Source of the DNA: Shigella phage pSs-1
Reading direction: 5' to 3' (one strand)
DNA: 64,000 bases
Sequence record: KM501444
In this document: in pieces, positions 1 through 64,000 of the stretch
Layout of the letters: each line of letters begins with the position of its first letter
Position numbering within the stretch: position 1 is the stretch's first letter
Notes under the pieces: generated by a model
The model's input: only the letters and a program-made list of their open reading frames with translations
Told to the model about the DNA's origin: nothing
Database searches by the model: none
Translations under genes and position numbers: made by a program

Positions 1-14
1 TTTTGAAATAAAAA

Positions 15-34
15 GGGAGAGCCTCGGCTCTCCC
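15..34 (-). terminator. intrinsic terminator hairpin (8-bp stem GGGAGAGC/GCTCTCCC) followed by U-run on minus strand
   Basis: inverted repeat gggagagc-ctcg-gctctccc; plus 1-14 is A/T-rich giving UUUUUAUUU after the stem on the minus transcript. Confidence 0.55.
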
Positions 35-39
35 TAAAA

Positions 40-189
40 TTACTGCATGACTGTGATAACTGTCATGATAACGCGTTGAATTCCGAACGCAAGAAGACCT
101 CCTGCTACGGCTGGAACAACACCTAAACCCGCCAGTAAAATGCCACCGGATACTAATGCAGCGCTTGTAATACCAATGAATGGACTCAT
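40..189 (-). CDS. small hydrophobic protein (49 aa, Gly/Ala-rich TM)
   Basis: ATG at 187-189 overlaps gene 52 stop (ATGA); 49 codons to TAA 40-42; below ORF-track size cutoff. Confidence 0.4.
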   Translation of the reverse strand: MSPFIGITSAALVSGGILLAGLGVVPAVAGGLLAFGIQRVIMTVITVMQ

Positions 190-1514
190 TTGATTTCCTC
201 TAAATCTTTAGTATATTCGGTAACTACATCAGTAGTTTTCCAATATTCGTTTTCTTCTTTTTTAGCTTTAGCTTCTTCAGCAAGTTTCTTTGCTTCGTCG
301 GAAGTCATATGAAAAATGTTCATTCCAACTAGTTTATCAACATAAGAAGAATACATATCAATTTTAGAAAGTTCTTCGGTCAGTTCTTTGCGAGTTTTAC
401 CCTGTACAACAATTTCACCTGAAATTACTTTCTTAATGAAATGTGCCTTGGCAAAGGCTAAACGAAATGCTGATTCAGTTTCTTTGATTTTGTTATCAAT
501 TCGTTTTTGGACATAAGTTTTACGAACTTCAACGAAGTCTTTGATTAAATCAACTACGTTATCGTAAACTTGTAGTTTTCCTTTCTCATTAATAACGGTA
601 ATATTCTGGGAACGACGCTCAATCAACCCGAAGTCTTTCATAATTTTTGCATGACGTTCTTCTTCGTTATCACTCAAAGAGTATTCTTTACGGAATTTAA
701 CTTTAAAGCCAAAACCATGCTCACCGCAAGCATCATCCCACGTAATGAAACCTTTATCTTCAAGCGGGTCTAAGATTTTACTCACATAAGTTTCACGATC
801 ATACTTATACGGAATCTCAGTGATATGCATTTGAGTTCGTGAAGTAAACTTGTATGTTCCACGAATTTCATATTGACCGTCAATTTCAACGACTTCACCA
901 CGAAATTCTGGGAATTCTACCTTAGGTTTAGTTACTTTCTTTCCTTGAAGAGCTTGCAATACAGCTTTCTTGACAGAAGAAACACTATGAGGAAGAATGT
1001 AAGTTGCATAACCAGTTGCAATACCGGAAACACCGTTAAGAAGAACAGTAGGAATAATAGGCAAATAGAAAGCAGGCGGAATGTGTTCTTTATCTTGATG
1101 TACCGGAGCATATTCAGTATCTTTATATACATTATAGAAATTTTTACTTACACGAGCAAAAATATAACGACTTGCCGCTGCTTTTTGAACGGTACGAGAA
1201 CCAAAGTTTCCTTGACCATCTAACAAAGGAAAGTTATTATTCCAAGTGTTAGCCATCAAAGCACCTGCGTCTTGCGCAGAGTTTTCACCATGATGATATC
1301 CAAGGTCAGCTACACCACCTGCAATAGAAGCGAGTTTGTGAAACTTATCTTTATTTCCTCGTGCCAAATCAAGAGCTCGAGCAATAACAAATCGTTGAAC
1401 TGGCTTAAATCCATCAATCATATTTGGGATAGCACGATTTTCAACCGTGTACATAGCATAAGCCAATGCTTCATTATCAATGATACTTTTTAAATCGCGA
1501 TTATTCAGTTGCAT
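186..1514 (-). CDS. 52: DNA topoisomerase II medium subunit gp52
   Basis: 442-aa ORF, N-terminus MQLNNRDLKSIIDNEALAYAMYTVENRAIPNMIDGFKPVQRF matches T4 gp52 as recalled (GyrA-like); ATG verified. Confidence 0.93.
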   Translation of the reverse strand: MQLNNRDLKSIIDNEALAYAMYTVENRAIPNMIDGFKPVQRFVIARALDLARGNKDKFHKLASIAGGVADLGYHHGENSAQDAGALMANTWNNNFPLLDGQGNFGSRTVQKAAASRYIFARVSKNFYNVYKDTEYAPVHQDKEHIPPAFYLPIIPTVLLNGVSGIATGYATYILPHSVSSVKKAVLQALQGKKVTKPKVEFPEFRGEVVEIDGQYEIRGTYKFTSRTQMHITEIPYKYDRETYVSKILDPLEDKGFITWDDACGEHGFGFKVKFRKEYSLSDNEEERHAKIMKDFGLIERRSQNITVINEKGKLQVYDNVVDLIKDFVEVRKTYVQKRIDNKIKETESAFRLAFAKAHFIKKVISGEIVVQGKTRKELTEELSKIDMYSSYVDKLVGMNIFHMTSDEAKKLAEEAKAKKEENEYWKTTDVVTEYTKDLEEIK

Positions 1515-1651
1515 AAATTTACCATACTAGTGAATGTAGTGCCATAATAACATCAGAAATGAAAAGCACGACTTGAATTAATCCGAACATTACTCCATAA
1601 TATAGTGCTACCAATAAAGTAGCAAGGGCTAATGAATAGCCCAAGATTTTC

Positions 1652-1810
1652 TTAATCATTAGTAGATAACAACACAAATGTTAAATATGCACACATACCC
1701 TGGGCTAAAGCTTGTGAAAACACACTGCTAGCATCGATACAGATAGTTAAAACACATGCTACTATCCAACAAATAAATGAAATAACTCCTAATAATTTTG
1801 CGATATTCAT
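1652..1810 (-). CDS. small membrane protein, Ac-like paralog (52 aa)
   Basis: ATG 1808-1810 with GAGGAG SD; hydrophobic; paralogous to adjacent 51-aa ORF (shared SVF.QA.AQG motif). Confidence 0.5.
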   Translation of the reverse strand: MNIAKLLGVISFICWIVACVLTICIDASSVFSQALAQGMCAYLTFVLLSTND

Positions 1811-1820
1811 AATATTCTCC

Positions 1821-1976
1821 TCAACTATTTTTAGAACCAATGTACGCGAATAATGATAAAATCGCTAATACACCCTGAGCTGATGCTTGCAAAAATACTG
1901 AAGTTTCTCCGGTTATTACTGTTCCGATGCATAAAAAGAACCAACAGAAAAAGGCTATACCGTGAACAAATTTCAT
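1821..1976 (-). CDS. small membrane protein, Ac-like (51 aa)
   Basis: ATG 1974-1976, SD upstream, stop TGA 1821-1823; 51 aa hydrophobic, same size and position as T4 ac (position/size inference). Confidence 0.5.
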   Translation of the reverse strand: MKFVHGIAFFCWFFLCIGTVITGETSVFLQASAQGVLAILSLFAYIGSKNS

Positions 1977-1983
1977 ATTTTCC

Positions 1984-2064
1984 TCACTGGCGTCCGAAGA
2001 CGCCTTTGGTTTTAAGATTGTTACGATAGAACTGCATCACATGTTCGTTGTGGAAATTACTCAT
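1984..2064 (-). CDS. stp: Stp peptide (26 aa, suppressor of three-prime phosphatase; host restriction/anticodon-nuclease modulator)
   Basis: translates exactly to [26 protein letters not shown], the T4 Stp sequence as recalled; start overlaps ndd stop. Confidence 0.9.
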
Positions 2065-2519
2065 TAATATGCCTGCAAAACAAATTTAAAGTTATCAGCT
2101 AACATACGGTTCATTTCTTCAAGTGTTTGATACTCAGAATGATGATTACGAGTAAACGCCAAAGCTAACTGACCTTTTCCAAATCCTGTCGTCAAAGGTT
2201 TCATCTTAGAAGCAGGAAGATAAAATACTGTATATGGAACATTATTATTTGCAATAGTACGCGCAAGCTGAGACCGACGCTGACGAATATGACTTAGAAC
2301 TGCACTGAATCCTTGCTTAGAACGCTGATTACCTACATAAAATCGTGCAGATACACACGGACTATCAAATGGACCACCAAATTTACTCACTAAAAAGTAA
2401 AATCCAGGTGTAGATAAAATGTCTTTATGTGGAGTTCCAAAAACCCATTCACCGCCCTTGATTGTACCAATAACAGTAGCACCTGCATTATTCAGATCAG
2501 TAACAGTCATGTATTTCAT
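2064..2519 (-). CDS. ndd: nucleoid disruption protein Ndd
   Basis: 151-aa ORF at the T4 ndd position immediately upstream of stp; size matches T4 Ndd. Confidence 0.75.
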
Positions 2520-2578
2520 ATTAATTTCCTCTAATTATTTTCTACTCCAAGGCCGCATGAATACACACGGCCGATAAA

Positions 2579-2794
2579 TTAATCGTCGCAGTCGACGCTC
2601 AATTCCCAGAACTCTTCTACAGTATAAGTTTCAGTATCGTTTTCAATACAGAAACGTTCATTACTGTTATTTGCTAAAGTAGCATTAACTGTCATTTTAT
2701 CGCTAGTGCTCTTAAGAGGTGAAATACGAATTAACTGATCACCACTATCCAAGCAAAAAATTTCGCCAACTTTTACATCTTTAAAAATTTTCAT
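2579..2794 (-). CDS. hypothetical protein (71 aa), ndd.x region
   Basis: ORF track; compact minus-strand packing. Confidence 0.45.
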   Translation of the reverse strand: MKIFKDVKVGEIFCLDSGDQLIRISPLKSTSDKMTVNATLANNSNERFCIENDTETYTVEEFWELSVDCDD

Positions 2795-2909
2795 AATTCA
2801 CCTCAGGGAGTATAAAATCCAAATGCAGTTGTTGACCATCCCATCCAATACGGAAAATTTGCACCAACGTAAAACATGAAAATATAAAACCAAATGCTTA
2901 GTAAATTCA

Positions 2910-3107
2910 TTATTTTACACCATTCCAAATTGTTTCAACAACAGATTTTAAGCCATTTTGATGAATGTCCATTCCGACAACCGCCATCAAATAAATTCCA
3001 ACTACAACTGAACCTAAGGCAAAAATCAGCATGAAAATGAATAAAGCCGGAAAAATATTATCGAAAAACCATTCAATAAATGTAAAAGCACTGCGTTTAC
3101 GCTTCAT
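2910..3107 (-). CDS. small membrane protein (65 aa)
   Basis: ATG 3105-3107 with GAGG SD (track start 3128 is upstream alternative); hydrophobic core. Confidence 0.45.
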   Translation of the reverse strand: MKRKRSAFTFIEWFFDNIFPALFIFMLIFALGSVVVGIYLMAVVGMDIHQNGLKSVVETIWNGVK

Positions 3108-3114
3108 ATTTTCC

Positions 3115-3228
3115 TCACATAAATCCAAAGTAAGCGTTTAATACATCAATCATTAAAACGATTGGGAATATACTCAAAACTACTAGTATTATAACTACAT
3201 TCCATATAGCTTTAACAATCTTTTTCAT
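3115..3228 (-). CDS. small membrane peptide (37 aa)
   Basis: ATG 3226-3228 preceded by GGAGG and an early promoter; track ORF 3115..3363 is split by that promoter. Confidence 0.4.
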   Translation of the reverse strand: MKKIVKAIWNVVIILVVLSIFPIVLMIDVLNAYFGFM

Positions 3229-3254
3229 TTTCTGTTCCTCCGTAGTTGATAGGG

Positions 3255-3290
3255 TAATAATACCACAGAGGAACAGTCTTGTAAACAACT
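3255..3290 (-). promoter_or_regulatory. T4-type early promoter (minus strand)
   Basis: plus-strand taataataccac...(14 nt)...gtaaac = minus GTTTAC -35 and extended TATTAT -10; A/T UP element at 3291-3300. Confidence 0.6.
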
Positions 3291-3293
3291 TTT

Positions 3294-3392
3294 TTAAAAA
3301 TATTCGTAATAAATGTGAATACCAATCACCACTGCCGAAACTTGTGCAACCCACCACGCACAAGCAATAAGCACAGAATTCAAAATTTTCAT
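3294..3392 (-). CDS. small membrane peptide (32 aa)
   Basis: ATG 3390-3392, GAGG SD, translated by hand MKILNSVLIACAWWVAQVSAVVIGIHIYYEYF; below track cutoff. Confidence 0.35.
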   Translation of the reverse strand: MKILNSVLIACAWWVAQVSAVVIGIHIYYEYF

Positions 3393-3471
3393 AATAACCT
3401 CATTACAAAAGTAAATGTTAAACAAATTAATGGAATACTAATTAACCAAACAAAACACCACCACAATGAAC

Positions 3472-3735
3472 TCATAGTTCAATCTCAGCGATTTTCATTT
3501 CATTACTATTAATAGCCGCTTTAAGACTATCTGAAAGAATTACATTCCAGTGGTCATTCATATGACCATTAACTAAGCGTGTAATTTCTTCGGGAGTGGA
3601 AAAATAAGGCGTATCAGACTCCCAATGCGATAGACCCAAGCGAGTATAAATCATACCTTCATCATCGCTAGAATATTCAACTGACACAAACTCATCAGTT
3701 ATTTTATGTTTAGCGTAATAAAATTTAAATTTCAT
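3472..3735 (-). CDS. hypothetical protein (87 aa)
   Basis: ATG 3733-3735 with GGAGGAG SD just downstream of an early promoter (track start 3828 lies upstream of the promoter). Confidence 0.5.
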   Translation of the reverse strand: MKFKFYYAKHKITDEFVSVEYSSDDEGMIYTRLGLSHWESDTPYFSTPEEITRLVNGHMNDHWNVILSDSLKAAINSNEMKIAEIEL

Positions 3736-3756
3736 TTTTGCTCCTCCGTAGCTGAT

Positions 3757-3792
3757 AGTTATATAGTACCACAGTCCTTGTGGTATGTAAAC
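3757..3792 (-). promoter_or_regulatory. T4-type early promoter
   Basis: atatagtaccac...gtaaac cassette with UP element gaaaatttttt. Confidence 0.6.
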
Positions 3793-3809
3793 CGTTTTGT
3801 GAAAATTTT

Positions 3810-4367
3810 TTAAATGGAAAGATACCATCCGTTGTAGTTGCTTTTTCTTACAACCTTACGAAGGTCTTCTCTATCACCGATGAACTTCGGAGTGTACTGG
3901 ATGACACCTGGGTGAATTTCTTTAGTGTTGAATATAATTATACAGTCAGCGACCTGATGATTCAGAATAGGCCCTAGATTTATTCCAGAACCATATGGAT
4001 ACTCTCCGCTGCATCCTGTTGTTACAGAAATCCAACGTGAGTCAGTTTGATGTGTCTTAACTTCTACACGAAGCCCGCAGTATCTTGGATGCGCCAATAC
4101 ATCCCATGCGTATGTATACGGGTCATTAACATCCTCTTGGCCTTTGTTAACATACCCGCTTAGCCAATCTGCTACAAAAAACTCTGCGTACACCGCGATA
4201 CGACATCTTTCGATAACTTCTGCTTTATCCTGGTTCGGGTTTTGTTTTAAAGAGTATCTTGCTGTATCAGCAATTTTGACCTTCATTTCACTAGTCAAGT
4301 CACTGTTCGATAGGGTAAATGTCGGAATCTGAAATAGTCTCTGTAAACCCGGATTCGTTTTCTGCAT
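3810..4367 (-). CDS. denB: endonuclease IV DenB
   Basis: 185-aa ORF at T4 denB position between ndd region and rIIB; size matches T4 DenB. Confidence 0.75.
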   Translation of the reverse strand: MQKTNPGLQRLFQIPTFTLSNSDLTSEMKVKIADTARYSLKQNPNQDKAEVIERCRIAVYAEFFVADWLSGYVNKGQEDVNDPYTYAWDVLAHPRYCGLRVEVKTHQTDSRWISVTTGCSGEYPYGSGINLGPILNHQVADCIIIFNTKEIHPGVIQYTPKFIGDREDLRKVVRKSNYNGWYLSI

Positions 4368-4629
4368 TTAGACTTTCCTTTTTACCGCTGAGATAAGCGT
4401 TATATACTTTAAGAGTGCCGTAATAAATTCGGTCATTTTCATCTAAAGACTCACGGTCAAGTTCATCGAGTTCCTTTTTATCCATGACTATAATATCATT
4501 GCAGTAAAGAAACCCAAGTTTTTCGTGACCAAACTCAAATTTATTGCAGTACACAATATTAGCGTGATGATTTCCGTGCAGTTTAATCTCTTTTATGTCG
4601 GAATCACCGATATTCATACAATAAATCAT
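4300..4629 (-). CDS. hypothetical protein (109 aa), denB.1 position
   Basis: ORF track; overlaps denB start by 68 nt. Confidence 0.45.
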   Translation of the reverse strand: MIYCMNIGDSDIKEIKLHGNHHANIVYCNKFEFGHEKLGFLYCNDIIVMDKKELDELDRESLDENDRIYYGTLKVYNAYLSGKKESLNAENESGFTETISDSDIYPIEQ

Positions 4630-4646
4630 AATTTTTCCTTAAAACA

Positions 4647-4664
4647 AAAGGGCCGAAGCCCCTT
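4647..4664 (-). terminator. UUCG-tetraloop hairpin + U tract (intrinsic terminator on minus strand)
   Basis: aagggccgaagcccctt; minus strand reads GGGC-UUCG-GCCC followed by UUUUGUUUU. Confidence 0.55.
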
Positions 4665-4666
4665 AT

Positions 4667-4861
4667 TTATTTGAATTGTGCAATTCTTTTTTCTAAACAA
4701 TCTGCGTAAGATTTCATTGAGATGAACTGTGAAAGCAGTAATTCTTGCTCAACTTCATTAATCGTTAGAAACTTTGTACTTTCTAAAAATTTGCTCAGTG
4801 CATTAATTTTGAGCATTAATTGATCGTATTCTTCTTTTACTCGTGCTTGATAACCTAACAT
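4667..4861 (-). CDS. hypothetical protein (64 aa)
   Basis: ORF track; AAGGAAA SD upstream; flanked by two UUCG hairpins. Confidence 0.45.
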   Translation of the reverse strand: MLGYQARVKEEYDQLMLKINALSKFLESTKFLTINEVEQELLLSQFISMKSYADCLEKRIAQFK

Positions 4862-4889
4862 AATTTTCCTTAGTTAAGGGCCGAAGCCC

Positions 4890-5828
4890 TTATTTAAATT
4901 GTTCAGTAACGTCTTCAACTACTTCGTATTGGCAGGTACGCATTTTAGCATCATTGTAATCAATCGGAATTGATACTACATCGCGAGGATGTACTTTAAC
5001 TTTTACAACTCGACTGGTTGAACTGCCAAAGTGACGAATATAAGATTTAGAACACACATGCAGACCACGAGAACAAGTTTGTGTATCATCGTCATTCACA
5101 CGAGTACGTGGCATTTTAACTACTTTACCAGGACTGTTATCAAAAGTATTTGAATGACAATCAAAGTAATTACTGCGAACTACTTTCCAAGCATAGAAGT
5201 AACCATCTTCTGTGATTTCAATATCGTTTGCTACCAAGAAATCAAAGAGTCGAGATACCGCTTTTTGGCTCGGGTTTTCCAACAGATTTTCCAAGAACGG
5301 AAAATAAAATTCAAAGTTTTCGCCTTTTTCCATCGAATCGAGAATACGATCAACTAAACCAGATCGCAATTCAATATTTTGATAGAACAAGCTTCCACCT
5401 TCAATTCGAACATCACCGGAAATATATTTTTCAACAGCGCGACGAACATTAATTTTTTGTGCCGCTTCTTCCAATTTATCTGCAACAAGCAGATTAAGAA
5501 TTTCCTGGAAGTTTGAATGAGTATTAGGAGTTGCGTTATAAGTTACACCGTCAACAGTAATTGAAATGAATTTTTTAGATGCATTCCAAATAATGTCAGA
5601 TTTAGCAACTGGAGCAATAACTGCATCGCTATTAACTTTAACTGTAATATCACCACTAATAGTAACTTTAGAGCGCTCAGCTTCTTCAGCATTTTTCAAA
5701 ACACGACGGATTGTGTCAACCGATACACCTTGCCAATCAGCCAATTCCTGTTGGGTGTAATTACCACTTGAATACAGTTTGACAATTTCAGCTTGTTCGT
5801 TTTTGGTCAGGCATTTAATATTGTACAT
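4890..5828 (-). CDS. rIIB: rIIB protein (rapid lysis / membrane-associated)
   Basis: 312 aa, same length as T4 rIIB; adjacent to rIIA with 11-nt spacer; ATG verified. Confidence 0.9.
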   Translation of the reverse strand: MYNIKCLTKNEQAEIVKLYSSGNYTQQELADWQGVSVDTIRRVLKNAEEAERSKVTISGDITVKVNSDAVIAPVAKSDIIWNASKKFISITVDGVTYNATPNTHSNFQEILNLLVADKLEEAAQKINVRRAVEKYISGDVRIEGGSLFYQNIELRSGLVDRILDSMEKGENFEFYFPFLENLLENPSQKAVSRLFDFLVANDIEITEDGYFYAWKVVRSNYFDCHSNTFDNSPGKVVKMPRTRVNDDDTQTCSRGLHVCSKSYIRHFGSSTSRVVKVKVHPRDVVSIPIDYNDAKMRTCQYEVVEDVTEQFK

Positions 5829-5839
5829 AATTTTCCTTA

Positions 5840-8017
5840 TTAGGCCGCAAGGGCCTTCATAGTTTTAGCGATTTGGGAAACTTCATCATCACTTAAAGAG
5901 TTGCGATAACCGATGAAGTCGGAAACAATACGGAATTTCTTAGTAAACTCAGTAACCATTTTATCACTGTTTTTTGAAGCATTGTTTGATAATACATCAA
6001 AAAGATTAGTTACTGTCCAGATGTCATGACCGATGGTACCTTTTCCACCGTTGAAATATATACCCTGCAATGAACTAACCATATTACCAAGGCGAGTATA
6101 TTCTTCAGAAACTTCATCTACACTGAAGTACTTCATCATAAAATCGAGTTCAGGATACTTAATAATTTTATCAATATATCGTTTAGCTGAACTTGAATAA
6201 CCTACATACTTATCATAATCTACAGCATCAAAAGCATCTACATATAAATCACGCAGAGTTTCAAAAATACATTGGCACTGACCAAGTTCTTTTACCTTTT
6301 TCTGCAAAAGTGGACGAATAACATAAAATTCATTAATGCCAATAAGATTAGCCATACGAGTCAAAATACTCGTAGATGGATGACAAAGCGATGTAGTACC
6401 ATCCATAGAGAAAATATCAGAACGATGCATGTATGCTACATAACCAGTAATTTCATCTGCTTCTGACGTAAGTGTAAACAGTTCCTCTTTTTCCCAGCGC
6501 CCGTCTTTAATTTCAAACTTAAACGCAGTAGCAGTTTTAGGACGAGGAGCTTTACTTTTAACTGCCTTCGGAATATAACTTTTAACTAAAGCTTCAATTT
6601 CTGACAAATAATGAATGTTAACTTCATCACTTTCAAACATTGCCATAATATCAGGGAGTAAATCAATCTGCGATTCTACTTCCGGATTAATAAACAGAAG
6701 ACGCTCATTATGATGAATATTTAAAGTGTTGTTAAATTCTTTATCATCTAACGCATGCGCTAATCCACGGACAATATTAACACGATTTTTAATATTATCA
6801 ATAACGATATTAATTTTTGTTGTATTAATACCGAACAGACGATAGCTTGACGCAACGGCTGAAGTTTCATGGCTTTGCTTAATGCGTTTCAGTCGAGGGT
6901 CAAGATTTACTTCATACACAACTCCTGCATTGCATAGTTTACTATCAGGTTCAAACATGCTTTGCATCTTCTTATATGACAGATTTTTAGTCGTAAATTT
7001 GACTGAATTACTAATCATATAATCTCGAGCAGAATATCCCATCTTCATCAATTCACGGTATGTATGACGAGGAGATGTAGATTCTTTAAATCGTTTTACA
7101 TCTTCATTGAATGCCTTCTCACTAAGCTCTTTAACACGCTCAATAATATTTTTACGAGTACGATCATCTAGTGAAAGAGCTTCGCGTGATGGAGCAATAT
7201 CAAGTGAACCCATTGGAAACTTAATGTAATTCACTTCATTACGGATGCTTAACCAGTTACGGTCTCTAATAACACCATCGATAGGATAAACAATACCACC
7301 ATAGATAGCATACAATCCACCACGATCTGGCCAGTATCTTTCTGGATTTACGCCGTAATAGTCATCAAAATCCGGAAAATAATCAATTTCGCGGTCAAGA
7401 CCACTAATGATAGCTAAATCTTTGAATGGTCGCATGATATAAGAAACTTCATAAGCAAAGTTTCTAAAGTCTTTTTCTTCAACTGGAACTACGATTTCAA
7501 TACCAGTTTTATCATCTGGACCCATTTCTTTTACAAATGTAGGTTTAATTTGTGGACCATCGCCATCCATGTAAGCTACATAACCACGAATTTCGCCTTT
7601 ATGATATGAAGTAATACTAAATGTATCAGTATAACTAAACGGAGATTTAGAACCTAAACCAAACCCACCAATGAAATCATTAGATTCAGCCTTAGATGAA
7701 CTAAAGTATGAATTATACAACCCAGGAGAATTATCATCACCTTGAATATCAAAATCGCTCATACCTGGACCAAAATCTCGACAAACAAATCGCGGATCTA
7801 ATCGTCCTGGAACTTGAATGATAAATTTTTCAGGATTTCCATTGAGAGCATGGGCATCAATCATGTTGGTAATCAATTCACGGACTACTGCGCGAATCTT
7901 GTTTGTATACAAATCAGATGACAGAATTTTGAATACTTTAGGAGATGCTGTGATGCTAAATGCTTTTGATTTAGAACCATTACCAAGAATTGTTTCTTTT
8001 TCAGTGGTGATAATCAT
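5840..8017 (-). CDS. rIIA: rIIA protein
   Basis: 725 aa, same length as T4 rIIA, N-terminus [16 protein letters not shown]; ATG verified. Confidence 0.9.
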
Positions 8018-8027
8018 AATTTCCTCA

Positions 8028-8231
8028 TTAATTCATATTGCGTTTAATAACTTCAGCAACTTCTAGTAGTTCATCTTTAGTTGCGGTGTCGGATTGAATT
8101 TTATCTCTAATATCCTTAAAGCGGTTTTTAAACTCTTCAGCTTCTCCCATATCGAAAAAGCGTTGAATGATTCTATATTCTCGATGAACTGCTTTATCAA
8201 AAAGTTCTAAATTTACTTTATATGATTTCAT
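8028..8231 (-). CDS. rIIA.1-like small protein (67 aa)
   Basis: ORF track; position between rIIA and gene 39; own early promoter and GAGGA SD. Confidence 0.55.
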
Positions 8232-8254
8232 TTCAATATCCTCATTTGCCCAAT

Positions 8255-8286
8255 TAATTATACCACATCCTTGTGGTAAAGTAAAC
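8255..8286 (-). promoter_or_regulatory. T4-type early promoter
   Basis: ttaattataccac...gtaaac. Confidence 0.55.
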
Positions 8287-10103
8287 TATTGGCTCATCCA
8301 TTCTTTACGAAGGTCAGCATTATCTCCCATGAGCATTTCAAAAAGCTCTTTCCAGTTCTCAGGAAGTTTAACAACATCATATACTGGGTTTTGAATCATC
8401 TCACGATATTCAGATTTTTCCAAAGAGCCAAGTCCCTTAATATAACGGATGCTATGTTTAGGTAGAGCATCTTTGGCACTCTCATATTCAGCGACTGTAT
8501 AAAACCATTCTTGTTTTTTACCGACCTGAGCGATGATTACAGGAGTTTTGACGAAGCGAATTCTTCCTTGTTCAAACAGTTCTGGCCAATTACTAAAAAA
8601 TCCGAGCAGAGAAGGATAAATGCTTCCTAGACCATCGTGATCAGCATCGGTCATAATAGCAATATTATGATAATTCAAGTTTTCAGCCTTTTCACCAAGA
8701 ACTAATCCAGTGATTGCGCAAATATCAAACAGTTCTTTGTTTTTAAGCATATCAGCATATGACATGCCCCAACTGTTAAGAACTTTACCGCGCAATGGAT
8801 AACCACCATGAAGTTCTTTATCACGAACATCAATAAGATATCCGATAGCAGAATCACCCTCAGTCAAGAAAAGAGTAGTGTCAGCATCTTTACCGCAAAG
8901 ATTCGCTTTAATATGTTTATGAACCTTAGCTTTAGAAGCCTTTTTAGCTGCTTTAGTTTCTGCTGCTTTTTCTGCCGCCAATTTACGAGCCAAGGCAGCT
9001 TCAATAATTGGCATTAAAATTGCTTCATTACTTAAAATAGCACGTGAAATCTTTTTAGCATCAAGTTGAATATGACTACGAATTTCACCAAAAGGAGAAG
9101 TCAAACGCTCTTTAGTTTGAGAATCAAATCGCATGTTTTTCATATCACGAACAAACATAACGATAGTCAAACATTCTTTAACACGTGCTTTAGTTACATC
9201 AATTTTGAACTTGCGTTTGATTTGTGGAATAAGGTCTTCACAAATATCATCCATAACACAATCAATGTGATGGCCACCATTCTTAGTATGAATGTTATTG
9301 ACGTACGTTAATTGACGAAAACCATCCGGTGAACGACCAACCGCAATAGAACAATTTTCTTGTTCTTGAACGATAGCATGCTCATCATATTGGCGTGCGT
9401 ATTTCTTAAAATTACCCTGAACCTTTTTACCATTAAAGGTAAATTGAATATCAGGATAAACTACTGCAAGTGTCTGGAGACGATCTAGCGTAATGTCAAG
9501 ATAAACTTGAGATAGCTCATTAGTTTCAAATGACATAAAATCAGGAATGAAAGTAACACGAGTTCCTTTCCATTTTCCAGGAATAGTTTCCCATGATTTA
9601 TTTTCCATGCCATTTGAACAACGAACTACAATATTATTTTGACCGTCGCCAGTTTCACCGACAAACATCACAGAAAAAATGTTAGTTAAACTAGAACCAA
9701 CACCATTCATACCGCCAGTGACGCGTTCTTTATCATCACCGAAGTTACCGCCTGCTTTTGGAATAGTCCAGGCGGCAACAGGACCAGGAATTTCTTCACC
9801 AGTAGGTGTTTTAACCATCGCTTGTGGAATACCACGACCGTTATCTTCAACTGTTACTTGATTGTTTTTGATAGTAACATTAATTTTATTTGCGAATTTA
9901 AACTTAGTACGAATACCTTCATCTACTGAGTTATCGATAATTTCATCAATAAGCTTAACAAGACCAGGTACATACTGAACACTTTCCCATTTACCAAACA
10001 GAAAGCGCTCATGCATTTCATTAGCAGAAGAACCAATGTACATGCCGCTACGCTTTTTGATATGTTCAATATCGCTCAGAATTTTAATTTCATTCTTAAT
10101 CAT
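8286..10103 (-). CDS. 39: DNA topoisomerase II large subunit gp39 (intact ATPase + TOPRIM, equivalent to T4 gp39 + gp60)
   Basis: 605 codons from ATG 10101-10103 (track adds GTG codon); MIKNEIKILSDIEHIKKRSGMYIGSS GyrB-like ATPase; TOPRIM-like segment continues in same frame to MSQ C-terminus. Confidence 0.92.
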   Translation of the reverse strand: MIKNEIKILSDIEHIKKRSGMYIGSSANEMHERFLFGKWESVQYVPGLVKLIDEIIDNSVDEGIRTKFKFANKINVTIKNNQVTVEDNGRGIPQAMVKTPTGEEIPGPVAAWTIPKAGGNFGDDKERVTGGMNGVGSSLTNIFSVMFVGETGDGQNNIVVRCSNGMENKSWETIPGKWKGTRVTFIPDFMSFETNELSQVYLDITLDRLQTLAVVYPDIQFTFNGKKVQGNFKKYARQYDEHAIVQEQENCSIAVGRSPDGFRQLTYVNNIHTKNGGHHIDCVMDDICEDLIPQIKRKFKIDVTKARVKECLTIVMFVRDMKNMRFDSQTKERLTSPFGEIRSHIQLDAKKISRAILSNEAILMPIIEAALARKLAAEKAAETKAAKKASKAKVHKHIKANLCGKDADTTLFLTEGDSAIGYLIDVRDKELHGGYPLRGKVLNSWGMSYADMLKNKELFDICAITGLVLGEKAENLNYHNIAIMTDADHDGLGSIYPSLLGFFSNWPELFEQGRIRFVKTPVIIAQVGKKQEWFYTVAEYESAKDALPKHSIRYIKGLGSLEKSEYREMIQNPVYDVVKLPENWKELFEMLMGDNADLRKEWMSQ

Positions 10104-10127
10104 CACTTATCCTCGTTTGGTTTCGGG

Positions 10128-10158
10128 AATATTATACTCCGGTAATCATAAAGCTAAA
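10128..10158 (-). promoter_or_regulatory. putative promoter for gene 39 (TATAAT -10 with MotA-box-like TTTAGCTTTA upstream)
   Basis: minus strand TTTAGCTTTATGATTACCGGAGTATAAT; one mismatch to MotA box consensus. Confidence 0.35.
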
Positions 10159-10174
10159 GGCCCGAAGGCCTTTT
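10157..10174 (-). other. UUCG-type hairpin (GGCC-CGAA-GGCC) after lipoprotein gene
   Basis: aaaggcccgaaggccttt inverted repeat. Confidence 0.5.
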
Positions 10175-10433
10175 ATTTAAAACGGATAGTCGAATCCTTG
10201 AAGAATAGACCAGAACATACGGTTCCTTCTACTTTCTGTCCGGTAGGTCCAATAGCACGAAATCCAGTATGTTGGAAATCATTTTCAGAGCAACCGAACC
10301 AGTTATATCCAGTGATTTCAATATTAGTAAAACCACTTGAAGACAAAACTTTGGTTGCATTATCAGCATCAGTACATCCTGCTAAAGACACTGCTAATAC
10401 TAATGCTGCGATAGAACGATTAATATATTTCAT
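10173..10433 (-). CDS. putative lipoprotein (86 aa)
   Basis: ATG 10431-10433; signal peptide with lipobox LAGC (MKYINRSIAALVLAVSLAGC). Confidence 0.55.
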   Translation of the reverse strand: MKYINRSIAALVLAVSLAGCTDADNATKVLSSSGFTNIEITGYNWFGCSENDFQHTGFRAIGPTGQKVEGTVCSGLFFKDSTIRFK

Positions 10434-10437
10434 AATT

Positions 10438-10809
10438 TCACTCAAATTTAATGGCTTGAAGAAGACTAATAATTCTCAAGCGACTTCTTTCATCTTTAAC
10501 CGTAAATGAAAGAGGGTCACCAGATTTCATAGTGATAGTGCATTCAAAATCAAAATCTTCGGGAACTTCTTCGAAGAAGTCAAATTCTTCATCATATATT
10601 AGAACATTACTCTGAAAACTGTGAAGAATTTTTCCATCATTTCCAGATGCTGTACTAATCATTGTAACGTTATTACCTTTCATATCTTCAACGATAAATT
10701 CGCTTGTAGATATTACGGCATTAATAGAACCATTCCTATAAATAGCAGAAAATAGATATTTCTTTTCTTCACCTTCGCGAATGCGATATTTCTTACCAAT
10801 TTTAAACAT
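10438..10809 (-). CDS. hypothetical protein (123 aa)
   Basis: ORF track. Confidence 0.45.
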   Translation of the reverse strand: MFKIGKKYRIREGEEKKYLFSAIYRNGSINAVISTSEFIVEDMKGNNVTMISTASGNDGKILHSFQSNVLIYDEEFDFFEEVPEDFDFECTITMKSGDPLSFTVKDERSRLRIISLLQAIKFE

Positions 10810-10811
10810 AA

Positions 10812-10988
10812 TTACCCTTTAAGTAAGTCGTAAAAACCACCAATCACATGCTTAGGAGCGGAAACTAACCGAATAGCAATCCGATGACAATCAGGACATA
10901 CATCAGTATCCCTTTCAGAAATTTTCTTGATTTTTTCGTATTCTTTTGCACAGTCTTTAGATTGACATTTATAATCATAAAGCGGCAT
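10812..10988 (-). CDS. FmdB-like zinc-ribbon protein (58 aa)
   Basis: hand translation MPLYDYKCQSKDCAKEYEKIKKISERDTDVCPDCHR: CxxxxC...CxxC ribbon with MP.Y.Y N-terminus; below track cutoff. Confidence 0.45.
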   Translation of the reverse strand: MPLYDYKCQSKDCAKEYEKIKKISERDTDVCPDCHRIAIRLVSAPKHVIGGFYDLLKG

Positions 10989-10990
10989 AA

Positions 10991-11410
10991 TTATTCCTTA
11001 AAGTGAGCTTTCAACATCTGATACAAAGACCACGCCTGTTCATTATTTTCAATAGTAACTTTCATGACAGGAAATTCTGTGAAATCTTCTATTTGTTCTT
11101 GCTCTTCCTGCTCTTGCTCTTCAGATGCCTGATATGGATTTTCAACTTCATCAAAGAACTCAGCTTCGTTAGTAGAAAGCCAGATAAAGTTTTCATCAAG
11201 GATATCACCATGTTTTGCATATCCAATTGTGCCAGTAAATGACATAATTTTAGTAGGACGACCAAGATGGTCAGCATCTAAAATTTTAAAAGGATGCATA
11301 CCTAAACGGCGCGCATAGATTCCGTTATCAGTATGGTCTTTAATAAAATTTTCTTGAGCTTGTTTATTTTTAAATTGATACCATTTATTAACTTCAAATC
11401 TAATAGCCAT
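10991..11410 (-). CDS. hypothetical acidic protein (139 aa), goF position
   Basis: ORF track; [10 protein letters not shown] acidic run; synteny with T4 goF. Confidence 0.45.
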
Positions 11411-11625
11411 TAATAAATTTCCTTCCAGTAAGTTGTACCGTCTTCAGTGATTTCACGGAATACACCGTAAATTGGTTGTTTATCACCAACCTTTTCATAC
11501 ACATAAACCGAAGTCAAGTGAGTAAACTTAGCAGTGTGTTCCTTTTGAACTACTACCAAATCTGGATCGAATAATACATCTTCAAATTCGTCGCTGGTGC
11601 AATTTTGAACAATTTTACGTTTCAT
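11410..11625 (-). CDS. Cef-like protein (71 aa)
   Basis: 71 aa at T4 cef position (size/synteny only). Confidence 0.45.
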
Positions 11626-11740
11626 TACAATTTCCTCATTAATTGAACATTGGAGCGATGTGTTTCAGAAGAGTAGTAGCACCTTTGGCAAATTTTCCAT
11701 TTTATTCTCCAAGTTGTTTTCTGTATCAGTAGTTGATATT

Positions 11741-11775
11741 GATATAGTACCATAATCAACTACTGATGTATATAG
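11741..11775 (-). promoter_or_regulatory. early-promoter-like cassette (diverged -35)
   Basis: gatatagtaccat...gtatat plus UP element gaaaaaatttt; same cassette family as 29728-29759. Confidence 0.4.
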
Positions 11776-11797
11776 TTTTATGAAAAAATTTTAAACT

Positions 11798-12286
11798 TTA
11801 TGCATAGAGAGCTTTACTATAGTGTTTAATCCAACTTTCAGGAATGACTTTGTATGTTCCTAAAAATACCGCGTTGTACAACTTAACGCCATCTTCTACC
11901 CATTGATCGGTAATGTATGCACACATAGCACGAGTATAAACAGCCGCACCATCATCTTTGATAAATTTAAATTCACAAGGAGCAATGAACTTAATAGCCT
12001 GACCGAGTTTCCACTTAAAGTCTACACCTACATGCGAAGTATCAATCGTTTCAATTCCTTTAGCAGGAACAGCTTTCAAAAACGCAGACTCAAGAAATTT
12101 CGCACGAACATAGCCAAACTGAGGTTTAGACTTTCCATCTTTAGGAATGATACGCACTTTTACTTCAGAATCTTCATCTTTAACACCATGTTTAAGCTGA
12201 ATGCTTACAATTTCAACCAATTTTCCTGCTGCTTTAGAACGGGATTTATCAGATACACGAGCAATTTCACCAATATTAATAATCAT
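11798..12286 (-). CDS. motB: MotB-like protein (162 aa)
   Basis: 162 aa at T4 motB position; C-terminal ITDQWVEDGVKLYNAVFLG shared with next ORF. Confidence 0.55.
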   Translation of the reverse strand: MIINIGEIARVSDKSRSKAAGKLVEIVSIQLKHGVKDEDSEVKVRIIPKDGKSKPQFGYVRAKFLESAFLKAVPAKGIETIDTSHVGVDFKWKLGQAIKFIAPCEFKFIKDDGAAVYTRAMCAYITDQWVEDGVKLYNAVFLGTYKVIPESWIKHYSKALYA

Positions 12287-12329
12287 AGTTATCTCTCACT
12301 TGTTAAAAAGATTTTATACTCCATGGGAC

Positions 12330-12360
12330 CATTATACTCTGGTCCCAAGAGTTTGTAAAC
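12330..12360 (-). promoter_or_regulatory. T4-type early promoter
   Basis: cattatactct...gtaaac; -10 lies inside inverted repeat gggacc/ggtccc. Confidence 0.55.
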
Positions 12361-12362
12361 TA

Positions 12363-12905
12363 TTAATTCAAAATAGCTACCACTGCACTACGAGGTACTA
12401 CGCTAAAATCACCTGCATGAACAACGTTCAGAAGTTCAACACCATCTTCAATCCACTGGTCTGTTACCCAACCACAGACCGAAATAAATGGGGTCTTAAT
12501 AGCTACTGCACGAGTCAAAAGGTCAGTAGGATCAACCTCTTTGAAGAGGATAAGCTCTGCTTCAAAGACTATAGTTTTAATTACTTCATCATTATCTAAG
12601 CGTTGTGCTCGAATCACATAAGCTTTATTCTTATCATGCCAATTACTTTTTGAAAAACTTTTAACCACAAACTCGCCTTCACCAAAAACACTAGTCAATG
12701 CTTTATAACCCAAACTTAGTTCAGTAGTTTTAATTTCAGTTTCAACCAGTTTGTAGATTTTGCCAATTTCGATGGTCCGAGCAGTCATAAATGTTTCCTT
12801 AATTTCCAGTGGTTTAACAGGGCATACATAAGTGCTTACAACATCAAAATCAATCAGTTTAGCTACCGGATTTGGTGTGTATTCAGGATTATAATTAAAT
12901 TTCAT
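12363..12905 (-). CDS. MotB paralog (180 aa), motB.1 position
   Basis: C-terminal VTDQWIEDGVELLNVVHAG matches MotB-like C-terminus. Confidence 0.5.
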   Translation of the reverse strand: MKFNYNPEYTPNPVAKLIDFDVVSTYVCPVKPLEIKETFMTARTIEIGKIYKLVETEIKTTELSLGYKALTSVFGEGEFVVKSFSKSNWHDKNKAYVIRAQRLDNDEVIKTIVFEAELILFKEVDPTDLLTRAVAIKTPFISVCGWVTDQWIEDGVELLNVVHAGDFSVVPRSAVVAILN

Positions 12906-12907
12906 AA

Positions 12908-13408
12908 TTATCTCATTTCAATAAAATCTATAAGTTCAGCATGGGATTTACGGAACATTACTTGATGTCCGCCAATGATAACTTGGTCATCTGGCACTTC
13001 GTATACAGCAAGATAAAATCCTTTAGAAGATAATTCTTCACGCTCTTCTCGTGTGAACCATCTCATCATATCATATTCACTAGCGAAAGCAAAATGATAA
13101 AGAGCTATAAACCATCCTGGAATATGATATTCTACTCCAACATAATCTTTCTTGAACTTAGTATTAATTACTATATTAGCGTTTTTAACTAATAGTTTAT
13201 CTTCATGTGGTACAGGAATTCTTTTATTATCATCGCTATGATGCATAAAATTAGGTCTACTATAACCTACACGTAATAGCCACTCTTCGCTCCATGAATC
13301 TATTATACTCCTGTACGGCGTTATTTGAACACAAAGATTTCGACGTATTGTTATAGCATCTTCATAATCAAGAATACTAAATGATGATTCAACACGATAA
13401 ATTTTCAT
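12908..13408 (-). CDS. hypothetical protein (166 aa)
   Basis: ATG 13406-13408 with GAGG SD downstream of early promoter. Confidence 0.45.
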   Translation of the reverse strand: MKIYRVESSFSILDYEDAITIRRNLCVQITPYRSIIDSWSEEWLLRVGYSRPNFMHHSDDNKRIPVPHEDKLLVKNANIVINTKFKKDYVGVEYHIPGWFIALYHFAFASEYDMMRWFTREEREELSSKGFYLAVYEVPDDQVIIGGHQVMFRKSHAELIDFIEMR

Positions 13409-13433
13409 TTTATTATCCTCAGTAGCTATGGTG

Positions 13434-13465
13434 TTATAATACCACAACTAACAGAGGAAGTAAAC
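13434..13465 (-). promoter_or_regulatory. T4-type early promoter
   Basis: ttataataccac...gtaaac. Confidence 0.55.
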
Positions 13466-13471
13466 AACTTT

Positions 13472-14155
13472 TTATCGTTTTGTTGGAAGAGACAGAGGAT
13501 CGCACTCTTCCTCTGACGGAGCATCTTCAAGACCCATAGCATATCGCAAAGCATACTTCATCATCAGGATGTCTTTCGCACAATCATGAATAGAATCATG
13601 CGCAACGAATCCGTCTAAAGTTCCCTTTGGAAGAGGACATGTAGTCATATCACGAACAAGCAGAAGTGCTTCAATTCTGGTACGAATATCACGTTGATTC
13701 CAGAATTTACAAGGTTCTAACTTAAACGTATCAAGCTCATTCTCGGAAACGCCATTAAGACGTTGAATATCGCGAATGAGATCAACTAAAATTGGAAAAT
13801 CAAACGACATTCCACGGCACCAGCCTTGAGATTTCCAAGGATCGATGTTATGTGCATTGATGTAATCATTAAATTTTGCAATACCATCGATGGTGCTTAC
13901 ATCTTCATCTGATGGTGCAATATTTTTTCGAGCTTCTGGAGATTGGTTTTTCCACCATTCGATAGTGCTTTTAGTAAAAAGACGATGTCCTTTTTGACTT
14001 TTTAAATCAAATTTGATTTTAATACCGCGCGAAACTAATTCATCAAACGTTTCAACTACTTCTGGATTAGGGTCAAAGGCAATAACAGCCAAATCAATAA
14101 CAGCTGCCTTTTCACCGCTTCCCATTGTTTCAAAATCTATAATAAAATCAAACAT
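13472..14155 (-). CDS. dexA: exonuclease A DexA (DnaQ-like 3'-5' exonuclease)
   Basis: 227 aa as T4 DexA; N-terminal DFET Exo I motif. Confidence 0.75.
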   Translation of the reverse strand: MFDFIIDFETMGSGEKAAVIDLAVIAFDPNPEVVETFDELVSRGIKIKFDLKSQKGHRLFTKSTIEWWKNQSPEARKNIAPSDEDVSTIDGIAKFNDYINAHNIDPWKSQGWCRGMSFDFPILVDLIRDIQRLNGVSENELDTFKLEPCKFWNQRDIRTRIEALLLVRDMTTCPLPKGTLDGFVAHDSIHDCAKDILMMKYALRYAMGLEDAPSEEECDPLSLPTKR

Positions 14156-14430
14156 TAAATTTTCCTCGCTAAATCGCGAATTTGACCTACAGTATAATCT
14201 TGGATATAAACTTTATTAATAGGCTCATCAATAAATTTTGCCATAGATTCAATATCTTTTTGTATCTCTTCAAGACTGTATACTATCTTTAAAGCTTTTT
14301 CGCGAATAGTAACATTATCAGGTCCTGAATTTTCTTGGATGACAGCTTTAACATTTGTCATAAGAGATTTAAACTGCTGCAAACTTAATTCAATCATTAA
14401 TAACCGCCTTATAAAGATGGCTAATTTCAC
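14155..14430 (-). CDS. hypothetical protein (91 aa), dexA.1 position
   Basis: ORF track; paralogous to next ORF. Confidence 0.45.
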   Translation of the reverse strand: MKLAIFIRRLLMIELSLQQFKSLMTNVKAVIQENSGPDNVTIREKALKIVYSLEEIQKDIESMAKFIDEPINKVYIQDYTVGQIRDLARKI

Positions 14431-14650
14431 CTAAAACATAATCACTGATTGTAACAGTTTTCACTTCGCCGCAAAAGAATTCTAACGCAATCAAATCTCG
14501 TTCAATTTCTTCCAATTGAAGCATTAACTTGCCTGATTCAATTTTCACGTTTTTGCGATTTTTACTATAAGCTATTTCATAAATTTCGCTCACTTTATCT
14601 TGAAGCAGATAAAACTGGTCTTTAGTTATTTCCACGAATAGCTTCCTCAA
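14390..14650 (-). CDS. hypothetical protein (86 aa), paralog of preceding
   Basis: shared LEEI..D and Y.vGqI motifs. Confidence 0.45.
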   Translation of the reverse strand: MRKLFVEITKDQFYLLQDKVSEIYEIAYSKNRKNVKIESGKLMLQLEEIERDLIALEFFCGEVKTVTISDYVLGEISHLYKAVIND

Positions 14651-14882
14651 ATTTAATCAGCAGCTTACAGACACTTTCATCTAATGTAATTACCGTGTCT
14701 GTATTACTATGATATGATTGTTTTTCAATTCGTTTAATTGCTAGTATAGTATCACTTATAAGATTAAGCTTATAAAGGAGCTCAGCTCCTGTTACCATAA
14801 CACTGAGGTTATCTTGCTTATCAGTATGCTTCTTTATACCATCTATTAGACGATTTAAATATTTTGAATTGATGTTAATCAT
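14622..14882 (-). CDS. hypothetical protein (86 aa)
   Basis: ORF track. Confidence 0.4.
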   Translation of the reverse strand: MININSKYLNRLIDGIKKHTDKQDNLSVMVTGAELLYKLNLISDTILAIKRIEKQSYHSNTDTVITLDESVCKLLIKFEEAIRGNN

Positions 14883-14888
14883 ATATCC

Positions 14889-16208
14889 TCACACATAAAA
14901 CACATCATAACGACCACGAGTGACACCAACATAAAGAAGCTGCTGAGCCAATTCAGCATCTGCATAATGAATACAAGGTGTGTAGATGAAAGCACGGTCT
15001 ACAGACATGCCCTGAGCTTTATGGAATGTTGATGCAGGAAGTGCTTTCACTTTACTAAACTGTGATTTAGCATCCCAAAAATCACTCCACGGAGCTTTTC
15101 CACCTTTATTCCAATTTTTATAAGTTTCTGCCGTTTTACCTAAAAATAAGTTAAACTTATACAGCTCTTCATCAGATGAAATTATTTTAATCTTTTCACG
15201 ATAATATTCATCATCGCCGTAAGTTTCTACTGTTAAATCCCAATGACGAATTAGATATTCTCCAGAAACACCACGAGCTTTAACAAATGTTGATGTATAC
15301 TCTGCTTCTATAATACGAACTAATTGTCCGTTATTAAAAATAATTTCTGACACAGGCTTTCCATCAATTTTATATGTTTTAATTAATGGTTCCTGCATTA
15401 CAATAATTTCACCAACGATAAAATCTTTATCAGTTTCAAAAATCTTTTTGCGAATAATGCTATTTAACTTATCAACAGATTTATTCGTAAATGCCATTAC
15501 GCGATTTTCAAACAAATCGTCTAGTGATTTTACGATTGAAAAATAATTTACCATAAAATCGCGTAAAGCGGTATCACCAGTAAATCCACGTACTCCATGC
15601 CCGTCAACAACTTTATCATAAATCCACTTACCGTTGCGAACATCAGTAGCTACATCAATAATAGGAGCATTACTGCGTTTAACTTCAGTGAGTTCACACT
15701 GATAAAAATCTTTATGTGTAAAGAATGGACTGATATAAGCAGTGTTTTCTCCTGGGTCAACAGGTCTAATTTGCTTATTATCGCCTATTCCAATTATAGT
15801 ACACCACGGCGGGATAGTTGAAAGCAGAATTTTAAATAGCTTTCTATCATACATTGACACTTCGTCGCAGATTAATACTCTGCATTTAGCTAAATCTGGT
15901 ACTTCTTTTTGTTCAAAAAGAACGTTTTCTTCATATGTTACCGGGTTAATTTTGAGAATACTGTGAATAGTACTCGCTTCTTTCCCCGATAGTTTTGAAA
16001 GAATCTTTTTAGCCGCATGCGTAGGAGCTGCTAAAATAATACCAGTTTCGCCCGTAGATATTAAGGCTTCAATGATGAACTTAGTAAGAGTAGTCTTACC
16101 AGTACCAGCAGGTCCATTAATAGTTACATGATGTTTCTTTTCTTTAATAGCCCTCATAACGATGTTAAAGGCATTTTTCTGGCCTTCTGTCAAATCATCA
16201 AATGTCAT
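14889..16208 (-). CDS. dda: Dda DNA helicase (SF1B)
   Basis: 439 aa; Walker A GPAGTGKT, MTFDDLTEGQKNAFNIVMRAIKEKKHHVTINGPAGTGKTT as recalled for T4 Dda. Confidence 0.92.
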   Translation of the reverse strand: MTFDDLTEGQKNAFNIVMRAIKEKKHHVTINGPAGTGKTTLTKFIIEALISTGETGIILAAPTHAAKKILSKLSGKEASTIHSILKINPVTYEENVLFEQKEVPDLAKCRVLICDEVSMYDRKLFKILLSTIPPWCTIIGIGDNKQIRPVDPGENTAYISPFFTHKDFYQCELTEVKRSNAPIIDVATDVRNGKWIYDKVVDGHGVRGFTGDTALRDFMVNYFSIVKSLDDLFENRVMAFTNKSVDKLNSIIRKKIFETDKDFIVGEIIVMQEPLIKTYKIDGKPVSEIIFNNGQLVRIIEAEYTSTFVKARGVSGEYLIRHWDLTVETYGDDEYYREKIKIISSDEELYKFNLFLGKTAETYKNWNKGGKAPWSDFWDAKSQFSKVKALPASTFHKAQGMSVDRAFIYTPCIHYADAELAQQLLYVGVTRGRYDVFYV

Positions 16209-16516
16209 CGTAAATTCCCTGCAATTGGTATACTAACAATACGCCCAGTATCTAAAATTCGCCGATATAATCTTTGTGTGTCTACATCAGGCTTAACATG
16301 TTTAACTTCTATTTTATTAAACCAAAACTTGCGTGGAGTCTCGACTAATCTCGGAATTCCCATACCTAAAGCTAGTCGATACTGATCTTTAAGAGTTGTA
16401 AATACTTTATCAGCAATCTCCCTTTCAAAAAATACAGCAGGACGATGTTCATCAAGCGGAACTGGCACTGCAAATCCATCTTTATCTCTATACACTATCG
16501 CATATACATAAAACAT
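16205..16516 (-). CDS. hypothetical protein (103 aa), dda.1 position
   Basis: ORF track. Confidence 0.45.
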   Translation of the reverse strand: MFYVYAIVYRDKDGFAVPVPLDEHRPAVFFEREIADKVFTTLKDQYRLALGMGIPRLVETPRKFWFNKIEVKHVKPDVDTQRLYRRILDTGRIVSIPIAGNLR

Positions 16517-16517
16517 A

Positions 16518-17264
16518 TTATCCTCGGATAAGTTTAAAAATTGAACAATTTAGCGGGTATCCTCTTTTTAGTTTAAGTTTATCAATAAAAGACAAGTTTT
16601 GATACCGCTCTACACCTTGAATAATTTTATCACACATATCATATTGCATTTCTGCTTCTGACAACTTTTTCACAGTTTTCCAATCCGAGCCTTTAAGAAG
16701 AACGTTCAATTTAACAACTTCAGTGCCTTCTGCTATACGAGAACCATCAATACGAGCTTTGAGTGATACAATCGTTAGCTTAACGTCAGAGGTTTGTTTT
16801 GATTTAGAAAGCTGAGAAATGTGTTCAATTCGGTTTTCACGTTTTTTCTGTATAGCTTTAATTTGATTATAAGTCTTTTTGATTTTAGCCCATTTCTTTT
16901 CATCTAAATTTAGTTTATGAACTTTTTTCGCAGATGAACGACCAATTCGCAAAGCAAATAAATCACGCTTTTCAATCAACTCTTCTAAAGTATAATCAGA
17001 ACGAAATGTATTATACTTTTTCTTTACTGCAATAACATTCCCTTTAATGTATCCAACGTTATTATCAAAACGTTCTAATGATAATTTCTCTCCTTCAATA
17101 CGATTATCAAAAGGTTCTCCTGAGTAAGCGCAAACTTTCTGGTCTAAAATGTTCTTAATGTAATTGAAGTCTAAGTTAAAATCTTTAGAACGTCTTTTAG
17201 CAGATGCCTGGGTATGCTCTAGACGACGTGTAATTTTACGAATTTGATTTTTAGACAGTTTCAT
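16518..17264 (-). CDS. srd: Srd-like protein (248 aa)
   Basis: size and synteny (between dda.1 and modA); basic/Lys-rich. Confidence 0.55.
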   Translation of the reverse strand: MKLSKNQIRKITRRLEHTQASAKRRSKDFNLDFNYIKNILDQKVCAYSGEPFDNRIEGEKLSLERFDNNVGYIKGNVIAVKKKYNTFRSDYTLEELIEKRDLFALRIGRSSAKKVHKLNLDEKKWAKIKKTYNQIKAIQKKRENRIEHISQLSKSKQTSDVKLTIVSLKARIDGSRIAEGTEVVKLNVLLKGSDWKTVKKLSEAEMQYDMCDKIIQGVERYQNLSFIDKLKLKRGYPLNCSIFKLIRG

Positions 17265-17290
17265 ATTTTTCTCACGGACGGGTTAACTAC

Positions 17291-17324
17291 TTATACTATA
17301 ACATTTTCACTTCAGCTTGTAAAC
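17291..17324 (-). promoter_or_regulatory. T4-type early promoter
   Basis: ttatactata...gtaaac. Confidence 0.5.
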
Positions 17325-17380
17325 AACTTTATGAAAAATGCTTTAAAACTTTCATGGTATAATGAATCTAAGTCCTTCCA

Positions 17381-17983
17381 TTATAGATTAAATCCTTCAA
17401 AATCAAGAGTATAGACAGTATATGTTGAATACTTTTTATACTCGTACCTATCCGCAATTCTAAATACGCTTCCAGCTGGTATCATTACTTCTTGTTCATC
17501 TGAAACTAATTCCATATTACGATAGCGATGGCTATCTGGAAACTTAAAACTTGGACTATATTCTTTACAGCGTAGAGCTTTTATAGCATACTCCTGGAAA
17601 TTAAACACCATAGGAGCTTTGAATTCAAAAATAACTTGCGTGTTGTATTCTAATCCAGAAGCAAAATGCAGAGCTATATTTTTATCATATGAAGCTGATA
17701 CTACTTTATCAAATGTAATAATATCAATTCCTTGATTTAACACCTGTTTAGTCTCAACTGGAACACCTCTCCAAAGAGGTTTATCGTTTGGAACCAAACG
17801 AGATTTGATTATTTCATTTAACCAAGAATGATCGTCTGGCTTATTAGTAATACAATGAATTAAAAGTTCAATTTCGGATAAATTAAATCCTTCAGAAAGT
17901 AATTCTTCACGAATAGAAGCACGCACCGATGCATCCATTGATTTGATTTTAAAATCTTTTAATTGCATTGCTGAATATTTCAT
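17381..17983 (-). CDS. modA: ADP-ribosyltransferase ModA
   Basis: 200 aa as T4 ModA; R (LWRG), S-x-S (VVSASYD), EQE motifs. Confidence 0.7.
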   Translation of the reverse strand: MKYSAMQLKDFKIKSMDASVRASIREELLSEGFNLSEIELLIHCITNKPDDHSWLNEIIKSRLVPNDKPLWRGVPVETKQVLNQGIDIITFDKVVSASYDKNIALHFASGLEYNTQVIFEFKAPMVFNFQEYAIKALRCKEYSPSFKFPDSHRYRNMELVSDEQEVMIPAGSVFRIADRYEYKKYSTYTVYTLDFEGFNL

Positions 17984-18603
17984 TCAACTACCTCAATATC
18001 ATACACTTTAAATGTTCCAAATGAATCATGTAATTTTTCTTTTGAAATAGAAGTTATTTTATACTTTCCAATTGGAATCATCCATTCTTGTTCACGCACA
18101 ATCATCATTAAGTTATCAGTACGTTCTGAATCTAATCCATCAGTATCTTCATATGTATACTTAAACTCAGTATTAGGAGAAGAAAGTATAATGTCGCTGA
18201 TATGGTCAGAATAATTAAAAGCTTTATCAGTTTTTAAGCGAAATATTATTTCAGTGGAATATTCAACATAAGAAAAAGAACACGCTGTATGCAAACTAGT
18301 AGTAAATGAATCTACTCTGTTCGTTGAAAACACTTCTCCGACTTGTAAATCTTTAATGAGTTCTTTTGTCGATTTTGATATACCACGATATAGCTGATAA
18401 GGTGATTTAGTTAAATGCTTTTTAACGATTTTATTCAATTGCCGATGAAGAGCTTCATTCTTTTTGGCTTCCATACATTGCCAAAGAACTGACTGTTCAA
18501 AGTCAGTAAATTTTTCACAGACCTTTTTATACATATCATATTGAAAATCGACACTTTCAGCTTTTATAGATAACTGTTCAACATCTGCGAGATTAATAAT
18601 CAT
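17980..18603 (-). CDS. modB: ADP-ribosyltransferase ModB
   Basis: 207 aa from ATG 18601-18603 with GGAGG SD; paralog of ModA (LYRG, STN, EQEWMIP). Confidence 0.7.
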   Translation of the reverse strand: MIINLADVEQLSIKAESVDFQYDMYKKVCEKFTDFEQSVLWQCMEAKKNEALHRQLNKIVKKHLTKSPYQLYRGISKSTKELIKDLQVGEVFSTNRVDSFTTSLHTACSFSYVEYSTEIIFRLKTDKAFNYSDHISDIILSSPNTEFKYTYEDTDGLDSERTDNLMMIVREQEWMIPIGKYKITSISKEKLHDSFGTFKVYDIEVVE

Positions 18604-18628
18604 GATAGCCTCCATATACTTCAGAAGC

Positions 18629-18659
18629 TATCATATCATTGTTAGGAAGGAAAGTAAAC
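18629..18659 (-). promoter_or_regulatory. T4-type early promoter
   Basis: tatcatatcat...gtaaac. Confidence 0.5.
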
Positions 18660-18670
18660 AACTTTTTGAA

Positions 18671-18853
18671 TTATTTTGCCCAGGGAGCCCAAGGCGGAGG
18701 GTCAAGATGGTATGAAGCTAGTTCTTCTAGAAGAGCATCTGGGGCTTCAATTCCATAATTCTGTAATACTATACGGTACTCTTTCTTATAATCACTAGAA
18801 TCATTCTGGATATTCGTAGAATGATTATCTTCTAACATCTCAAATAAATCCAT
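18671..18853 (-). CDS. hypothetical protein (60 aa)
   Basis: ORF track. Confidence 0.4.
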   Translation of the reverse strand: MDLFEMLEDNHSTNIQNDSSDYKKEYRIVLQNYGIEAPDALLEELASYHLDPPPWAPWAK

Positions 18854-18861
18854 ATTAATTC

Positions 18862-19332
18862 CTAGCGATAAAAACCAAAATGACGATTAGCTTCAATAAT
18901 CTTTCTTTCTTCTTCGGACATTCTCCAGCGTAGTCCAACATCAAAATGAGCCCAGACCATCTTAACAAATGCATTTATATCTTTAATATCTTCAATAATG
19001 AATGTTTTACTTTTAGAAGGTTGACTAGCTAATTTAACTTTATCGTCTTCAAACAGGTCAAAAAGACCATATTCATGAGCTCTTTTATAGCCTTTAATAG
19101 TTAAAGCTTCAGAAGAAGAAAACGGTGAATCAGTATTCTGTAAAATATCTTCAGTATGCTTTATAATTAGAATAACATTTTCTGGATATTTTCTTTCTTT
19201 TATATCTTTAATTAAAATATCCGGATTTTCTGCTAAAGGAATAATTAATGAGCATTTTTTATCAAGTGCATTTACTGATTTACCTTCTTTAGACATAAAT
19301 TCTATTGAATAATGTTTTGCTACTTCAATCAT
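18862..19332 (-). CDS. hypothetical protein (156 aa), mrh region
   Basis: ORF track; ATG verified. Confidence 0.45.
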
Positions 19333-19477
19333 GTGATTTCCTTTTGCCTACTAATGGACCGTCAGGAATTTTGTTTTCCTGGATATATTTCTCATTTTCT
19401 TCCATCATTTTACTGCCAATTTTAAGAAGCAAATCCATTGCTTCATTTGCTTTAGCTTTAGCCTCTTCTAATGTCAT
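19325..19477 (-). CDS. hypothetical small protein (50 aa)
   Basis: hand-translated [24 protein letters not shown]...; below track cutoff. Confidence 0.3.
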
Positions 19478-19485
19478 ATCTCTGT

Positions 19486-19689
19486 TCACGATTTATCCCC
19501 ATAGATGTCTCTCATCAATTTAAGCGCTGAGCGTTCTAATTTCTTTTCTTTCTCGGCACTAATCATTGATTTCATCCATTCTTCTGATTCGTTCTGCATT
19601 TCTTTATTTGCTTGTTCAACCCAACCATCGTCAATATACATTGAGTTTGGTCTATTAAACCATTCAAGCATCTTCTTCAGAACTTTCAT
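19486..19689 (-). CDS. hypothetical protein (67 aa)
   Basis: ORF track. Confidence 0.4.
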
Positions 19690-20161
19690 TTGTTTTACCT
19701 AAAACAACAGTAGGAGCATCATCAAATTCATGAATTTTTAGCAAATTTGGATGTAAACTATTCCACACAGAAGAAATAAAGTATGATAAAGCATCTTCAC
19801 TTGCAATTATAAATTTATTTCCTTTATCTATTTTCCAACTATATACTGAATCGTACGAATAAAAAGATAATGGTTTATCATTATATTGTTCTGCGCTAAC
19901 ATTAATGTATTCGGATTTAGTAAATGCTTCAATTGCTCTAAACGGAATATTTGGTACAGTTTCAATAATACCAATCTTTTTAAGTTTTATTTCAGCATCT
20001 TCTGGAACTGGCATTGAAACAAAATTTTCTACGAGATACATTGGGTCACAATAACCCTTATCAATCATTACCGCTACGGTAATTGGAACGTCTTTAGCAA
20101 ACGACAAACTATTACTGCTAATATACATTTCAAACAAAATCGCTTCCATAATTTTCCTCAA
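19664..20161 (-). CDS. hypothetical protein (165 aa)
   Basis: ORF track. Confidence 0.45.
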
Positions 20162-20496
20162 TCACAAGATGTAGATGAACAACTAGAATCACAAGAACTT
20201 CCACATGAATCGCCCGTCCATACATGAACAGGAACATTAGTATCATATGAATCAGAACTAGACTGTGTATTCTGCGTATTAGATGATGTAGGTGTTGACC
20301 AGCGCCAAGGATTTTTATAATATTCCTGGGCTTCTTCATAAGTCATAGTAACTGCTTCTACTGTTCCATCTCCCATATAAACATATTCAACTACAGTTAA
20401 AGGGAGGTAGTCGTTTGAAATAGGAACTACACCTTCTCCGGGAGTTGTAGAGAAAAAATCCGTAAAGAAACTTTTAAACCAATTAAAGATAAACAT
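20158..20496 (-). CDS. hypothetical protein with Cys/Ser-rich C-terminal tail (112 aa)
   Basis: C-terminus [34 protein letters not shown]. Confidence 0.45.
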
Positions 20497-20708
20497 TACA
20501 AAAAGCCTCTTTGAAATTCGACTCTTTGAAATCCACCCCAGTCAGTGTATCGCATTTCAGCATTGAACTCGACTGAACCATCTGCATGCATCATGAATGA
20601 ATGCGTGACGATATCACAATCCCAGCTTTTCATACCCCATTTATCAGAGATAGCTTTATCAAGAACCTTCTGGAGGTCTTCATTTGGTTTAATCCAACGA
20701 TTTAACAT
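20496..20708 (-). CDS. hypothetical protein (70 aa)
   Basis: ATG verified, GAGGAG SD, early promoter upstream. Confidence 0.45.
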   Translation of the reverse strand: MLNRWIKPNEDLQKVLDKAISDKWGMKSWDCDIVTHSFMMHADGSVEFNAEMRYTDWGGFQRVEFQRGFL

Positions 20709-20734
20709 AGTGCTCTCCTCTATAAGATAATTCT

Positions 20735-20764
20735 ATTATACCATACTCATTGTGGAAAGTAAAC
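20735..20764 (-). promoter_or_regulatory. T4-type early promoter
   Basis: attataccat...gtaaac. Confidence 0.55.
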
Positions 20765-20777
20765 CGGTAAAATGAAA

Positions 20778-20799
20778 AAGGACTCTCGAAGGAGTCCTT
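20778..20799 (-). terminator. UUCG-loop hairpin terminator after soc
   Basis: aaggactc-tcgaag-gagtcctt; U-rich 3' flank on minus. Confidence 0.5.
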
Positions 20800-20805
20800 G
20801 AATTA

Positions 20806-21042
20806 TTAACCACCTATTTCTGTAGGCGTAAACATTGCAGCATTCTTAGTTTTCCAAGTTGCTGCATCGGAAACTACATCAGAATAAGCTGCTTTTTCTG
20901 ACGGAAAGATTTGATAATGAGAATCTGCAATACGGTGTTCATTTGAATATACATCAAATGCTACAGAAACTTCCATACCTTTAACTTCTTTGCCTTCACC
21001 TGCTGGATGAGTAAAGGTCTTGATGTTAACGAAACCACCCAT
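20806..21042 (-). CDS. soc: small outer capsid protein Soc-like (78 aa)
   Basis: synteny upstream of gene 56; MGGFVNIKTF...YQIFPSEKAAYS resembles T4 Soc (YVNIKTF, FPSEKAAYS) but diverged; late promoter upstream. Confidence 0.65.
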   Translation of the reverse strand: MGGFVNIKTFTHPAGEGKEVKGMEVSVAFDVYSNEHRIADSHYQIFPSEKAAYSDVVSDAATWKTKNAAMFTPTEIGG

Positions 21043-21073
21043 AATAAACTCCTTTATTGTTTAATTACAGGTG

Positions 21074-21081
21074 TATTTATA
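21074..21081 (-). promoter_or_regulatory. late promoter TATAAATA for soc
   Basis: plus tatttata = minus TATAAATA about 32 nt upstream of soc ATG. Confidence 0.55.
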
Positions 21082-21084
21082 TCA

Positions 21085-21603
21085 TCAATAACCTCGGTCT
21101 TGACGAGCGAAGTTTTCAGCATTTTTCAGATAATAAAGTTTAAAGATTTCTTCAGCCGTAAGACCGAGACCTTGGAACATGTTCAGAACGAAATGAAGAA
21201 TATCAATCATTTCGAATTTAATTTCCAACTGGTCTTGTGGAGATAAGTCAGTAATCAGAGTTTCACGACGTTCACCGTGTTGCGACTTCCAAGGCTTCCA
21301 TACAGCAGATGCATCTTTTTCGCCATTGCTCATACCACCAAGAGAAGTCAGAAGTTCGCGGAATTCATCATCAATATAATCTTTCTGATTACGCAGCCAA
21401 TCAACAACTTCACCTGCAGTAGCCAAATCATCAGGATGACGATTATATTCAGGTTTATCTTTAGCTAAACGAACCTGCAGAGATTTCTGCATATCAAGCA
21501 TAACCTGCAGCGGGTCTTTTTCATCACCGAGAATATCCCAGTATTCATTTTGAGCTTTATCAGCGCCTTCAATTAGTTGACTACATTCGTTAAAGTATGC
21601 CAT
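21085..21603 (-). CDS. 56: dCTP pyrophosphatase gp56 (MazG-like)
   Basis: 172 codons from ATG 21601-21603 (MAYFNECSQLIEG...), T4 gp56 is 171 aa; track start is an upstream alternative. Confidence 0.8.
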   Translation of the reverse strand: MAYFNECSQLIEGADKAQNEYWDILGDEKDPLQVMLDMQKSLQVRLAKDKPEYNRHPDDLATAGEVVDWLRNQKDYIDDEFRELLTSLGGMSNGEKDASAVWKPWKSQHGERRETLITDLSPQDQLEIKFEMIDILHFVLNMFQGLGLTAEEIFKLYYLKNAENFARQDRGY

Positions 21604-21674
21604 TATTTTTCCTTTCAATTCATGGGTTAGTAGATTAATTATACAATAAATATATAAAGCAATAAGGAGGACAT

Positions 21675-21875
21675 ATGGTACAAAAATTAATGGCACTTGT
21701 TAATGCCATAAAAGGTAATAAAAAACGTATAGCTTTTACTATTTCTGCTATGGTAGGAATTTTACTCTGGAATTTTGTTTTATCACCAATTGCTATTGCT
21801 CATGGTGTTAATATTCCGGTAATTACTCTTGATACATTCGTAGATTTAGCATTTGCTTTGGTTGGGTTAATTTAA
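21675..21875 (+). CDS. small plus-strand membrane protein (66 aa)
   Basis: only credible plus-strand ORF in window; AGGAGG SD 7 nt before ATG; hydrophobic; stop overlaps gene 61 stop tail-to-tail. Confidence 0.5.
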   Translation: MVQKLMALVNAIKGNKKRIAFTISAMVGILLWNFVLSPIAIAHGVNIPVITLDTFVDLAFALVGLI

Positions 21876-22900
21876 ATCTTAGCATATTTAGATAGCCGCA
21901 TTTTAGCCATCAACCCTTGAGCAATATTATTTTTCATATATTCCATAATTTGTTCAGGGGTTGCACCTTCCTTTCTAATCATATCATTAACATCTTTTGA
22001 TTTCCAGGGAGATTTGTCCCAAAACATAACCCTTTCTCCTGCATCAACTAATTTAGTCATTCGTTTAATAGTGTCAGGGTGACGAGGTTCATTATCTAAA
22101 ACCCATACACGTCTATCTTTAAATGGAACAATTTCTAGGTCTAATTGACCACCCGTAATAGCTATACCATTTTCAATAAAAAGTGAATCTATAGGTCCTT
22201 CTAGAACATATACATCACCATCTTTAACCCGTTCAACTCCATAGATTTTTGTTGCCTCAGGATAAGCTTTGATGGTGATATATTTTTGAGGAGCATCTTT
22301 CTTTAATGCACGTCCTTGAAAAGACTCGGCTTTTCCGTTAGCATTATAAATTGGAATAACAAGACGAGGCTCAGGTATTTCCTTTTTATATGTTCCTGGT
22401 GCTATGCTATTAACTAATTTAGGCCATTCGGTTGTAAACCAAAGATATTTCCATTTATCCTTTGGAATACAACGAGCTTTTACATATTTTATAATTGGAT
22501 GGTCTTCCGTCAGTTTATCTAATCTAATGCATGACGGAAGAGATTTAATTATTTTCTTCTCAGGTTGTTTAGGAAGTTCTTTAGGTTTTTCTACTGGACG
22601 ACTTTTACCTTTTTCTTTTCTTATTTCAAAGATATACTCACGATATAAATCAGGTTCAAACTCCTTTAAATATATTCCGATTGGTGCATGATAGTTACAG
22701 TTATAACAATGAATATTTCCTTCATTATTATCGCCATAATACCATCCACGGGCTTTATTTTGGTCGGTTTTTGAATCTCCACAAACAGGGCATCTAAACC
22801 GTAATTTAAAAGTTGAACTATTATTTACTTGTGCGAATTTAGGTAAATGAGCTAATGCACGGTATGCAAACTCATTATCAATCCAAGGTATTGATGACAT
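21872..22900 (-). CDS. 61: DNA primase gp61
   Basis: 342 aa as T4 gp61; N-terminal zinc ribbon CPVCGDS...CYNC; TOPRIM-like core. Confidence 0.9.
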   Translation of the reverse strand: MSSIPWIDNEFAYRALAHLPKFAQVNNSSTFKLRFRCPVCGDSKTDQNKARGWYYGDNNEGNIHCYNCNYHAPIGIYLKEFEPDLYREYIFEIRKEKGKSRPVEKPKELPKQPEKKIIKSLPSCIRLDKLTEDHPIIKYVKARCIPKDKWKYLWFTTEWPKLVNSIAPGTYKKEIPEPRLVIPIYNANGKAESFQGRALKKDAPQKYITIKAYPEATKIYGVERVKDGDVYVLEGPIDSLFIENGIAITGGQLDLEIVPFKDRRVWVLDNEPRHPDTIKRMTKLVDAGERVMFWDKSPWKSKDVNDMIRKEGATPEQIMEYMKNNIAQGLMAKMRLSKYAKI

Positions 22901-22902
22901 TT

Positions 22903-23067
22903 TTACTCTTCTTTTTCTTTAGATTCCTCTTTTTTCTTTTTAGGAATCTGTTCAGGACCTTTATTTACTACAGCACCTGACGTTGTTCCAGTGGAGATAT
23001 TTTCAGGATTACCACCTGAATCTCCAGCTACCATATCTTCTTTAATAAATTCTTTATATGTTTTCAT
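22903..23067 (-). CDS. hypothetical small protein (54 aa), 61.1 position
   Basis: hand-translated MKTYKEFIKEDMVAGDSGG...; below track cutoff. Confidence 0.35.
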   Translation of the reverse strand: MKTYKEFIKEDMVAGDSGGNPENISTGTTSGAVVNKGPEQIPKKKKEESKEKEE

Positions 23068-23068
23068 A

Positions 23069-23425
23069 TTAACCTCTATTCATAAAAGCATTAAAAATTT
23101 GGTCATCAATAGATGGAATAGCAACCTTTTCTACATCATTTAACAAATCATTAATTTCATCAGATAGCATAACGCATGTACCTTTATTTCCTGTAATTGT
23201 TACTGCACAATTACGAACGTTTTCTTTATCAAATTTTAGGTTAATATTTTCGTAGTGAAAATCCTTTAATGCCGAGTATATTTTTAAAATGAAATTGTCT
23301 TTTACTACAATAAACCCAACTTCACTATTAAAACGTGGTTCATGGAAACTGTAATAAACCTTTTCATCTATAAAATCGTATGAAATTTTTTCCATTTTTA
23401 AATATGAAAATTCAGAACTATACAT
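23069..23425 (-). CDS. hypothetical protein (118 aa)
   Basis: ORF track. Confidence 0.45.
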   Translation of the reverse strand: MYSSEFSYLKMEKISYDFIDEKVYYSFHEPRFNSEVGFIVVKDNFILKIYSALKDFHYENINLKFDKENVRNCAVTITGNKGTCVMLSDEINDLLNDVEKVAIPSIDDQIFNAFMNRG

Positions 23426-23437
23426 ACTAACCTCTAA

Positions 23438-23731
23438 TTACTCACCTACCACTTCAGCGATGATATTTTTATTATTAAAGTTTTTATCGCAATACAGAAC
23501 ATAATTATACTGCATTACACCACCAGACTTAAGTTGTTTTTGCACCTCAGCTTTCATTTCAGGACGATCACGCTCAACGATATTCATAATATCTGCTTCA
23601 ATTTGAGTTTCAACCTCAGTCTGGTCTGCAGTCATAGACCACTCACACAAATCTTTATCATAACCTGCCATAGCAGGCTGAGCAGCACAAGAAGATAAAG
23701 CAAAAATTGCAGCAAAGATAAATTTTTTCAT
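23438..23731 (-). CDS. sp: Spackle periplasmic protein Sp
   Basis: 97 aa with signal peptide MKKFIFAAIFALSSCAAQPAMAGYDKDLCEW as recalled for T4 Sp. Confidence 0.8.
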   Translation of the reverse strand: MKKFIFAAIFALSSCAAQPAMAGYDKDLCEWSMTADQTEVETQIEADIMNIVERDRPEMKAEVQKQLKSGGVMQYNYVLYCDKNFNNKNIIAEVVGE

Positions 23732-23789
23732 GATAATCTCCTCAGTAGTTTATGTTTATAGTATCTCAATTTCCAATAAAAGTAAACAA

Positions 23790-24047
23790 TTATTTTAAAA
23801 CTTCTGCATAATCACATGCTACAAACTGTTTCTCTAACTTGACGATTTTACGAAAGTATCTTTTGCATTGACGAATCTGTCGCTTCGTAGGGCGCACAGC
23901 AAACTTAATAAATTCCACTCGACCAAATGGAGGACTTTCTTCTGCCGGAATATCTAATACTAATTCCCACGTATCTGCAATAAGTGCTTTGAATTGAGTA
24001 TTTTTCCTGACGTTATGTGGAGTAGGTTTAAATAAAACAATATGCAT
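23790..24047 (-). CDS. hypothetical protein (85 aa), 61.4 position
   Basis: ATG 24045-24047 with SD; track start overlaps dmd. Confidence 0.45.
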   Translation of the reverse strand: MHIVLFKPTPHNVRKNTQFKALIADTWELVLDIPAEESPPFGRVEFIKFAVRPTKRQIRQCKRYFRKIVKLEKQFVACDYAEVLK

Positions 24048-24048
24048 A

Positions 24049-24231
24049 TTATCCTCGGTAATCAACTTCACATACTTTCTTGTCATCAATGAAAGCTTTA
24101 ACTAATGCTTTATTAACTTCAGCATATTGAGTAGTAGCCCAGTGAACGTCATCTTTCATCATTGTGATTTCTTTAGTAAACATGCTTTCATTCTTAAACC
24201 ACCCCATAAAAACTACCTTTACCAATTCCAT
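24049..24231 (-). CDS. dmd: Dmd, discriminator of mRNA degradation (antitoxin against RnlA/LsoA)
   Basis: 60 aa MELVKVVFMGWFKNESMFTKEITMMKDD... as recalled for T4 Dmd. Confidence 0.85.
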   Translation of the reverse strand: MELVKVVFMGWFKNESMFTKEITMMKDDVHWATTQYAEVNKALVKAFIDDKKVCEVDYRG

Positions 24232-24260
24232 AACAATCTCCTCATTTAACCAACAAGACT

Positions 24261-24290
24261 ACTATACCATAGTCTTGTCAGCTTGTAAAC
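24261..24290 (-). promoter_or_regulatory. T4-type early promoter
   Basis: actataccat...gtaaac. Confidence 0.55.
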
Positions 24291-25717
24291 TAAAATTTTA
24301 ATTCATTTGCCAAAGCATCTAACTGAGCTCGAGCGGATTCGTTTCTTTGATAGCGATTCTGTTCAGCTTGAATCTGCTGTGAACCTGCTACTTCGTTCAC
24401 TTCGGTTGGAGTAGAATCTTGTTCAATTTCTACCCATTTCTGATTTCCTTTTTGAACACCCATTAAAAACTTATTCCATTTATTCTTATCACCGTATCGT
24501 GATTTGATTTGCTTAATGAGTTGTTGTTCAGCAGCTGCTAACTCCTCGGTTTCAATGACCGCAAGCATAAAATCGGCTGTTGCTGGAAGACCGGCAGATT
24601 CTGCAATATCGCTCATGTTAACATCAGAAGAATCCCAAGCTTGCTTACCAACCTGTGCTGCAGTCCAAAGAACAGTTTCGGTTTCAACAGCCAGAGCACG
24701 CAATTCCTCTGCGATAGCTTTAACAGTCGTGTAACTATTTTCTGAATAAACTCTAATGCGGCAAGATTTACAAATACCCAGATAGTCAACAATAATGATT
24801 GTTGGAACAAAATTCTTCTTGAGCTTCAATTCGTTTAAAAGAGATCGAAATGTATTAGCGTCTGCTCCACCAGTAGGATACTGTTTAACGATTAAACGGC
24901 CGAGAGTAGATTTCTCACGCCATTTTTCCATTTTTCCTTTATATTCAGCGTAAGAAATATGCCCGTCATCAATGTCATCAAGAGAAACATCAAGCATATT
25001 AGCGTCAATACGCTTAGCACAAACTTCTTCTGCCATTTCCATGGAAATGTAAAGAACATTGTGTCCGAGCTGCAAATAATCTGCTGCCAATGAACACAAT
25101 CCTAATGACTTACCAACGTTAACACCAGCCATTAAAACGTTCAGCGTTCCAGTTTCAGCTCCGCCTTTAGTAATTTTATTTAGAATTTTGAGTTTAAATG
25201 GAACCTTACGAGCTTTATTCATATAAGATAGCCAACGTGCTTCGTAGTCATCCATCCAATCATGACCAACGTAACTATCAAATGAAATTGATAATGCTTG
25301 GCGCATGATGTCAGGAATAGCACCAACATCCGGCATTTTCTTATTTCGTTTTTCCGGAGGAAGCTCAGCATTAGTTTGAATTTCAATTATTTTAGATGTA
25401 GCATTAAACATCGCCCTTTGCTGAACATATTTTTCTGTTTCTTTTACTAACCAGCTGTGGTCTTCTGGAGAATCGGCTAGTTTCGAAATAAGTGTTTTTA
25501 CACCAGAATATTCTGTTTCAGTAAATGAACTATTTTCTAATGCAACATTTAACGCATTAATAGATGGAACGCTATGGTACTCATTAACATGAGATTTAAT
25601 TAATTTGAATGTATTTTTAGCTGGACCACTTTCAAAATATTCTGAATCCATATATGGCCAAACTTTTGAAAAATAAGCTTGATCAAATATGAGATGAGAA
25701 AGAATAATTTCTACCAC
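24290..25717 (-). CDS. 41: replicative DNA helicase gp41
   Basis: 475 aa; MVEIILSHLIFDQAYFSKVWPYMD; GTG start with AAGGAGTA SD. Confidence 0.92.
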   Translation of the reverse strand: MVEIILSHLIFDQAYFSKVWPYMDSEYFESGPAKNTFKLIKSHVNEYHSVPSINALNVALENSSFTETEYSGVKTLISKLADSPEDHSWLVKETEKYVQQRAMFNATSKIIEIQTNAELPPEKRNKKMPDVGAIPDIMRQALSISFDSYVGHDWMDDYEARWLSYMNKARKVPFKLKILNKITKGGAETGTLNVLMAGVNVGKSLGLCSLAADYLQLGHNVLYISMEMAEEVCAKRIDANMLDVSLDDIDDGHISYAEYKGKMEKWREKSTLGRLIVKQYPTGGADANTFRSLLNELKLKKNFVPTIIIVDYLGICKSCRIRVYSENSYTTVKAIAEELRALAVETETVLWTAAQVGKQAWDSSDVNMSDIAESAGLPATADFMLAVIETEELAAAEQQLIKQIKSRYGDKNKWNKFLMGVQKGNQKWVEIEQDSTPTEVNEVAGSQQIQAEQNRYQRNESARAQLDALANELKF

Positions 25718-25726
25718 ACTTACTCC

Positions 25727-26089
25727 TTAAAAGAATTTAAATTTTTTCTTTGACCTTTTATTAAACGCATCTTGTAGTTGCATTGTAATACATTTTTCTA
25801 CATGAGGAGCTAACTCAGCTTTTCTTTCTTGGTCAAGAACAGCAAAGTCCATTACGACTTTTCCATCAACCCAATCTAATTTTGTCACATACACAATGTG
25901 TGTAGAACCGTCTTCTAGTTTAATGACAATCTCCTGGATAACATTTTCCATGGCAGATTTAATTATCTTAAGAGATTCATTAAAAAGACGTTCTTTTCTT
26001 TCTTCTTCCCCCTCCGAAGAGGGGGATTCATCGATAATTTCTAGATCTAAATCTAAATCATCTTTATTCATTAAATTCTTCCATATCAC
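25727..26089 (-). CDS. 40: gp40-like protein (120 aa)
   Basis: synteny between 41 and uvsX; acidic N-terminus. Confidence 0.55.
   Translation of the reverse strand: MIWKNLMNKDDLDLDLEIIDESPSSEGEEERKERLFNESLKIIKSAMENVIQEIVIKLEDGSTHIVYVTKLDWVDGKVVMDFAVLDQERKAELAPHVEKCITMQLQDAFNKRSKKKFKFF
26008..26025 (-). other. stable UUCG-tetraloop hairpin inside gene 40 coding sequence
   Basis: ccccctc-cgaa-gaggggg (7-bp G/C stem). Confidence 0.5.
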
Positions 26090-27245
26090 TTAACTGATCT
26101 AGGTCAGTTTCTAAATCAGCTGCTGATTTACTTTTACTTTCTGGAGATTTAAATTTTTCAACCTTCGAGTTAATCAATTCATCAACTTCAGCTTCAACAA
26201 TTTCATTACTATCAATAGCACCTAACTGATAAGCGCGTTTAATAGCATCTCGGAATGGTTGATGCTTAAATAAAGGACCCCAGAATGTAGTGCAGTTGGT
26301 ATCTTTTGCACGCCAAGATTTTTCTTCGCGAATCATCTCGCCGGTTTCTTCGTCAAGAAATTCACGAGCATACCAGCCATTTTTAGGTTTTACCACAAAT
26401 CCTAATTCAAGAGCCATATCTAACAATCCAGAATAAGGATCGATACCACCGTCAAATTTAACATCAATAAAGAATTTACTTTTTTCTTTAACAGTACGAG
26501 ATTTTTCTACATTTAGAACAAATTGATACCCCTGAAGATCAGAACCATCTTTAATCTGGCGCTTACCGATAATGAATACAGTATCAGCCGAATACATTAC
26601 GCCTGTACCACCTGTCATCACGGTTTTACTAAACATTTCAATTGTTTCAATTGTATGGTTAACCGCAACACATGGAATGTTTTTAATACTAAAATAAGGA
26701 GTAACAATACGGAATAATGACTTCAGTGATTTAGCACGAGTCATATCTGCCACAGATTTTTCATTCAAGGCATCTTCCGTTTCTTTCTTAGAAGCCATAT
26801 TACCGATTGAGTCGATGAATACAATAACTTTTTCACCACGCTCAATAGCTTCAAGCTGATTCACCATATCAATTTTCAGCTGTTCAACTGACTGAATTGG
26901 TGTATGAATTACTCGTTCCGGGTCAACTCCCATGGATCGCAAATAAGCTGGAGTAATACCAAATTCGCTATCATAGAATAGACAAACCGCGTCAGGATAT
27001 TTGTTCAAATACGCCGCAACCATAGTCAAAGACATATTTGATTTAAAGTGTTTAGAAGGACCTGCAAAAATGGTTAAACCCGACTGCATACCGCCATCAA
27101 TCGCACCAGAAATAGCAATATTAAGCATTGGGATTTTTGTACGGATTACATCCTTTTCATTAAAGAATTTAGATGTAGTCAGTTCAGCAGTCATTTTAGA
27201 AGTGGAAGCTTTAATCAAACGGGATTTTAAATCTGCAATAGACAT
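26064..27245 (-). CDS. uvsX: UvsX recombinase (RecA-like)
   Basis: 393 aa; near-identical to recalled T4 UvsX (391 aa) with small differences. Confidence 0.92.
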   Translation of the reverse strand: MSIADLKSRLIKASTSKMTAELTTSKFFNEKDVIRTKIPMLNIAISGAIDGGMQSGLTIFAGPSKHFKSNMSLTMVAAYLNKYPDAVCLFYDSEFGITPAYLRSMGVDPERVIHTPIQSVEQLKIDMVNQLEAIERGEKVIVFIDSIGNMASKKETEDALNEKSVADMTRAKSLKSLFRIVTPYFSIKNIPCVAVNHTIETIEMFSKTVMTGGTGVMYSADTVFIIGKRQIKDGSDLQGYQFVLNVEKSRTVKEKSKFFIDVKFDGGIDPYSGLLDMALELGFVVKPKNGWYAREFLDEETGEMIREEKSWRAKDTNCTTFWGPLFKHQPFRDAIKRAYQLGAIDSNEIVEAEVDELINSKVEKFKSPESKSKSAADLETDLDQLSDMEEFNE

Positions 27246-27322
27246 TCATTTTTTCCATAGGCAACATTATATTTTCCTCACTGGTTAAAGATAGAGTAAT
27301 TATAACACAATAAATTTAGGCA

Positions 27323-28171
27323 TTAATCAACTGCTATTGGATGAATAGCATTAAACTTATGAAACGCTTCTGATTTTTCTTTGCGCGAAACACACATGCG
27401 AAGAACCTTTAATGGCTCGTCTTCTTCACCCAACGATTTTCTCTTTTCAATATTCGATGTTTTCCAACGAGCTTGCTCTGGAAACTCTCTATTGATTTGC
27501 TCAAGAGCTCTATTATGTTTTGAATTACTACGAATTGAACTACATCCGCCGGGAGCTTGCGCTTTTCCGGATACAACCAGATATTTGAACAAGGCCAAAT
27601 GCGGATAACCTTGATTAATTAAATTGAGAAATGCATACATATCTTCGCATAAATCAATTTTTCCATACCCAATCTGTTCTGTTGTAAGTTTTCCAAGGTC
27701 ATACCAGGTATTCGTGAATCCATATGAATTTTCACGATAATTACCCCAAGATGAAGTAATTTTAAAAATAGGCAGACGAGCATGACCATGATAATACCCA
27801 CAATCCATGGCATCTTCAACGTATTGAATCAATTCATAGAACTGTTCACGAGTTAACTGATTAATTTTATCTACGCAGCGACGATCATCTTTCTTTCGCA
27901 TTGAACTCATACGAATAGTAGTATCATCATCAATCATCCAAATTCGTTGACCTGCATACATATCAGTAATTGCTTTACGAGTACCAGCAATTCCGTTAAC
28001 ATCATCAGGAATAGTTATAATTTTAGCTCTAGACCCGTAAGCGTCATAATAAGCTTTTTCTTCGTGTTCACGTACTACAATATGAGGTTCATAATCAGTC
28101 GGAAACATATCAAGGGCAGAAACTGCCCCTACGCGTTGATAGCTTGGAATTACGAATTGAATCATTTCCAC
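27323..28171 (-). CDS. DxD-motif glycosyltransferase-like protein (282 aa); candidate DNA hmC sugar transferase
   Basis: occupies the uvsX-42 locus where T4 has beta-gt; RIWMIDDDTTI DxD-like motif; not T4 beta-gt-like. Confidence 0.45.
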   Translation of the reverse strand: MEMIQFVIPSYQRVGAVSALDMFPTDYEPHIVVREHEEKAYYDAYGSRAKIITIPDDVNGIAGTRKAITDMYAGQRIWMIDDDTTIRMSSMRKKDDRRCVDKINQLTREQFYELIQYVEDAMDCGYYHGHARLPIFKITSSWGNYRENSYGFTNTWYDLGKLTTEQIGYGKIDLCEDMYAFLNLINQGYPHLALFKYLVVSGKAQAPGGCSSIRSNSKHNRALEQINREFPEQARWKTSNIEKRKSLGEEDEPLKVLRMCVSRKEKSEAFHKFNAIHPIAVD

Positions 28172-28902
28172 TCACCGTTATAATCTTTTTTCACAATATG
28201 AGTTTCGCCAGTATTCCACCAATGATCAACCAAGTAAAAATGACGAGAATATACATGAAGACTTCCAACATTCCATATAATAGAACCTGCTTTATACTGA
28301 CGAGTTGAATCACCTGCATTCAAATCAGATACTAATTTATCTAGTACGTATTTTTGCCATGCATAATCATTACGGAATCCGAAGACCACGTCATTTGAAC
28401 GCATGCTTACTACTGCATTGACTTTCTTATCACGAATCAGGTACTGTACTGTATTCGTACACATGAAATCTGACATACCATCTTTATTGTAGTCAAACTG
28501 CATGGATGGACGAGTATAAATCATGATACCACGCCGAGAATCAGGATTTTGACCAAGCTCAGCTAAACACATATCATACTGGGCATAGTTATCTTCTGAC
28601 CAAATAGCCCAACCATAATTCGAATTAATTTCTCCTTTAGAAGATGCTACCTGCTGCCAAATCTTTGGTGTTTCACCTGGAATATCTTTAACAAACAAAC
28701 TTTTAGATTTATACCATTCAAGTTCACGCTGAATGTATTCATCATTAAGAGCGCCAAAAATAAACGGTTCATCTGCTACAAATGATGCGCCAATAATTTC
28801 AATAGTTTTAACACCAGTTTTATCAACTACGAAATCTTTTTCCTTTAATGCAAGCCCCAAATGAAGACGGATTTCTTCAACTGTCATAGAGTCACTAATC
28901 AT
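28162..28902 (-). CDS. 42: dCMP hydroxymethylase gp42
   Basis: 246 aa as T4 gp42; thymidylate-synthase-like. Confidence 0.88.
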   Translation of the reverse strand: MISDSMTVEEIRLHLGLALKEKDFVVDKTGVKTIEIIGASFVADEPFIFGALNDEYIQRELEWYKSKSLFVKDIPGETPKIWQQVASSKGEINSNYGWAIWSEDNYAQYDMCLAELGQNPDSRRGIMIYTRPSMQFDYNKDGMSDFMCTNTVQYLIRDKKVNAVVSMRSNDVVFGFRNDYAWQKYVLDKLVSDLNAGDSTRQYKAGSIIWNVGSLHVYSRHFYLVDHWWNTGETHIVKKDYNGEWK

Positions 28903-28909
28903 TTAAACC

Positions 28910-29059
28910 TCAATTGATACATTCATATTTAACTTGTAACAGTAATAAACCCCAACCTATAATAAGTGGCGGAATCATAAGAGGAACTGTTACGCTATAG
29001 TATATACTTATTATAATCATCAAGATTAAAAGCAATACTGCTAAAATTTTGCTTTTCAT
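28910..29059 (-). CDS. small membrane peptide (49 aa)
   Basis: ATG overlaps imm stop (ATGA); hydrophobic; below track cutoff. Confidence 0.35.
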   Translation of the reverse strand: MKSKILAVLLLILMIIISIYYSVTVPLMIPPLIIGWGLLLLQVKYECIN

Positions 29060-29307
29060 TCCTTCTCTCTGATGATAATTACTTGATTTTGCTGCACAGA
29101 TTTTTTAGTTTCACCCGCAATTGACCAAATAAAGGTAATAAACCAACCAATAATTGACCAATTAAACAGTAAAGACGTGAAAAAGATTCCTACTGTTGAT
29201 TTTGACCCGCGCATCAAGGCGATGAACCATGGAAGCATGTATATAATAATAGCCAACACGCCTGAAACTAAAACCATAAAAATTGAACCTGCTACTAAAG
29301 TTTCCAT
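29056..29307 (-). CDS. imm: Imm, immunity to superinfection membrane protein
   Basis: 83 aa, two TM segments, position between 42 and 43. Confidence 0.8.
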   Translation of the reverse strand: METLVAGSIFMVLVSGVLAIIIYMLPWFIALMRGSKSTVGIFFTSLLFNWSIIGWFITFIWSIAGETKKSVQQNQVIIIREKE

Positions 29308-29314
29308 GCTTTCC

Positions 29315-29695
29315 TCACTTAGTCAAATTTTTTACACATGAATTATAAGAATTCACTACATACTCCATCGGAGCATTTTTACCAGTACGCCATTGATAAT
29401 TATTAGCCCAATTAGCCCAAAGTTCGGCACAGTAGTTTTCAATTTTTTCTTCGCGTGTAATTACATCTGAATTACGATATGCTTGAGCAGATTCATCTGG
29501 ACGAATAGCTTCGTCAAAATTCGCCTGCATTTGTTCTACTGTCTGTTTTGGAGCTTCTTTATAACACTTAACATTAGGATTATAAAATTTGCTTGAACAA
29601 TTTACAATTTTTCCTGCATCGGACTGATTTATTACTGGTCCTTGAGCTACACATCCAGTAAGACCCAATGCAATAACCAAAATAGCGATTTTCAT
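29315..29695 (-). CDS. putative lipoprotein (126 aa)
   Basis: ATG 29693-29695; lipobox LTGC; early promoter upstream. Confidence 0.5.
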   Translation of the reverse strand: MKIAILVIALGLTGCVAQGPVINQSDAGKIVNCSSKFYNPNVKCYKEAPKQTVEQMQANFDEAIRPDESAQAYRNSDVITREEKIENYCAELWANWANNYQWRTGKNAPMEYVVNSYNSCVKNLTK

Positions 29696-29780
29696 TTCAT
29701 TCTCCAAATCCGTATCAGTTGATAGTTGTATAGTACCACAGAGGAACAGTCTTGTAAACAGTTTTGTGAAAAAATTTTAA
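29691..29780 (-). repeat. promoter/early-start cassette repeat (copy 1), near-identical to 55995-56080
   Basis: ttcatt..attctccaaatccgtatcagttgatagttgtatagtacca...cttgtaaac.gttttgtgaaaaaatttt shared between the two loci. Confidence 0.6.
29728..29759 (-). promoter_or_regulatory. T4-type early promoter
   Basis: gtatagtaccac...gtaaac. Confidence 0.6.
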
Positions 29781-29845
29781 TGAATTTACAGGACCTAGAA
29801 TCATCTATTTTTCCTAAGTATAGATTTATATTACTTGTATGAAAA

Positions 29846-29863
29846 AGGGACCCGGAGGTCCCT
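29846..29863 (-). terminator. hairpin terminator downstream of gene 43
   Basis: agggacc-cgga-ggtccct then U-run on minus. Confidence 0.55.
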
Positions 29864-29875
29864 AGATTTATTCTA

Positions 29876-32572
29876 TCAGCCAAACAGGAAGTCTAACGAA
29901 GCTTTTTCCTCATAGTCCATACCTGCCGATTCACACATACCAGCAAGAGGTTTAACAAACGATTTTTGGAACAAAGTTGAGTAGTCAATCCAAGATAGTA
30001 CATCAGAACGAATTTCTTTTGGAAGTTCTGTGCCTGATGGCCAAGCAATGCACTTATCACCAAATGGATTTCCTTCACGTAATGGAAGAACCATTACCTT
30101 ATTTCCATCCAAAATTGGAGCTACACCTAAACCGCTAACAGCTCGACGATAAGTTAGCACACCACGAATATGGAATGGACATTTAAATCCTGGCCAACCT
30201 TTATCATCATATTTCGCTATATCGTTCGCAGTTTTTACTTCAGCAATAACTTTATAGTCAAGTTGACGATATTCTTTCTCAAAGTTCTTGTAGTATTCTT
30301 GGACAGACTCTTCGCCTTCTTGAAGAATACGACGAATACTTTCTTCGAGAGCTTCTTGTACTGCTTTTGGTGTTGAACTCTGCTGAGTTTCCATACCCAT
30401 GATTTTTAAATGCGGTTCGGCAAATCGCTTATCTTCCATATCATAAACGTTCAGAGCATAACGTTTTTTCGCTTTCCAAAATCCACCGACACCCTTTGAA
30501 CCAAGTGGAGGGCAAGAAATAGCTTCACGGTCCATATGCATCAGATGCTCGCGGTTATTCATATAATCACATAACTCACGATATGCAGCATCAATCATAG
30601 GTTCCATCTTTTTCTTACCAAACTGATTCATGAATTCAACTAAATCATTTTGTTCTTTAAAGCGATCAAGACCTACTTTTTCAATAACTTTATCTACACA
30701 AACGTATACCGAATCAGTATCACCTGCTGCGATGAAATCTTCACCATTAGTTCCACACACTTTATTTAGATACTCATTAATTTTACGAGCAATCCACTGA
30801 ATACCAACTTGACCGAAAATTGTGATAGCAGTAGCATTTCGCAAATCATAGTAACGGAAATGAATATTACCAAGAGCACCATAAAGACTGTTAATAAGAA
30901 TTTTACGGTTCAACTGATTTGTGTTAGCAAGCGTAGCTGCTTTTTCACATTCTTCGATCAGACTGTTAAGAACAGATTCAGTGTAATTCGATAATTCGTT
31001 TAAGAAATCATCACTGAACTTAACATATCGTTCAACTTCTGGTTTAGTTGAACAAGACCCTGCACCTTTCATAATAATCTTTTTAATAGCTTCGGCATTC
31101 ATTTCTTCCGCGAACATTTTCTTTTTCCAATCTTTACGTTGGAAAAATACTTTAGCGATTTCCTTTGGAATGATACCTTCTTGGTGCTTATCATACATCC
31201 ATCCATTCGGAGAGCAAGAATATTCATCACTTGGCTTAGGAGCTGTTCCTGCGATATATTCATGAATTGGATGAACTTTAAACTGCCCACGAATAGTCTC
31301 AGGACTAATGTTAACCTGACGAATAATGCTAGGATACAGAGACGTCAAGTCAAAACTCATAATGTATCGACGAGCAATCGGTTTAGGTTCAAACACAAAT
31401 GCACCTGGAAAACTCTGTTTAACGTGCGAACCTTGTTGAGGAATAACCTTATGTTCACCTTTCAGTGAGTTAAAAATAATAGCATCCCAAGTTTTAATAG
31501 GACTCATTACACCAGAAAAAGGCATTTTAGCGTAATAAGACATACTTAAAACTAGATCGATAAACCCACGAATTTTATCAATTGCTTGAACTGATTCTAC
31601 GTCAATGATGTTATAACTAATGTATCGTTGATGATTAGTCTCACGAAGTTTATTAATAGGACCATCGTACGGCAATTTACCTTTTTTGGTTTCATGTTGA
31701 GCAACTGATTCCAAAGAGAACGATGGCAAATTAGTAAATGCGAATTTCTTGTACAAATCTAAATAATCAAGAATAGATACGCCATCAATAGAATAAATTT
31801 CTTTGCTACCGTACATATTTTGAATTAGTTTAGATTTTACTCGACCGATTGGAGAGAAGCGTTTCATACTACGTTCACCGAGAACCATTTTAACACGATT
31901 CATGATATACGGAACGTCAAATCCCTCAATATTCCAACCGGTAAAAATAGCAGGTCGTTTCTGTTCCCAGAGATTAATATATTCCATGAGCATATCACGC
32001 TCATTATCAAATGGCATATAAATTACTCGGTCAAGAATTTCTTGAGGAACTTCATCACCACCTTCACAGTCAAGCTTAGCAGCTAACTTTGCATCCCATT
32101 TTGATACTGAACCGTACATTGAATTCAACAAATCAAAGACGTAAAAACGATCGTCAATTGAATCATAATGAGTGATAGCATCAATTTCATATTCTGCTTT
32201 CATTGGGTCAGGAAATTTATCACCAGTAACCTCAATGTCACAGTTAGCTACACGAACAAATTTTCGGTCATAAACAATTTCTGAACCATACGTATCACTG
32301 ATGTAAGCAAGTTTAAAATCGTTCATACCGAGAGCTTCGAGACCGATGTCTTCCATTCGCTTCATCCAGTCTCGTGCATCTTTCATTGATGGAAATTTTT
32401 GAGGAGCACAATTTTTACCATAAATGTCTTTGTATTTTGACTCTTCCTTACAATGTCTAAACATAGTCGGAAGATATTCTACTTCACGGGTACGTTCCTT
32501 TCCGTTTTCATCAATATAACGTTCAACAATATTATTTCCGACTGTTTCGATAGAGATATAAAATTCTTTCAT
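29876..32572 (-). CDS. 43: DNA polymerase gp43 (family B)
   Basis: 898 aa as T4 gp43; MKEFYISIETVGNNIVERYIDENGKERTREVEYLPTMF. Confidence 0.93.
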   Translation of the reverse strand: MKEFYISIETVGNNIVERYIDENGKERTREVEYLPTMFRHCKEESKYKDIYGKNCAPQKFPSMKDARDWMKRMEDIGLEALGMNDFKLAYISDTYGSEIVYDRKFVRVANCDIEVTGDKFPDPMKAEYEIDAITHYDSIDDRFYVFDLLNSMYGSVSKWDAKLAAKLDCEGGDEVPQEILDRVIYMPFDNERDMLMEYINLWEQKRPAIFTGWNIEGFDVPYIMNRVKMVLGERSMKRFSPIGRVKSKLIQNMYGSKEIYSIDGVSILDYLDLYKKFAFTNLPSFSLESVAQHETKKGKLPYDGPINKLRETNHQRYISYNIIDVESVQAIDKIRGFIDLVLSMSYYAKMPFSGVMSPIKTWDAIIFNSLKGEHKVIPQQGSHVKQSFPGAFVFEPKPIARRYIMSFDLTSLYPSIIRQVNISPETIRGQFKVHPIHEYIAGTAPKPSDEYSCSPNGWMYDKHQEGIIPKEIAKVFFQRKDWKKKMFAEEMNAEAIKKIIMKGAGSCSTKPEVERYVKFSDDFLNELSNYTESVLNSLIEECEKAATLANTNQLNRKILINSLYGALGNIHFRYYDLRNATAITIFGQVGIQWIARKINEYLNKVCGTNGEDFIAAGDTDSVYVCVDKVIEKVGLDRFKEQNDLVEFMNQFGKKKMEPMIDAAYRELCDYMNNREHLMHMDREAISCPPLGSKGVGGFWKAKKRYALNVYDMEDKRFAEPHLKIMGMETQQSSTPKAVQEALEESIRRILQEGEESVQEYYKNFEKEYRQLDYKVIAEVKTANDIAKYDDKGWPGFKCPFHIRGVLTYRRAVSGLGVAPILDGNKVMVLPLREGNPFGDKCIAWPSGTELPKEIRSDVLSWIDYSTLFQKSFVKPLAGMCESAGMDYEEKASLDFLFG

Positions 32573-32612
32573 AGATATTCCTTAGTTTATAGCCCGAGTT
32601 ATTAGGCTCTTG
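32573..32612 (-). promoter_or_regulatory. gene 43 translational operator (hairpin + SD)
   Basis: mRNA GAGCCUAAUAACUCGGGCUAUAAACUAAGGAAUAUCU-AUG; matches recalled T4 gp43 autoregulatory operator. Confidence 0.6.
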
Positions 32613-32630
32613 ATATATTATACTCCAAAT

Positions 32631-32648
32631 AAGGGGCCGAAGCCCCTT
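32631..32648 (-). other. UUCG hairpin after regA
   Basis: aaggggccgaagcccctt. Confidence 0.5.
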
Positions 32649-32650
32649 GC

Positions 32651-33019
32651 TTAATTACCAATCGTATATTTAGGAACGAGTTTCCATTCATGTTTTTGTT
32701 TAAAAGAAATAACTCGGAAGTTATTGGTTAAATCTTTCATAAAAGTTCTTTGACCAGGAACGATTTCAACCAGTCCCCAATCTTCTAACAGCCACGCAAT
32801 CGAATCACGACGAACTTCATCTTCTTCTGTCATTTCAACCTGACGGCCATCCATACGAAGCATTTCTTTAAAATGAACGATATAGTATAGTCCTTTTTTC
32901 TGAAGAATATGACAGGACTGATACAGAACTTTATCTTTATTATTAGCAATTCCCATACGAGTCAAAGTTTCTTTTACTTTCAGAAAATCTTCAGGTTTTT
33001 TAAGAGTAATTTCAATCAT
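32651..33019 (-). CDS. regA: translational repressor RegA
   Basis: 122 aa as T4 RegA; MIEITLKKPEDFLKVKETLTRMGIANN. Confidence 0.85.
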   Translation of the reverse strand: MIEITLKKPEDFLKVKETLTRMGIANNKDKVLYQSCHILQKKGLYYIVHFKEMLRMDGRQVEMTEEDEVRRDSIAWLLEDWGLVEIVPGQRTFMKDLTNNFRVISFKQKHEWKLVPKYTIGN

Positions 33020-33020
33020 T

Positions 33021-33584
33021 TTACCATTCCAATGCTAGTTTTTTGAGTTGTTTCTGTTCTTTTACATTCTTAGTCACTTCTTTTAAAAAATCATCCGTGA
33101 CTAAACCTTTTAGTTCTTTTAATACTAAAGGAAGTTTTCCATTTTTAGTAAGAATTGATTTATAGTTAATTGCATCATTTGTATTAACTTGATACCGCTT
33201 AGCAAGTAACTTAATAATCAATACTTCAGTAGAATCTTCGACCAGTTTTGCCCATTTACCATATCTTTTACCGCGAGGAACAGCAGCCATCAGATAATTA
33301 AAATGGGCTTCATCGCTTAAACCTGATCCAATTAAATTCATAGCATATACAGCTGGCATGCATTCAGGAAATTGTGATAATGCATTCTCAACCATGTATT
33401 TTGAATAATCTTTTTGAGCAATAGAGCATTTAGTTTTATTATTAATAGCTCCAATTATTTCAAAAAATTCATTTTCAGCTTTTTCCTTAAAAGAATCAGC
33501 AGCAGATTGGACAGCTGTCCAATCTTTTGAATACCAAGCAACTTGATGCTCGTTTAATTGAATATCATCTTCAAATAAGCTCAT
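33021..33584 (-). CDS. 62: clamp loader subunit gp62
   Basis: 187 aa as T4 gp62; synteny. Confidence 0.88.
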
Positions 33585-33585
33585 A

Positions 33586-34545
33586 TCACTTCCACTGCAT
33601 TTCGCATGCTAATTGAATGAAAAGATATGCTAAATGTAATTCCGTATTAGCCGCAATTCCGTGATATTGGTTATTTTCACCAACAATTTCATACATACGA
33701 ATAATACTTTGCGGAGTTACGCGTGTATAGATTTCTTCGGCAAGTTTACCAACGAACCACGAATAATCAGCTGCATATTTTGGCGCTAAAGCTCTGAGCT
33801 GTTTAACATCTTTATTTTTGAGAGATTCAAGAACATCATCAATAGCACCACGATCGTTAGTAACCAGTGATAAAATACCAGCATCCAAAACACCTTTAGA
33901 TGAATAACTATCGAGCTCACCAATAGTTTTACGAAAATCAGGAAAATTCTTTTTAACCAAAGCTGCTACAACTTTCATATCAGCTATAGCAATTCCTTCA
34001 TGCTTGCAGATTTCAGTCAATCGACGAATCATCTGCTTCATCATTTCAATTTTATCTTCATCGGTCGGTTGACCGAATGTAATAACTCGGCAGCGTGACT
34101 GAAGCGGTTTAATAATACCATCAATATTGTTAGCAGTAATAATAATACTACAGTTTGAACTATAAGCTTCCATAAAGGAACGAAGATGTCGCTGAGACTC
34201 TGCTAACCCTGAGCGGTCAAATTCATCAATAACGATTACTTTTTGACGACCATCAAATGAAGCTGCACTAGCAAAATTAGTCAAAGGACCACGAACGAAA
34301 TCAATTTTACAATCTGACCCATTCACAAACATCATATCAGCATTTACATCATGACACAATGCTTTTGCTACAGTTGTTTTACCTGTTCCTGGAGAAGGAG
34401 AATGAAGAATAATATGTGGAATTTTACCTTTACTTGTAATAGATTTAAAGGTTTCTTTATCAAAGGCGGGAAGAATACATTCATCGATAGTAGATGGACG
34501 ATATTTCTGTTCAAGAATGTGTTCTTTTTCATTTACAGTAATCAT
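33586..34545 (-). CDS. 44: clamp loader ATPase gp44
   Basis: 319 aa from ATG 34543-34545 ([22 protein letters not shown]); Walker A GTGKTT. Confidence 0.9.
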
Positions 34546-34576
34546 AATTTCCTCATTCAAGTTTTAGTGTAAATTT

Positions 34577-34593
34577 AAGGGCCGAAGCCCTTT
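34577..34593 (-). other. UUCG hairpin between genes 45 and 44
   Basis: aagggccgaagcccttt. Confidence 0.5.
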
Positions 34594-34594
34594 A

Positions 34595-35281
34595 TTAAAA
34601 ATCGTGGGTAGAATCAGCTTCAAGAGCTACTACATAATTCGCATGTTCACCTTCAAATTTAGCAGCACCTTGTTTACCTTTTGCCCAGAGCAGAAGTTTG
34701 TAATTTCCTGGTTGCATTTTCATATTTGCCATATTGATAATGAAATTAAATGTATTTTCACCATCATAATCACCAAGAGTCAAAGAATATTTAACACGAG
34801 TCAAAGCAGAATCTTCTACTTTATTAAAACCGTTAATTACGATTTTACCTTCTTTTACTGTGATAGCAATTGTATCAATCTGCAGACCACGAGATACACG
34901 CAACAGCTGTTGAAGGTCTTCAGCTTTAATTTCAGTAACAACAGATGCTACCGGGAATGGAATTGGTTTATTAGGAGCAACTACTGTACTCGGATCGGCT
35001 GCTGGCCAAAAAATTGTTGAACGAGCATCAGCAATTTTAATATTTCCATCTTCTGACTGGGAAATTTCTGCATCGTCATTAACTAGGGACAGAATACCGA
35101 GAAAACCGTTCAAATCGTAAATTGCTACATCAAAATCAATGGTGTCGGAAATATTTGCTTCCGCATAAGTTGTACCATTAACTGCGCGAGTCATAATAAA
35201 TTGACCAGATTTAAGCATAATACCAGAGTTAATAGTAGCGAAATTTTTAAGCAGAGCAGTAGTATCTTTAGACAGTTTCAT
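34595..35281 (-). CDS. 45: sliding clamp gp45
   Basis: 228 aa as T4 gp45; MKLSKDTTALLKNFATINSGIML. Confidence 0.9.
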   Translation of the reverse strand: MKLSKDTTALLKNFATINSGIMLKSGQFIMTRAVNGTTYAEANISDTIDFDVAIYDLNGFLGILSLVNDDAEISQSEDGNIKIADARSTIFWPAADPSTVVAPNKPIPFPVASVVTEIKAEDLQQLLRVSRGLQIDTIAITVKEGKIVINGFNKVEDSALTRVKYSLTLGDYDGENTFNFIINMANMKMQPGNYKLLLWAKGKQGAAKFEGEHANYVVALEADSTHDF

Positions 35282-35336
35282 GTAATTTCCTTCAATTCAA
35301 ATGAGATTTAATTTTATAACTAATTTAATAAAGCAA

Positions 35337-35726
35337 TTAACGATTAAAATCGGCAGCAATTGTTTCCGCAACAATTTGAGCAGCAACAATTAGACGTTCA
35401 TCTGCATTACCACAATAATCATCTTCAAGACGTTCACCACATGAAGTCATAATAAATTTAGCACCAGCATTTAGAGATTCTGTAGTATGTTTGCGCATTA
35501 GTTCAATCCATTTATTACTTACTTCACGATCGATAGCTTCATAATACGCATGACGAGCAGGTGCAGATTTAATTTTGTTCTGAATAACTTCCATCGCGTT
35601 ATCAGAAAGAGACAAAACCCATGCTCGACGAATTTTATTTTGGTTTTGTGGATTTGATTCAGAACGCACGTGTTTTGGCTGAATATCTTTTACATCAACA
35701 GTATAATTCACAGTAATTTTAGTCAT
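35337..35726 (-). CDS. rpbA: RNA polymerase binding protein RpbA
   Basis: 129 aa; synteny. Confidence 0.6.
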
Positions 35727-35735
35727 AATACACCT

Positions 35736-35924
35736 TTAGTCATAATAATCAGTAACAGTCCAAGCTTCATTTCTGTTGGACATTATTTTCGTATATTCTG
35801 CTTTAAATGCATTCTTAAGCATAGATTCAGTAACTATATGCTCTTCATTAGAAAAATTATTTCTCAGAATATATCGTTTTATTTCAGGAATAGTTAATAG
35901 ATGCTGTCCAGTTGAATATTCCAT
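35736..35924 (-). CDS. hypothetical protein (62 aa), 45.2 position
   Basis: ORF track; GGAGG SD. Confidence 0.5.
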   Translation of the reverse strand: MEYSTGQHLLTIPEIKRYILRNNFSNEEHIVTESMLKNAFKAEYTKIMSNRNEAWTVTDYYD

Positions 35925-35941
35925 GTTTTTCCTCCATAGAG

Positions 35942-35968
35942 ATTATACTCTAATAAATTAAAGCATAA
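35942..35968 (-). promoter_or_regulatory. middle (MotA-dependent) promoter
   Basis: minus strand ATTATGCTTTAAT-(11 nt)-TATAAT: MotA box TGCTTTA at about -30 with correct spacing to -10. Confidence 0.55.
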
Positions 35969-35979
35969 TCTCTTATAAA

Positions 35980-37662
35980 TTAAACCATTACAGTAAATCG
36001 ACCAACTTTCTTCATTTGAAGATGCTGACCATATGCTTGCGGGTCGTGGTCTCTATGTGAAATAACAAAAACATTAGTATTTTTTAAACTATCTAAAATA
36101 GTTGAAATAGCTTTTACACCTTCAACATCAGTTGCTGAATCAAAAACTTCATCGAGAATTAGTGTGTTTATTTTAACACCTGAAACTTTTTCAGCAATAT
36201 CACGCCAAGTAAATAGAAGAGCAATATCAATTCGTGCTTTTTCGCCTTGACTGAATGAAGCATAACTAAAATCTTCACGACCGCGGGATTTAATTGTCTC
36301 ATTAAATTCTTCATCTAATGTAAACACATAATCCGCTTCCATTATTTTAAGATAATGGTTAATCTGCTTATTAAATAATGGAATGTACTTTTTAATAATA
36401 GCACCTTTAATACCAGAATCTTTGAGCATATCAGTCAAAATTCCTCTGTGGTATTTTTCCATTACTAAATTAGTTTTTGTCTTAACAATTTTATCAAGTT
36501 CTTCTTGAAGCAGTGCTATTTCATCAGCATGGTCAATAAACTCGGATGATGCTTTTTCTATAGCTGCTTTAACTTTTTTAGCTTTATCTACCGTCGTGAT
36601 TAGAGATTGCTTTTTATTGCGAATATCATTCGCCAACGTCTGTTGGGTTTTAATATTATCTCGGTATTCATCGACGAGAACTTTTAAATTATCACGATGT
36701 GTTGAAAGCTGTTCAAACGAATGCGTGCATTCAGAAACTTTATCTTTAATTTTAGAAACAACTTTATCACCGGAACTTAATTGTGACAAACAGGTTGGAC
36801 ATAATCCACCTTCGTGATACATATTAATGACTTTATTATATGAGTCAATTTTTGATTTAATTAAAAATGCTTCTTGACCGATTTTATTAAATGCATCAGT
36901 CGGGTCTTCATCCAAAACAATATTAACTAATCTTTCATTAGCTTCTTCTATTTCCGATTTTAACGTTCTAGCTTCTTTTGCCAAATCATCATACATATTC
37001 TGCAGACGAGTAAGGTTATCACCAGTTAATTTTTTCTGGCGTTCAACGTTATCATTATATATTTTAATTTGTTGGATAATACTATCTTTTTTAACATCAA
37101 GCACTTGGTTTTGTGAATTTAATTCACGTATTAGTGCTTTATTAAGCTTATCCATTTCAGCTAATGTTCCTACCTCGAGCAGGTCTTCCACAAGCTTTCT
37201 TCGTGCAGGGGTCGACAAACCCATGAAAGGGGTATACCCTGCTGTACCAAGGACAACAATCTGCTTGAAACTGGCATATGACATTCCGATAAGCTGTTCA
37301 AATTCTGCTTGGAAATCTTTACTGCTGGCAGATTCATTAAGACGTGTACCGTTAACGGTGATTTCGAAAACGTTTGGTTTTTGTCCTCTTTTGATATAGT
37401 ACTTTTTCTCATCATATTCCATCCACAGTTCAACTAAAAGTTCTTTCTTATTTGTGCTGTTTATTAATTGACCTTTCTTTACATCACGGAATGGCTTGCC
37501 AAAAAGCCCAAATGTGATGGCTTCTAACATAGTAGACTTACCACCGCCATTTCGTCCAGTAATAAGAGTTTTTTGAACCTTATCTAGTTGAATGTCAATA
37601 GGATTTCCACCTACTGACATTATATTTTGATACCTAACTCGGTTTAGTTTAAAATTCTTCAC
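35980..37662 (-). CDS. 46: recombination nuclease subunit gp46 (Rad50/SbcC-like)
   Basis: 560 aa; Walker A GRNGGGKST; coiled-coil middle; GTG start. Confidence 0.9.
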   Translation of the reverse strand: MKNFKLNRVRYQNIMSVGGNPIDIQLDKVQKTLITGRNGGGKSTMLEAITFGLFGKPFRDVKKGQLINSTNKKELLVELWMEYDEKKYYIKRGQKPNVFEITVNGTRLNESASSKDFQAEFEQLIGMSYASFKQIVVLGTAGYTPFMGLSTPARRKLVEDLLEVGTLAEMDKLNKALIRELNSQNQVLDVKKDSIIQQIKIYNDNVERQKKLTGDNLTRLQNMYDDLAKEARTLKSEIEEANERLVNIVLDEDPTDAFNKIGQEAFLIKSKIDSYNKVINMYHEGGLCPTCLSQLSSGDKVVSKIKDKVSECTHSFEQLSTHRDNLKVLVDEYRDNIKTQQTLANDIRNKKQSLITTVDKAKKVKAAIEKASSEFIDHADEIALLQEELDKIVKTKTNLVMEKYHRGILTDMLKDSGIKGAIIKKYIPLFNKQINHYLKIMEADYVFTLDEEFNETIKSRGREDFSYASFSQGEKARIDIALLFTWRDIAEKVSGVKINTLILDEVFDSATDVEGVKAISTILDSLKNTNVFVISHRDHDPQAYGQHLQMKKVGRFTVMV

Positions 37663-37922
37663 AAAAGATTCCTTTTAATGTATCTTTTAGACCATTCTAT
37701 CATATCATCATAATCTAAAAAGTATTCATCAAATTCAGCCATGCAAACAACGCCTTGTGCTGCTTTTGATGTGATATAAATTATTCCAACATATCTAGAA
37801 TCTTCTTCGGTGTAATCAATATTTGCTATGAATTCATCGTTAATGTCAAATGTCGAAAACTTCACAATATGCATCCTTAATACAAGATACAGCCATATCT
37901 TGTAATGATTTAGGTGTATCAT
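37659..37922 (-). CDS. hypothetical protein (87 aa), 46.1 position
   Basis: ORF track. Confidence 0.4.
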   Translation of the reverse strand: MIHLNHYKIWLYLVLRMHIVKFSTFDINDEFIANIDYTEEDSRYVGIIYITSKAAQGVVCMAEFDEYFLDYDDMIEWSKRYIKRNLL

Positions 37923-38109
37923 TATCTAAAATGTTGAAGTTAAAAGATACAGCCCAGTCAGTGCAGACCGTAACCTTTTTAATACAATTATCTTCAACCT
38001 CTAGCGGTTCAAACCAATATTCAATAATTTCTTTATGCCCAATATCATCTTTTACTTCGCATTCAAAATGCTGACTCATCATAACATTTTTAAATTCATC
38101 AAAAGTCAT
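37846..38109 (-). CDS. hypothetical protein (87 aa), 46.2 position
   Basis: ORF track; start may be internal. Confidence 0.4.
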   Translation of the reverse strand: MTFDEFKNVMMSQHFECEVKDDIGHKEIIEYWFEPLEVEDNCIKKVTVCTDWAVSFNFNILDNDTPKSLQDMAVSCIKDAYCEVFDI

Positions 38110-39125
38110 TGTGTTGCCTCTACATATAACTGATTTGCATATTGAATAAGTGCTTCGCGATCAGAATCAGTGATGTCTGGAATTGCATTAATGTATTCTT
38201 CCATCAATGTCTGAAGAGATTGAACTTCAACTTCTTCACTATCATCTGACTCGACAGAGTTATCAATCTTTGACACAACTCGTAATGAATGTACAACTTT
38301 TTCTAGTTCAGATTCGAACTTCGTTAGATTTTTGTCTACTTCAGTTACTATAACACGTACTGATAGATTTGTAAAATCTTTATAGTCAATTTTTCCCTTA
38401 AATGGATATTGAATTCGACGATGCCAGGTGGTGTTGTTTGGAATAAATTCCATTCGTTCTGTTTCTGTATCAAACATCCAGAACCCACGAGGGTCATTCT
38501 CGTCACCCGCAGTTAGTGTCCATGGTGTCCCAATATATCTGACGTTAGCAGCCTCAGAGATAGTATGGAAGTGACCAGACCACACCTCTTTATAAGTCTT
38601 AAGGAAATCGGGTTCAAGACCGTGAGATTTCATTCCTTTATAAAAATAAAATCCATTCAGTTCCCAGTGACCAACACAAAAAGAAGCAGATGAAGTTTTG
38701 ATGTGTTCAAGAATTTCACCAGTATTTTCTTCGCACATCCAAGGAATTAAATCAATCAAACATCCGTCAAAATCTACTGTAGTAGGCTTATCATATACTT
38801 TAACATTAGGATATTTAGCCAAAAGCTCAGTAGAAGCATTTGGAGTTAAAGTATTTTTAAAGTGCATATCATGGTTTCCTACAACAGTATGTAGGGTAAT
38901 ACCAGCATCATCAAGCATTTGAACTATTTCACGGGCGAATTCCATAGTTTTATGCGTGATTGCTTTTCGCACATCAAAAATATCGCCGTATTGAATCCAT
39001 GTAGTAATTCCATTTTTCTTAGAATATTCTATTGCTTGTTTAATTCCATCCAACTGAATGGATTGAACCCACTCATCATCGGCTTTAACACCTAAATGCC
39101 AATCACCTAAATTTAAAATTTTCAT
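38106..39125 (-). CDS. 47: recombination nuclease subunit gp47 (Mre11/SbcD-like)
   Basis: 339 aa; phosphoesterase motifs DWHLG, GDIFD, GNHD. Confidence 0.9.
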   Translation of the reverse strand: MKILNLGDWHLGVKADDEWVQSIQLDGIKQAIEYSKKNGITTWIQYGDIFDVRKAITHKTMEFAREIVQMLDDAGITLHTVVGNHDMHFKNTLTPNASTELLAKYPNVKVYDKPTTVDFDGCLIDLIPWMCEENTGEILEHIKTSSASFCVGHWELNGFYFYKGMKSHGLEPDFLKTYKEVWSGHFHTISEAANVRYIGTPWTLTAGDENDPRGFWMFDTETERMEFIPNNTTWHRRIQYPFKGKIDYKDFTNLSVRVIVTEVDKNLTKFESELEKVVHSLRVVSKIDNSVESDDSEEVEVQSLQTLMEEYINAIPDITDSDREALIQYANQLYVEATQ

Positions 39126-39286
39126 ATATCAAGAACCGTCATTGAAATGCAAAATAAAATTATTGAAATAAATCCATCTGGAGTGCTAAAGAACCCAATC
39201 CAACATGCTCTAGTGAATAGATAAAATGCGAGAAAAAGTATCACATATCCAAGAAATATCATTATATCAAACTCCGTATAAAGCTA

Positions 39287-39303
39287 AAGGGCCGAAGCCC
39301 TTT
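39287..39303 (-). other. UUCG hairpin at alpha-gt stop
   Basis: aaagggccgaagcccttt. Confidence 0.5.
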
Positions 39304-40504
39304 ATTTTGTAATAATGTCAAACTGTTCTTTAAAGCAGAAGCTTGAATCTTGATGCTGATACAAAAATTCATAAGCTTTTTCGCGTTCACGGTCATAAAG
39401 AGCTCGGTCAGATGACAGTTCTTTAATACGCTCAAATGTTGATTCCATGTCATTTTCATCAAACCAAACGATACCGCTATCATGAGAAATTAACGGAGTA
39501 TTATCAACACGGAATTTTAAATTTTCGCCAGTAGATTTCCAAAATACTGGAATTGTTCCACATGCACCAAGCTCGAGATGAGTATATTCTAAAGAACGTT
39601 GTAGATATTTTTTGTCCAACTTACTCAACTGATAACCAAATCCGGATTTACTCATGCGTTCAAGCATTTCGCTATTTACATAACGGTCAAGAATTTGCGT
39701 TGGCAAATTAGGAGCAATTTTAATTTGGTCTACTTGATGAAGACGATAATACTCATATGGAATTCCTTTTTCTTTAATAGGAATGAACGCTGGAGAACGT
39801 TCCAGACCTTCCATAATAGTACTTAGTCCTGCAGGTTTAAGATGTTTTTCGTGAAAATCAAACATCTGATAAAAACCTTTCCATGTAGTCGTACGACCAA
39901 TCCAACGGTTGACATTCATGTTAATTTCAGAAACATCTTTCCAATAGGTTGATCGAACTTTCGCAATATCCATAGGAGGCTGAAAGTTGTATACAGTCGG
40001 TGCTTCTTCAATATCATCAAACAGAGAAACTGTTTCTGGATACCATTCTTTCATCAAAACTTTATTAAAATCGCCATTATCAGAATGGCTAAAAATAACA
40101 TCAGCTCGACGAACAGTTTCTTCTAATCCCAAATTTCGGCGCAAAGAAAGAGAAGAATGGTCATGTTGATAAACTACAACACGAACCGAAGGTTTAATGT
40201 TATCAATAATTTTTTTATAGTTATTAATAGTGTCTTCTTCGACTGAAGTAGCAGGAACTGAATTGATAATTAGAATATCACAATCATTTACCAGCTTAAG
40301 TGTTTTATCGTATTCTTTTGCCAATAAAACCGGAATTGAAAATGATTTATAATCATGCGCGCAATTACGAGTAAATGATTTATCTTTAGCATAAACCAAA
40401 GTTACTTCATGACCATTTTTAATAAACCAATCACGCTGCTCAAGAGAAAATTTAGTTACGCCACAACCTTCAAGACCTCGAGCCATAAAAATGCATACTT
40501 TCAT
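39302..40504 (-). CDS. a-gt: alpha-glucosyltransferase (hmC DNA)
   Basis: 400 aa as T4 alpha-gt; synteny between 47 and 55. Confidence 0.85.
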   Translation of the reverse strand: MKVCIFMARGLEGCGVTKFSLEQRDWFIKNGHEVTLVYAKDKSFTRNCAHDYKSFSIPVLLAKEYDKTLKLVNDCDILIINSVPATSVEEDTINNYKKIIDNIKPSVRVVVYQHDHSSLSLRRNLGLEETVRRADVIFSHSDNGDFNKVLMKEWYPETVSLFDDIEEAPTVYNFQPPMDIAKVRSTYWKDVSEINMNVNRWIGRTTTWKGFYQMFDFHEKHLKPAGLSTIMEGLERSPAFIPIKEKGIPYEYYRLHQVDQIKIAPNLPTQILDRYVNSEMLERMSKSGFGYQLSKLDKKYLQRSLEYTHLELGACGTIPVFWKSTGENLKFRVDNTPLISHDSGIVWFDENDMESTFERIKELSSDRALYDREREKAYEFLYQHQDSSFCFKEQFDIITK

Positions 40505-40747
40505 TTAATATCCTCATTGTTTTGGTTTATTTTACCAAAAATTTATAAAGCAATATAGGAGCCGAAGCTCCTATCCGCATAATACACCATACAGAGGCTC
40601 ATTAGAGCTTCTAAATTTTATACGTTTATGTGTTATAGTTCCTTCTGCTTTAGCTTTATCATGAGACTCTTTAAAACGTCTCATCGTTTCTACTTTAGAG
40701 GAACGAATTTTATTATAATCTATTTCACAAGTCTGGGCGTTCATCTT

Positions 40748-40954
40748 TCACAGCTGCCACCATTTTTTGACTTGATAAGAATCAACCCACACTTTCATGT
40801 TAGGGTCTGCTCTTACAATAGGAGGATTAACTTCTTTAATTGAACTATCATGGTATTCTTTTTCAGAAATTTTCACACAAAGATGACCGTTCAAAGATTC
40901 AGTAAATCCTGCATTAATTTTAAGACGCTTGAATTTTACGTGTGTAAGCATCAA
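40748..40954 (-). CDS. hypothetical protein (68 aa)
   Basis: ORF track. Confidence 0.4.
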   Translation of the reverse strand: MMLTHVKFKRLKINAGFTESLNGHLCVKISEKEYHDSSIKEVNPPIVRADPNMKVWVDSYQVKKWWQL

Positions 40955-41237
40955 TCATATCCTCAATCTGCGATCTAGTAGTCTTCCAAAGAATACTAAT
41001 GAGTTCATCGTTATATGGCTGTTTTAGAATATCCCGACTTTTCTTGATAGCATATTCGTATTGAGCAAAATTATTGTTTTCAGCTGCAATCTGAGCGTGC
41101 TTATAAAGACGGTTCAGTTCGCGTTTGTTTTTAGACAATAACTTATTTGCTTTTCTTTCTGCTTCAAGACGGTTCTTTTCTTCAATAGAAGAAATAAGCT
41201 TTTCCACTTCATCATTAATTTCGGGTTTATCAGTCAT
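40920..41237 (-). CDS. hypothetical protein (105 aa)
   Basis: ORF track. Confidence 0.45.
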   Translation of the reverse strand: MTDKPEINDEVEKLISSIEEKNRLEAERKANKLLSKNKRELNRLYKHAQIAAENNNFAQYEYAIKKSRDILKQPYNDELISILWKTTRSQIEDMIDAYTRKIQAS

Positions 41238-41238
41238 A

Positions 41239-41457
41239 TTATTTCTCTAATATAAAATAAAAATCATCATCTGTTAAATGATACCGATAGTTTAATTCTA
41301 CACCATTAGATTTAAAAGCGGTATCATACGGATTTTCTGGATCAATATCAATGTCAAGAGCTAAAACTTCCCTGAGATACATTTTAAGTAAATAGGGAAT
41401 AGCTTCAACTTCAGGTATTTCTTCCAGGAATCCGGAGAGGTTAATCGTTAGCCTCAT
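41239..41457 (-). CDS. hypothetical protein (72 aa)
   Basis: ORF track. Confidence 0.45.
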
Positions 41458-41998
41458 ATAAAAAATCCAAACTAGGAGAATCGTCTACAACACTTTTCTT
41501 TTCAGCCCCCGGTGTTCTATAGGTTGATTCTTCGTAATGCGTCATTTTATCGTAGATGTCTTGAATAAAAGTTTCATCTACTAACGCAACCATATCGTCG
41601 TCACGACTGTCATAGACATTGTGAACGAAGTAACTGTATTTCTTTGCAACTTCCTTACGTTCTTTTTTAATACGTTGGACGAATGCATTAAAACAAGCTT
41701 GAGTTATATATGCATGTGGGTTTTTATATTTCGTTTCATCAAAATTATGAAGCCCCTTAATAGAAGCTTCTATACCATCTGCAATCATTTCTTGTTTCCA
41801 GGATTGGGTGTATCCTGAAAAGTTGAAACGTTTAGATAAGCCTTCTGCAATAAGCATAATGGCTAATCCGATAGTATCATTCTGACGAACTACTTTATTT
41901 GGGTCTTTATTATTTGCTAATTCTGTTTTCCAATCAATAATAGCTTGTAAAAGCTCTTTATTGTTTACGTAATTATATTTAGGCTTAGTTTCTGACAT
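41441..41998 (-). CDS. 55: late sigma factor gp55
   Basis: 185 aa from ATG 41996-41998 ([24 protein letters not shown]) as recalled for T4 gp55. Confidence 0.9.
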
Positions 41999-42076
41999 TT
42001 TCACCTCTTAGCTCAATTCATAGATCTATTATATCATAATATTTGAAGATCTATCTTAAAGCATAGAGGATATCAG

Positions 42077-42346
42077 TTATCTAAGTAAGCAGTATGCTTG
42101 GAACACTTTCTCCATCATCTTTTTAAATTCATGAATATCTATGTAATGACTAGTTAAATCAGCGTGATATAAAAAGTCTAAAAACTTTTCATGTGTGCTA
42201 GCATATTCACTTTCATTTAATTCAGAAACATGGCTTTCCCAATATCCAACCCCAGTCTTATTTGGGAAAAATGAAATTTTCATGTATTGATCAACATAGA
42301 AAATTCCATAATTTTCAATAGTAATAGAAATATTAATTAATTTCAT
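42077..42346 (-). CDS. hypothetical protein (89 aa)
   Basis: ORF track. Confidence 0.45.
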   Translation of the reverse strand: MKLINISITIENYGIFYVDQYMKISFFPNKTGVGYWESHVSELNESEYASTHEKFLDFLYHADLTSHYIDIHEFKKMMEKVFQAYCLLR

Positions 42347-42558
42347 ACATTCATCAACTTAGCCGCTTCAAGAGCTGCATCTAGTGAATCAAACTGGTCA
42401 ACATATTCAATCAATTCGCCGTAATTAGCGTATAACCACCATTGGCTAAATTCATACTCAAGGATGAATCCATTTCCTTCAATTTGAGTTAAACCAATGC
42501 CGTTTGTATTTACTTCATATCCAGCAAGACGCAAATCGTTAATAAGAACTTCGTTCAT
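42343..42558 (-). CDS. hypothetical protein (71 aa)
   Basis: ORF track. Confidence 0.45.
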   Translation of the reverse strand: MNEVLINDLRLAGYEVNTNGIGLTQIEGNGFILEYEFSQWWLYANYGELIEYVDQFDSLDAALEAAKLMNV

Positions 42559-42560
42559 AA

Positions 42561-42887
42561 TTATGCCTTAGTAATTTTCAGGTCAGCAAATTTTTTCTTG
42601 CGTTGATTTTTCATACGACGAATAGTTTTATCGGAAATTTCATGCTTTTGATAAGCTTTAGATTCTACACCAAAAGCTTTAACATCAAATTCTGACAAGA
42701 TATATTGAACCAACAATTCACGGACAGTATTGCGTCCAATCTTCTGATCATTCTGTTTCATCATCTGATGAAGCTCTTTTTCCCATTTATCCAAAACTTG
42801 AGGAGTTACAATATCGCCTTTTTCTAGCAAAGAAACTACTTTATCATATGCGTAAGAATTAATGGCGTTTTTAATTTGAATAGTCAT
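42561..42887 (-). CDS. hypothetical protein (108 aa)
   Basis: ORF track. Confidence 0.45.
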   Translation of the reverse strand: MTIQIKNAINSYAYDKVVSLLEKGDIVTPQVLDKWEKELHQMMKQNDQKIGRNTVRELLVQYILSEFDVKAFGVESKAYQKHEISDKTIRRMKNQRKKKFADLKITKA

Positions 42888-42939
42888 ACATTATCCTCAA
42901 TTACATTAAAATTTTATTATCCAAAAAGGGCCGAAGCCC

Positions 42940-43140
42940 TTAGCTAAACTTTTTGGCACCCTTCCAGCCTTCGTACATCATTGCGGCTGATATTAATATT
43001 GCTCCTGAGCAACTTGAATATTTGTGATTCCAAAACCAGTTTAGAAAAACTTCGTCATCAATACCTTGGGCTATCATATTTTCAAAGAACTGGCGACGAG
43101 ATTCAGCAATTCGTTGCGATAATTTAGATTCAGGATTCAT
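42940..43140 (-). CDS. hypothetical protein (66 aa)
   Basis: ORF track. Confidence 0.4.
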   Translation of the reverse strand: MNPESKLSQRIAESRRQFFENMIAQGIDDEVFLNWFWNHKYSSCSGAILISAAMMYEGWKGAKKFS

Positions 43141-43272
43141 TTAAATTTTCCAGTTACCATTTTCATCAATAAATTTAATCCAATCATTTACTGACCACTT
43201 GGTCGTATCGCCTTTTGGAGCAACATTTAAAGTGTATAATCCTTGTTTAAAAAGCATGCGTTTGATATTCAT
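43141..43272 (-). CDS. hypothetical small protein (43 aa)
   Basis: ATG 43270-43272 with GAGGAAAA SD; track start 43356 overlaps upstream gene. Confidence 0.35.
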   Translation of the reverse strand: MNIKRMLFKQGLYTLNVAPKGDTTKWSVNDWIKFIDENGNWKI

Positions 43273-43279
43273 ATTTTCC

Positions 43280-43573
43280 TCAGCTGTAACGATAGCACTC
43301 GTTTGATTTACGCTTAGCAACTCGTTGAGAAGTATTGTAATCAAAATCATCGTCAATGTAAACTGATTTTTTCAACTTTCTTACTTCACCACGTAATTGG
43401 CGATTTAACTCATCTTTAACTTCTGAATCAATGCCTTTCATTCTACGCCATTTATCTGAGCGAAAAATGTTTTCAACCATATCTTTATGACTTACACCAT
43501 CAGGAGCTTTACGCTTTCCGAAATAATCATAATCACGAACTTTCAAGTCTTTACGACGATACGTTTTACCCAT
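43280..43573 (-). CDS. hypothetical basic protein (97 aa)
   Basis: ATG 43571-43573 with AAGGAAA SD. Confidence 0.45.
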   Translation of the reverse strand: MGKTYRRKDLKVRDYDYFGKRKAPDGVSHKDMVENIFRSDKWRRMKGIDSEVKDELNRQLRGEVRKLKKSVYIDDDFDYNTSQRVAKRKSNECYRYS

Positions 43574-43748
43574 GGAGTTTAATTTCCTTAGCAACTGAAC
43601 TAAATACAGCACGGTCACAAATCATCTGTTTATGTAACTTGAGTATAAGATAATAAACTTCAAAACCATTTACATAAGTAACACGAACAACATTACCATT
43701 AATAAAATAATATTGTCCCTTTTTAATTTCTTTATCAACCACAACCAT
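43566..43748 (-). CDS. hypothetical protein (60 aa)
   Basis: ORF track; early promoter upstream. Confidence 0.45.
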   Translation of the reverse strand: MVVVDKEIKKGQYYFINGNVVRVTYVNGFEVYYLILKLHKQMICDRAVFSSVAKEIKLHG

Positions 43749-43776
43749 ATCAAATCCTCAAAGGCAATTCATATGT

Positions 43777-43808
43777 TAATAATACCACAGTTTGAACTTC
43801 TTGTAAAC
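43777..43808 (-). promoter_or_regulatory. T4-type early promoter
   Basis: taataataccac...gtaaac with UP element. Confidence 0.6.
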
Positions 43809-43905
43809 AACTTTGTGAAAATTATTTTAGGGAATGATAAGAAGGGAACGATAGTTAGAATGGTAATATACAGAATGTGAGAAAGAAAGGCCCAGAGGGC
43901 CCATC

Positions 43906-44214
43906 TTAGTCTTCTATGATATCTCTATCATATCCAAGTGAAATGAGAGTTTCTTTGAAGTGTTTAATGTTCTTTTGTCTAGAATCATTAATGAAAATGA
44001 CTGGATACCGAATGTTAAGAGATGTAAATCCAGCGCGTTTAGCAAGAGATACAATCAGTGGACGATCATACTCAATCTTACCATTATTTGTAAGAACTTT
44101 ATAGAAAGTAAAAGGTGCATTGAGCTCCTTTAGAAGTTTTGTAACTGATTGACATCCAGGACAACGACCTACTTCATCTGGAATTCCATAGACTTCAATC
44201 TTGTTTTGTTTCAC
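43906..44214 (-). CDS. glutaredoxin/thioredoxin-like redoxin (NrdH-like, 102 aa)
   Basis: CPGC redox motif near N-terminus; position upstream of nrdG/nrdD. Confidence 0.6.
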   Translation of the reverse strand: MKQNKIEVYGIPDEVGRCPGCQSVTKLLKELNAPFTFYKVLTNNGKIEYDRPLIVSLAKRAGFTSLNIRYPVIFINDSRQKNIKHFKETLISLGYDRDIIED

Positions 44215-44216
44215 AA

Positions 44217-44429
44217 CTATTCCTTACTAAGAGCAGCATTCAGCTTATTAGTAATTTTATCCAGACGCTCATTGAACTCGCTAGAAGACAGTCCTTTTTC
44301 TGGAGAAATCAAACTAATCACGAAAAATATAGCAATAAAAGGAATAAGAAAAATAGCTCCAACTGCCATAAACAAAAAGAATGTTACAGTTGTAAGAAAA
44401 TCAGCTAAACCTTTACGAAATTTATACAT
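44217..44429 (-). CDS. small membrane protein (70 aa)
   Basis: ORF track; single TM. Confidence 0.45.
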   Translation of the reverse strand: MYKFRKGLADFLTTVTFFLFMAVGAIFLIPFIAIFFVISLISPEKGLSSSEFNERLDKITNKLNAALSKE

Positions 44430-44544
44430 ATTTTACCCTTAATTGATTAACCAAGCATTGATAAGCACTAAACTATATTGCGAATAAAATTCTGGACCAA
44501 AATGAAAAACCATATCATTTATAGTGTCCATAATATAATTCAAT

Positions 44545-45015
44545 TTAATCATGTTTCCACACCCCATCGGTATTTGACCAAAGTCGCTGATTATCTGATC
44601 CTCGCCACAACTTTTTGGTCGGAAGATTTTTCTCATACTTCCCATCAATAATAACATCAACATATTTAAGCATTTCTAGTTGTTTAATATCTTCAAACTT
44701 ATATCCTGTCCACAACCAAATGCTTTTATTGGGATAAAGATTTTTTACTGTTTGAACAATGCAATGAACAACATCTCGGTTATCAGGATAGAGAGGGTCT
44801 CCTCCAGTTATAGTTAATCCTTCTATATAATCATTATTCAAACATTCAATTAATTGTTCCAGTGTTTCACCAGTGAATGGAATGCCATTTCTAGCATTCC
44901 ATGTTGATTTATTATAACACCCTTCGCATTTATGCAAACAACCTGTAACGAAAAGAACGACCCTGCATCCAGGGCCATTCACAAAATCACAAGGATAAAA
45001 TCTATCATAATTCAT
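44545..45015 (-). CDS. nrdG: anaerobic ribonucleotide reductase activating protein NrdG (radical SAM)
   Basis: 156 aa; CLHKCEGC cluster motif. Confidence 0.88.
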   Translation of the reverse strand: MNYDRFYPCDFVNGPGCRVVLFVTGCLHKCEGCYNKSTWNARNGIPFTGETLEQLIECLNNDYIEGLTITGGDPLYPDNRDVVHCIVQTVKNLYPNKSIWLWTGYKFEDIKQLEMLKYVDVIIDGKYEKNLPTKKLWRGSDNQRLWSNTDGVWKHD

Positions 45016-46829
45016 TGGTGTTTAACCCTATGCATGATTTCTTTATTTTTTCCAAGATTAAATCCGCGTTCGTTCGGATTTCCCAAATAACCACAAGTTC
45101 TTCTTATTGTGTTCATCTTTTTAGGATCAGTTTCTCCACAAATAGAACAAACAAATCCGTTTTCAGTAGGAGTCATTTCATGAGTACTTCCACACGTAAA
45201 ACATTTATCTACTGGCATATTAACACCAAAATAATCTAAATGTTGTGCAGCATAATCCCATACAGCCTCAAGACCTTTTAGGTTATTTTTCATATCAGGA
45301 AGTTCAACATAAGAAATGTGACCACCTGTCGCAATGAAATGATATGGGGCTTCGCGAGAAATCTTTTCAAACGGAGTAATATTTTCTTCTACTGAAACGT
45401 GGAAACTGTTAGTGTACCAGCCTTTATCAGTAACATCCTTTACACTTCCATATTTTTCAGTATCAAGTTTACAGAAGCGATAGCAAAGGTTTTCAGCAGG
45501 AGTAGAATACAAGCTAAAAGCAAAACCAGTTCTTTCAGTCCACTGCTTAAGACGAGCATTCATTTTAGTCAAAATTTCCTGTCCAATATCACGACCGACA
45601 AGAATATTCAATTCGTGAATACCAATGTATCCTAGGGACACTGAACTTCTACCGTTTTTAAATAACTCAATTATGTCGTCATCAGGTTTAAGACGAACCC
45701 CAAATGCACCTTCTTGGTAAAGAATAGGAGCAACAGTCGCTTTAACTCCTTTTAAGGAACTAATTCTACACATCAAAGCTTCAAAACACAAATCCATTCG
45801 TTCATTGAACAATTCAGCAAATTTCTGTTCATTGAACTGTGTTCCAATATAAGAATCTAACGCAATACGAGGAAGATTCAGTGTTACAACGCCAAGATTA
45901 TTACGTCCATCAAGAATTTCATTACCAGTCGAATCTTTCCATACGCTCAAGAAACTACGGCAACCCATTGGAGAAACAGGAATAGATGAGCCGGTGATAG
46001 CTTTATTGTTCTTAGCCGAAATGATGTCAGGATACATTCTTTTGCTTGCACACTCTAGAGCAAGCTGCTTAATATCATAGTTCGGATCATCTTTATAAAG
46101 ATTAACACCCTCTTCAACGAACATAACAAGTTTAGGGAAAATAGGAGTTATCCCATCGCGACCAAGACCCTTAATACGATTTTTCAGAATTGCTTTCTGA
46201 ATCATTCGTTCAGTCCAGTCAGTTCCCGTACCAAATGTAATTGTTACAAAAGGCGTTTGTCCGTTTGAACTAAAAAGAGTATTTACTTCATATTCATAAG
46301 CTTGGAATGCATCGTATACGTCTTTTTCTGTTTTAGATTGAGCATAATTCAACGCATCAGCGATTTGCCATTTTTCTGCGTCCTCAATATGTTTTGCATA
46401 GGTGCGTTTAACATAAGGAGAAAGTACTTTATCTACATTCGCAAAAGTTGTTCCGCCATATTGATGGGAAGCAACCTGCGCAGTAATTTGTGCCATAATT
46501 GCAGTAGCAACGCCGATTGATTTAGGAGTTTCAATCTGTGCATTGCCGAGCTTAAATCCGTTTTCAAGCATTCCTTTTAAATCTACTAAACAGCAATTAG
46601 TAAATGGAAGAGCAGGGGAATAATCAATATCATGGAAATGGATAATTCCGCTTTCATGCGCTTTCATAATAAAAGACGGGACCATATTTTTGGCAATGTG
46701 TTTAGACACAATACCAGCCATAAGGTCCCGTTGAGTTGGAAAAACACGAGAATCTTTATTAGCATTCTCGTTCAAAAGGTCTTTATTAGTTTTATGAATC
46801 AATCCTTCAATTTCTTTTTCAATTGTCAT
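45012..46829 (-). CDS. nrdD: anaerobic ribonucleoside-triphosphate reductase NrdD (uninterrupted)
   Basis: 605 aa single ORF; glycyl-radical motif RTCGYLG near C-terminus; zinc ribbon CFTCGS...CSICG. Confidence 0.9.
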   Translation of the reverse strand: MTIEKEIEGLIHKTNKDLLNENANKDSRVFPTQRDLMAGIVSKHIAKNMVPSFIMKAHESGIIHFHDIDYSPALPFTNCCLVDLKGMLENGFKLGNAQIETPKSIGVATAIMAQITAQVASHQYGGTTFANVDKVLSPYVKRTYAKHIEDAEKWQIADALNYAQSKTEKDVYDAFQAYEYEVNTLFSSNGQTPFVTITFGTGTDWTERMIQKAILKNRIKGLGRDGITPIFPKLVMFVEEGVNLYKDDPNYDIKQLALECASKRMYPDIISAKNNKAITGSSIPVSPMGCRSFLSVWKDSTGNEILDGRNNLGVVTLNLPRIALDSYIGTQFNEQKFAELFNERMDLCFEALMCRISSLKGVKATVAPILYQEGAFGVRLKPDDDIIELFKNGRSSVSLGYIGIHELNILVGRDIGQEILTKMNARLKQWTERTGFAFSLYSTPAENLCYRFCKLDTEKYGSVKDVTDKGWYTNSFHVSVEENITPFEKISREAPYHFIATGGHISYVELPDMKNNLKGLEAVWDYAAQHLDYFGVNMPVDKCFTCGSTHEMTPTENGFVCSICGETDPKKMNTIRRTCGYLGNPNERGFNLGKNKEIMHRVKHQ

Positions 46830-47299
46830 TTTAAACTCTTTCTAAGCTGCTTCTTAAATGAAGCTATTAATTGTGTTTTAGTGTCAGATTCATTATATTC
46901 AAATCCTCTTTGAAGCATCTCAGCCATCATTTCCTCTTTTCCTAAACGAGAAAATTCCTTTGATTTATCTCCAACAAAGTTAGGGTGAATATTATTTTGG
47001 GTGTAATCGGATTTTAAATAAGTAAGTAAATTTTCTAACCATTCAAGATAATCAACGCCTTGTCCCTTTAAGCCAGAACGATTAAATTTATGTTTCATTT
47101 GACCTTCCGCTGCATTGCAAAGATTACAGAGCAATCCACGTACCTTTCCTGCTTTTGGTCCATTTAATTCATGGTCATGGTCAAGGTGATTAGCTTGAAC
47201 ATCAGGATTTAGTTCTCGTTGGCAAATTAAGCATTTACCGTTTTGTGCATTATAAAATTTTTGTTTTTCTTCTTTGTATAATTTGCCAGTCAATAACAT
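46826..47299 (-). CDS. 49: endonuclease VII gp49 (Holliday junction resolvase)
   Basis: 157 aa as T4 endo VII; zinc site CLICQ...CNLCN. Confidence 0.88.
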   Translation of the reverse strand: MLLTGKLYKEEKQKFYNAQNGKCLICQRELNPDVQANHLDHDHELNGPKAGKVRGLLCNLCNAAEGQMKHKFNRSGLKGQGVDYLEWLENLLTYLKSDYTQNNIHPNFVGDKSKEFSRLGKEEMMAEMLQRGFEYNESDTKTQLIASFKKQLRKSLK

Positions 47300-47330
47300 A
47301 ATAAAACCCTTACCTTGAATAGATAAGGGT
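47300..47330 (-). promoter_or_regulatory. RBS-sequestering hairpin upstream of gene 49
   Basis: mRNA ACCCUUA-UCUAUUCAAGG-UAAGGGU, 7-bp stem with AAGG in loop/3' arm, 9 nt before AUG. Confidence 0.5.
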
Positions 47331-47341
47331 ATTTATTATTT

Positions 47342-47518
47342 TCAAGTATTGTAAAACATTCGATGCAATCGCTTATATTGCCGAATCATCTTTTTAGTAG
47401 GACGAGAATAAGTTCCTACACAAGTGGTCATATTAGAGTCGGTAGGACTTCCTTTAATAAAAAGTTTCCAAACCTTACCACCATTTAACTTTTCAGTATA
47501 AATTAATTCGGTTTTCAT
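47342..47518 (-). CDS. hypothetical small basic protein (58 aa)
   Basis: hand-translated ORF; ATG overlaps upstream gene stop. Confidence 0.35.
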   Translation of the reverse strand: MKTELIYTEKLNGGKVWKLFIKGSPTDSNMTTCVGTYSRPTKKMIRQYKRLHRMFYNT

Positions 47519-47982
47519 TAAAACGCTCGGTCAGAAAAAGAATTTTGAGTTTCAAGCCATTCAATATATTCTGCCGCAGCTTGCATTAAATTTCCTTCAT
47601 AACCATCGTTATTTTCTTGTGCAGCTAATTTAGCTAATGCGTATGAAATACGTTCACCTTGAAAAGCGGCTTCAGGTTTCCGAATAACTTGACTAGTTCG
47701 TTCTACAACTTCTTCAATTTCGCCATTTTCTGCGGATTCAGTATTCCACAAGCACCAATACGTAATTGGCTTATCATAGATGTTAATAATCTTTCCATCA
47801 GAAAGTTCAATTTCAATAATTCCAGTATCAGGTTCTATGTCATCTTCACATTCTTTTGCAAGTTCACGAACTTTAAAGACAGTACCTGCACTAAGTTCCG
47901 GCCAGTAATTACACAGCCCTTTATCAGCACGATTAATTCTAAACCACTTATCTACTGCAATCATGTCCCATCTCCATATCAA
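47518..47982 (-). CDS. hypothetical protein (154 aa), pin region
   Basis: ORF track. Confidence 0.45.
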   Translation of the reverse strand: MIWRWDMIAVDKWFRINRADKGLCNYWPELSAGTVFKVRELAKECEDDIEPDTGIIEIELSDGKIINIYDKPITYWCLWNTESAENGEIEEVVERTSQVIRKPEAAFQGERISYALAKLAAQENNDGYEGNLMQAAAEYIEWLETQNSFSDRAF

Positions 47983-48087
47983 TTAAGTCGTTTATCGTCG
48001 GTTCATTATATACTGTTTCTTCATCAGTGTAAACCGGTTCTTCCGGCTCTGGCTCTACAGTTTCCCATCTAGCCGTCCACCAAGGTT

Positions 48088-48408
48088 TTATAGCGTAATC
48101 CATTCTCGTACTGTCTGAGTTACTACACGTTCACGGGGCTCGACTAGTTCAACAGTCGGAACTGCATAATACCAGTCAGAATGGTAAGAACCTGAGCGAG
48201 ATTCATTTACGGAAACATGTACATTGTGTTTTGGACTAAAATAAACACACTGACGATATTGGCATTTACCATCTTGCACCCAGTCTTCTATTTCAACAGG
48301 TTTAAGATAATCCGAAAAATCGAAATCATAATTTTCTGAAAATGCATCATGGTCTTCGATGATTTCACTCAGAACTGCATCAACATCTAATTTATTTTCA
48401 GTATTCAT
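48088..48408 (-). CDS. hypothetical protein (106 aa)
   Basis: ORF track. Confidence 0.45.
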   Translation of the reverse strand: MNTENKLDVDAVLSEIIEDHDAFSENYDFDFSDYLKPVEIEDWVQDGKCQYRQCVYFSPKHNVHVSVNESRSGSYHSDWYYAVPTVELVEPRERVVTQTVREWITL

Positions 48409-48418
48409 TTGTCACCAC

Positions 48419-48613
48419 TTAATTTCGCAATTTATTAAGTTCTTCATAATCAATCCAGGATTCTAATCCTGATGGCAAATCAGATTCAATTTCCCAAAGA
48501 AGTTCTTCAATTTTCTGAAGACGATCTAATTCTTCAGCTGGAATAGTAACCATTGACGGAGTTCTTGATGCACTAATATCGTAAATCATATTTACCCCAG
48601 TTTGACCATACAA
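48419..48613 (-). CDS. hypothetical protein (64 aa)
   Basis: ORF track. Confidence 0.4.
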   Translation of the reverse strand: MYGQTGVNMIYDISASRTPSMVTIPAEELDRLQKIEELLWEIESDLPSGLESWIDYEELNKLRN

Positions 48614-48807
48614 TCACCATATTTCCATTTAGAAATAGACTTTTCGCCGTTAGAATAATAAACTTCAAGTTTAGCACGATTATTTTTAATTTGAATAACC
48701 TTGGCTGTCATCAAAGTTCCATACCCATAATAAACTGCAACCTCATCACCTACATATACCGCGCTTCCGCGGTAGTCATGGATATAATCAGTTCCTTCGA
48801 GCATCAT
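48592..48807 (-). CDS. hypothetical protein (71 aa)
   Basis: ORF track. Confidence 0.4.
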   Translation of the reverse strand: MMLEGTDYIHDYRGSAVYVGDEVAVYYGYGTLMTAKVIQIKNNRAKLEVYYSNGEKSISKWKYGDCMVKLG

Positions 48808-49067
48808 TTAAAGTATTCCCGCAATTGATCAAATCCACCAATATGACTTCCATCAGGAGCAAATACTTGTGGCATCGTCAATCCGATTTGAGTATCACGA
48901 CCTAGTTTCGTCAGAAGCTCAGCGATTTTCTCATCATCAAAAACACCTTTTTCCGGCATAATATTGATAAATTCAAACGGTTGTTTCTTAACAGTCAAAA
49001 GACGTTTTGCATTATCGCAATACACACATTTGTGGATGTTGCTATCATAACCATATACTTTAAACAT
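48804..49067 (-). CDS. nrdC: thioredoxin/glutaredoxin NrdC
   Basis: 87 aa; active site CVYC; MFKVYGYDSNIHKCVYCDNAKRLL as recalled for T4 NrdC. Confidence 0.85.
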   Translation of the reverse strand: MFKVYGYDSNIHKCVYCDNAKRLLTVKKQPFEFINIMPEKGVFDDEKIAELLTKLGRDTQIGLTMPQVFAPDGSHIGGFDQLREYFK

Positions 49068-49068
49068 A

Positions 49069-49311
49069 TTATTCCTTAATTCCTAGTACTTGTTTAAAAG
49101 TCTCGTCGTAATCAAGACTTTGGCCCGTTTGTTCTTTATGTTTGTATATAATATCACTTACTTCTGATAGCATATTTTTATATGAACGAGTTAAAGCAGA
49201 TTTAAGCACGCTGTATCTATCAGGAAATTTACCATGTTCATTATAATACGCTATTGCTAATTCACGGACTGCCTTTTCAGCAGTCTCCATATATTCTTTA
49301 CGCTTTGTCAT
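49069..49311 (-). CDS. hypothetical protein (80 aa)
   Basis: ORF track. Confidence 0.45.
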
Positions 49312-49615
49312 TTTCTTCTCGGTTAAATCGGTGTTTGCAATGACGGCATTTATAATGAAGAATACTACTCTGCCAATGAATTAATTGAACCTGTTCAGTA
49401 CCGCATTCAGGACAATTAGGAACGTTTTTAGAAGCCCTTTCGCGACGTTCAACCATAGCCATAATAGCATCCCATGCTGGAGGTTTAAAATCTAAATCGT
49501 CACAACCATGAATCTTTCCACGCATTTCCAGATCGTCTTCTTCACCAGCCATAATAATTTTAATTAGACTGGAATTACTTGAAGCTGCAATATCTTCTAA
49601 TAAGCGCTTTTTCAT
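49298..49615 (-). CDS. zinc-ribbon protein (105 aa)
   Basis: CPEC...CRHC ribbon. Confidence 0.45.
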
Positions 49616-50541
49616 TTCAATACCTCAATAGCATTACGTAAACCATTTGCTTTTGCATTAAGAGCTTTTAACGATTTGGTGTGTTCGGCAATCTGGGCTT
49701 CAACTTCAATCAAACGAGCATTGAGATATTCACGTTCTTCGCTCAAGTTATCAATCTTTTCCACTTTAGGCTCTTTTACAACTGTCTTATATGTATTAGG
49801 ATTCTTCAGTTTAATTAGAATGCGTGAACTATATAACATTGAACCATTATCTTCGATTTCGTCATACATTTCTACTACGTCCATGATTTTTAACATCATG
49901 CGGAGTTTATAAGACAACGAACGAATAGTTTTGTTGTGCTTATTAATTTCTCTAGATGTCATGGTTCCGAGATTACGTGAGTAATAATAAGGAACTTGGA
50001 TATTAATTAACACCGATGAACCACCTGGCTTGTGTGTTACTTCATCAGCAATAACCCAATCCTTAACATGAACTGTATTTGTACGGTCATCACCAGCAGT
50101 AAATAGTTTGCGAGCATGCTTAAAAAGCATATTCACTTGGGTATTGAATTGACAAGCAAATTTATCAGCAAATTTAGTTTCAGGAATGGTAGATAACCAA
50201 TCAGCTAAATGGGTCTTTTTAACATCGTTAACAATAGTAAATTCAACCAAATCGGTTATAGATGTCGTAGATTTAATGAAGCTCGGCTTCATAAAGTTTT
50301 TAATGTTATCACGAGCTACAGTAGAAGATAGCATACGAGAACGTTTAAACCATTCAAGCAAATTGCCTAATGAATGAGAATAGGCGTTTTGAGTATCTTT
50401 ACAGATATGATTTTCCTGGCCAACATATTGAAGGAAATCACGAAGAATATTATTGATTACTGCTCTGTGTCCGATCTGATAATTACGGTGTTTAGTAATA
50501 AGACTATCAAAATAATCAATATAATGTTTACGAGTTTTCAT
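49612..50541 (-). CDS. coiled-coil tail family protein, paralog A (309 aa)
   Basis: shares N-terminal MKTR..YI and central lF+KqlL..AsrL...GdD motifs with three downstream ORFs; C-terminal heptad coiled coil. Confidence 0.55.
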   Translation of the reverse strand: MKTRKHYIDYFDSLITKHRNYQIGHRAVINNILRDFLQYVGQENHICKDTQNAYSHSLGNLLEWFKRSRMLSSTVARDNIKNFMKPSFIKSTTSITDLVEFTIVNDVKKTHLADWLSTIPETKFADKFACQFNTQVNMLFKHARKLFTAGDDRTNTVHVKDWVIADEVTHKPGGSSVLINIQVPYYYSRNLGTMTSREINKHNKTIRSLSYKLRMMLKIMDVVEMYDEIEDNGSMLYSSRILIKLKNPNTYKTVVKEPKVEKIDNLSEEREYLNARLIEVEAQIAEHTKSLKALNAKANGLRNAIEVLK

Positions 50542-50593
50542 GTTCTTCTCACTTGGTTAATGATTTATACTCCGAGCCATCCTTGGCTTTAAA

Positions 50594-51595
50594 TTACTTA
50601 ATTAACTGTAAAGCTTGTTCAAGACGATCAAGGCGATTAACAGATTCTTCCCAAATCCTTTTAGCCTGCTCATATTCTTTCTGTGCTTTATTAGAAATTT
50701 CTAAAACTTCTTTATAAGCTTTTTCTAATGCAATAACTTCTGGACGAATTTCTACCGGTTCAGGTGAATCATCAAGATTATCCATTAGTTCCTCAAGGGT
50801 AGTTTCTTCTTTAGGAGTATTCACAATTTCTTCACATTTTTGTTGGTAAATTTCTTTATCAGTCGGTGAGTACGCACACTTTACTTCACGAAGACTAACT
50901 ACAATTTTATATCCTTCCCAACCGCATATATTCTTAAAAGGATAAGTATGAATATTTTCTACTGTTTCCATACAAAGTAATGCGGTCTCTAACTGACGAG
51001 TTATATCGCTAGCAATTGAGAAAAATTTATTAATGTTCTTTTGATTAGCTTCTGGTGTAAAAAATTCATAATTCACAAAAATAGCTGCTTTATTTTTATC
51101 AAGCTCATATTCTTTTATGATAATCATATCAGAAGCCCAAGGATGGATTTGACGATAATCACCATAGCATAATTTAGAAGCTGATTTTAGAATTTGCTTC
51201 TTGAAAAGTCTAAAATTACTAATCCAACGACGAGTAAAAATATTCTCAGGGTCTTCTTTAGCATTAAGATGATAAGAATTAACATCACCGAACCAATTGT
51301 ATCCTACTACATCTTTAGTTCGTTTAATTTCTTTCCCAAATTTACCAAGAATATCTTGATTAACTAAATATGAAAGAAGACGAGACCCTTTAAAGGTTTC
51401 CTTAATATCATCTTTATATTCGCGACTAGAAATTTTATGAACTTCATGAATAAATTTGCTTGAAGAAACAATACTTGCATCAGTATTGTTGAGCCACTGA
51501 TTGATAATAGAAAGAACACTATTCTGACTAGACATAGATTTAACTTTATCATCAATAACGCTATTGAATGATTTGATATATTCGTTACGAGTCAT
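50594..51595 (-). CDS. coiled-coil tail family protein, paralog B (333 aa)
   Basis: ATG 51593-51595 with GAGGAG SD and early promoter; same family. Confidence 0.55.
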   Translation of the reverse strand: MTRNEYIKSFNSVIDDKVKSMSSQNSVLSIINQWLNNTDASIVSSSKFIHEVHKISSREYKDDIKETFKGSRLLSYLVNQDILGKFGKEIKRTKDVVGYNWFGDVNSYHLNAKEDPENIFTRRWISNFRLFKKQILKSASKLCYGDYRQIHPWASDMIIIKEYELDKNKAAIFVNYEFFTPEANQKNINKFFSIASDITRQLETALLCMETVENIHTYPFKNICGWEGYKIVVSLREVKCAYSPTDKEIYQQKCEEIVNTPKEETTLEELMDNLDDSPEPVEIRPEVIALEKAYKEVLEISNKAQKEYEQAKRIWEESVNRLDRLEQALQLIK

Positions 51596-51620
51596 ATTAA
51601 TCTCCTCAGTAGAAAGTAAG

Positions 51621-51653
51621 AACATTATACCACATCCTTGTGGCAAAGTAAAC
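51621..51653 (-). promoter_or_regulatory. T4-type early promoter
   Basis: cattataccac...gtaaac. Confidence 0.55.
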
Positions 51654-52675
51654 TAGTTCAGTGCATTTAGTGCATTGTTCAGTTTAGAACGTTGCTTTGT
51701 CAGATTTTGAACCCTTGACTGAGCTTGTTCTAACACCTTTTCAGCTTCTAGCACTTCATTGGTCGCTTTAACGAGTTCATCATCTACTGCCTTAAGAGAC
51801 TTCTCAATCGCGTCAGCGTGCCATTTTTCTACAGGTTTAAAATTTGAATTTTCAGTAGGAAGAAAACTCACTTTATTAAGTTTACATGCATCTATATTGC
51901 TTGAGCTATACATCCAAAATTTAGGATCGTTTGATGAGTAATTGGATAAATTTAAGTTATCTTGCACTTCCTGCTTTTTCTCTTGCGGGATTTCGTCCTT
52001 TCTCAAAAAATCGTATTTAAATGAAACGATCATATCAAGTTCATATGTTGTTGTGTCTAATTTAAATCGCTCAAAACGAGGTAAAATCTTAGACTGAACA
52101 GCGGCAACAACATCCATATACTTAAATGCTTCTGTCAACTGCGATTTAAGGCATTCGCAAATTGAAAGAGAATTTTTTGTATTAGGTTTAAAGCTAATTC
52201 GTGCAGTTCTGTTATTTTCTTTTAATGGTCTTACTTCCATCTGAAGAGTATAACCATCAAATTTCAGGTTCTTTAAGTTAATGTCAGAACCTTTTAATCG
52301 ACTAGCCGTCGACAAAATTTGCTTTAATTGTTTACGGAATAGAGCAATAAATCTCCATTCAATACGATAATGATTTGGATTAAAAAATCCAGATGATAAA
52401 TCAACCTTACTCTGACCAACGCCTTGAACAAATAGAGGATTTTTATAATCAATAGTTTTACAGAAATCGGTGAGCTGCTCACGAGCCGTCATTTGTGTAA
52501 TATACCCCGCTTTACTAAAATTACTCACCCATTCGCTGCTATTTAGATATTTAAAGTGATGAATAGCACGATTAACTTTATCAGGGTCTAAATTATTTTC
52601 GCACAAAAATGTCATAACATTACGAGTATCGCTGGCAGTACGAACCATATCTTCAATTTGAGAACGAGTTTTCAT
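51653..52675 (-). CDS. coiled-coil tail family protein, paralog C (340 aa)
   Basis: same family; C-terminal LEAEKVLEQAQSRVQNLTKQRSKLNNALNALN. Confidence 0.55.
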   Translation of the reverse strand: MKTRSQIEDMVRTASDTRNVMTFLCENNLDPDKVNRAIHHFKYLNSSEWVSNFSKAGYITQMTAREQLTDFCKTIDYKNPLFVQGVGQSKVDLSSGFFNPNHYRIEWRFIALFRKQLKQILSTASRLKGSDINLKNLKFDGYTLQMEVRPLKENNRTARISFKPNTKNSLSICECLKSQLTEAFKYMDVVAAVQSKILPRFERFKLDTTTYELDMIVSFKYDFLRKDEIPQEKKQEVQDNLNLSNYSSNDPKFWMYSSSNIDACKLNKVSFLPTENSNFKPVEKWHADAIEKSLKAVDDELVKATNEVLEAEKVLEQAQSRVQNLTKQRSKLNNALNALN

Positions 52676-52683
52676 GGTGTTCC

Positions 52684-53589
52684 TTAAGATTTAAGTAAAT
52701 CAACAATTTTAATTAACTTTTCACGCTCAGATTTAGCTTTACTATTCAGTCCAGATAGTCTGAAAATTTCATCATCATATTGTTGAATAGAAATATTCAG
52801 CTCTTCAATCTGTTTATTAAAATAATCAATTTGTTCAGAATGTTTTTCGTTACTACGAACTGGTACAGGTGTCGTAGGCAATTTAGTTGAACTGGATTCA
52901 TCCGGGCGATAAATTAAAATACAACTTGAACCAATAGGGCATTTTGCACCAGATGAATATTCTAATGTTCCAGCTTCTTTTAAAACTTCAAAAGCTAAAC
53001 AGAGATGATGCCCCATATTAACATAATCTGTAGAGCGAGCTCTGATATAATAATCATCGCCACGAATACTAAATTTAAAGCATTTAAGGTCTTCTGTATT
53101 ATTGGTCTTAAAAATCATTTGTTTATCTAGACCTTTAGCTAATCGAGCGCCTAATGCTAATAATCGTCTTTGATTTTCCCATAAATCCGCAATCATTTGA
53201 TCGAATGATAATTTTGGCATCAGTCGACCATAAAGGTCATATCCTTTATTATAATTACGAAGGATTTCACTTGCATTAATACGAGACAATGCTCCAATTT
53301 TATTAAGGGCTTTCATAATGCGATTAGATAAACTCATTCCAGACCCATTTGTTCGCTGCAAATGTTTTTCTAATCCAAATCCAATATCAACTTTAAACTT
53401 ATCTAAAATTTCTGCATGAACATCTCTGTCAATAACATTCAAATCCAAAGTTGGGTTAAATCTATGAAAAAATTTATCTGGCTCTCCACGACGAAATACA
53501 GTCCATTCATTCATCATTTTTTTATTAACTAAAGATTTAATTACTGCATTGACATTATTAATTACTACTGACATATTTTCCTCACTCAA
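52684..53589 (-). CDS. coiled-coil tail family protein, paralog D (301 aa)
   Basis: same family; C-terminal IEELNISIQQYDDEIFRLSGLNSKAKSEREKLIKIVDLLKS. Confidence 0.55.
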   Translation of the reverse strand: MSEENMSVVINNVNAVIKSLVNKKMMNEWTVFRRGEPDKFFHRFNPTLDLNVIDRDVHAEILDKFKVDIGFGLEKHLQRTNGSGMSLSNRIMKALNKIGALSRINASEILRNYNKGYDLYGRLMPKLSFDQMIADLWENQRRLLALGARLAKGLDKQMIFKTNNTEDLKCFKFSIRGDDYYIRARSTDYVNMGHHLCLAFEVLKEAGTLEYSSGAKCPIGSSCILIYRPDESSSTKLPTTPVPVRSNEKHSEQIDYFNKQIEELNISIQQYDDEIFRLSGLNSKAKSEREKLIKIVDLLKS

Positions 53590-53983
53590 TTTTACTAATT
53601 ACGCGGAATAAGATTGAACAAACTATATAAGTACCACATATAGACTGAACTAATGCCATTCCAAAGAACCAAACAATATTATCAAACCATGTCTGTTTTA
53701 CGTCGAAAGGACGTAAACTTACAGTAATATTATCACCTTTTTCTATTGAAGAATACATCTCTGGGGAAATATATTCACTAAATCTATAGCCGTCTTTAAG
53801 TTCATATACGGCAATAAACGATAAACTAGACCCTTTTCCTTGTGTTCCTGTAATGGTATTAACTACAGTAACATCATAATCTTTATAGTGCATATAATCA
53901 TTAATTGCGTAATAACCATATGCAACTACTACACATAAACAACATATCAATAAATTCAATCTTTTAATTATCAACTGTTTCAT
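53582..53983 (-). CDS. membrane protein (133 aa, N- and C-terminal TM segments)
   Basis: ORF track. Confidence 0.45.
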   Translation of the reverse strand: MKQLIIKRLNLLICCLCVVVAYGYYAINDYMHYKDYDVTVVNTITGTQGKGSSLSFIAVYELKDGYRFSEYISPEMYSSIEKGDNITVSLRPFDVKQTWFDNIVWFFGMALVQSICGTYIVCSILFRVISKIE

Positions 53984-54038
53984 AATAATCTCAATTAAAA
54001 GGGCTTAGAACCATTATACCATCCTTGGTATAAAGCGG

Positions 54039-54566
54039 TTATGCGAGTACCGTCTTTAACCGTTCTTCAAACTTCCGAAGAGTATTTTGGCGTTCAGCTC
54101 TTTGCTTTTTGTAAGTTTCAATACGCTCTGAAATGAGAGAGTATCGTTCATTTACTGATTCTTTCATAAAATCAGGAATTTCACGAGAAGCTTTAATCTC
54201 ATCAAATTTATCAATAACAGCTTGCTCTTCAGCAATTAAGTTATCATACATTAAAATATCTTTCTTGATGAACTCAATATCTTCTTGAGTTACACGAGAT
54301 AATTTAGATGCTTTATCCTTTTTGTACTGTTCGTTAGTATCACGAGACCAGTGTAATGTACGATTTTTATTCGTATTCTTGTAAATTTCTACAATACCAA
54401 TCTCATCAATAATAACGATCCAATTCCAACGGGATTTGTAAATTTGTCCTCCATCAACAGTGATTTCACCTCCGATTGAGATGTCATTAAAGAACTTGCT
54501 TTGTGCCTCAGATTTAAATTTACCATCGTTGTAATTTACCAAGTTGAAAATATCTTTAGCGTTCAT
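54039..54566 (-). CDS. hypothetical protein (175 aa)
   Basis: ORF track; early promoter upstream. Confidence 0.45.
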   Translation of the reverse strand: MNAKDIFNLVNYNDGKFKSEAQSKFFNDISIGGEITVDGGQIYKSRWNWIVIIDEIGIVEIYKNTNKNRTLHWSRDTNEQYKKDKASKLSRVTQEDIEFIKKDILMYDNLIAEEQAVIDKFDEIKASREIPDFMKESVNERYSLISERIETYKKQRAERQNTLRKFEERLKTVLA

Positions 54567-54592
54567 TTTGTGTTCCTCCGTAGTTGATAGTT

Positions 54593-54624
54593 GTATAGTA
54601 CCACAGAGGAACAGTCTTGTAAAC
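54593..54624 (-). promoter_or_regulatory. T4-type early promoter
   Basis: gtatagtaccac...gtaaac. Confidence 0.6.
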
Positions 54625-54626
54625 CA

Positions 54627-54941
54627 CTAAAAGAAACTTCTTTCACAATTTTTTCCACTGAACCATGCACTTACCGCTTTCTTAGTCTCAGGAGCAGTGT
54701 TATCCATAAACCATTCAAAGGCAGCCTTTTTATGATTCTGGAGGGCTTCTCGGGCTTTAATCTGCTCACGGTCTATTAACACTAACATATGAGCCTTTCT
54801 TGTCACCATGGGCTTCTTATGATTTTTTGAATACTCCCAGTCATTTGTCCATCGCATTGTCGTTGCGAACTGAAATACTGCTTCTTTAATTTTAGTTTCG
54901 TAAATTTCACGAGCCTTTGAGTATAACATCACTACCTCCAT
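54627..54941 (-). CDS. hypothetical protein (104 aa)
   Basis: ORF track. Confidence 0.4.
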   Translation of the reverse strand: MEVVMLYSKAREIYETKIKEAVFQFATTMRWTNDWEYSKNHKKPMVTRKAHMLVLIDREQIKAREALQNHKKAAFEWFMDNTAPETKKAVSAWFSGKNCERSFF

Positions 54942-55030
54942 TCATCAGTTTAATTCTAGTCATCTTTTTAATGGCAGTCCATATAATCTATTTCTGAACT
55001 GCCTTTTTGTCATAGAAGTCCTCTTATGAA

Positions 55031-55999
55031 TTATTTCAAAAGAGTAACCTCAGCAATTTCTTCCCAACCGTTTTTGTCGGTCATAATAAAGTCAGCAAGA
55101 TAAAGAGCAGTACGCAGTGAAACATTGCGTAAACGATTAACATTAACTTTCATCCATGATAATGCTTTATAAGTTTCTTCATCAGAAAGACCGCGCTTTT
55201 GCATCATGTCAGTTGAAAGAATAACATCTTCAACCCTGACCATAATTTCTTCATTAGTGTGAACACCCAAATCTAAATAAACTGAGCGGGACACTAATGC
55301 TTGTAAATGTGGAGCAAGTTTAGTACCACGGTCTAATTCGCGGTCAATGTCAACGTTTGTGATAAAAACAATCGTTCCTTTAAATTCAAACTCACGCTCA
55401 ATGCCTTTTTCTTCTAAGTAAGAAGACGCAGTGCTCCAGCAGACTTTACGGGTCTCTCCGGTGTCCAGAGCAGCTTTTAGAAGATTAAGAATGTCCATAT
55501 CAGAGAAAACATCCACATCATCAATCAAAAGGACAGAATTCTCTTCACGATTATTCCAAAGCTGCTCATAAAGACCAATACCAGAGATTTTACCATTAAT
55601 GCTTTTATATTCAATGTATCCAATATCATTTGCTTTATTTAAAGCTTTATCTAAAGAATACGTTTTACCAATACCTGCTGCTCCTGAGATAATTAATGAA
55701 CGAATATTTCCGTTAATAATACCATTCGTCATCATTCCCATAACATTAAATCTTTTATTAATGCGGGTTTTCATATCTTCATACGATTCTTTAACTTCTT
55801 CAACTTTTACACCATCATATGAAATATCTGATTTGTAAACCCAAACACCGCGACGTTTACCGTCAATTTCAACAAAAACTTTACCATCTCCTTGTGCATC
55901 TACCGGAGCATTATCTGGGAACCATTCGCCTAAGAGCTCAAAAGTTCCAGAGATTTCTTTACCGAAGTAGATACCCTTATTGATAGTTACAGTTTTCAT
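55031..55999 (-). CDS. AAA+/P-loop ATPase (322 aa)
   Basis: ATG 55997-55999 with GGAG SD; Walker A GAAGIGKT, Walker B LLIDDVD; about 110-aa N-terminal extra domain. Confidence 0.6.
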   Translation of the reverse strand: MKTVTINKGIYFGKEISGTFELLGEWFPDNAPVDAQGDGKVFVEIDGKRRGVWVYKSDISYDGVKVEEVKESYEDMKTRINKRFNVMGMMTNGIINGNIRSLIISGAAGIGKTYSLDKALNKANDIGYIEYKSINGKISGIGLYEQLWNNREENSVLLIDDVDVFSDMDILNLLKAALDTGETRKVCWSTASSYLEEKGIEREFEFKGTIVFITNVDIDRELDRGTKLAPHLQALVSRSVYLDLGVHTNEEIMVRVEDVILSTDMMQKRGLSDEETYKALSWMKVNVNRLRNVSLRTALYLADFIMTDKNGWEEIAEVTLLK

Positions 56000-56080
56000 T
56001 TTATTCTCCAAATCCGTATCAGTTGATAGTTGTATAGTACCATAAAGCTTTATGCTTGTAAACTGTTTTGTGAAAAAATT
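55995..56080 (-). repeat. promoter/early-start cassette repeat (copy 2), near-identical to 29691-29780
   Basis: shared about 85-bp sequence including SD, -10, -35 and UP element. Confidence 0.6.
56031..56063 (-). promoter_or_regulatory. T4-type early promoter
   Basis: gtatagtaccat...gtaaac with UP element. Confidence 0.6.
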
Positions 56081-56093
56081 TTGAAATAAAAAA

Positions 56094-56111
56094 GGGAGCC
56101 CGAAGGCTCCC
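56094..56111 (-). terminator. UUCG hairpin terminator
   Basis: gggagcc-cgaa-ggctccc followed by UUUUUUAUUU on minus. Confidence 0.55.
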
Positions 56112-56113
56112 TA

Positions 56114-56359
56114 TCATTTATAATAACTTCGATGGTTTTCAAGATAAACCCTCTCAAGGAAGTCATCCCAAAAACACATGTCTACTTTTTGCTGCATACC
56201 GTTCTTAGAAGCTTCAATGGATGCTGCTTCTACTTGATCGACCACATCTTCCAAAAACTCTTGAACAGTTTTAAATGGATGTTTACCCAACTTCACGTCG
56301 AGAATAAATGGAGCGTCTTGAAGTGGATAGACTAAGTCACCAGTTTTGTAAATTTCCAA
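56114..56359 (-). CDS. hypothetical protein (81 aa); frame overlaps 3' end of upstream nucleotidyltransferase
   Basis: ORF track start is TTG with no clear SD; frame stays open about 29 codons upstream into the NTase gene. Confidence 0.35.
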   Translation of the reverse strand: MEIYKTGDLVYPLQDAPFILDVKLGKHPFKTVQEFLEDVVDQVEAASIEASKNGMQQKVDMCFWDDFLERVYLENHRSYYK

Positions 56360-56388
56360 TAGTTGGAGTCCACCACGGCAAGCATGAC

Positions 56389-57126
56389 TCAGAGCTTTCC
56401 AGTCAATGCCCTCATTCGCTTCAGCCTTACGAGCACGTCGCCGTATTCAGCATCAAGTTTATTCAAAGATTGCTTAAGCTCGATAAGAGAAAGCGTTGTT
56501 TGATATTTACGACCCAACACAGTGTAGAACGTTTGTGGGCCTGTTTTCTCATGATTATGGAATACCCATTCGCAGAACTCGTTCTCTGGAAGACGATGCT
56601 TAATATCTTCAACTTTAGTTCGACGCTGCTTAATGGAACCGTCTTCTTGGTAATCAACCCATTGCTCAGGGATTTGATTAACTACTTTCAATATATCACG
56701 TAATGCGGCCAAACGAGAACCTTTAACACCGTATTTAGAAGCTTGCTTGCGAACATATCCTAAGTAGGATTTCATGTTGGTCGTATAAAAACGAGAACGG
56801 TTGTCTTGAATAAACTTCCATACATCAGGCAAATCAGATTTAACTACTAGTTCCGGTGGAGTGTGGAGCATATCCAATGCTACAGTTTCACCATCTGCTG
56901 CTAATTTAAAGAAATACTTAAGACTGTATAGTTCATGGTCAATATCATCTTTAGTGTTTTTAGATGATGTGTTGTTAGTGTTTTTACTCATATGCTCTTT
57001 AACATTTCCAATAAGAATATCGCGAGCAGGAGGAACAAAGATTTCTTTAAAATCTACATCAGATTCTGGAGTAGAAGTTCCATAAAGATGACTACCAAAA
57101 TAGCTTTTCATTACTGTTTTCATCAT
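56389..57126 (-). CDS. pol-beta-superfamily nucleotidyltransferase (245 aa)
   Basis: N-terminal GSHLYGTSTPESDVDF fits the G[SG]-x(9-13)-DxD NTase signature. Confidence 0.55.
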   Translation of the reverse strand: MMKTVMKSYFGSHLYGTSTPESDVDFKEIFVPPARDILIGNVKEHMSKNTNNTSSKNTKDDIDHELYSLKYFFKLAADGETVALDMLHTPPELVVKSDLPDVWKFIQDNRSRFYTTNMKSYLGYVRKQASKYGVKGSRLAALRDILKVVNQIPEQWVDYQEDGSIKQRRTKVEDIKHRLPENEFCEWVFHNHEKTGPQTFYTVLGRKYQTTLSLIELKQSLNKLDAEYGDVLVRLKRMRALTGKL

Positions 57127-57596
57127 TCAGCCTTATATTCAATAACAGGACATACTTTAGCTTTACGCGCTTTTAAAAATTCGACGATAATAGATTTCTT
57201 GGGTTGAATAGGAGGTAAACCTTTATACGCCCTATCAATATTTTCTACATGTAAAGCATAATCCTTTTTCCATTTATAATCTTTATATTTTTCATGCAGT
57301 TGTGCAGGAATAACAAATGAACCAATAATAAGTAAAACAAGCAAAATGGCAAGTATAAATGCTGATGGAATAAGAGTCCATAAACTACCAAAAATAAGCC
57401 ATTTCTGCATGATTTCTGCACAGATAATAGTTAGACCTGCGAGTATAGTACATCCGAAAAAAGAAACGAAAAATGTAGGGATAACAATAGACCAAAAGTA
57501 TGCACACAGTGTCTTAGGTCGTTTCCATTCATCATTAAACAGTTTGAATAATTTATAGTGCCAAGAGTTTTCATTAATAATCATAATTATAATCAT
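57123..57596 (-). CDS. membrane protein (157 aa)
   Basis: ORF track; hydrophobic helices. Confidence 0.45.
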   Translation of the reverse strand: MIIIMIINENSWHYKLFKLFNDEWKRPKTLCAYFWSIVIPTFFVSFFGCTILAGLTIICAEIMQKWLIFGSLWTLIPSAFILAILLVLLIIGSFVIPAQLHEKYKDYKWKKDYALHVENIDRAYKGLPPIQPKKSIIVEFLKARKAKVCPVIEYKAE

Positions 57597-58114
57597 CCTT
57601 TCATTGAAGGTGTAACAGTTGTTAAATACTTAATCATAGCTTCAGCTTCTGATTTTGATAATGAAATTTCTCCATTATTTTGACGAATAGAAATAAAATC
57701 CGGATGACGGTCACCACCAGCTTTTAAAACACACATATAAGTATCAGTTTCATCTTCAATATTTGAAATGATTGAAGCAGTTCCGCATGAATGTGGTTTT
57801 TGATAAATCAATGCAGCTTTTCTTCCACCGTTTGACTGTTCATAAACTTTTAACACATCAAACAAATCGCTTCTTTTATCAATAGCTAAGATGTTGTTTT
57901 CATCTTCAATGTTAAATCCTTCGGATACTTCATAAAGTGTCACCCATAAATCACCTATATCGATAGTAGCATTTCCTTTTCCACGACTTTCAAGAATGTG
58001 ACAAATTTTCTTAATTTCATCATAACTCATTTTAATAATATCATCTCCTTGACTAAGGAAGATGTCATTTTTAAATTCAACGCGAATTAAACCACTTCCA
58101 CTTGAAATAAACAT
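57593..58114 (-). CDS. hypothetical protein (173 aa), paralog of next ORF
   Basis: C-terminus ISLSKSEAEAMIKYLTTVTPSM vs VTFTKDEAIALKTYLDSVIPTM; shared GFNIE motif. Confidence 0.5.
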   Translation of the reverse strand: MFISSGSGLIRVEFKNDIFLSQGDDIIKMSYDEIKKICHILESRGKGNATIDIGDLWVTLYEVSEGFNIEDENNILAIDKRSDLFDVLKVYEQSNGGRKAALIYQKPHSCGTASIISNIEDETDTYMCVLKAGGDRHPDFISIRQNNGEISLSKSEAEAMIKYLTTVTPSMKG

Positions 58115-58120
58115 ATTTCC

Positions 58121-58675
58121 TCACTTTGAAATCATAGTTGGAATGACAGAATCAAGATAAGTCTTTAGCGCAATAGCTTCGTCTTTGGTAAATGTGACAA
58201 TATGCGATCGAAAATCATCAATTTGACGAATAGTTAAGACATCTCCATCTTCATAACATTTTGATACGTTTAAAACAGTTTCATCATTCTGATTGCAAGC
58301 GTTAGTAATAATAGCATTGCAATTTTTAAACCATTTTAAACTATGTTTTCTTTCATTAGAATAATAAAAATATTTAATCTTATCTATAAAACTGTCCCAA
58401 TGAATAACTGATAAACACATTGACTCGCTTTCAATATTAAATCCTGGGCATGAAGAATAAAAATGAATTTTATGCTCATCATTAATGCTTACAATTTTAT
58501 CAGTATAAGGATTTTCAATTTGGGTTAAATGAATGATTTCACTAGGCGTAAAATACATCATATCATCTTCTTGCGTCAAACGATACATATTATTTACTTT
58601 TTCTATAGCTAATTCACCAAAAAGTGAACTAACTTCTAGTACTAATCGTTTCATATTAATCCTTTTTATTGGCAT
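58121..58675 (-). CDS. hypothetical protein (184 aa), paralog of preceding ORF
   Basis: see preceding. Confidence 0.5.
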   Translation of the reverse strand: MPIKRINMKRLVLEVSSLFGELAIEKVNNMYRLTQEDDMMYFTPSEIIHLTQIENPYTDKIVSINDEHKIHFYSSCPGFNIESESMCLSVIHWDSFIDKIKYFYYSNERKHSLKWFKNCNAIITNACNQNDETVLNVSKCYEDGDVLTIRQIDDFRSHIVTFTKDEAIALKTYLDSVIPTMISK

Positions 58676-58934
58676 GAATTTGTTTTAAAATTTTAGAGTA
58701 TTCCTTTGTATCAGATTTACGTACAATCGATACACTATAAGGCATACTATCGGTGTCTTTTATAAAACGTTCCAAATGACACTCTAACAAAATTTCTGGG
58801 TTATAAATCGTGTACATCAAATTACCTGTTGCTCCACGATATTGACAGATTTCTACTGATTGAGCGTCATTCCACAATTTTGTTAAGACTAAATCACCTA
58901 CTTCTAATTTCGGAAAGCTCACATTATTCACCAA
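58656..58934 (-). CDS. hypothetical protein (about 88-92 aa)
   Basis: ORF track start is TTG; GTG 12 nt downstream with GGTGA SD is a likelier start. Confidence 0.4.
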   Translation of the reverse strand: MVNNVSFPKLEVGDLVLTKLWNDAQSVEICQYRGATGNLMYTIYNPEILLECHLERFIKDTDSMPYSVSIVRKSDTKEYSKILKQIHANKKD

Positions 58935-59114
58935 TTAAAGTTTCAATTAATTCTCTTAACTTAAAAGCTTGTTCACTTGTCATTACATACTCCTTTGAAT
59001 AATATCAATAATATTGTTCACCAGATTATAAGTAAACATTGGGTAATTATATTGAATCATCACATACACAACAAACAAAACTTTCATTCTCTTCTCCTTG
59101 GCAGTTGACAAGAT

Positions 59115-59145
59115 TACTATATCATAACCTTGCCAACTTGTAAAC
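59115..59145 (-). promoter_or_regulatory. T4-type early promoter
   Basis: tactatatcat...gtaaac; embedded in inverted repeat cttggca/tgccaa. Confidence 0.5.
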
Positions 59146-59310
59146 CATTAAATGACGTTTTCAATAAAATTCTGAAGCTTTGTGTGAGCATCAACCATAA
59201 TTTTCATTTCTTCCTTTGCGAAAGCTGTACCTCTTTCTCGAGCAGAATACTCATAGTCAGAAACTGCATTAGCATATTCTTCAATTAGCTTCATTAAAAA
59301 CATCTGCTTT

Positions 59311-59505
59311 TCAGTTTTCATTATTCCACCTAATCATTTCAAGATATTGAACTAACTTAGCTTTGGATTTATCCAAATCCTTTTTAGCTGCTTCTATACC
59401 ATCGTATGAGTATCCTTCACAATGCTCAACTGCTAATTGATATGAATCTATTTCAACATCACGTGCTAATTTAATAATTTTTTCAAACTGTTCACGTGTT
59501 AGCAT
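59311..59505 (-). CDS. hypothetical protein (64 aa)
   Basis: ORF track. Confidence 0.4.
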   Translation of the reverse strand: MLTREQFEKIIKLARDVEIDSYQLAVEHCEGYSYDGIEAAKKDLDKSKAKLVQYLEMIRWNNEN

Positions 59506-59507
59506 AC

Positions 59508-59711
59508 TTAAACTCTCGTATTATGATCGATAATTTCATCAAGAAACATATCTAAAGCTTCTACAGCATTATCAACTTTAGCTTCAAATTTTTCAATACC
59601 TTTATTTGCAATGCCTGCCGAAAACCAAGCAAAGTCACTAAGTTCCTCATCTGCTTTGCGAATTAAAGCTACCAATTCTTTAATTTTATCTGCTTGTTCA
59701 ATTCTAGTCAT
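59508..59711 (-). CDS. hypothetical protein (67 aa)
   Basis: ATG 59709-59711; track start is GTG further upstream. Confidence 0.4.
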   Translation of the reverse strand: MTRIEQADKIKELVALIRKADEELSDFAWFSAGIANKGIEKFEAKVDNAVEALDMFLDEIIDHNTRV

Positions 59712-59899
59712 TATTCCACCACATATGAAAGAGAGAATATTGCACACGCCATGTGAGTTGCAGCTTCATCACACATATCATAACGTTTCTTAAGAAGTTC
59801 TACAAGTTCTTCACTAATAACTTCATCCATGTCGACGAAAAAATCACCATTAATGATGACGTAGATATTTCCTTCTTGATTGAGTGCTTCAATTTTCAT
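59711..59899 (-). CDS. hypothetical protein (62 aa)
   Basis: ATG 59897-59899 with GAGGAG SD; early promoter upstream. Confidence 0.4.
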
Positions 59900-59925
59900 G
59901 ATGTTCTCCTCTTTATCCGATAGTT

Positions 59926-59957
59926 GTATAGTATCACAGCTCAAATGGAAAGTAAAC
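59926..59957 (-). promoter_or_regulatory. T4-type early promoter
   Basis: tatagtatcacag...gtaaac. Confidence 0.55.
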
Positions 59958-59990
59958 CGGTAAAATGAAAAAAGTCTCCCGAAGGAGACT
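59944..59990 (-). repeat. terminator-plus-promoter module repeat (second copy at 20752-20800)
   Basis: tggaaagtaaaccggtaaaatgaaaaag + UUCG hairpin shared between both loci. Confidence 0.55.
59973..59990 (-). terminator. UUCG hairpin terminator
   Basis: agtctcc-cgaa-ggagact followed by U-run on minus. Confidence 0.5.
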
Positions 59991-59994
59991 AATG

Positions 59995-60381
59995 TTATTC
60001 GAGGGAAAGAAGATATTTACTCTGGTAAAACATCCCAGTAATATCATCTATCGTGCTTTGAATGGCTGGAGGCATTTCTTTATAAATGCTGTTAGATTGG
60101 TCTAGTATGCGATCAATCATTTTAATTGTGTCGGTAGGAAGTTTACTGGCATCTGGAATAGAAGGCGTGTATTTTCTACCAGAATACCCCAAATATTGCT
60201 CACCAAATTTATCAATCAAATCTGGCAACTCAGAGAAAATAAAATCGTATGCTTTGTGTCTAGCATAACTTTTAGTTTCAAAATGTGCAGAATGAAAATA
60301 AGCTTGTGCAGCCATTAATAAACCTAAGTATTCATCTGCCTTTGAAGGTTTTCCACTTTGTGAAAAGTCGCTGAATTTCAT
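59995..60381 (-). CDS. hypothetical protein (128 aa), rI.-1 position
   Basis: ORF track; synteny. Confidence 0.5.
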
Positions 60382-60671
60382 TCAGTCTCCAATTTAATGT
60401 TCATAATTCTAGCGTATGATTGTGCCATCTCCGCGCCTCGCTCTATACATTCAAAATCGGAAGAGCACGGGTCATTTTTATAAGTCGTTCGCATAAAACT
60501 ATAGAACTGTTCAGATGATTCTACGCTTTTATTTTCAAAAAGCATATAAACATGTCTAATACCAGATTCCATAAATTTATCAAAATGAGGATCGACATTC
60601 GCTTCAATCGGTGGAGATAAAACAAACGCTAATCCTAGCATGGCAAATAGTGCCGTTGCTTTTAAGGCCAT
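60378..60671 (-). CDS. rI: lysis inhibition regulator rI (signal-anchor periplasmic protein)
   Basis: 97 aa; MALKATALFAMLGLAFVLSPPIEANVDPHFDKFMESG closely matches recalled T4 rI. Confidence 0.85.
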   Translation of the reverse strand: MALKATALFAMLGLAFVLSPPIEANVDPHFDKFMESGIRHVYMLFENKSVESSEQFYSFMRTTYKNDPCSSDFECIERGAEMAQSYARIMNIKLETE

Positions 60672-60683
60672 AAAGGCCTCCTA

Positions 60684-60896
60684 TCATTTTTGTCCTGTAT
60701 TTACTTTATGCCGATGCACGGCCTTAACTTTATCAAGGTATTTTTCAAAATTTCGCAATCTAGTATAGTCTGCCGGAGATTGGTTGAGTGATACTTCTCG
60801 ACGCAAAGCTGAAATGATATTTCCAACTTCCCTACGAATTTCATCTAATTGAAGAACAGTAAGATTGCGAAGTTGCTTTTCAGTTAATTGTAGCAT
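60684..60896 (-). CDS. hypothetical protein (70 aa), rI.1 position
   Basis: ORF track. Confidence 0.45.
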
Positions 60897-60921
60897 ATAT
60901 ACCCCTTTAGTTAGATAAACC

Positions 60922-60929
60922 TATTTATA
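60922..60929 (-). promoter_or_regulatory. late promoter TATAAATA
   Basis: plus tatttata = minus TATAAATA about 26 nt upstream of the rI.1-position ATG. Confidence 0.45.
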
Positions 60930-60938
60930 ACTTTTGCA

Positions 60939-61520
60939 CTAACCGAGCTTTTTAGTTAATTCATTCCAGTGTTTTCTACACAAAGAAACATAAATTTCAT
61001 CACCAATACAGATTTGATTACCTTCTTTAACTGGTGTTCCATCTTCCATTAATCGAGCTGTCATAATCGCTTTTTTACCACAATGACAAACTGCTTTTAG
61101 TTCAATAAGTTTATCTGCAATCGCCAAAAGTTCTTTAGAACCTTCAAATAATTTTCCAGCGAAATCAGTCCTTAGACCATAAGCCATAACAGGAACATTA
61201 TATGTATCAACAATTCGGCTTAATTGATGCACCTGTTCAGTTTTTAAAAACTGGGCTTCATCTACAAATACACAATGAATATCTTTTTGTGCTTCTGCCC
61301 ATTTATAGAACTCAAAAATATCCATATCATCCGTAATAATATTCGCTTCCTGTTTAATTCCAATGCGAGAAACGACTTCACAGACAGAATCGCGAGTATC
61401 AATAGCAGGCTTAAGAACTAATACACCCATTCCGCGTTCTTTATAATTGTGTGCAGCAGTCAAAAGAGAAGCAGATTTTCCAGCATTCATTGCTGCATAA
61501 GTAAAAATTAAACTCGCCAT
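60939..61520 (-). CDS. tk: thymidine kinase
   Basis: 193 aa as T4 Tk; P-loop AMNAGKS; C-terminal zinc site CHCGKKA... Confidence 0.88.
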   Translation of the reverse strand: MASLIFTYAAMNAGKSASLLTAAHNYKERGMGVLVLKPAIDTRDSVCEVVSRIGIKQEANIITDDMDIFEFYKWAEAQKDIHCVFVDEAQFLKTEQVHQLSRIVDTYNVPVMAYGLRTDFAGKLFEGSKELLAIADKLIELKAVCHCGKKAIMTARLMEDGTPVKEGNQICIGDEIYVSLCRKHWNELTKKLG

Positions 61521-61521
61521 C

Positions 61522-61710
61522 TTAGTCCTTAGTTAAATTTTCTAAATATGTTTCTAAATCATTTTCAGCTTTATCGATAGATTTTACTAATTCGTAATAT
61601 GTTTCGGCATCTCCGTATTCAGAAGATATTTCAAAAGACAAATCCTTTTCTAAACTAATAATTTCACCAACTAAAAATAATATTTCGTTCTTTTGTTCGC
61701 GAGTAATCAT
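61522..61710 (-). CDS. hypothetical protein (62 aa), tk.1 position
   Basis: ORF track; paralog of next. Confidence 0.45.
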   Translation of the reverse strand: MITREQKNEILFLVGEIISLEKDLSFEISSEYGDAETYYELVKSIDKAENDLETYLENLTKD

Positions 61711-61892
61711 AAGGAATTTATATAATTAATAAGTTCTTGTTCTTTATCGTCGAAATCTTTACACAGTTCTTCGTATTCGTCGGTATTAAAAGGACCGCAT
61801 TCATCACAAACTTTTTCCAATTCGCTATTTTTATCCATAACTTCGTGAATAAGAGAAAATAGTCTGTCTTTTTGTTCTTTGCTTAGGCTCAC
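61707..61892 (-). CDS. hypothetical protein (61 aa), tk.2 position
   Basis: ORF track (GTG start); EQK..LF.L..E motif shared with preceding. Confidence 0.45.
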   Translation of the reverse strand: MSLSKEQKDRLFSLIHEVMDKNSELEKVCDECGPFNTDEYEELCKDFDDKEQELINYINSL

Positions 61893-62065
61893 AGTATGTC
61901 AATCCCCAAAAGTTTTAAAATGACTCGTTTCTGATTCATAACCGCTACGATTGAATGACCGTTGGGGTCTTTTTGACCTGATCCAATTATAAATCCTTTT
62001 TGTGCGGAAAGTTCAATCAAAACATCAAGTTCACGTAATAATTGATATTTTAAATCATCGTTCAT
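61889..62065 (-). CDS. hypothetical small protein (58 aa)
   Basis: hand-translated MNDDLKYQLLRELDVLIELSAQKGF...; below track cutoff. Confidence 0.3.
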   Translation of the reverse strand: MNDDLKYQLLRELDVLIELSAQKGFIIGSGQKDPNGHSIVAVMNQKRVILKLLGIDIL

Positions 62066-62289
62066 TTTGGTTTACCTTCTTTAACGAAATCAGGATAAGG
62101 ATAAAATCCTGAATAAAATCCTTCACCTTTATGATTGATGCATCCTTTATTAGAACAATAGCACCAATAATCGAAATCGCAAGCCATTTCATCATTACAT
62201 AAAGCAAAAACAACCGGCCATTCACACTTTTCGCAGTGGGCATTTTTAAGAATACTAGTTTGGCTCATAACCATGTAACCTTTAAGCAA
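62062..62289 (-). CDS. Cys-rich small protein (75 aa)
   Basis: multiple Cys/His (CEKCEW...CNDEMACDFDYWCYCSNKGCINH), possible zinc binding. Confidence 0.4.
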   Translation of the reverse strand: MLKGYMVMSQTSILKNAHCEKCEWPVVFALCNDEMACDFDYWCYCSNKGCINHKGEGFYSGFYPYPDFVKEGKPK

Positions 62290-62477
62290 TATTCTTCTAC
62301 ATGTTGTTTACGACCTTTCTTATCAATAAAGGTATATTCAACGAATGTTCCAATATAGTCTTTATCTACATCATGTGGACTATTAATTGGGCATTTAGTA
62401 CGGCAAATGCGTTCCCATTGACGAATAATTTCCACTTTGTTTTTAGGATCAAACGGATGCGGGTAATGTACTTTCAT
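62265..62477 (-). CDS. hypothetical protein (70 aa)
   Basis: ORF track. Confidence 0.4.
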   Translation of the reverse strand: MKVHYPHPFDPKNKVEIIRQWERICRTKCPINSPHDVDKDYIGTFVEYTFIDKKGRKQHVEEYCLKVTWL

Positions 62478-62928
62478 AATCCACCACTATTAAATCAATA
62501 TCAGGAGTAAACATGTCAATTAATTTAGAAACCTTATCCCAATCACCACCAGCAATACCGCAACCTATGCGTGGAATGTAAATTACTGGTTTAAACAAAA
62601 GGGTTTCTACCTGTAGATTTAATTCTATCATGCAGTTTACTAAAGCACCATAATCAAGATTAGGACCCGGTTCATATTGCGTATACAGGTTATAGCATAT
62701 ACCAAATCCTGTAGGATTATGTTTAAAAACAATAGACATATCGCCTAATTTATCACGAGAACCGTACTCGGTAGTGGTTTTATCTATTTCTAAAATTTTG
62801 GGATAGGCTCTTGCTAATTGACCTGCTACGCCAGAGCCCATTGTGTGGAAGCAATTGCACCCGTGCGCAATAATATTACCTTGAAGAAATAGGGCGACAA
62901 TATCGCCCTTGATATATTTTACAATCAT
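62449..62928 (-). CDS. macro-domain protein (ADP-ribose binding / hydrolase-like, 159 aa)
   Basis: IAHGCNCFHTMGSGVAGQ (N..G.GVA motif) and IPRIGCGIAGGDW (iP.iG.GiaG motif). Confidence 0.6.
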   Translation of the reverse strand: MIVKYIKGDIVALFLQGNIIAHGCNCFHTMGSGVAGQLARAYPKILEIDKTTTEYGSRDKLGDMSIVFKHNPTGFGICYNLYTQYEPGPNLDYGALVNCMIELNLQVETLLFKPVIYIPRIGCGIAGGDWDKVSKLIDMFTPDIDLIVVDYESTLPASV

Positions 62929-63272
62929 CTAGTACTCAATCCTCGATTATAAGAATCTACTAAACGGTCAACCATTGAATGACAAGCGGCTTTATCTTTC
63001 TCCTCCGCAACTGAACATTCTAAGGTATTCCACTTTTTAGCATATCGTTTTAACAATGTATCATTTTTGTATCTGCTTGATTTATCTCTTTCTCCGTCTT
63101 TATATGCATATATTAATTTCTGTGCAAATTCAGCTTGGCATGCTTTATTTTTCCCGCAATAATCCGCGGCAGTACGATTTACATACTCTCTAATTTCAGT
63201 ATATGATGTATCTGCTGATGCAGAAGCAGAAAATGAAATTAATCCTATACATAAAACCAAAATTTTAGTCAT
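62925..63272 (-). CDS. secreted Cys-containing protein (115 aa)
   Basis: Sec-type signal peptide MTKILVLCIGLISFSASASA; 4 Cys in mature part. Confidence 0.5.
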   Translation of the reverse strand: MTKILVLCIGLISFSASASADTSYTEIREYVNRTAADYCGKNKACQAEFAQKLIYAYKDGERDKSSRYKNDTLLKRYAKKWNTLECSVAEEKDKAACHSMVDRLVDSYNRGLSTR

Positions 63273-63810
63273 TTACTATTTCCAAAAGTTTATTATTTTT
63301 AAGGTAATTAGCCTTTTCTAGGACTTCAGAAGCATATTTAGAACCTGCTTTAACATTCCATCCCGAATTATAAGAGGATATTGCTTTTCTTATATCGCCC
63401 TTATGTATATTTAACCAATAAGAAAGTTCAATGTACGCCCAGGAAGCTGAATTGGACCGTTTATTCAACATTCTTTTTATTTCAGCATCGGTCATATTAT
63501 AACCAAGTTCCTTAACTCTTGCTCGCATGGTCGGCAAATAATTTTGGAACATTCCATAGGCATGATGCTTTGGTTTAGATTTTAAATTAACTCCGGCAGA
63601 GCTTTCTTGCCATAAAATAGCAGCCATTATATGACCCAATCCGCTCTTGTGGATATTTTTGTGTGTTTTATATTTTCCATCCTTAGAAAATTGTTCCCCG
63701 AATTGATATGCGTAACGCATGTTATCGAGTTGGACATTACTGAAAGTATGCTCGGAGCTATGTGCCATCATTGAAATGGCCAATAGACCAGCGAGTAGTG
63801 CTTTTCTCAT
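63265..63810 (-). CDS. secreted lytic-transglycosylase-like protein (181 aa)
   Basis: signal peptide MRKALLAGLLAISMMAHS; ILWQESS motif resembles SLT-domain catalytic Glu-Ser region. Confidence 0.5.
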   Translation of the reverse strand: MRKALLAGLLAISMMAHSSEHTFSNVQLDNMRYAYQFGEQFSKDGKYKTHKNIHKSGLGHIMAAILWQESSAGVNLKSKPKHHAYGMFQNYLPTMRARVKELGYNMTDAEIKRMLNKRSNSASWAYIELSYWLNIHKGDIRKAISSYNSGWNVKAGSKYASEVLEKANYLKNNKLLEIVND

Positions 63811-63817
63811 GCTTACC

Positions 63818-64000
63818 TCATTGAGTTTTAATTACTGCTTTAGAAGCCTTTCCTGGTAAACGACGACTATTGATAATTGCCATCCTGCATTGAAGCGACG
63901 GGTCTTTGAACTTTGCATTAGGTTTACAAACTGTAAATCCAAGCCAAAGATTTCCATCTGTGATTTCTAAACGCCCAGGACGATATTCAACCCCATCAAT
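63818..64000 (-). CDS. hypothetical protein, C-terminal 60 codons (partial, continues beyond window)
   Basis: open frame to window edge ending ...RRLPGKASKAVIKTQ; stop TGA 63818-63820. Confidence 0.4.
   Translation of the reverse strand: MDGVEYRPGRLEITDGNLWLGFTVCKPNAKFKDPSLQCRMAIINSRRLPGKASKAVIKTQ

Follow-up and report, generated by a model that had tools for sequence, protein, structure and literature searches.

Described counter-defence proteins comparable to the locus

The NrdC.5 protein of phage T4 counteracts the defence protein Dsr1: where MG1655 has dsr1 only on a plasmid, a deletion phage can infect again once nrdC.5, by itself, is expressed (Srikant, Guegler & Laub, eLife 2022, PMC9391042). 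In that study NrdC.5 was the sole member of its family tested, the phenotype was genetic, and neither paralogy nor mechanism is described. Dsr1 is a SIR2-domain protein thought to act on NAD+. According to published abstracts, the tail tube, a phage structural protein, activates the defence protein DSR2, and DSAD1 of an SPbeta-type phage inhibits it. In these abstracts DSAD1, like NrdC.5, is a phage protein directed against an NAD-depleting defence protein with a SIR2 domain, and no enzymatic role is ascribed to it; it differs from NrdC.5 in that its target is DSR2 and not Dsr1, in that it comes from a Bacillus phage, and in that tandem paralogues are not reported there. We take DSAD1 to be the best functional analogy for a possible action of NrdC.5, and an analogy only: it is likened here by its described activity, and is absent from the Pfam and PDB matches of the family studied here.

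A second comparison is offered by the T-even internal proteins IPI, IPII and IPIII and by Bas37_0260, which also represent a polymorphic T-even locus encoding diverged anti-defence proteins with different defence targets. In both cases a short common module is carried on variable bodies, namely an N-terminal capsid-targeting sequence in the internal proteins and a C-terminal helix in NrdC.3-6. The internal proteins, however, are packaged and injected and share the targeting signal only, whereas NrdC.3-6 share their whole fold, lack a targeting signal and are located behind early-promoter-like sites.

A comparison by position can be made with gp49.2, which inhibits OLD (PMC13096335), NrdC.1, which inhibits Septu, and Bas37_0203, which inhibits Druantia III (10.1101/2025.11.20.689424) and which we consider, from its position and length, the NrdC.8 orthologue. 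These accessory defence inhibitors are encoded in the same gene 49-nrdC.10 run and in the same orientation as NrdC.3-6, but they are unrelated to them in sequence and far smaller (80-175 aa).

Organization of the nrdC.3-nrdC.6 array

The window analysed is a stretch of 64,000 nucleotides from Shigella phage pSs-1 (KM501444). Four consecutive minus-strand genes at positions 49612-53574 correspond to Tequatrovirus nrdC.3, nrdC.4, nrdC.5 and nrdC.6, names that were assigned from synteny and from identity to Shfl2 and T4. The array and its best promoter-like site are as follows:

49612..50541, minus strand: nrdC.3, 309 aa; closest paralogue nrdC.4
50594..51595, minus strand: nrdC.4, 333 aa; Pfam PF26897 (Phage_T4_Y04OP)
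51624..51652, minus strand: T4-early-type promoter-like site GTTTAC-17-TGgTATAAT, a consensus match in the nrdC.5/nrdC.4 intergenic gap, upstream of nrdC.4
51653..52675, minus strand: nrdC.5, 340 aa; Pfam PF23882 (DUF7235)
52684..53574, minus strand: nrdC.6, 296 aa from the ATG; Pfam PF26899 (Phage_T4_Y05B)

The 340-aa protein is the orthologue of T4 NrdC.5, with 93% identity across 340/340 residues, shared synteny and a full-length match to the Pfam DUF7235 model (E 1.2e-119); the other three proteins are paralogues. The array is thus not uncharacterised, since NrdC.5 is already a published counter-defence gene. NrdC.3, NrdC.4 and NrdC.6 gave no match to the DUF7235 model and are at most 25% identical to NrdC.5; from these comparisons they are superfamily relatives of NrdC.5 that fall outside this Pfam family, and they may have other targets. 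The nrdC.3 gene of the window is a Shfl2-type allele (97% identity to Shfl2, 61% to the T4 allele).

The lengths given in the initial annotation were confirmed for the first three genes, whereas its fourth protein of 301 aa was called from a TTG at 53589 (ORF 52684-53589). The most likely start is instead the ATG at 53574, giving 296 aa, because it is preceded by a GAGG Shine-Dalgarno sequence, the nrdC.7 stop codon lies 8 nt before it, and homologues open with MS..IN. The genes of the array are tightly spaced. As regards the early promoters proposed previously, consensus matches are present, the best of them at 51652-51624, followed by a GAGGAG Shine-Dalgarno sequence and then the nrdC.4 ATG; we regard these sites as promoter-like on the basis of the consensus.

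The four proteins form one superfamily

The kinship between NrdC.3 and NrdC.4 is clear in their sequences (BLASTP E 2e-7; hhalign probability 97.6%, E 3e-12), and phrog_1435 contains both; this was the sole link found by pairwise BLASTP among the four proteins. Evidence joining NrdC.4 to NrdC.5 comes from profiles and bridging homologues and is of moderate strength: hhalign gave a collinear match with the coiled coil left out (E 1e-4), and one bridging protein (P0235) is matched by the HMMs of NrdC.3, NrdC.4 and NrdC.5. It has to be noted that the first hhalign runs, made with shallow alignments, yielded probabilities of 0.1-8%. For NrdC.5, all sequences obtained by the protein search were 77% identical or more, and the alignment was then enriched with divergent homologues from retrieved loci.

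NrdC.6 is the most remote member. Neither BLASTP nor HMMER profile-to-sequence searches linked it to NrdC.3, NrdC.4 or NrdC.5, and Pfam and PHROGs both hold it in a family of its own, as would be expected if NrdC.6 resembled them only in its coiled-coil tail and in a motif that arose by chance. Against this reading, the superfamily profile matched the NrdC.6 profile over 152 columns outside the coiled coil (E 3e-5, score 43.1), whereas reversed and 40 column-shuffled controls scored at most 18.9. Furthermore, the single-copy homologue of IME523 is matched both by the NrdC.6 HMM (1.7e-8) and by the NrdC.3/4/5 HMM (2.9e-16), a Foldseek search with the NrdC.4 model retrieved the JS10 NrdC.6 (E 1e-5), and seven further BFVD matches are common to the NrdC.4 and NrdC.6 models. 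The two models also show an identical order of secondary-structure elements, and NrdC.6 occupies the same syntenic slot. Non-homology of NrdC.6 is therefore largely refuted, and we consider it very improbable.

Altogether, nrdC.3, nrdC.4, nrdC.5 and nrdC.6 are tandem paralogues of one superfamily, as the initial annotation had proposed from the letters of the genome. The superfamily appears to be new in that it unites what Pfam and PHROGs hold as three separate families, and this union makes NrdC.3, NrdC.4 and NrdC.6 paralogues of an anti-defence protein and good candidates for such a role. Acj61p118 was rejected as a member, as were the 256-257 aa proteins adjoining the lone family member of Marfa and that of IME523. 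A protein joining an unrelated N-terminus to the NrdC.5 tail (P0234) was given no weight, as it derives from a single 803-bp metagenome contig and may be an assembly chimera.

Predicted fold, central block and C-terminal helix

In the AlphaFold model of NrdC.4 (pLDDT 84.4) a helical N-terminal domain is followed by an alpha/beta domain, and residues 274-284 form a disordered linker to the C-terminal helix (285-332); the NrdC.6 model has a pLDDT of 77.5. The core of the superfamily comprises the N-terminal helical domain, a helix pair with the F..K..L..A.+L..G.D block, a beta-hairpin, a long helix and a further beta-hairpin. This core was modelled for NrdC.4 and NrdC.6, and NrdC.3 and NrdC.5 were placed in it by alignment, the admissible alignment of NrdC.5 being too shallow for a model. 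The M(K)TR signature previously described at the N-terminus is found in three of the four proteins, NrdC.6 being the exception, whereas the central block can be aligned in all of them:

50086..50163, minus strand: central block of NrdC.3, aa 127-152, KFACQFNTQVNMLFKHARKLFTAGDD
51158..51232, minus strand: central block of NrdC.4, aa 122-146, RRWISNFRLFKKQILKSASKLCYGD; model helices 119-130 and 132-140
52283..52357, minus strand: central block of NrdC.5, aa 107-131, WRFIALFRKQLKQILSTASRLKGSD
53125..53187, minus strand: central block of NrdC.6, aa 130-150, DLWENQRRLLALGARLAKGLD; model helices 124-133 and 135-145

A hand-written regular expression for this block matched NrdC.6 only and was dropped as circular and too strict.

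The C-terminal heptad repeat claimed for each protein was also recovered, with an unbroken register over the last 48-55 residues in all four and hydrophobic residues at the a/d positions (occupancy 0.79-0.94, a level that no more than 27 of 5000 shuffles reached):

49615..49758, minus strand: C-terminal heptad helix of NrdC.3, aa 262-309
50597..50743, minus strand: C-terminal heptad helix of NrdC.4, aa 285-333
51656..51820, minus strand: C-terminal heptad helix of NrdC.5, aa 286-340
52687..52848, minus strand: C-terminal heptad helices of NrdC.6, aa 243-296; two in the model, 243-272 and 278-295

In the models these long helices follow a low-confidence linker. Both the coiled coil and any oligomeric state are predicted, from the periodicity of the sequences and from models of the monomers. 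The C-terminus of NrdC.8 is a heptad-like helix as well; NrdC.8 was considered as a fifth member for this similarity, and no profile supports it.

In agreement with the earlier statement that no catalytic motif is visible, Pfam, PDB and structure searches gave no match to enzyme families or solved structures. PDB sequence searches returned nothing meaningful (caspase-3, E 0.6; 60 N-terminal residues matched by designed helical repeats).

Copy number and divergence of the family

The superfamily is confined to T4-like (Straboviridae) phages, with 17 clusters in 1.84 billion proteins, and its locus is fixed, always between nrdC/nrdC.2 and nrdC.10. Comparison of the Tequatrovirus, Dhakavirus/Mosigvirus-like, Marfavirus, Kanagawavirus and Acj61 loci revealed 1, 2, 3 or 4 copies depending on the genus, so that copy number does vary among T4-like phages, and the family expanded from one to four copies at this site. 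Natural variants include a locus with nrdC.4 split into two ORFs (L010) and a NrdC.5::NrdC.3 deletion fusion without nrdC.4.

Pairwise dN/dS values were 0.07-0.33 for nrdC.3-6 and 0-0.11 for the neighbours nrdC, nrdC.8 and nrdC.10. The genes of the array thus diverge faster than their neighbours, yet under purifying selection. The description of the family as diversifying holds in the sense of fast evolution and not in that of positive selection, as no gene-wide signature of positive selection or of an arms race was seen in pairwise dN/dS (all below 1).

Possible role of NrdC.3-6 against host immune proteins

We propose that the superfamily, whose tandem paralogues are peculiar to T4-like phages, probably serves to disable immune proteins of the host at an early stage of infection. 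NrdC.3-6 would be expressed early and, as oligomers devoid of enzymatic activity, bind the immune sensors of the host; the helical and alpha/beta core would act as a conserved scaffold, and variable surfaces would recognise the host immune protein. NrdC.5 would target Dsr1, perhaps its TPR sensor, so that the capsid protein cannot activate it; the C-terminal coiled coil would produce an oligomer with avidity for oligomeric defence proteins; and NrdC.3, NrdC.4 and NrdC.6 would act likewise on other Dsr1 variants or other defence proteins. This explanation is supported by the common ancestry, shared topology, Foldseek links and heptad C-termini of the four proteins, by the anti-Dsr1 activity of T4 NrdC.5 together with the anti-defence neighbours gp49.2, NrdC.1 and Bas37_0203, by the accessory-gene behaviour of the family, whose genes are dispensable on laboratory E. 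coli and non-essential in T4 and Bas37 transposon libraries (10.1101/2025.11.20.689424), by its natural variants, copy number, faster divergence and T4-like restriction, and by the early-promoter-like site and tight gene spacing. On the contrary, the dN/dS values below 1 count against an immune-protein role, as does the lack of significant depletion of the Bas37 NrdC.3-6 orthologues on the clinical isolates CFT073 and CFE299 (HIDEN-SEQ tables for these two).

Since the NrdC.5 phenotype is purely genetic, its effect on Dsr1 could be indirect. NrdC.3-6 might then act on host physiology or phage development (nucleotide or NAD metabolism, transcription, timing or masking of the capsid protein), the Dsr1 rescue being a side effect and the paralogues not necessarily targeting immunity. 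Several data fit this alternative: orthologues of NrdC.3-6 are neutral on K-12 and on both of these clinical isolates; a basic character (pI 9.1-9.5), seen in three of the four proteins, would be compatible with nucleic-acid binding too; and no direct NrdC.5-Dsr1 interaction was found in the literature searched, where follow-up on NrdC.5 or Dsr1 inhibition and on the Pfam accessions yielded nothing past the 2022 paper. Nevertheless, an indirect role seems unlikely to us, given that nrdC.5 by itself rescues the deletion phage when dsr1 is present only on a plasmid, that anti-defence genes flank the array on both sides, and that metabolic or nucleic-acid-binding families show no similarity to the array proteins.

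The host-interaction or anti-defence role first suggested for the family, as decoys or inhibitors, fits the published activities of NrdC.5 and of its three neighbours. As decoys, the proteins would use the alpha/beta domain to imitate a conserved phage structural protein and fill the defence sensor without activating it, the paralogues serving different structural-protein sensors; we judge such trigger mimicry to be quite improbable. The favoured reading, direct binding of immune sensors, might be extended to a modular anti-immune platform of T4-like phages, in which the paralogues have a scaffold and an oligomerising tail in common and are each adapted to another pattern-recognition protein of the host, such as proteins pairing an Avs7/Dsr1-type TPR sensor with other effectors. 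We put this extension forward as a tentative and rather doubtful one. If true, the expansion from one to four copies would be a record of successive host immune pressures, a new phage-defence pairing would come to light with each of NrdC.3, NrdC.4 and NrdC.6, and their fold would represent a new class of immune-sensor inhibitor.

By their paralogy to nrdC.5, which acts against Dsr1, the hypothetical proteins of nrdC.3, nrdC.4 and nrdC.6 become specific counter-defence candidates, in a stretch with four genes whose products were recently found to inhibit OLD, Septu, Dsr1 and Druantia III. T4 is the reference phage, most of whose accessory genes are still without a function, and sequenced Tequatrovirus genomes with nrdC.3-6 number in the hundreds, many of them from phages isolated for phage therapy. 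The loci with 1, 2, 3 and 4 copies provide a comparative series for the duplication and specialisation of anti-defence genes.

Many homologues are labelled as thioredoxin (e.g. in the PYps5T and ECO4 records). A thioredoxin or glutaredoxin identity was rejected, with no Pfam thioredoxin/glutaredoxin match and models that are not thioredoxin-like; this widespread label on NrdC.3-6 family proteins is thus flagged as wrong, and it appears to be a carry-over from the gene name nrdC.x.

Organization of the nrdC.3-nrdC.6 array

The window derives from a genome of the Tequatrovirus (T4-like) type, and the 4.7 kb around nrdC.3-nrdC.6 showed 95-98% identity to many Escherichia, Shigella and Yersinia T-even phages (655 matching records, 463 of them with at least 80% query coverage). 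The four consecutive minus-strand ORFs described in the initial annotation correspond to the genes annotated as nrdC.3, nrdC.4, nrdC.5 and nrdC.6 in Shigella phage Shfl2 and in T4. The lengths originally assigned to NrdC.3 (309 aa), NrdC.4 (333 aa) and NrdC.5 (340 aa) were correct, whereas that of the fourth protein is most probably 296 rather than 301 aa. Translation of nrdC.6 almost certainly begins at the ATG at 53574, and less likely at the TTG at 53589, since the ATG is preceded by a GAGG Shine-Dalgarno motif, is located 8 nt after the nrdC.7 stop codon and fits the homologues. The spacing between nrdC.6 and nrdC.5 is 8 nt, and gaps of 57 and 52 nt precede nrdC.4 and nrdC.3, respectively.

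The NrdC.6 protein of the T4 reference NC_000866 (L002 10067-10894) is annotated with 275 aa and matches the window protein (52684-53574; 98%) only up to residue 259, and therefore lacks the normal C-terminal helix. In the T4D annotation of the HIDEN-SEQ study (10.1101/2025.11.20.689424) the gene has 891 nt (296 aa); the shorter reference protein may be genuinely truncated or may stem from an erroneous sequence.

Paralogy of the four proteins

The proposal that the four proteins are paralogues was upheld by evidence of a different kind for each step. For NrdC.3 and NrdC.4, which share phrog_1435, BLASTP alone was sufficient to show the relationship (E 2e-7, with 25% identity across 226 residues), and hhalign agreed (97.6% probability, E 3e-12). 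The protein search with NrdC.5 returned relatives that were all at least 77% identical. Retrieval of the loci around NrdC.4 homologues revealed NrdC.5-like proteins of 297-307 aa and 24-30% identity in the loci without nrdC.3 (L007-L016). With these proteins added to the NrdC.5 alignment, and with the coiled coil excluded, NrdC.4 and NrdC.5 aligned collinearly across some 160 columns (E 1e-4, 58% probability). When 1.84 billion cluster representatives were searched exhaustively with HMMER, using one profile built jointly from NrdC.3, NrdC.4 and NrdC.5, only 17 clusters matched. One of these, from Klebsiella Marfavirus phages (P0235), hit the HMMs of NrdC.3 (1.7e-5), NrdC.4 (1.9e-7) and NrdC.5 (1.7e-13).

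No link of NrdC.6 to the other three proteins was found by BLASTP or HMMER. Comparison of the superfamily profile with the NrdC.6 family profile gave a probability of 73% (E 3e-5, score 43.1) over 152 columns that leave out the C-terminal helix, and the reversed and 40 column-shuffled control alignments scored 18.9 at most. Furthermore, Enterobacter phage IME523 has only one member of the family, and this protein bridges both groups, matching the NrdC.6 HMM (1.7e-8) as well as the NrdC.3/4/5 HMM (2.9e-16). Pfam splits the four proteins into three families, PF26897 (NrdC.3 and NrdC.4), PF23882 (NrdC.5) and PF26899 (NrdC.6), and PHROGs also splits them into three.

Many database records designate homologues of these proteins as 'thioredoxin', one of them for seven consecutive genes. 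This label found no support in sequence or models, and seems to have been propagated from the locus name nrdC.x.

Predicted structure and C-terminal helix

In the AlphaFold2 models of NrdC.4 (pLDDT 84.4) and NrdC.6 (pLDDT 77.5), the structural elements follow one another in the same order. A helical domain at the N-terminus is followed by two paired helices that bear the conserved F..K..L..A.+L..G.D block, and then by two beta-hairpins with a long helix between them; after a linker modelled with low confidence, the chain ends in a single long helix in NrdC.4 and in a helix-turn-helix in NrdC.6. Foldseek searches of BFVD with the NrdC.4 model retrieved a 308-aa (NrdC.3-sized) Tequatrovirus protein (E 1e-8) and the NrdC.6 of JS10 (E 1e-5, probability 1.0), and seven more full-length matches, from Enterobacter, Pectobacterium, Acinetobacter, Yersinia and Serratia T4-like phages, were common to the NrdC.4 and NrdC.6 models. 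TM-scores were only 0.3-0.5, as expected because the models are multi-domain with a free-swinging helix.

The C-terminal heptad repeats noted initially were found in all four proteins as a single unbroken register of 48-55 residues, with 79-94% hydrophobic a/d positions, a value that no more than 27 of 5000 shuffled versions of the segment reached; in NrdC.5 the helix comprises residues 286-340. That these helices actually form coiled coils is a prediction, as is their stoichiometry.

Distribution and natural variants

The family occupies a constant position, between nrdC/nrdC.2 and nrdC.10, and its copy number differs among T4-like genera.

Copies of the nrdC.3-6 family in T4-like phages
Tequatrovirus: 4
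Dhakavirus/Mosigvirus-like loci, without nrdC.3: 3
Acinetobacter phage Acj61: 2, adjacent genes, detected by Foldseek only
Klebsiella phage Marfa and Enterobacter phage IME523: 1

The plasticity of the locus is evident from several variants found in nature. Within Tequatrovirus, nrdC.3 exists as two alleles with a mutual identity of only 61%, and in one locus (L010 7971-9003) nrdC.4 is broken into two overlapping ORFs. In the P0056 cluster (contigs up to 167 kb), nrdC.4 is deleted and residues 146-272 of NrdC.5 are fused to residues 129-309 of NrdC.3, out of register, at a VN dipeptide common to both. In the NrdC.6 of Shigella phage Sf25 (P0120, 378 aa), residues 177-259 are duplicated internally in tandem, a segment that takes in some of the alpha/beta domain as well as the linker.

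A 173-aa protein encoded on an 803-bp metagenome contig (P0234/L017) has 53 C-terminal residues that are 89% identical to the NrdC.5 tail, behind an unrelated N-terminal segment of about 115 residues; it reflects a module swap or else a chimeric assembly. The zinc-ribbon protein encoded by nrdC.2 (49298-49615, minus strand) shows unusual variation in length (98-129 aa) and sequence (53-92% identity) between closely related Tequatroviruses, yet its place next to the family, on the downstream side, is conserved even in Marfavirus.

The family diverges faster than the neighbouring genes. Between Tequatrovirus and the three-copy phages, identities were 40-52% for NrdC.4, 43-45% for NrdC.6 and 20-27% for NrdC.5, as compared with 83-87% for nrdC, 57-70% for NrdC.8 and 68-79% for NrdC.10. 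Gene-wide pairwise dN/dS values within Tequatrovirus were 0.07-0.33 across nrdC.3-nrdC.6 vs about 0 for nrdC, 0.03-0.08 for nrdC.8 and 0-0.11 for nrdC.10, indicating quick evolution under net purifying selection.

Proposed role in counter-defence

Infection of ECOR17 by a T4 deletion clone requires disruption of dsr1. In MG1655, ECOR17 dsr1 supplied on a plasmid confers protection against this clone, and infection is restored when T4 nrdC.5 is expressed (Srikant, Guegler and Laub, eLife 2022, PMC9391042). It has thus been shown genetically that NrdC.5, whose window copy is 93% identical to that of T4, counters the SIR2-domain protein Dsr1. According to a 2026 preprint (PMC12803255), Dsr1 senses the phage major capsid protein via a TPR sensor common to Avs7. 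Inhibition of OLD by gp49.2 (PMC13096335), and of Septu by NrdC.1 and Druantia type III by Bas37_0203 (both in the HIDEN-SEQ preprint), has also been reported. The corresponding window genes are:

48088-48408, minus strand, gp49.2 copy, 96% identity to T4 gp49.2
49069-49311, minus strand, NrdC.1 copy, 100% identical to T4
54039-54566, minus strand, nrdC.8, 175 aa, 98% identical to T4 NrdC.8

In the Bas37 annotation table, bas37_0203 (528 nt) lies between nrdC.7-like and nrdC.9-like genes, and its position and length identify it as the nrdC.8 orthologue. Given the copies of the OLD and Septu inhibitors, the region extending from gene 49 to nrdC.10, with nrdC.3-6 inside it, gives the impression of an anti-defence island.

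At the C-terminus of NrdC.8 there is likewise a heptad-like helix, in which hydrophobic residues occupy a fraction of 0.69 of the a/d positions (attained in 42 of 5000 shuffles) and the final residues are similar to those of NrdC.3-6; no profile link between NrdC.8 and the family was found.

HIDEN-SEQ data (10.1101/2025.11.20.689424) class nrdC.3-nrdC.6 as non-essential in T4 and Bas37, and the Bas37 orthologues were not significantly depleted on isolates CFT073 and CFE299. Literature searches returned no account of NrdC.3-6 paralogy or of the NrdC.5 mechanism, and no function for NrdC.3, NrdC.4 or NrdC.6. The genetic effect of NrdC.5 on Dsr1 and the lack of recognisable enzyme features in the family support the cautious host-interaction or anti-defence role first suggested. 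We consider it moderately probable that these are oligomeric binding proteins made early, in which a conserved core would display variable surfaces to a host immune protein, the coiled coil would provide multivalency and different paralogues would target different immune proteins. The four genes and the anti-defence role of NrdC.5 were already known; the apparent novelty is that these 'hypothetical' T4 genes, four in all, form a single superfamily, specific to Straboviridae and variable in copy number, and on this basis we nominate NrdC.3, NrdC.4 and NrdC.6 as three candidate counter-defence proteins.

Additional observations

A perfect 8-bp GC-rich hairpin, AGGGAGCC-TTCG-GGCTCCCT, is present at 56093-56112 (both strands), just upstream of nrdC.10 and followed on the minus strand by a T-run; it is likely an intrinsic terminator that separates the transcription units of nrdC.11 and nrdC.10. 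Next to gene 40, Acj61 also has two annotated hypothetical proteins of 372 aa that are tandem duplicates (Acj61p077/p076; L022 15204-16322 and 14028-15146) and are unrelated to the nrdC.3-6 finding.

Follow-up and report, generated by a model that had tools for sequence, protein, structure and literature searches.

The window analysed here, that is, the whole stretch of 64,000 nucleotides, comprises bases 1-64000 of the genome of Shigella phage pSs-1 (164,999 bp; T4-like, genus Tequatrovirus) and aligns collinearly with phage sb2 (97.4% identity). On its minus strand the ORF list places a 245-codon ORF for a nucleotidyltransferase (NTase) at 56389-57126, followed by an 81-codon ORF at 56114-56359 that starts with TTG. 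The shorter ORF is read in the -1 frame relative to the NTase ORF (offset 2), and its frame continues open for 29 further codons upstream, up to a TGA at 56447-56449 on the same strand, which gives an open frame of 110 codons in total and sets the 5' limit for any switch from one frame to the other. The two frames overlap at 56389-56446, a stretch of 58 nt comprising the final 18 sense codons of the NTase ORF and its stop codon, and neither ATG nor GTG is found in the 29-codon extension. The TTG lies 30 nt downstream of the NTase stop codon, and the sole Shine-Dalgarno-like element before it is GGTGG, positioned 10 nt upstream. This is the layout that had been described in the original prediction, which noted a TTG-initiated ORF with neither an ATG nor a convincing Shine-Dalgarno sequence, and a frame open for about 29 codons across the end of the NTase gene.

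The surroundings of the two ORFs are those of a known T4 gene. As with T4 nrdC.11, the window gene lies within the nrdC.1-nrdC.11 block, directly upstream of nrdC.10, with the same terminator after it. The downstream neighbor at 55031-56011 matches phrog_1250 (nrdC.10 type, an AAA-type ATPase), and the conserved position at the downstream end of the block is thereby kept. Immediately upstream the two phages differ, since a gene for a 157-aa membrane protein is found in the window where T4 has the homing-endonuclease gene mobD. The terminator is an intrinsic hairpin on the minus strand at 56093-56112, with 8 bp of which six are G-C, then a run of T, and the identical sequence follows the intact nrdC.11 genes of phages KNP5, UGKSEcP1, and ESh16. 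Because this hairpin comes directly after the native nrdC.11 stop codon, it marks the true end of the nrdC.11 gene. A sub-threshold Rfam match to the L20-leader also overlaps the hairpin.

Both ORFs are present in the existing annotation. The 81-aa sequence exactly matches 'hypothetical protein pSs1_00107' (AIS73417.1), and a 244-aa version of the upstream ORF exactly matches pSs1_00108. In Supplementary Table S1 of the pSs-1 paper they appear as ORF107 (56114-56359) and ORF108 (56389-57123), uncommented, and each is given there as matching Shfl2 proteins (PMC4789750).

The first of the two ORFs belongs to the RlaP family. The 245-aa product matches Pfam PF10127 (RlaP) with 41.1 bits (cut-off 23) over residues 7-135, similar to the 43.8 bits of the intact KNP5 protein, with the alignment covering only positions 23-142 of the 249 in the profile. 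The name of the family derives from gene neighborhood with RNA ligase. No RNA ligase was found near the window gene, the immediate neighbors of which are the AAA-type ATPase and the membrane protein, and none is annotated in the T4 nrdC block. The N-terminal part contains an NTase core of the Pol-beta type, with FGS...DVD at residues 10-25 (FGS-x10-DVD) and ALD at residues 83-85. When tested against the catalytic signature hG[GS]-x9-13-Dh[DE]h plus a third conserved Asp, the sequence gave YFGSHLYGTSTPESDVDF, in which G10, S11, D22, and D24 are invariant among 49 homologs, as is D84 of VALDM, the putative third catalytic Asp. All of these signature residues are kept in the 245-aa ORF of the window. 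The second ORF with its upstream extension also falls within one family with the first. In profile searches the open frame of 110 codons aligns with phrog_388 at positions 235-339 (E = 4e-45) while the 245-aa ORF matches the earlier part of the same profile, such that the two fragments cover consecutive parts of it; P0001 matches phrog_388 positions 36-339 with E = 1.5e-135. Since the 110-codon frame and the 245-aa ORF match one family profile, the open frame is not there by chance. PDB sequence searches gave no relevant match, and no useful matches were obtained with the PADLOC and NCBIfam libraries.

Comparison with intact orthologs places the origin of the split at a single nucleotide. In KNP5, UGKSEcP1, ESh16, sb2, and T4 the gene is a single CDS of 1011-1014 nt, encoding a protein of 336-337 aa, and the alignment with related phages thus returned the single ORF that had been expected at about 330 aa. 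The T4 ortholog (NP_049709.1, 336 aa, 'nucleotidyltransferase') has about 94% nucleotide identity over its whole 1014 nt, and both window fragments align with it end to end. When the T4 and sb2 ORFs are compared with the window by tblastn, each gives two abutting HSPs in two frames. The sole length difference between the window and the intact orthologs is one gap column at coding-strand nt 689, in codon 230, where the intact genes have GGC GAA CGT and the window has GGC GAC GT, converting codon 230 from GAA (Glu) to GAC and then shifting the frame. On the genome the lesion is at 56438, with a single A on the coding strand (T on the plus strand) in place of the AA (TT) of intact relatives. It is this missing base by which the window copy differs from T4 nrdC.11 and is read as 245 + 81 codons; an uninterrupted ORF of about 336 aa is absent from the window.

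The locus can thus be partitioned along the native gene. Codons 1-229 (56440-57126, minus strand, within pSs-1 ORF108) are the native N-terminal part, which is established by the ORF list, the PF10127 match, and collinearity with T4 NrdC.11 and sb2. After the lesion at 56438, which was located by the alignments, the translation compared with the intact protein gives a frameshifted tail at 56389-56439 on the same strand, made up of 16 aberrant codons (DVLVRLKRMRALTGKL) and a TGA stop at 56389-56391, so that the sequence as it stands encodes 229 native residues followed by 16 wrong ones. Read from the translation, its C-terminal end is ...AEYGDVLVRLKRMRALTGKL. Native codons 231-337 persist out of frame as a C-terminal remnant (56117-56437, minus strand), assigned by phrog_388 and predicted to be helical in the AlphaFold2 (AF2) model. 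If one base is restored at the lesion a 337-aa ORF results that has two amino acid differences from ESh16 or from KNP5 (~99% identical), and the 325 nt downstream of the lesion have no difference at all from the intact ESh16 gene. We are therefore highly confident that both ORFs are one nrdC.11-type gene broken by one missing base, and the suggestion of a single longer gene that an indel or a sequencing error has interrupted is upheld. In other words, what is found here is a commonplace case of a conserved and already known T4-type accessory gene whose copy is disrupted by a frameshift or was mis-sequenced, and there is no mechanistic novelty in the nrdC.11 split of pSs-1.

It follows that the 81-codon ORF (56114-56359, minus strand) does not have the properties of a gene in its own right. 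In the alignment its TTG falls on a Leu codon inside the intact orthologs, and its product would be without the most conserved motif of the C-terminal part, and we consequently reject an independent gene with an unusual TTG or GTG start, which was the second option in the original prediction. From the sequence, the ORF is an annotation artefact of the split, namely the longest start-to-stop stretch in an orphaned frame. A more elaborate possibility is that the two products are a functional split of the enzyme, in which the 245-aa protein and a separately initiated 81-aa protein, possibly made by re-initiation at the TTG 30 nt past the first stop, reassemble the NTase. The weak GGTGG element could be taken to assist such initiation, and Yersinia phage fPS-65 reaches an identical 81-codon ORF through an independent nonsense mutation. 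However, GGTGG is part of a conserved Arg-Gly-Gly coding sequence in all intact genes and is no evidence of a ribosome-binding site. Moreover, the 81-aa product would lack residues 231-256 (26 residues), including the RARKAEANEGIDWKALSHA.R motif, which directly follows the lesion and is near-invariant even among divergent T4-like homologs. The window nrdC.11 has no compensating changes, and about 740 relatives keep a single ORF, the exceptions being sb1 and sb3, which are probably templated, as discussed below. We regard a functional split as extremely improbable.

The other way in which the two frames could be used is by recoding, where a programmed -1 frameshift, transcriptional slippage, or bypass would join them to give a near-full-length protein. 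The downstream frame does lie in the -1 register of the NTase frame and runs open through the junction, and bypassing is known for T4-type phages from the annotation of gene 60. Against this, neither an X XXY YYZ heptamer in any frame nor a homopolymer run of at least four is found in the 58-nt overlap or in the 61 nt at 56449-56389 that take in the upstream TGA, in agreement with the earlier statement that programmed frameshifting is not supported. Recovery of the motif would need a shift exactly at codons 229-231 (GGC GAC GTG), where re-pairing is not available, and an Rfam scan of 55000-58000 gave no family at threshold. The two-frame layout is also not kept in about 740 phage records or in the best 120 homologs. 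Transcriptional slippage, which usually occurs on a run of at least six A or T, was rejected because there is no homopolymer at the junction. We assign recoding almost no probability, and, if all explanations other than a deletion in the DNA or an artefact of the record are taken together, they are very unlikely to hold the answer.

The intact form of the gene prevails among relatives. The best 120 of 1790 protein homologs are 303-343 aa in length and none is near 245 aa. A 100-nt query over the junction matched 99 phage records, and all 30 of the matches listed span 101 nt. The frameshift-junction peptide matched 745 records and, among those listed, the matches are in two pieces with one extra base, apart from sb1 and sb3, meaning that the additional base is present in about 740 other phage records. 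Exact-pattern scans for the junction covered IMG/VR, GTDB genomes (one for each prokaryotic species), and JGI metagenomes. They yielded two matches only, both in metagenomes, which were rejected as true carriers since the contigs are unrelated and the matches are due to chance. Neither the phage records nor the IMG/VR, GTDB, and JGI scans turned up an independent genome or metagenome with the nt-689 deletion.

The likely consequence for the protein can be considered in light of the RlaP enzymes. Two enzymes of this family from Pseudomonas were characterised in a 2025 preprint, which also places T4 NrdC.11 in the family, in cluster 5 of the SSN (PMC12776372). The Pseudomonas enzymes attach one or two NMPs to the 3'-OH ends of RNA, with a preference for damaged RNAs, and the RlaP structure has an N-terminal NTase domain and a C-terminal helical domain with a cleft between them, with the last helix packing on the NTase domain (PMC12776372). 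The window protein is only distantly related to Pseudomonas fluorescens RlaP, with which it shares the G-S...D-x-D motif plus third Asp and the arrangement of an N-terminal NTase followed by a C-terminal region that is predicted to be helical. RNA 3'-end activity is known only for the Pseudomonas RlaP enzymes, and, unlike in the P. fluorescens enzyme, the helical domain is out of frame in the window copy. An AF2 run with 49 close homologs gave a poor overall model (mean pLDDT 55.8) in which the NTase domain was unmodelled and residues 213-335 are predicted as helical with pLDDT of ~50-86, and in this model the lesion is inside the first helix.

We propose, with a little better than even confidence, that the deletion is present in the phage DNA and that it constitutes a loss-of-function allele of recent origin in an accessory gene that is dispensable. 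With an interrupted ORF, the window nrdC.11 is a disrupted copy rather than a working member of the family as written. In the proposed mechanism, translation from the normal start would yield the 229 native residues with the catalytic G-S...D-x-D plus third-Asp core, add the 16 wrong residues, and then stop, and the last 107 residues would not be made in meaningful amount. The truncated protein would thereby lose the helical domain, which forms one wall of the RNA/NTP cleft in the crystallised RlaP. Since this domain walls the cleft and contributes a last helix that packs against the NTase domain, the truncated NTase would most likely be inactive or unstable, by analogy with a homolog that is distant and in the light of a model of the phage protein that is itself poor (mean pLDDT as given above).

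A deletion in the DNA is consistent with several properties of the window and of the gene. The nrdC.11 gene is the sole frame-broken gene in the 64 kb, among the 104 T4-derived and 137 sb2-derived ORFs that were projected onto it. The other 1-nt indels relative to sb2 are all between genes, though about 91% of the window is coding, and the two of them that were tested proved to be natural polymorphisms, one shared by 10 records and the other by 21, from many different laboratories. With the other indels being intergenic and the two tested ones being shared polymorphisms, the consensus looks clean and is without scattered indel errors. We therefore reject the idea of an indel-riddled assembly of the window, in which there is one frame-broken gene only. 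The 7-nt difference at 63217 is a defect of sb2 and not of the window. As to dispensability, T4 tolerates deletion of the nrdC.11-mobD.3 block (PMC9825161). Base substitutions have also knocked out nrdC.11 elsewhere: Yersinia phage fPS-65 has a stop at codon 255 (CAA>TAA), and a phage contig of GCA_019566135 has one at codon 132 (TAC>TAA), which recurs in a separate assembly of SRR15323627. In phage slur07 one A is lost from an A5 run at nt 170. In fPS-65, slur07, and the GCA_019566135 contig, as in the window, a single point lesion splits nrdC.11 into two called ORFs, and in fPS-65 the second of these is the same 81-codon TTG ORF, but none of the three lesions is the nt-689 deletion. The absence of any difference from the intact ESh16 gene downstream of the lesion means that it is either very recent or not real.

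That last alternative has to be taken seriously. The deletion may exist in the record only, as an under-call of a 2-base run by the Ion PGM that was kept in the CLC consensus, with the nrdC.11 of the phage itself being intact and encoding 337 aa; this we consider a substantial possibility, although one of somewhat less than even probability. It fits the platform, which is prone to indels, as pSs-1 was sequenced with an Ion PGM 314 chip and by Sanger sequencing and was assembled with CLC (PMC4789750), and it agrees with the uncommented listing of ORF107 and ORF108, both with matches to Shfl2 proteins. It would also account for the perfect ORF that is obtained by restoring one base, with its 325 identical nucleotides downstream, and for the deletion being seen in none of the independent genomes, neither in the approximately 740 phage records nor beyond chance in the IMG/VR, GTDB, and JGI scans. 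Consensus errors of Ion Torrent data are typically in long homopolymers, however, and the lesion sits in a 2-mer. An error here would also have to be the only one to break a frame in 64 kb of a consensus that otherwise looks clean, with small indels that lie between genes and, where tested, are naturally shared, and in a gene for which genuine knock-outs exist in other phages. It is on these grounds that we continue to lean toward a deletion in the DNA.

Two further records bear directly on this choice. Those of phages sb3 and sb1, isolates from Kolkata, have the exact same deletion and the same truncated CDS annotated, and the paper on the sb phages describes de novo Illumina assembly. Orthologs that are divided into two genes at the same boundaries, named in advance as the observation that would speak against a single broken gene, are confined to these two records, and both look templated on pSs-1. 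Their nrdC.11 alleles differ from that of pSs-1 at 55 and 58 sites (5-6%), and from each other at 61, with the SNPs nearest the lesion only 17-18 nt away in sb3 and 4-5 nt away in sb1. Downstream of the lesion, the differences in the restored frame are 8:1 and 10:0 synonymous to non-synonymous, and with almost all of them being synonymous the deletion looks 'fresh' on three different backgrounds. In addition, the records of sb1-sb4 all begin at the very nucleotide at which pSs-1 begins, and over its first 3000 bases sb3 matches pSs-1 with 100% identity, where the next-best of 728 records reaches 97.7%. Stop codons interrupt the essential DNA polymerase gene 43 in sb1, sb2, and sb4. The simplest reading is that the deletion in sb1 and sb3 comes from templating on the pSs-1 record and is not independent confirmation. 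Given the discordant alleles 4-18 nt from the lesion, the shared start, and the stops in gene 43, we have downgraded these records from the independent confirmation for which they might be taken, and they lend at most weak support to a real allele. With sb1 and sb3 appearing templated, the split is absent from independent genomes.

Propagation from a pSs-1 template also fits with a deletion that was never in the phage. On the other hand, sb3 calls other 1-nt indels relative to pSs-1 as well as SNPs 17-18 nt on either side of the lesion, and a missed insertion at this one site is not the default expectation. We had at one stage regarded several of the intergenic indels as private to pSs-1, with their sharing by sb3 reflecting an indel-specific reference bias, and this idea was dropped as two of them are common natural polymorphisms.

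A more far-reaching reading is that the nt-689 deletion is a real allele that circulates in T4-like phages infecting Shigella, from Korea (pSs-1) and India (sb1 and sb3), and together with the independent stop at codon 255 in fPS-65 it would represent a recurrent, selected removal of the helical domain. Escape from a host sensing system, or a catalytic core with altered specificity, are possible reasons for such selection if it were true, but we think it very improbable that it is. In the preferred reading of a recent deletion in the DNA of pSs-1 the biology is modest, being a further example of T4-like phages that can do without nrdC.11 when propagated in the laboratory. Should the deletion be real, pSs-1 would be a natural null for the role in RNA repair, directed against the damage of anticodon nucleases, that is proposed for phage RlaP.

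The importance of the result lies chiefly in the annotation. ORF107 and ORF108 (YP_009110915.1 and YP_009110916.1) should be merged into a single feature that is marked as frameshifted or as a pseudogene. The 81-aa 'protein' is already the seed of a cluster in which various nrdC.11 fragments are mixed, and should not spread further as a family of its own. The records of sb1-sb4, which appear to be templated on pSs-1 and have stops in essential genes, are not usable as independent evidence. For sb1 and sb3, the strings by which sequencing reads tell the deletion from the intact AA are GGCGAACGT versus GGCGACGT.

The nucleotidyltransferase gene nrdC.11, which in pSs-1 (56114-57126, minus strand) lacks one base at 56438 in codon 230, is also interrupted in other records. 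In the Yersinia phage fPS-65 (LR215724.1, 1736-2746) codon 255 is changed from CAA to TAA, a knock-out independent of that in pSs-1, and the remnants are a 253-aa ORF and the same 81-codon TTG ORF as in pSs-1, annotated as 'Thioredoxin, phage-associated'. The fPS-65 stop lies 25 codons from the pSs-1 lesion and represents a second truncation in the C-terminal region of nrdC.11. Two further copies are also split. In slur07 (LN881732.1, 1250-2259) a run of five A residues is shortened to four at nt 170, giving products of 73 and 252 aa, and a TAC to TAA change at codon 132 yields 130 and 199 aa at positions 1090-2100 in GCA_019566135.2 and Logan SRR15323627, two assemblies that both come from one sample. 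The pSs-1 81-mer falls together with these nrdC.11 fragments in a mixed protein cluster of 30 members.

The surroundings of the gene also vary. Upstream of nrdC.11, T4 has mobD, which encodes an HNH homing endonuclease, whereas the window contains a 157-aa membrane-protein ORF (phrog_944, 57123-57596) with a stop codon that shares bases with the start codon of nrdC.11 (ATGA); near the start of this ORF are six additional bases (57589-57594) that are absent from the Shigella phage records sb2 and sb3. On the other side, between nrdC.11 and nrdC.10, UGKSEcP1 (2704-3113) and fPS-65 (2863-3272) carry two additional small ORFs, one of 49 aa and one of 87 aa that matches DUF4031, whereas the window has just a 102-nt spacer with a terminator (56012-56113). 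At 56078-56241 (minus strand) the Rfam model of the ribosomal protein L20 leader gives a hit below threshold (29.3 bits, gathering score 58.7, E = 0.005). This hit, most likely due to chance, overlaps the 3' end of nrdC.11 as well as the terminator hairpin.

Among the sb records, sb1 and sb3 share the nrdC.11 deletion. Gene 43, which encodes the essential DNA polymerase (29876-32572 in the window), is uninterrupted in the window, sb3 and T4, but in-frame TAA codons interrupt it at codons 502 and 853 in sb1, 197 and 203 in sb2, and 178 in sb4, every one arising from GAA or AAA, and many further essential genes are in pieces in the sb1 and sb4 annotations. The sb1, sb2 and sb4 records contain base errors. 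The sb3 record (PQ666541.1) is identical to the window (100.0%) over exactly its first 3 kb (1-3000 in both), beyond which identity falls to ~97-98%; the runner-up to sb3 over the same 3 kb of pSs-1, among 728 records, reaches 97.7%. Because of this identity, and because all four sb records share their start base with pSs-1, the sequences suggest that the sb records were built with a reference sequence, despite the published description of the assembly as de novo.

At 3810-4628, sb3 is one base short relative to the window (~4371), such that denB and the upstream ORF are fused into a 272-aa CDS, whereas the window has the normal layout with denB (185 aa) separate from a 109-aa ORF. The N-terminus of the vs gene differs by 7 nt between the window (63217-63223) and sb2 (~14215). 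The window Vs has the normal 115 aa with a start resembling a signal peptide, while sb2 has lost the 7 nt and its product is 106 aa with a different start; the defective copy is that of sb2, not that of the window. Two single-base intergenic indels that initially seemed private to pSs-1 are both shared natural polymorphisms: 10 records have the C deletion at 43855, and 21, from many laboratories, show the A5 state at 20775.

Follow-up and report, generated by a model that had tools for sequence, protein, structure and literature searches.

The two adjacent small open reading frames (ORFs) described here appear to encode functional, anciently diverged paralogs of the phage T4 early protein MobD.1 (Y05I), and this explanation, taken as a whole, is the one favored on balance. 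Each would be a small, acidic protein made from three sheet-plus-helix repeats of the PC4-like (Pur-alpha/Whirly) kind. The window, that is, the whole stretch of 64,000 nucleotides of Shigella phage pSs-1 that was analyzed (sequence record KM501444), belongs to a Tequatrovirus (T4-like, T-even) genome, with 96-99% identity to hundreds of Tequatrovirus genomes by megablast and a G+C content of about 35%. Its minus-strand genes run in the order nrdC.10, nrdC.11, ..., rI.-1, rI, rI.1, tk. The pair is located between the small rI/mobD.x genes and nrdC.11, a position that is collinear with T4, RB27, slur14 and others. It is part of a gene block whose order appears to be conserved: a Tudor-like protein, one or two y05I proteins, a two-helix membrane protein and the NrdC.11 nucleotidyltransferase. 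The members of this block in the window are:

58656..58934, minus strand: upstream neighbor, a 92-aa “Phage_tudor” protein (PF24144, E=1.8e-39), found upstream in most related loci, with none in T4

58121..58675, minus strand: MobD.1 (Y05I) ortholog, ORF of 184 aa with 84% protein identity to T4 MobD.1 (PF24449 and PF24448)

57593..58114, minus strand: MobD.1 paralog of 173 aa (BLASTP E=6e-12 against the neighboring ORF; PF24449 and PF24448), with none in T4

57123..57596, minus strand: membrane protein of 157 aa with two hydrophobic segments (PHROG 944)

56114..57126, minus strand: nrdC.11 nucleotidyltransferase (RlaP match), last gene of the transcription unit, interrupted by the loss of 1 nt near 56438

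The ORFs of 173 and 184 aa listed in the first-pass annotation of this DNA are indeed present on the minus strand, at 57593-58114 and 58121-58675, in the same orientation and separated by a gap of 6 bases. The two sequence blocks from which a paralogous relationship had been claimed both occur in both proteins: an internal block that reads GFNIEDE in one and GFNIESE in the other, and a C-terminal helix, SKSEAEAMIKYLTTVTPSM in the 173-aa paralog and TKDEAIALKTYLDSVIPTM in MobD.1, that shares the pattern K-x-E-A...Y-L...V-x-P-[ST]-M. The paralogy holds up when the whole proteins are aligned, as BLASTP matches them end to end over ~175 residues (47.8 bits, E=6e-12, 29% identity, 50% positives), and both match the same two Pfam models. 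For PF24449 (T4_y05I_N; gathering cut-off 24.9 bits), the match is 111.9 bits (E=2.4e-32) with the 173-aa protein and 132.2 bits (E=1.1e-38) with the 184-aa protein, and for PF24448 (T4_y05I_C; gathering cut-off 27 bits), 82.5 bits (E=2.8e-23) and 74.1 bits (E=1.1e-20), respectively. PHROG 1502 is also matched by both, and the relationship could thus already be read from these resources. Pfam and PHROGs both list the family, whose genes are present without a name in hundreds of GenBank records. A scan of the 418 ORFs of the window with the family HMM found no third copy.

An identity of only 29% in a genome with ~35% G+C could suggest that the similarity is a chance or compositional effect of AT-richness. 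However, the E-value of 6e-12 was obtained under composition-adjusted scoring, the same two curated Pfam models are matched by both proteins at E-values of 1e-20 to 1e-38, and the structure models of the two proteins have the same predicted fold. The chance reading is refuted and retains virtually no probability.

The 184-aa ORF is the counterpart of T4 MobD.1 (Y05I_BPT4, P39240), with which it shares its genomic position and 84% identity, and its DNA is collinear with T4 57258-57814 at 90.7% identity. The likely start of the protein is the ATG at 58654, which yields 177 aa (MKRLVLEV...) rather than 184 aa. This start is probable because the ATG comes after an AAGGA motif and the stop of the preceding gene and because most database homologs start there. 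The 173-aa ORF shares both Pfam domains with T4 MobD.1 but has only ~27% identity to it and belongs to a separate clade; T4 itself is single-copy. T4 MobD.1 is classed as early at both the RNA and the protein level, and its protein has been detected by mass spectrometry (PMC9697503, supplement). Loss of the nrdC.11-mobD.3 block is not lethal in T4, where MobD.1 is dispensable (PMC9825161). On the favored explanation, both proteins of the pair would likewise be early products that the phage can do without in the laboratory. In the searchable literature, mobD.1 is named by a review merely as a flank of mobD, and nothing relevant was found for y05I.

Homologs of these proteins carry misleading names in RefSeq and GenBank, including [quoted passage not shown], “putative SSB protein” and “prohead core scaffold protein” (e.g., NC_028448, OP168898 and the T2 UniRef entry). 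In such records, “helicase loader” and “thioredoxin” are labels on genes beside the y05I homologs. The identity as a molybdenum-cofactor enzyme suggested by the “MobD” name can be discarded, as a Pfam scan of both proteins matches the y05I models only; the “molybdopterin MobD” name is a carry-over from the T4 label mobD.1, in which “mob” means mobile endonuclease. More generally, the SSB, prohead scaffold and MobD names given to y05I proteins appear to be carried-over labels that find no support in the Pfam scan. In its present status, this work is an annotation improvement rather than a discovery, which also flags these names and provides a structural and evolutionary frame for two of the many unnamed early genes of T-even phages. 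The ancient split of the two types, the hybrid and endonuclease-replaced variants of the locus, the fixed linkage to a membrane protein and the three-repeat, Pur-alpha-like reading of the models, all described below, are new in that they were not found in the searchable literature.

The pair had previously been explained by a local duplication followed by divergence. The proteins are true paralogs and they have diverged, but a recent local duplication does not fit the data. In a neighbor-joining tree with 200 bootstraps, in which the 173-aa type was sampled from the window, RB27, P0029 and P0047, this type forms a clade of its own (100% bootstrap) that falls outside the clade, also with 100% bootstrap, of all MobD.1 orthologs from Tequatrovirus, Mosigvirus, Dhakavirus and Gaprivervirus. 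The two copies in the window are not each other’s closest relatives in this tree. Either the split is therefore at least as old as the four genera or one of the copies has evolved at a much higher rate. Purifying selection acts on both copies (dN/dS 0.07-0.35), which indicates that neither is decaying.

A recent tandem duplication in place, in which one copy is redundant and drifting to loss, would be compatible with the adjacent genes, their common orientation and 6-base spacing, with the absence of the 173-aa copy from T4 and ~47 related mobD-carrying records and with the existence of a single hybrid gene. This reading is largely refuted by the tree and the dN/dS values, and it also conflicts with the retention of the 173-aa type in 432 records and with its presence as the only copy, at the single-copy position, in the metagenomic T4-like phage L007; it is considered very improbable. 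The ancient split is preferred. Since L007 has the 173-aa type alone, the pair may have come about by recombinational stacking of two old alleles as plausibly as by duplication in place.

Copy-number variation across related phages, which had been proposed as a check on the pair, was found: the number of copies is two or one, and in some cases a single in-frame hybrid is present. A tblastn search against 50,697 phage records gave the following counts:

173-aa type, identity of at least 80%: 432 records

T4-type MobD.1, identity of at least 80%: 412 records

More divergent MobD.1, identity below 60%: 313 records

mobD endonuclease, identity of at least 95%: 47 records

The two-copy arrangement is present in most Tequatrovirus genomes, for example the window, slur14 and RB27, and a single MobD.1-type gene is found in Mosigvirus, Dhakavirus and Gaprivervirus. 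The T4 arrangement consists of MobD.1 and mobD. The segment corresponding to window 57128-58095, with the 173-aa gene and the gene for the 157-aa membrane protein, has been exchanged in T4 for the HNH homing endonuclease gene mobD, and T4 lacks the 173-aa paralog because mobD occupies its place. Among the matches listed, mobD adjoins nrdC.11, with the full locus examined in T4 only. T4 is also missing the 92-aa Phage_tudor gene (window 58653-58979, minus strand) and has ~10 bases in its stead. Together with the mobD replacement, this means that T4 differs by two separate indels around mobD.1.

The in-frame hybrid gene combines the N-terminal two thirds of MobD.1 with the C-terminus of the 173-aa type and was found on six contigs. 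It encodes a protein of 179 aa (P0019, at 4001-4540 of L008), and the three contigs that were fetched (Logan contigs L008-L010) represent three sequencing runs. The crossover coincides with a short sequence shared by the two genes:

58276..58285, minus strand: GATGAAACTG, 10 bases coding for D-E-T, in the MobD.1 gene, the crossover point of the hybrid

57745..57754, minus strand: second in-frame copy of GATGAAACTG, inside the 173-aa gene

The junction at this sequence shows recombination between the paralog copies, the hybrid having arisen by deletion between the two copies of GATGAAACTG. Another case of exchange is RB27 (L003), whose MobD.1 allele is only 50% identical to that of the window, making MobD.1 a mosaic. 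Relative to window 58230-58970, RB27 has a divergent cassette in which a different small gene replaces the Tudor-like gene. The identity to the window returns to ~100% within the last 90 bases of mobD.1, which points to a recombination breakpoint inside the gene. Remodeling of the locus has thus recurred, through a homing endonuclease, exchange of alleles and crossover between the paralogs.

A protein of 210 aa from an ENA contig (P0048) starts with the first ~50 residues of MobD.1 and continues with the C-terminal part of NrdC.11. Either the paralog, the membrane gene and the greater part of nrdC.11 have been deleted there, or the join is an assembly artefact.

AlphaFold2 models were built on an alignment of 27 sequences. 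In the monomer models, the N-terminal ~100 residues have a pLDDT of about 90 and the C-terminal ~75 residues one of 50-70. The predicted secondary structure falls into three units, each with several strands followed by a helix. Both proteins are predicted to have a Pur-alpha/Whirly-like fold with a strands-helix-linker-strands-helix topology, in which the first two sheet-plus-helix repeats would come together as one intramolecular Pur-alpha-like domain:

58352..58654, minus strand: MobD.1 N-terminal domain, repeats 1-2, predicted to be intramolecular and Pur-alpha-like

58124..58351, minus strand: C-terminal domain of MobD.1, repeat 3, in which strands precede the conserved helix TKDEAIALKTYLDSVIPTM (PF24448; pLDDT 50-70)

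57824..58114, minus strand: N-terminal domain of the 173-aa paralog, repeats 1-2

57596..57823, minus strand: C-terminal domain of the 173-aa paralog, repeat 3, with the helix SKSEAEAMIKYLTTVTPSM (PF24448, E=2.8e-23)

The repeats are also partly visible in the profiles. An hhalign comparison of repeat 1 with repeat 3 gave a weak but specific match (E=2.3e-4) that aligns LSQGDDIIKMSYDEIKKI against IRQNNGEISLSKSEAEAM and pairs two invariant glutamines; repeat 1 against 2 and repeat 2 against 3 were not significant (E about 0.1). The best structural matches to the models were Pur-alpha, MRP1/2 and Whirly, and SsgA and type VII secretion chaperones were also among the matches. This fold probably lies behind the Pfam label “y05I-like putative transcription factor”. 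At the sequence level, the Pfam PUR repeat (PurA) was not matched at E<=1 by either protein, and PDB profile searches returned no PUR chains at E<=10. The PDB sequence matches that did appear in searches with full-length and C-domain profiles, CsoS1D (E=0.2) and NMD3 (E=1.4), are due to chance. A fold search of BFVD gave significant E-values only for uncharacterised members of the family. As there is no sequence-level link to the PUR, Whirly or PC4 families or to solved structures, a shared fold is claimed here, and family membership is not.

The closest parallel is Pur-alpha, the best structural match to both models (PDB 3k44/5fgp for repeats I-II and 5fgo/8chw for repeat III). Like the models of the phage proteins, Pur-alpha has three sheet-plus-helix repeats, of which the first two pair intramolecularly. 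Its third repeat pairs between molecules, as that of the phage proteins would. It differs in that it has no detectable sequence similarity to the phage proteins, which are acidic, without the basic and aromatic binding residues, much shorter and devoid of flanking low-complexity regions. Whirly/MRP proteins and the phage early protein ChmC, which has three-strand repeats, have the two-repeat fold in common with the y05I proteins (PMC11077065), but they are basic, tetrameric, shown RNA/DNA binders, whereas the y05I proteins are acidic.

Repeat 3, which holds the conserved C-terminal motif, would be an unpaired half-domain. It would have to pair with another repeat 3 to give homodimers, and in genomes with both genes, heterodimers would probably form as well. 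According to a 2020 review of PC4-like domains, a single sheet-plus-helix repeat is not likely to fold on its own, and Pur-alpha is the sole protein reported to have both an intramolecular (I-II) and an intermolecular (III) PC4-like domain; it dimerises via repeat III, and Pur-alpha/Pur-beta heterodimers could form likewise (PMC7549692). In the y05I proteins, repeat 3 is poorly predicted in the monomers and bears the most conserved motif, and the number of repeats is odd. Other T4-like phages have stand-alone homologs of the C-terminal domain (67-87 aa), frequently two in tandem (SEA1, L015, L018) or one next to a single-repeat DUF7189 protein (SmallBear, Q7622). The odd number of repeats, the low pLDDT of the C-terminal domain and these stand-alone versions all fit pairing of half-domains into homo- or heterodimers, and dimerization via repeat 3 is suggested by the models and by analogy with Pur-alpha.

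The DUF7189 proteins are 63-70 aa long and are found near stand-alone y05I_C genes in T4-like phages of Klebsiella and Enterobacter (L012:2814-3005 and L021:1722-1934). They match repeat 1 of the 173-aa paralog weakly (E=7.8e-5), and the sequences hint that the three-repeat protein may have arisen by fusion of single-repeat genes. In size (63-87 aa) and in their strands-then-helix layout, the stand-alone y05I_C and DUF7189 proteins resemble the PC4 homolog of phage T5, YdbC of L. lactis and Bpur of Borrelia, and from this single-repeat layout, they would be expected to be dimers. They differ from those single-repeat PC4-like proteins in having no sequence similarity to them, in being acidic and in having a family-specific C-terminal tail (VIPTM). 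An exhaustive search of 1.84 billion representative proteins gave 28 matches only. Among these, P0063, a repetitive secreted protein of 1572 aa that was matched in nine stretches, was rejected as a low-complexity artefact.

The function of the proteins had been given as unknown, but the range is narrowed by the Pfam entry, by early expression in T4 and by the predicted Pur-alpha/Whirly-like fold. One possibility is that they are classical PC4-like dimers that bind phage or host ssDNA or RNA early, with a role in transcription, RNA handling or replication. The best structural matches (Pur-alpha, MRP1/2 and Whirly) are all nucleic-acid binders, as are most characterised proteins of this fold, which bind single-stranded nucleic acid, and the phage Whirly-fold protein ChmC binds RNA (PMC11077065). 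The Tudor-like protein and the RlaP-type nucleotidyltransferase among the neighbors, the few conserved basic residues in the linker and C-terminal domain (K99, K106, R144 and K154) and the “putative transcription factor” of the Pfam name point the same way. However, the y05I family is acidic throughout, with pI values of 4.2-5.5 and net charges of -6 to -13 on the N-terminal domains, and the best-conserved residues of the N-terminal domain are Q, D and E (Q22, D24/D25, E13, E33 and E72), neither basic nor aromatic. Among the structural matches are also SsgA and the type VII secretion chaperones, which have this fold without being nucleic-acid binders. This role as classical nucleic-acid-binding dimers is therefore held to be rather unlikely.

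The acidity of the family and the constant presence of a membrane-protein neighbor make plain nucleic-acid binding uncertain. Instead, the y05I proteins might bind a basic protein partner, either the membrane protein, through its positively charged cytoplasmic tail, or a nucleic-acid-binding protein of the host, a tentative suggestion that could well prove wrong. In view of the acidity, the conservation of Q, D and E and the matches to SsgA and type VII chaperones, a protein partner is rated somewhat above binding of ssDNA or RNA.

The membrane protein has hydrophobic segments at about residues 30-60 and 65-100, and in the window the start of its gene overlaps the stop of the 173-aa gene (ATGA). 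In each of the 16 Tevenvirinae loci tested, a homolog comes directly after the one or two genes of the y05I family; the loci include members of the Tequatro-, Mosig-, Dhaka-, Gapriver-, Gelderland- and Kanagawaviruses, one Klebsiella phage and eight metagenomic or IMG/VR contigs. The C-terminal tail is basic in the window and in two of three other homologs checked (net +7, +8 and +2); that of the SEA1 homolog is not (net -1). T4 has kept MobD.1 and lost the membrane protein, which argues against a strict dependence of MobD.1 on it. Conversely, in Aeromonas phage Asswx_1 (L020, 229 kb), no y05I gene was detectable upstream of the membrane-protein homolog (HMM E=4.8e-36). As this phage belongs to a distant subfamily of the Straboviridae, the membrane protein appears to be more widespread than its y05I partner.

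A bolder proposal is that y05I is a viral counterpart of Pur-alpha. The two paralogs would form a heterodimer, held at the inner membrane through the co-translated two-helix protein, and this heterodimer would serve as an acidic mimic of nucleic acid, or as an adaptor, directed against a DNA/RNA-binding or defence protein of the host. The family would have been fused from single-repeat genes, DUF7189 and y05I_C, which other T4-like phages still have as separate genes. This combination is improbable. No PADLOC defence model was matched at E<=0.1 by the two paralogs, by the membrane protein or by the Tudor-like protein. If the dimerization and the membrane link were true, the family would offer a compact bacterial-virus model of PUR-type half-domain pairing and a candidate host-takeover or counter-defence module.

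Scans for expression signals, by consensus in the case of the promoter-like sites, found the following:

59116..59144, minus strand: promoter-like site, TTTACA, 17-nt spacer and TATAGT, with an upstream TG (consensus scan only)

59008-59036, minus strand: second promoter-like site (consensus scan only)

59973-59990, minus strand: terminator-like hairpin and T-run after rI.-1 (scan)

56093..56112, minus strand: terminator-like hairpin and T-run after nrdC.11 (scan)

The promoter-like sites (59144 and 59036) and the hairpins bracket the gene block. Both hairpins are perfect and GC-rich, are called terminator-like on both strands by the scan and probably delimit early transcription units. The late promoter motif TATAAATA was not found within the gene block. 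At the end of the block, nrdC.11 is split into ORFs of 245 and 81 aa, compared with 336 aa in T4. The sequence at this point is GCG-ACG in the window, GCGAACG in T4 and GTGAACG in RB27, and the split reflects a sequencing error or a genuine pseudogene.

Just upstream of the pair is a larger tandem array: three consecutive small genes of 57, 64 and 67 aa at 59148-59711 (minus strand), all of which match Pfam DUF7438. Related loci have up to seven copies, including the homologs of tk.1-tk.3.

What the first reader, a model, noticed from the sequence alone, without database searches (positions are those of the whole stretch)
62449..63810. Macro-domain protein followed by two secreted proteins downstream of tk
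The 159-aa ORF carries both hallmark macro-domain glycine motifs (…N.F..MGSGVAGQ… and …IPRIGCGIAGG…), so it probably binds or hydrolyses ADP-ribose conjugates. This phage also encodes ModA/ModB ADP-ribosyltransferases, and hosts use ADP-ribosylating defences, so a phage macrodomain is a plausible reversal or anti-defence enzyme. The next two genes encode a signal-peptide Cys-containing protein and a secreted protein with an SLT-like ESS motif, i.e. periplasm-targeted factors.
Basis: partly seen in the sequence, partly recalled or inferred. Interest (0 to 1): 0.55.

Follow-up and report, generated by a model that had tools for sequence, protein, structure and literature searches.

The report
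Known T4 macrodomain anti-defence gene block
This is the familiar vs.1-vs-tk.4 gene block of a T4-like phage: a small ADP-ribose-removing enzyme whose T4 counterpart was recently shown to defeat the bacterial DarTG2 defence, preceded by two proteins with export signals, so the finding is real but largely already explained.

Summary
The three ORFs exist exactly as described, all on the minus strand. They are the T4 genes tk.4 (62449-62928), vs (62925-63272) and vs.1 (63265-63810) of a Tequatrovirus. They are transcribed vs.1 > vs > tk.4 > ... > tk, so they lie upstream of tk, not downstream.

**Tk.4.** It is a confident macrodomain of the TARG1/DarG/Poa1p class. A 2025 preprint renamed T4 tk.4 "adfM": deleting it makes T4 sensitive to DarTG2.

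What I add on Tk.4:
- This phage carries a divergent allele, 58% identical in protein to T4's, inside flanks that are 95-100% identical. It was probably exchanged with Dhakavirus-type phages.
- The family has an invariant Gln where DarG and TARG1 have their catalytic Lys. It resembles Streptomyces SCO6735, which cleaves thymidine-ADP-ribose, and differs from phiKZ AdfM, which is Lys-type.

**Vs.1.** It is a signal-peptide lytic transglycosylase with all the SLT motifs invariant.

**Vs.** It is 100% identical to the T4 "valyl-tRNA synthetase modifier". It nevertheless has a conserved cleavable signal peptide and four invariant cysteines. This conflicts with its textbook cytoplasmic target and remains unexplained.

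Overall: an ordinary, already known locus. Low interest.

The parts
62449..62928 (-). tk.4 / adfM: 159-aa stand-alone macrodomain (ALC1-like / TARG1-DarG-Poa1p class), Gln-type active site (Q84 codon at 62677-62679)
   Evidence: Pfam Macro E 1.4e-7. AF2 pLDDT 93.5. Foldseek PDB top hits TARG1, Poa1p, BT1257, DarG and SCO6735, with TM 0.64-0.83. PADLOC DarG E 1.6e-7. 58% identical to T4 Tk.4, E 6e-70. Q84 aligns with TARG1 K84.
62925..63272 (-). vs: 115-aa 'valyl-tRNA synthetase modifier'. Predicted signal peptide (aa 1-20) followed by a four-helix bundle with four invariant Cys.
   Evidence: 100% identical to T4 Vs. PHROG 1256 E 1.7e-39. Family alignment. AF2 helices 22-39, 43-63, 70-86 and 91-112, with residues 1-20 at pLDDT<50.
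63213..63272 (-). Coding region of the predicted Sec/SPase I signal peptide of Vs (MTKILVLCIGLISFSASASA|D)
   Evidence: Hydrophobicity 3.0 over residues 4-14. A20 is invariant, and the -3/-1 rule holds in all 12 other representatives.
63265..63810 (-). vs.1: 181-aa exported family-1 (SLT) lytic transglycosylase. Catalytic E69 codon at 63604-63606. Its stop overlaps the vs start by 8 nt.
   Evidence: 99% identical to T4 Vs.1. Pfam SLT 23.4 bits against a cut-off of 21.3. Invariant E69, G86/F88/Q89, Y147/N148/G150 and Y159 in 27 sequences.
63757..63810 (-). Coding region of the predicted signal peptide of Vs.1 (MRKALLAGLLAISMMAHS|S)
62420..62892 (.). Divergent allele cassette: the body of tk.4 plus the first ~60 nt of tk.3
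   Evidence: Nucleotide identity to T4: vs 97.1%, tk.4 nt 1-36 100%, rest of tk.4 57.5%, tk.3 nt 1-60 76.7%, rest of tk.3 95.4%. Against JS98 the pattern is reversed: vs 52%, tk.4 body 87.5%.
62891..62909 (-). Hairpin AGGGCGATATTGTCGCCCT inside codons 7-13 of tk.4, at the left edge of the divergent cassette
   Evidence: Terminator-like scan. The fold is weak: -17 kcal/mol for 76 nt, z -1.7. Conserved in T4 and JS98. Significance doubtful.
62265..62477 (-). tk.3 (70 aa, DUF7202), the next gene downstream. It overlaps the end of tk.4 by 29 nt.
   Evidence: Pfam PF23832 E 1.2e-37. Alignment to T4.
63818..64000 (-). 3' part of regB (site-specific RNase), the gene upstream of vs.1, cut by the window end
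   Evidence: Coordinates transferred from the Ec_MI-02 annotation.

Best explanation
The region is the early-gene block vs.1-vs-tk.4 of a Tequatrovirus (T4-like phage).

Tk.4 (AdfM). It is a 159-aa free-standing macrodomain. It most likely protects replicating phage DNA from the host toxin DarT2, which ADP-ribosylates thymidine in single-stranded DNA, by hydrolysing the ADP-ribose off the base.

Its active site is not DarG-like. Where DarG and TARG1 have the catalytic lysine, the whole Tk.4 family has an invariant glutamine (Q84), together with invariant H22 and N25 and the loop PRIGCGIAGGxW. This is the arrangement of Streptomyces SCO6735. There the Gln is essential, and hydrolysis is proposed to start from an activated water molecule rather than a lysine Schiff base.

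The allele in this window is a divergent version of the T4 gene, swapped in as a cassette.

Vs.1. It is exported by a cleavable signal peptide and acts as a soluble periplasmic lytic transglycosylase, with E69 as the catalytic acid. Its role in infection is non-essential and unknown.

Vs. It is translationally coupled to vs.1 and is the protein known as the valyl-tRNA synthetase modifier. From its sequence it should also be exported and disulfide-bonded. How that fits with binding a cytoplasmic enzyme is open.

Shown: gene identities, folds, motifs and the mosaic structure. Shown by others for the T4 allele: the DarTG2 phenotype. Inferred: the catalytic mechanism, function of this particular allele, export of Vs and Vs.1, and the disulfides.
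For: Identity of the locus:
- The window is 99.5% identical to phage Ec_MI-02 and about 95% identical to T4-type phages, with the same gene order.
- Vs is 100%, Vs.1 99% and Tk.4 58% identical to the T4 proteins.

Fold of Tk.4:
- AF2 pLDDT 93.5.
- Foldseek PDB hits TARG1, Poa1p, BT1257, DarG and SCO6735, at E 5e-10 to 4e-8.
- DarG HMMs match the macro half only.

Function of Tk.4:
- T4 tk.4 is the single HIDEN-SEQ hit on DarTG2, and its knock-out sensitises T4.
- T4 lacking adfA and adfN stays DarTG2-resistant (PMC11825919).
- A different phage macrodomain, phiKZ gp104, removes ADP-ribose from TNTC ssDNA in vitro (PMC13309987).

Active site of Tk.4:
- Invariant H22, N25, Q84, G122, G124 and W130 in 61 sequences.
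- Q84 aligns with TARG1 K84, and A126 with TARG1 D125.
- Family member P0096 aligns its NAYTQ to SCO6735 NMIGQ and to Mtb DarG NFPTK.
- SCO6735 Q85A is inactive, and SCO6735 cleaves dT-ADPr (PMC9411070).

Vs.1: SLT motifs are invariant and signal peptides are conserved.

Vs.
Against: - The DarTG2 phenotype comes from one preprint and was obtained with the T4 allele. No biochemistry exists for a T4-type AdfM, and the window allele differs from it at 42% of residues.
- The protein lacks DarG's catalytic Lys.
- The SCO6735 Lys34 position is Ser here, and the loop after Q84 (YEPGPNLDY) carries no Lys.
- The protein is acidic (pI 5.0), which is not what one expects of an ssDNA-binding surface.
- The N-terminal half resembles yeast Poa1p as strongly as anything else, so small-molecule ADP-ribose substrates are not excluded.
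- For Vs, the literature function is cytoplasmic.
Confidence: 0.72

Rival explanations
1. Tk.4 neutralises DarT2 mainly by binding and inhibiting the toxin, or by shielding modified DNA, rather than by hydrolysing ADP-ribose.
For: Catalytically dead SCO6735, DarG and TARG1 all inhibit DarT in vitro, SCO6735 most strongly (PMC9411070). The tk.4 locus is unusually polymorphic: three allele classes in T4-like phages and a 57.5%-identity cassette inside ~97% flanks. That pattern fits an arms race with a protein partner better than an enzyme acting on a fixed chemical bond. The catalytic Lys of DarG is missing.
Against: Every residue needed for ADP-ribose binding and the SCO6735-type catalytic Gln is invariant across 61 diverse homologues, which argues for retained catalysis. 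The protein has no counterpart of the DarT-binding C-terminal domain of DarG; it is 159 aa and matches DarG HMM positions 3-144 of 329.
Confidence: 0.1
2. Tk.4 works on small ADP-ribose derivatives. It would be an ADP-ribose-1''-phosphate phosphatase or O-acyl-ADP-ribose deacylase, as the database label 'phosphatase' implies, or would degrade ADP-ribose-based defence signals. The DarTG2 phenotype would then be only one of its effects.
For: Residues 3-79 match yeast Poa1p (ADP-ribose 1''-phosphate phosphatase) at E 1e-9, with a shared H-x-C-N-C motif. Many records carry the CDD A1pp/Poa1p labels. Macrodomains are known to be promiscuous (PMC9503650).
Against: The only phenotype found in a genome-wide screen is DarTG2-specific. 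To my knowledge T4 RNA repair does not produce Appr-1''-p. The C-terminal loop matches SCO6735 and BT1257, not Poa1p.
Confidence: 0.1
3. Tk.4 reverses or tunes the phage's own protein ADP-ribosylation by Alt, ModA or ModB.
For: ModA and ModB are encoded in the same window. One bacterial macrodomain, MavL, is arginine-specific (PMC10951314, listed).
Against: Alt, ModA and ModB modify arginine (my own knowledge). The TARG1/DarG/SCO6735 class acts on Glu/Asp esters and on thymidine. tk.4 is non-essential and shows no phenotype without DarTG2. Homologues occur in 2761 phage records, many from groups not known to carry Mod genes.
Confidence: 0.05
4. Vs is purely cytoplasmic, as the textbook function requires. 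Its hydrophobic N-terminus would be not an export signal but part of the protein, for example a ValRS- or membrane-binding helix.
For: Classical work places the factor on host valyl-tRNA synthetase (Muller and Marchin 1975 and 1977, as cited in PMC8076793). vs is needed in minimal medium, which fits a role in aminoacylation.
Against: The N-terminal 20 residues vary freely in sequence while keeping charge, hydrophobic core and -3/-1 small residues in 12 of 12 other representatives, with A20 invariant. That is the signature of a cleaved signal, not of a binding helix. AF2 leaves them out of the fold. Four invariant Cys sit where they could staple two helix hairpins. The upstream, overlapping gene encodes an exported enzyme.
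Confidence: 0.3

Closest known systems
T4 Tk.4 = AdfM (anti-DarT factor, macrodomain), HIDEN-SEQ preprint 10.1101/2025.11.20.689424
   Same: Same locus between vs and tk.3, and nearly the same length (159 vs 155 aa). 58% identity, E 6e-70. All family-invariant residues are shared.
   Different: 42% of residues differ. The second glycine loop is GCGIAGGDW here and GAGIGKGNW in T4. The C-terminal tail is shifted by a 13-nt deletion. This allele has not been tested on DarTG2.
Streptomyces coelicolor SCO6735 (PDB 5e3b), thymidine-ADP-ribose DNA hydrolase
   Same: Same macrodomain class. Gln at the catalytic position, conserved His and Asn near the N-terminus, and a near-identical PRIGCG[IL]AGGxW loop.
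   Different: SCO6735 has a longer mobile loop with Lys89 and Lys94, plus Lys34, that help bind DNA. The Lys34 position is Ser in Tk.4, and the Tk.4 loop after Q84 carries no Lys. SCO6735 is a cellular DNA-damage-regulon protein, not a phage counter-defence.
DarG antitoxin macrodomain (PDB 5m3i, 5m31; NCBIfam NF048014)
   Same: Same fold (TM 0.73-0.78) and the same substrate implied by genetics.
   Different: DarG has a catalytic Lys (FPTK) where Tk.4 has LYTQ. DarG carries a second, DarT-binding domain, whereas Tk.4 is the macro half only. It scores 29 bits against a cut-off of 250.
phiKZ gp104 AdfM (Cell Rep 2026, PMC13309987)
   Same: A phage stand-alone macrodomain of similar size that counters DarT2. 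ADP-ribose removal from TNTC ssDNA was shown in vitro.
   Different: Only remotely related (BLASTP E 0.001 over 23 residues; hhalign probability 96%). It carries the DarG-type FPTK motif, so the two phage groups appear to have recruited different macrodomain lineages.
Family-1 lytic transglycosylases (Pfam SLT PF01464; Slt70/MltE/EmtA type)
   Same: Vs.1 has the E-S catalytic motif, a G-x-F-Q motif and a Y-N-x-G motif, all invariant, plus a signal peptide.
   Different: Very divergent: only 23.4 bits, and no PDB hit by sequence. It is an early, non-virion phage protein of unknown role, and is non-essential in T4.
T4 Vs, valyl-tRNA synthetase modifier (PHROG 1256)
   Same: Identical protein.
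   Different: None in sequence. The discrepancy lies between its accepted cytoplasmic role and its exported-protein features.

Membership tests
Macro domain (Pfam PF01661) | Profile match above the curated threshold | tested here: met
   32 bits against a cut-off of 22, covering 2-117 of 118 profile positions.
Macro domain (Pfam PF01661) | Three-layer alpha/beta/alpha macro fold | tested here: met
   AF2 pLDDT 93.5, pTM 0.88. 153 PDB matches at E<=0.001; all 50 listed hits are macrodomains or macrodomain-scaffold designs.
Macro domain (Pfam PF01661) | Two glycine-rich ADP-ribose-binding loops | tested here: met
   MGSGVAG (30-36) and GCGIAGG (122-128). G33, G122 and G124 are invariant in 61 homologues.
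ALC1-like class (TARG1 / DarG / SCO6735 / Poa1p) | Closest structural and profile neighbours belong to this class | tested here: met
   Top Foldseek hits are TARG1, Poa1p, BT1257, DarG and SCO6735. The profile search of PDB gives E 1e-19 to 2e-9 for the same set.
DarG antitoxin (NCBIfam NF048014, PADLOC DarG) | Full-length match above the equivalog cut-off, including the C-terminal DarT-binding domain | tested here: not met
   29.4 bits against a cut-off of 250. Only profile positions 2-142 of 338 are matched. The protein is 159 aa.
DarG antitoxin (NCBIfam NF048014, PADLOC DarG) | Catalytic lysine (K80 in T. aquaticus DarG; K84 in TARG1) | tested here: not met
   The equivalent residue is Q84, invariant in the family.
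SCO6735-type (Gln-type) DNA ADP-ribosyl hydrolases | Gln at the catalytic position, plus conserved His and Asn and the PRIGCGxAGGxW loop | tested here: met
   H22, N25 and Q84 are invariant. Loop identity to SCO6735 is shown. Equivalence was established through P0096 and PMC9411070.
SCO6735-type (Gln-type) DNA ADP-ribosyl hydrolases | Extended basic mobile loop (Lys89, Lys94) and Lys34 for DNA binding | tested here: inconclusive
   By transitive sequence alignment the Lys34 position is Ser32 in the window protein. The Tk.4 loop YEPGPNLDY carries no Lys. pI is 5.0. No coordinates were available to check the surface.
AdfM (T4 Tk.4) | Orthology: same genomic position and significant full-length similarity | tested here: met
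   It lies between vs and tk.3 in both phages. 58% identity over 155 aa, E 6e-70.
AdfM (T4 Tk.4) | Required for plating on a DarTG2 host | not testable with these tools
   Shown only for the T4 allele.
Family-1 lytic transglycosylase (Pfam SLT PF01464) | Profile match above the threshold | tested here: met
   23.4 bits against a cut-off of 21.3. This is marginal, but precomputed SLT hits are on record for many homologues.
Family-1 lytic transglycosylase (Pfam SLT PF01464) | Catalytic Glu in an E-S motif, a G-x-x-Q motif and a Y-N-x-G motif | tested here: met
   E69 (S70 and S71 >=90%), G86/F88/Q89 and Y147/N148/G150 are invariant in 27 sequences down to 41% identity.
Family-1 lytic transglycosylase (Pfam SLT PF01464) | Muralytic activity producing 1,6-anhydro-MurNAc | not testable with these tools
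   Needs a zymogram or muropeptide analysis.
Sec / signal peptidase I substrates (Vs and Vs.1) | Basic n-region, hydrophobic h-region, small residues at -3 and -1, conserved in character across homologues | tested here: met
   No SignalP was available, so the rules were applied by eye and by hydropathy.
Sec / signal peptidase I substrates (Vs and Vs.1) | Actual export and cleavage | not testable with these tools
   No experimental report was found.
Bacterial lipoproteins (SPase II) | Lipobox L-[AS]-[GA]-C at the end of the h-region | tested here: not met
   Cys8 of Vs is preceded by L-V-L and is not conserved. Vs.1 has no Cys.
T4 Vs (valyl-tRNA synthetase modifier) | Sequence identity to the T4 protein | tested here: met
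   115 of 115 residues identical.
T4 Vs (valyl-tRNA synthetase modifier) | Binds and alters host ValRS | not testable with these tools
   Known only from the literature of the 1970s, as cited.

The most novel reading that the evidence does not exclude
Vs, catalogued for fifty years as a modifier of the cytoplasmic valyl-tRNA synthetase, may in fact be an exported, disulfide-stapled periplasmic protein. It is made by translational coupling with the exported lytic transglycosylase Vs.1. Its main biological role, including the newly reported requirement in minimal medium, would then lie in the cell envelope, and the ValRS association would be secondary or would involve an unexported fraction. A second, more likely but less surprising reading is that T4-type AdfM enzymes are Gln-type (SCO6735-like) DNA de-ADP-ribosylases. 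They would have been recruited independently of the Lys-type AdfM of phiKZ.
Probability: 0.2. Interest if true: 0.55.

Novelty: already known. Interest (0 to 1): 0.2.

Why it matters
The locus itself adds little. tk.4, vs and vs.1 are catalogued T4 genes, the macro and SLT similarities were reported in 2006 (PMC1524935), and the anti-DarTG2 role of tk.4 was reported in 2025.

Three side results may help people working on these genes:
1. **Allele exchange.** The anti-DarT2 gene is exchanged as a discrete cassette between T4-like genera, while its neighbours stay nearly identical. This is a typical mark of a counter-defence gene, and it provides natural allele series to test against DarT2 variants.
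2. **Catalytic residue.** T4-type AdfM lacks the DarG lysine and looks like SCO6735. Active-site mutants should therefore target Q84, N25 and H22, and not a lysine.
3. **Vs annotation.** The 'valyl-tRNA synthetase modifier' carries a conserved export signal. This should be resolved before its new minimal-medium phenotype is interpreted.

Tried and rejected
2. **The afdb50 fold library.** Not available.
3. **Sequence searches of PDB for Vs and Vs.1.** Nothing found.
4. **Direct residue alignment of the window protein to DarG and SCO6735.** These hits ranked below the five alignments shown. I resolved it through family member P0096 and by hhalign to TARG1.
5. **The hairpin at 62891-62909 as a terminator or regulatory RNA.** The fold is not better than shuffles (z -1.7) and there is no Rfam match. 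I regard it as a by-product of the conserved KGDIVAL coding sequence.
6. **Promoter and terminator scan and repeat search of the region.** Nothing above chance.
7. **The classical literature.** The Miller 2003 T4 review and Muller and Marchin 1975 are not held. I therefore could not check how the vs gene was assigned to this ORF, or the size of the purified factor.
8. **Papers on export of Vs.** Searches found none.
Full report
**What is there.** Positions 62449-63810 hold three tightly packed minus-strand ORFs of 159, 115 and 181 codons. Each has a Shine-Dalgarno-like sequence before its ATG, read directly from the sequence. The stop of each gene overlaps the start of the next, by 8 nt (vs.1/vs) and 4 nt (vs/tk.4).

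The 3.1 kb around them is 99.5% identical to Escherichia phage Ec_MI-02 and 94-98% identical to many other Tequatrovirus genomes. Annotation of Ec_MI-02 and of the original T4 sequence X04567 gives the gene order regB, vs.1, vs, tk.4, tk.3..., tk.1, tk.

The finding is therefore the T4 genes tk.4 (62449-62928), vs (62925-63272) and vs.1 (63265-63810). Because they are read from high to low coordinates, they lie upstream of tk, and the two 'secreted' genes come before the macrodomain gene.

**The macrodomain protein: family and fold.** Pfam Macro matches over the whole domain (E 1.4e-7, above threshold). An AlphaFold2 model built on 60 homologues is confident (pLDDT 93.5, pTM 0.88). Its best PDB neighbours are TARG1, yeast Poa1p, Bacteroides BT1257, the DarG macrodomains of Thermus and Mycobacterium, and Streptomyces SCO6735, with TM-scores of 0.64-0.83. 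The DarG models of PADLOC and NCBIfam match, but only over their macro half and far below the equivalog threshold. The protein is thus a free-standing macrodomain of the ALC1-like class. It is not a DarG.

**The macrodomain protein: function.** This has been addressed experimentally for the T4 orthologue. In the HIDEN-SEQ transposon screen, tk.4 was the only T4 gene depleted on a DarTG2-expressing host. A clean deletion made T4 sensitive, and the gene was renamed adfM (bioRxiv 10.1101/2025.11.20.689424). This filled a gap left by earlier work, which showed that T4 lacking adfA and adfN was still DarTG2-resistant (PMC11825919). A different phage macrodomain, phiKZ gp104, also named AdfM, removes ADP-ribose from DarT2-modified TNTC ssDNA in vitro and rescues DarT2 toxicity (PMC13309987).

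**What I can add on mechanism.** In an alignment of 61 homologues down to 38% identity, the invariant residues are H22, G23, N25, C26, G33, A35, D49, N80, Y82, Q84, P119, G122, G124 and W130.

Profile alignments place Q84 exactly on TARG1 K84, and A126 on TARG1 D125. A family member, P0096, aligns its NAYTQ with NMIGQ of SCO6735 and with NFPTK of M. tuberculosis DarG. The Tk.4 family therefore lacks the catalytic lysine of DarG and TARG1 and has the glutamine of SCO6735. It also shares the loop PRIGCG[IL]AGGxW with SCO6735.

SCO6735 cleaves thymidine-linked ADP-ribose from ssDNA. It is inactivated by Q85A, and it is proposed to use an activated water molecule rather than a lysine Schiff base (PMC9411070).

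phiKZ AdfM is only remotely related to Tk.4 and carries FPTK. The two phage groups thus seem to have recruited different macrodomain lineages for the same job.

Points against a simple SCO6735-like DNA enzyme are the Ser at the SCO6735 Lys34 position, the absence of Lys in the loop after Q84, and an acidic pI of 5.0.

**The allele.** Vs and Vs.1 are 100% and 99% identical to the T4 proteins, but Tk.4 is only 58% identical.

At the nucleotide level, identity to T4 runs as follows:
- vs: 97.1%
- first 36 nt of tk.4: 100%
- rest of tk.4: 57.5%
- first 60 nt of tk.3: 76.7%
- rest of tk.3: 95.4%

Against the Dhakavirus JS98 the pattern is reversed: vs.1 67%, vs 52% and the tk.4 body 87.5%.

In the phage collection, 311 records carry a window-type allele (>=90% protein identity), 224 carry a T4-type allele, and 159 carry a third type about 84% identical to T4's.

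The counter-defence gene is therefore exchanged as a cassette between genera while its neighbours are kept. Whether this reflects selection by different DarT2 variants or simple mosaicism cannot be decided here.

**Vs.1.** The protein matches Pfam SLT just above threshold. This similarity was noted for T4 in 2006 (PMC1524935). In 27 homologues down to 41% identity, the catalytic Glu (E69, in WQESSAG), G86-x-F88-Q89, Y147-N148-x-G150 and Y159 are invariant.

All N-termini have a basic start, a hydrophobic core and small residues at -3/-1, although their sequences differ. I conclude that Vs.1 is a soluble, exported lytic transglycosylase. It is non-essential in T4 under laboratory conditions, and its role in infection is unknown.

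**Vs.** The protein is identical to T4 Vs, which is catalogued as binding host valyl-tRNA synthetase.

Its first 20 residues nevertheless behave like a cleaved signal peptide. They vary in sequence among the 12 other family representatives but keep the charge, the hydrophobic core and the -3/-1 rule, with Ala at -1 invariant. AlphaFold2 leaves them disordered, and folds residues 22-112 into a four-helix bundle.

Four cysteines are invariant. They sit at the ends of helices 1/2 and 3/4, where they could form two loop-stapling disulfides. This is an inference, because I had no coordinates.

The fold has no informative relative in PDB or BFVD. The mature form would be 11.0 kDa and the precursor 13.1 kDa.

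The HIDEN-SEQ preprint reports that vs is the gene most needed in M9-glucose medium. I found no paper that discusses export of Vs, and I could not obtain the classical papers.

The conflict between an exported-protein signature and a cytoplasmic partner is the one thing in this region that I cannot explain.

**Verdict.** Novelty: already known. Interest is low. The divergent allele, the Gln-type active site and the Vs export paradox are modest leads.

Noticed in passing
window 62420-62892: The body of tk.4 and the first ~60 nt of tk.3 form a swapped cassette. Identity to T4 is 57.5% inside flanks of 95-100%, and the pattern is reversed against Dhakavirus JS98 (87.5% in tk.4, 52% in vs). At least three tk.4 allele classes circulate in T4-like phages.
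   Followed up: yes
window 62062-62289 and 61889-62065 (minus strand): Two small genes lie between tk.3 and tk.2 that T4 lacks: a 75-aa protein matching Pfam PF23895 'phage zinc binding domain' (E 4e-29) and a 58-aa ORF. JS98 has an RB32 ORF111c-like gene at the same place.
   Followed up: partly
window 62925-63272 (vs): The 'valyl-tRNA synthetase modifier' has a conserved cleavable signal peptide and four invariant Cys, which is at odds with a cytoplasmic target. An 85-aa annotation of the same gene in phage IME340 starts downstream and drops the signal peptide.
   Followed up: partly
window 62891-62909 (minus strand): An 8-bp GC-rich hairpin followed by a weak T-run lies inside codons 7-13 of tk.4. 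It is conserved in T4 and JS98 and sits at the left recombination junction. The fold is not significantly better than shuffled sequence.
   Followed up: yes
window 62449-62477: Relative to T4, a 13-nt deletion just before the tk.3 start shifts the end of tk.4. Its last nine codons (YESTLPASV) therefore overlap tk.3 by 29 nt. The tail is disordered in the model.
   Followed up: yes
L003 12518-13006 (phiKZ gp104): The biochemically characterised phiKZ AdfM carries the DarG-type FPTK lysine motif. T4-type AdfM carries LYTQ. The shared name therefore covers two distinct macrodomain lineages.
   Followed up: partly
window 60378-60671 (minus strand): rI (antiholin), another T4 protein with a cleavable signal peptide and two Cys, lies about 1.8 kb further along the same transcription direction. 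This early region encodes several envelope-directed proteins.
   Followed up: no
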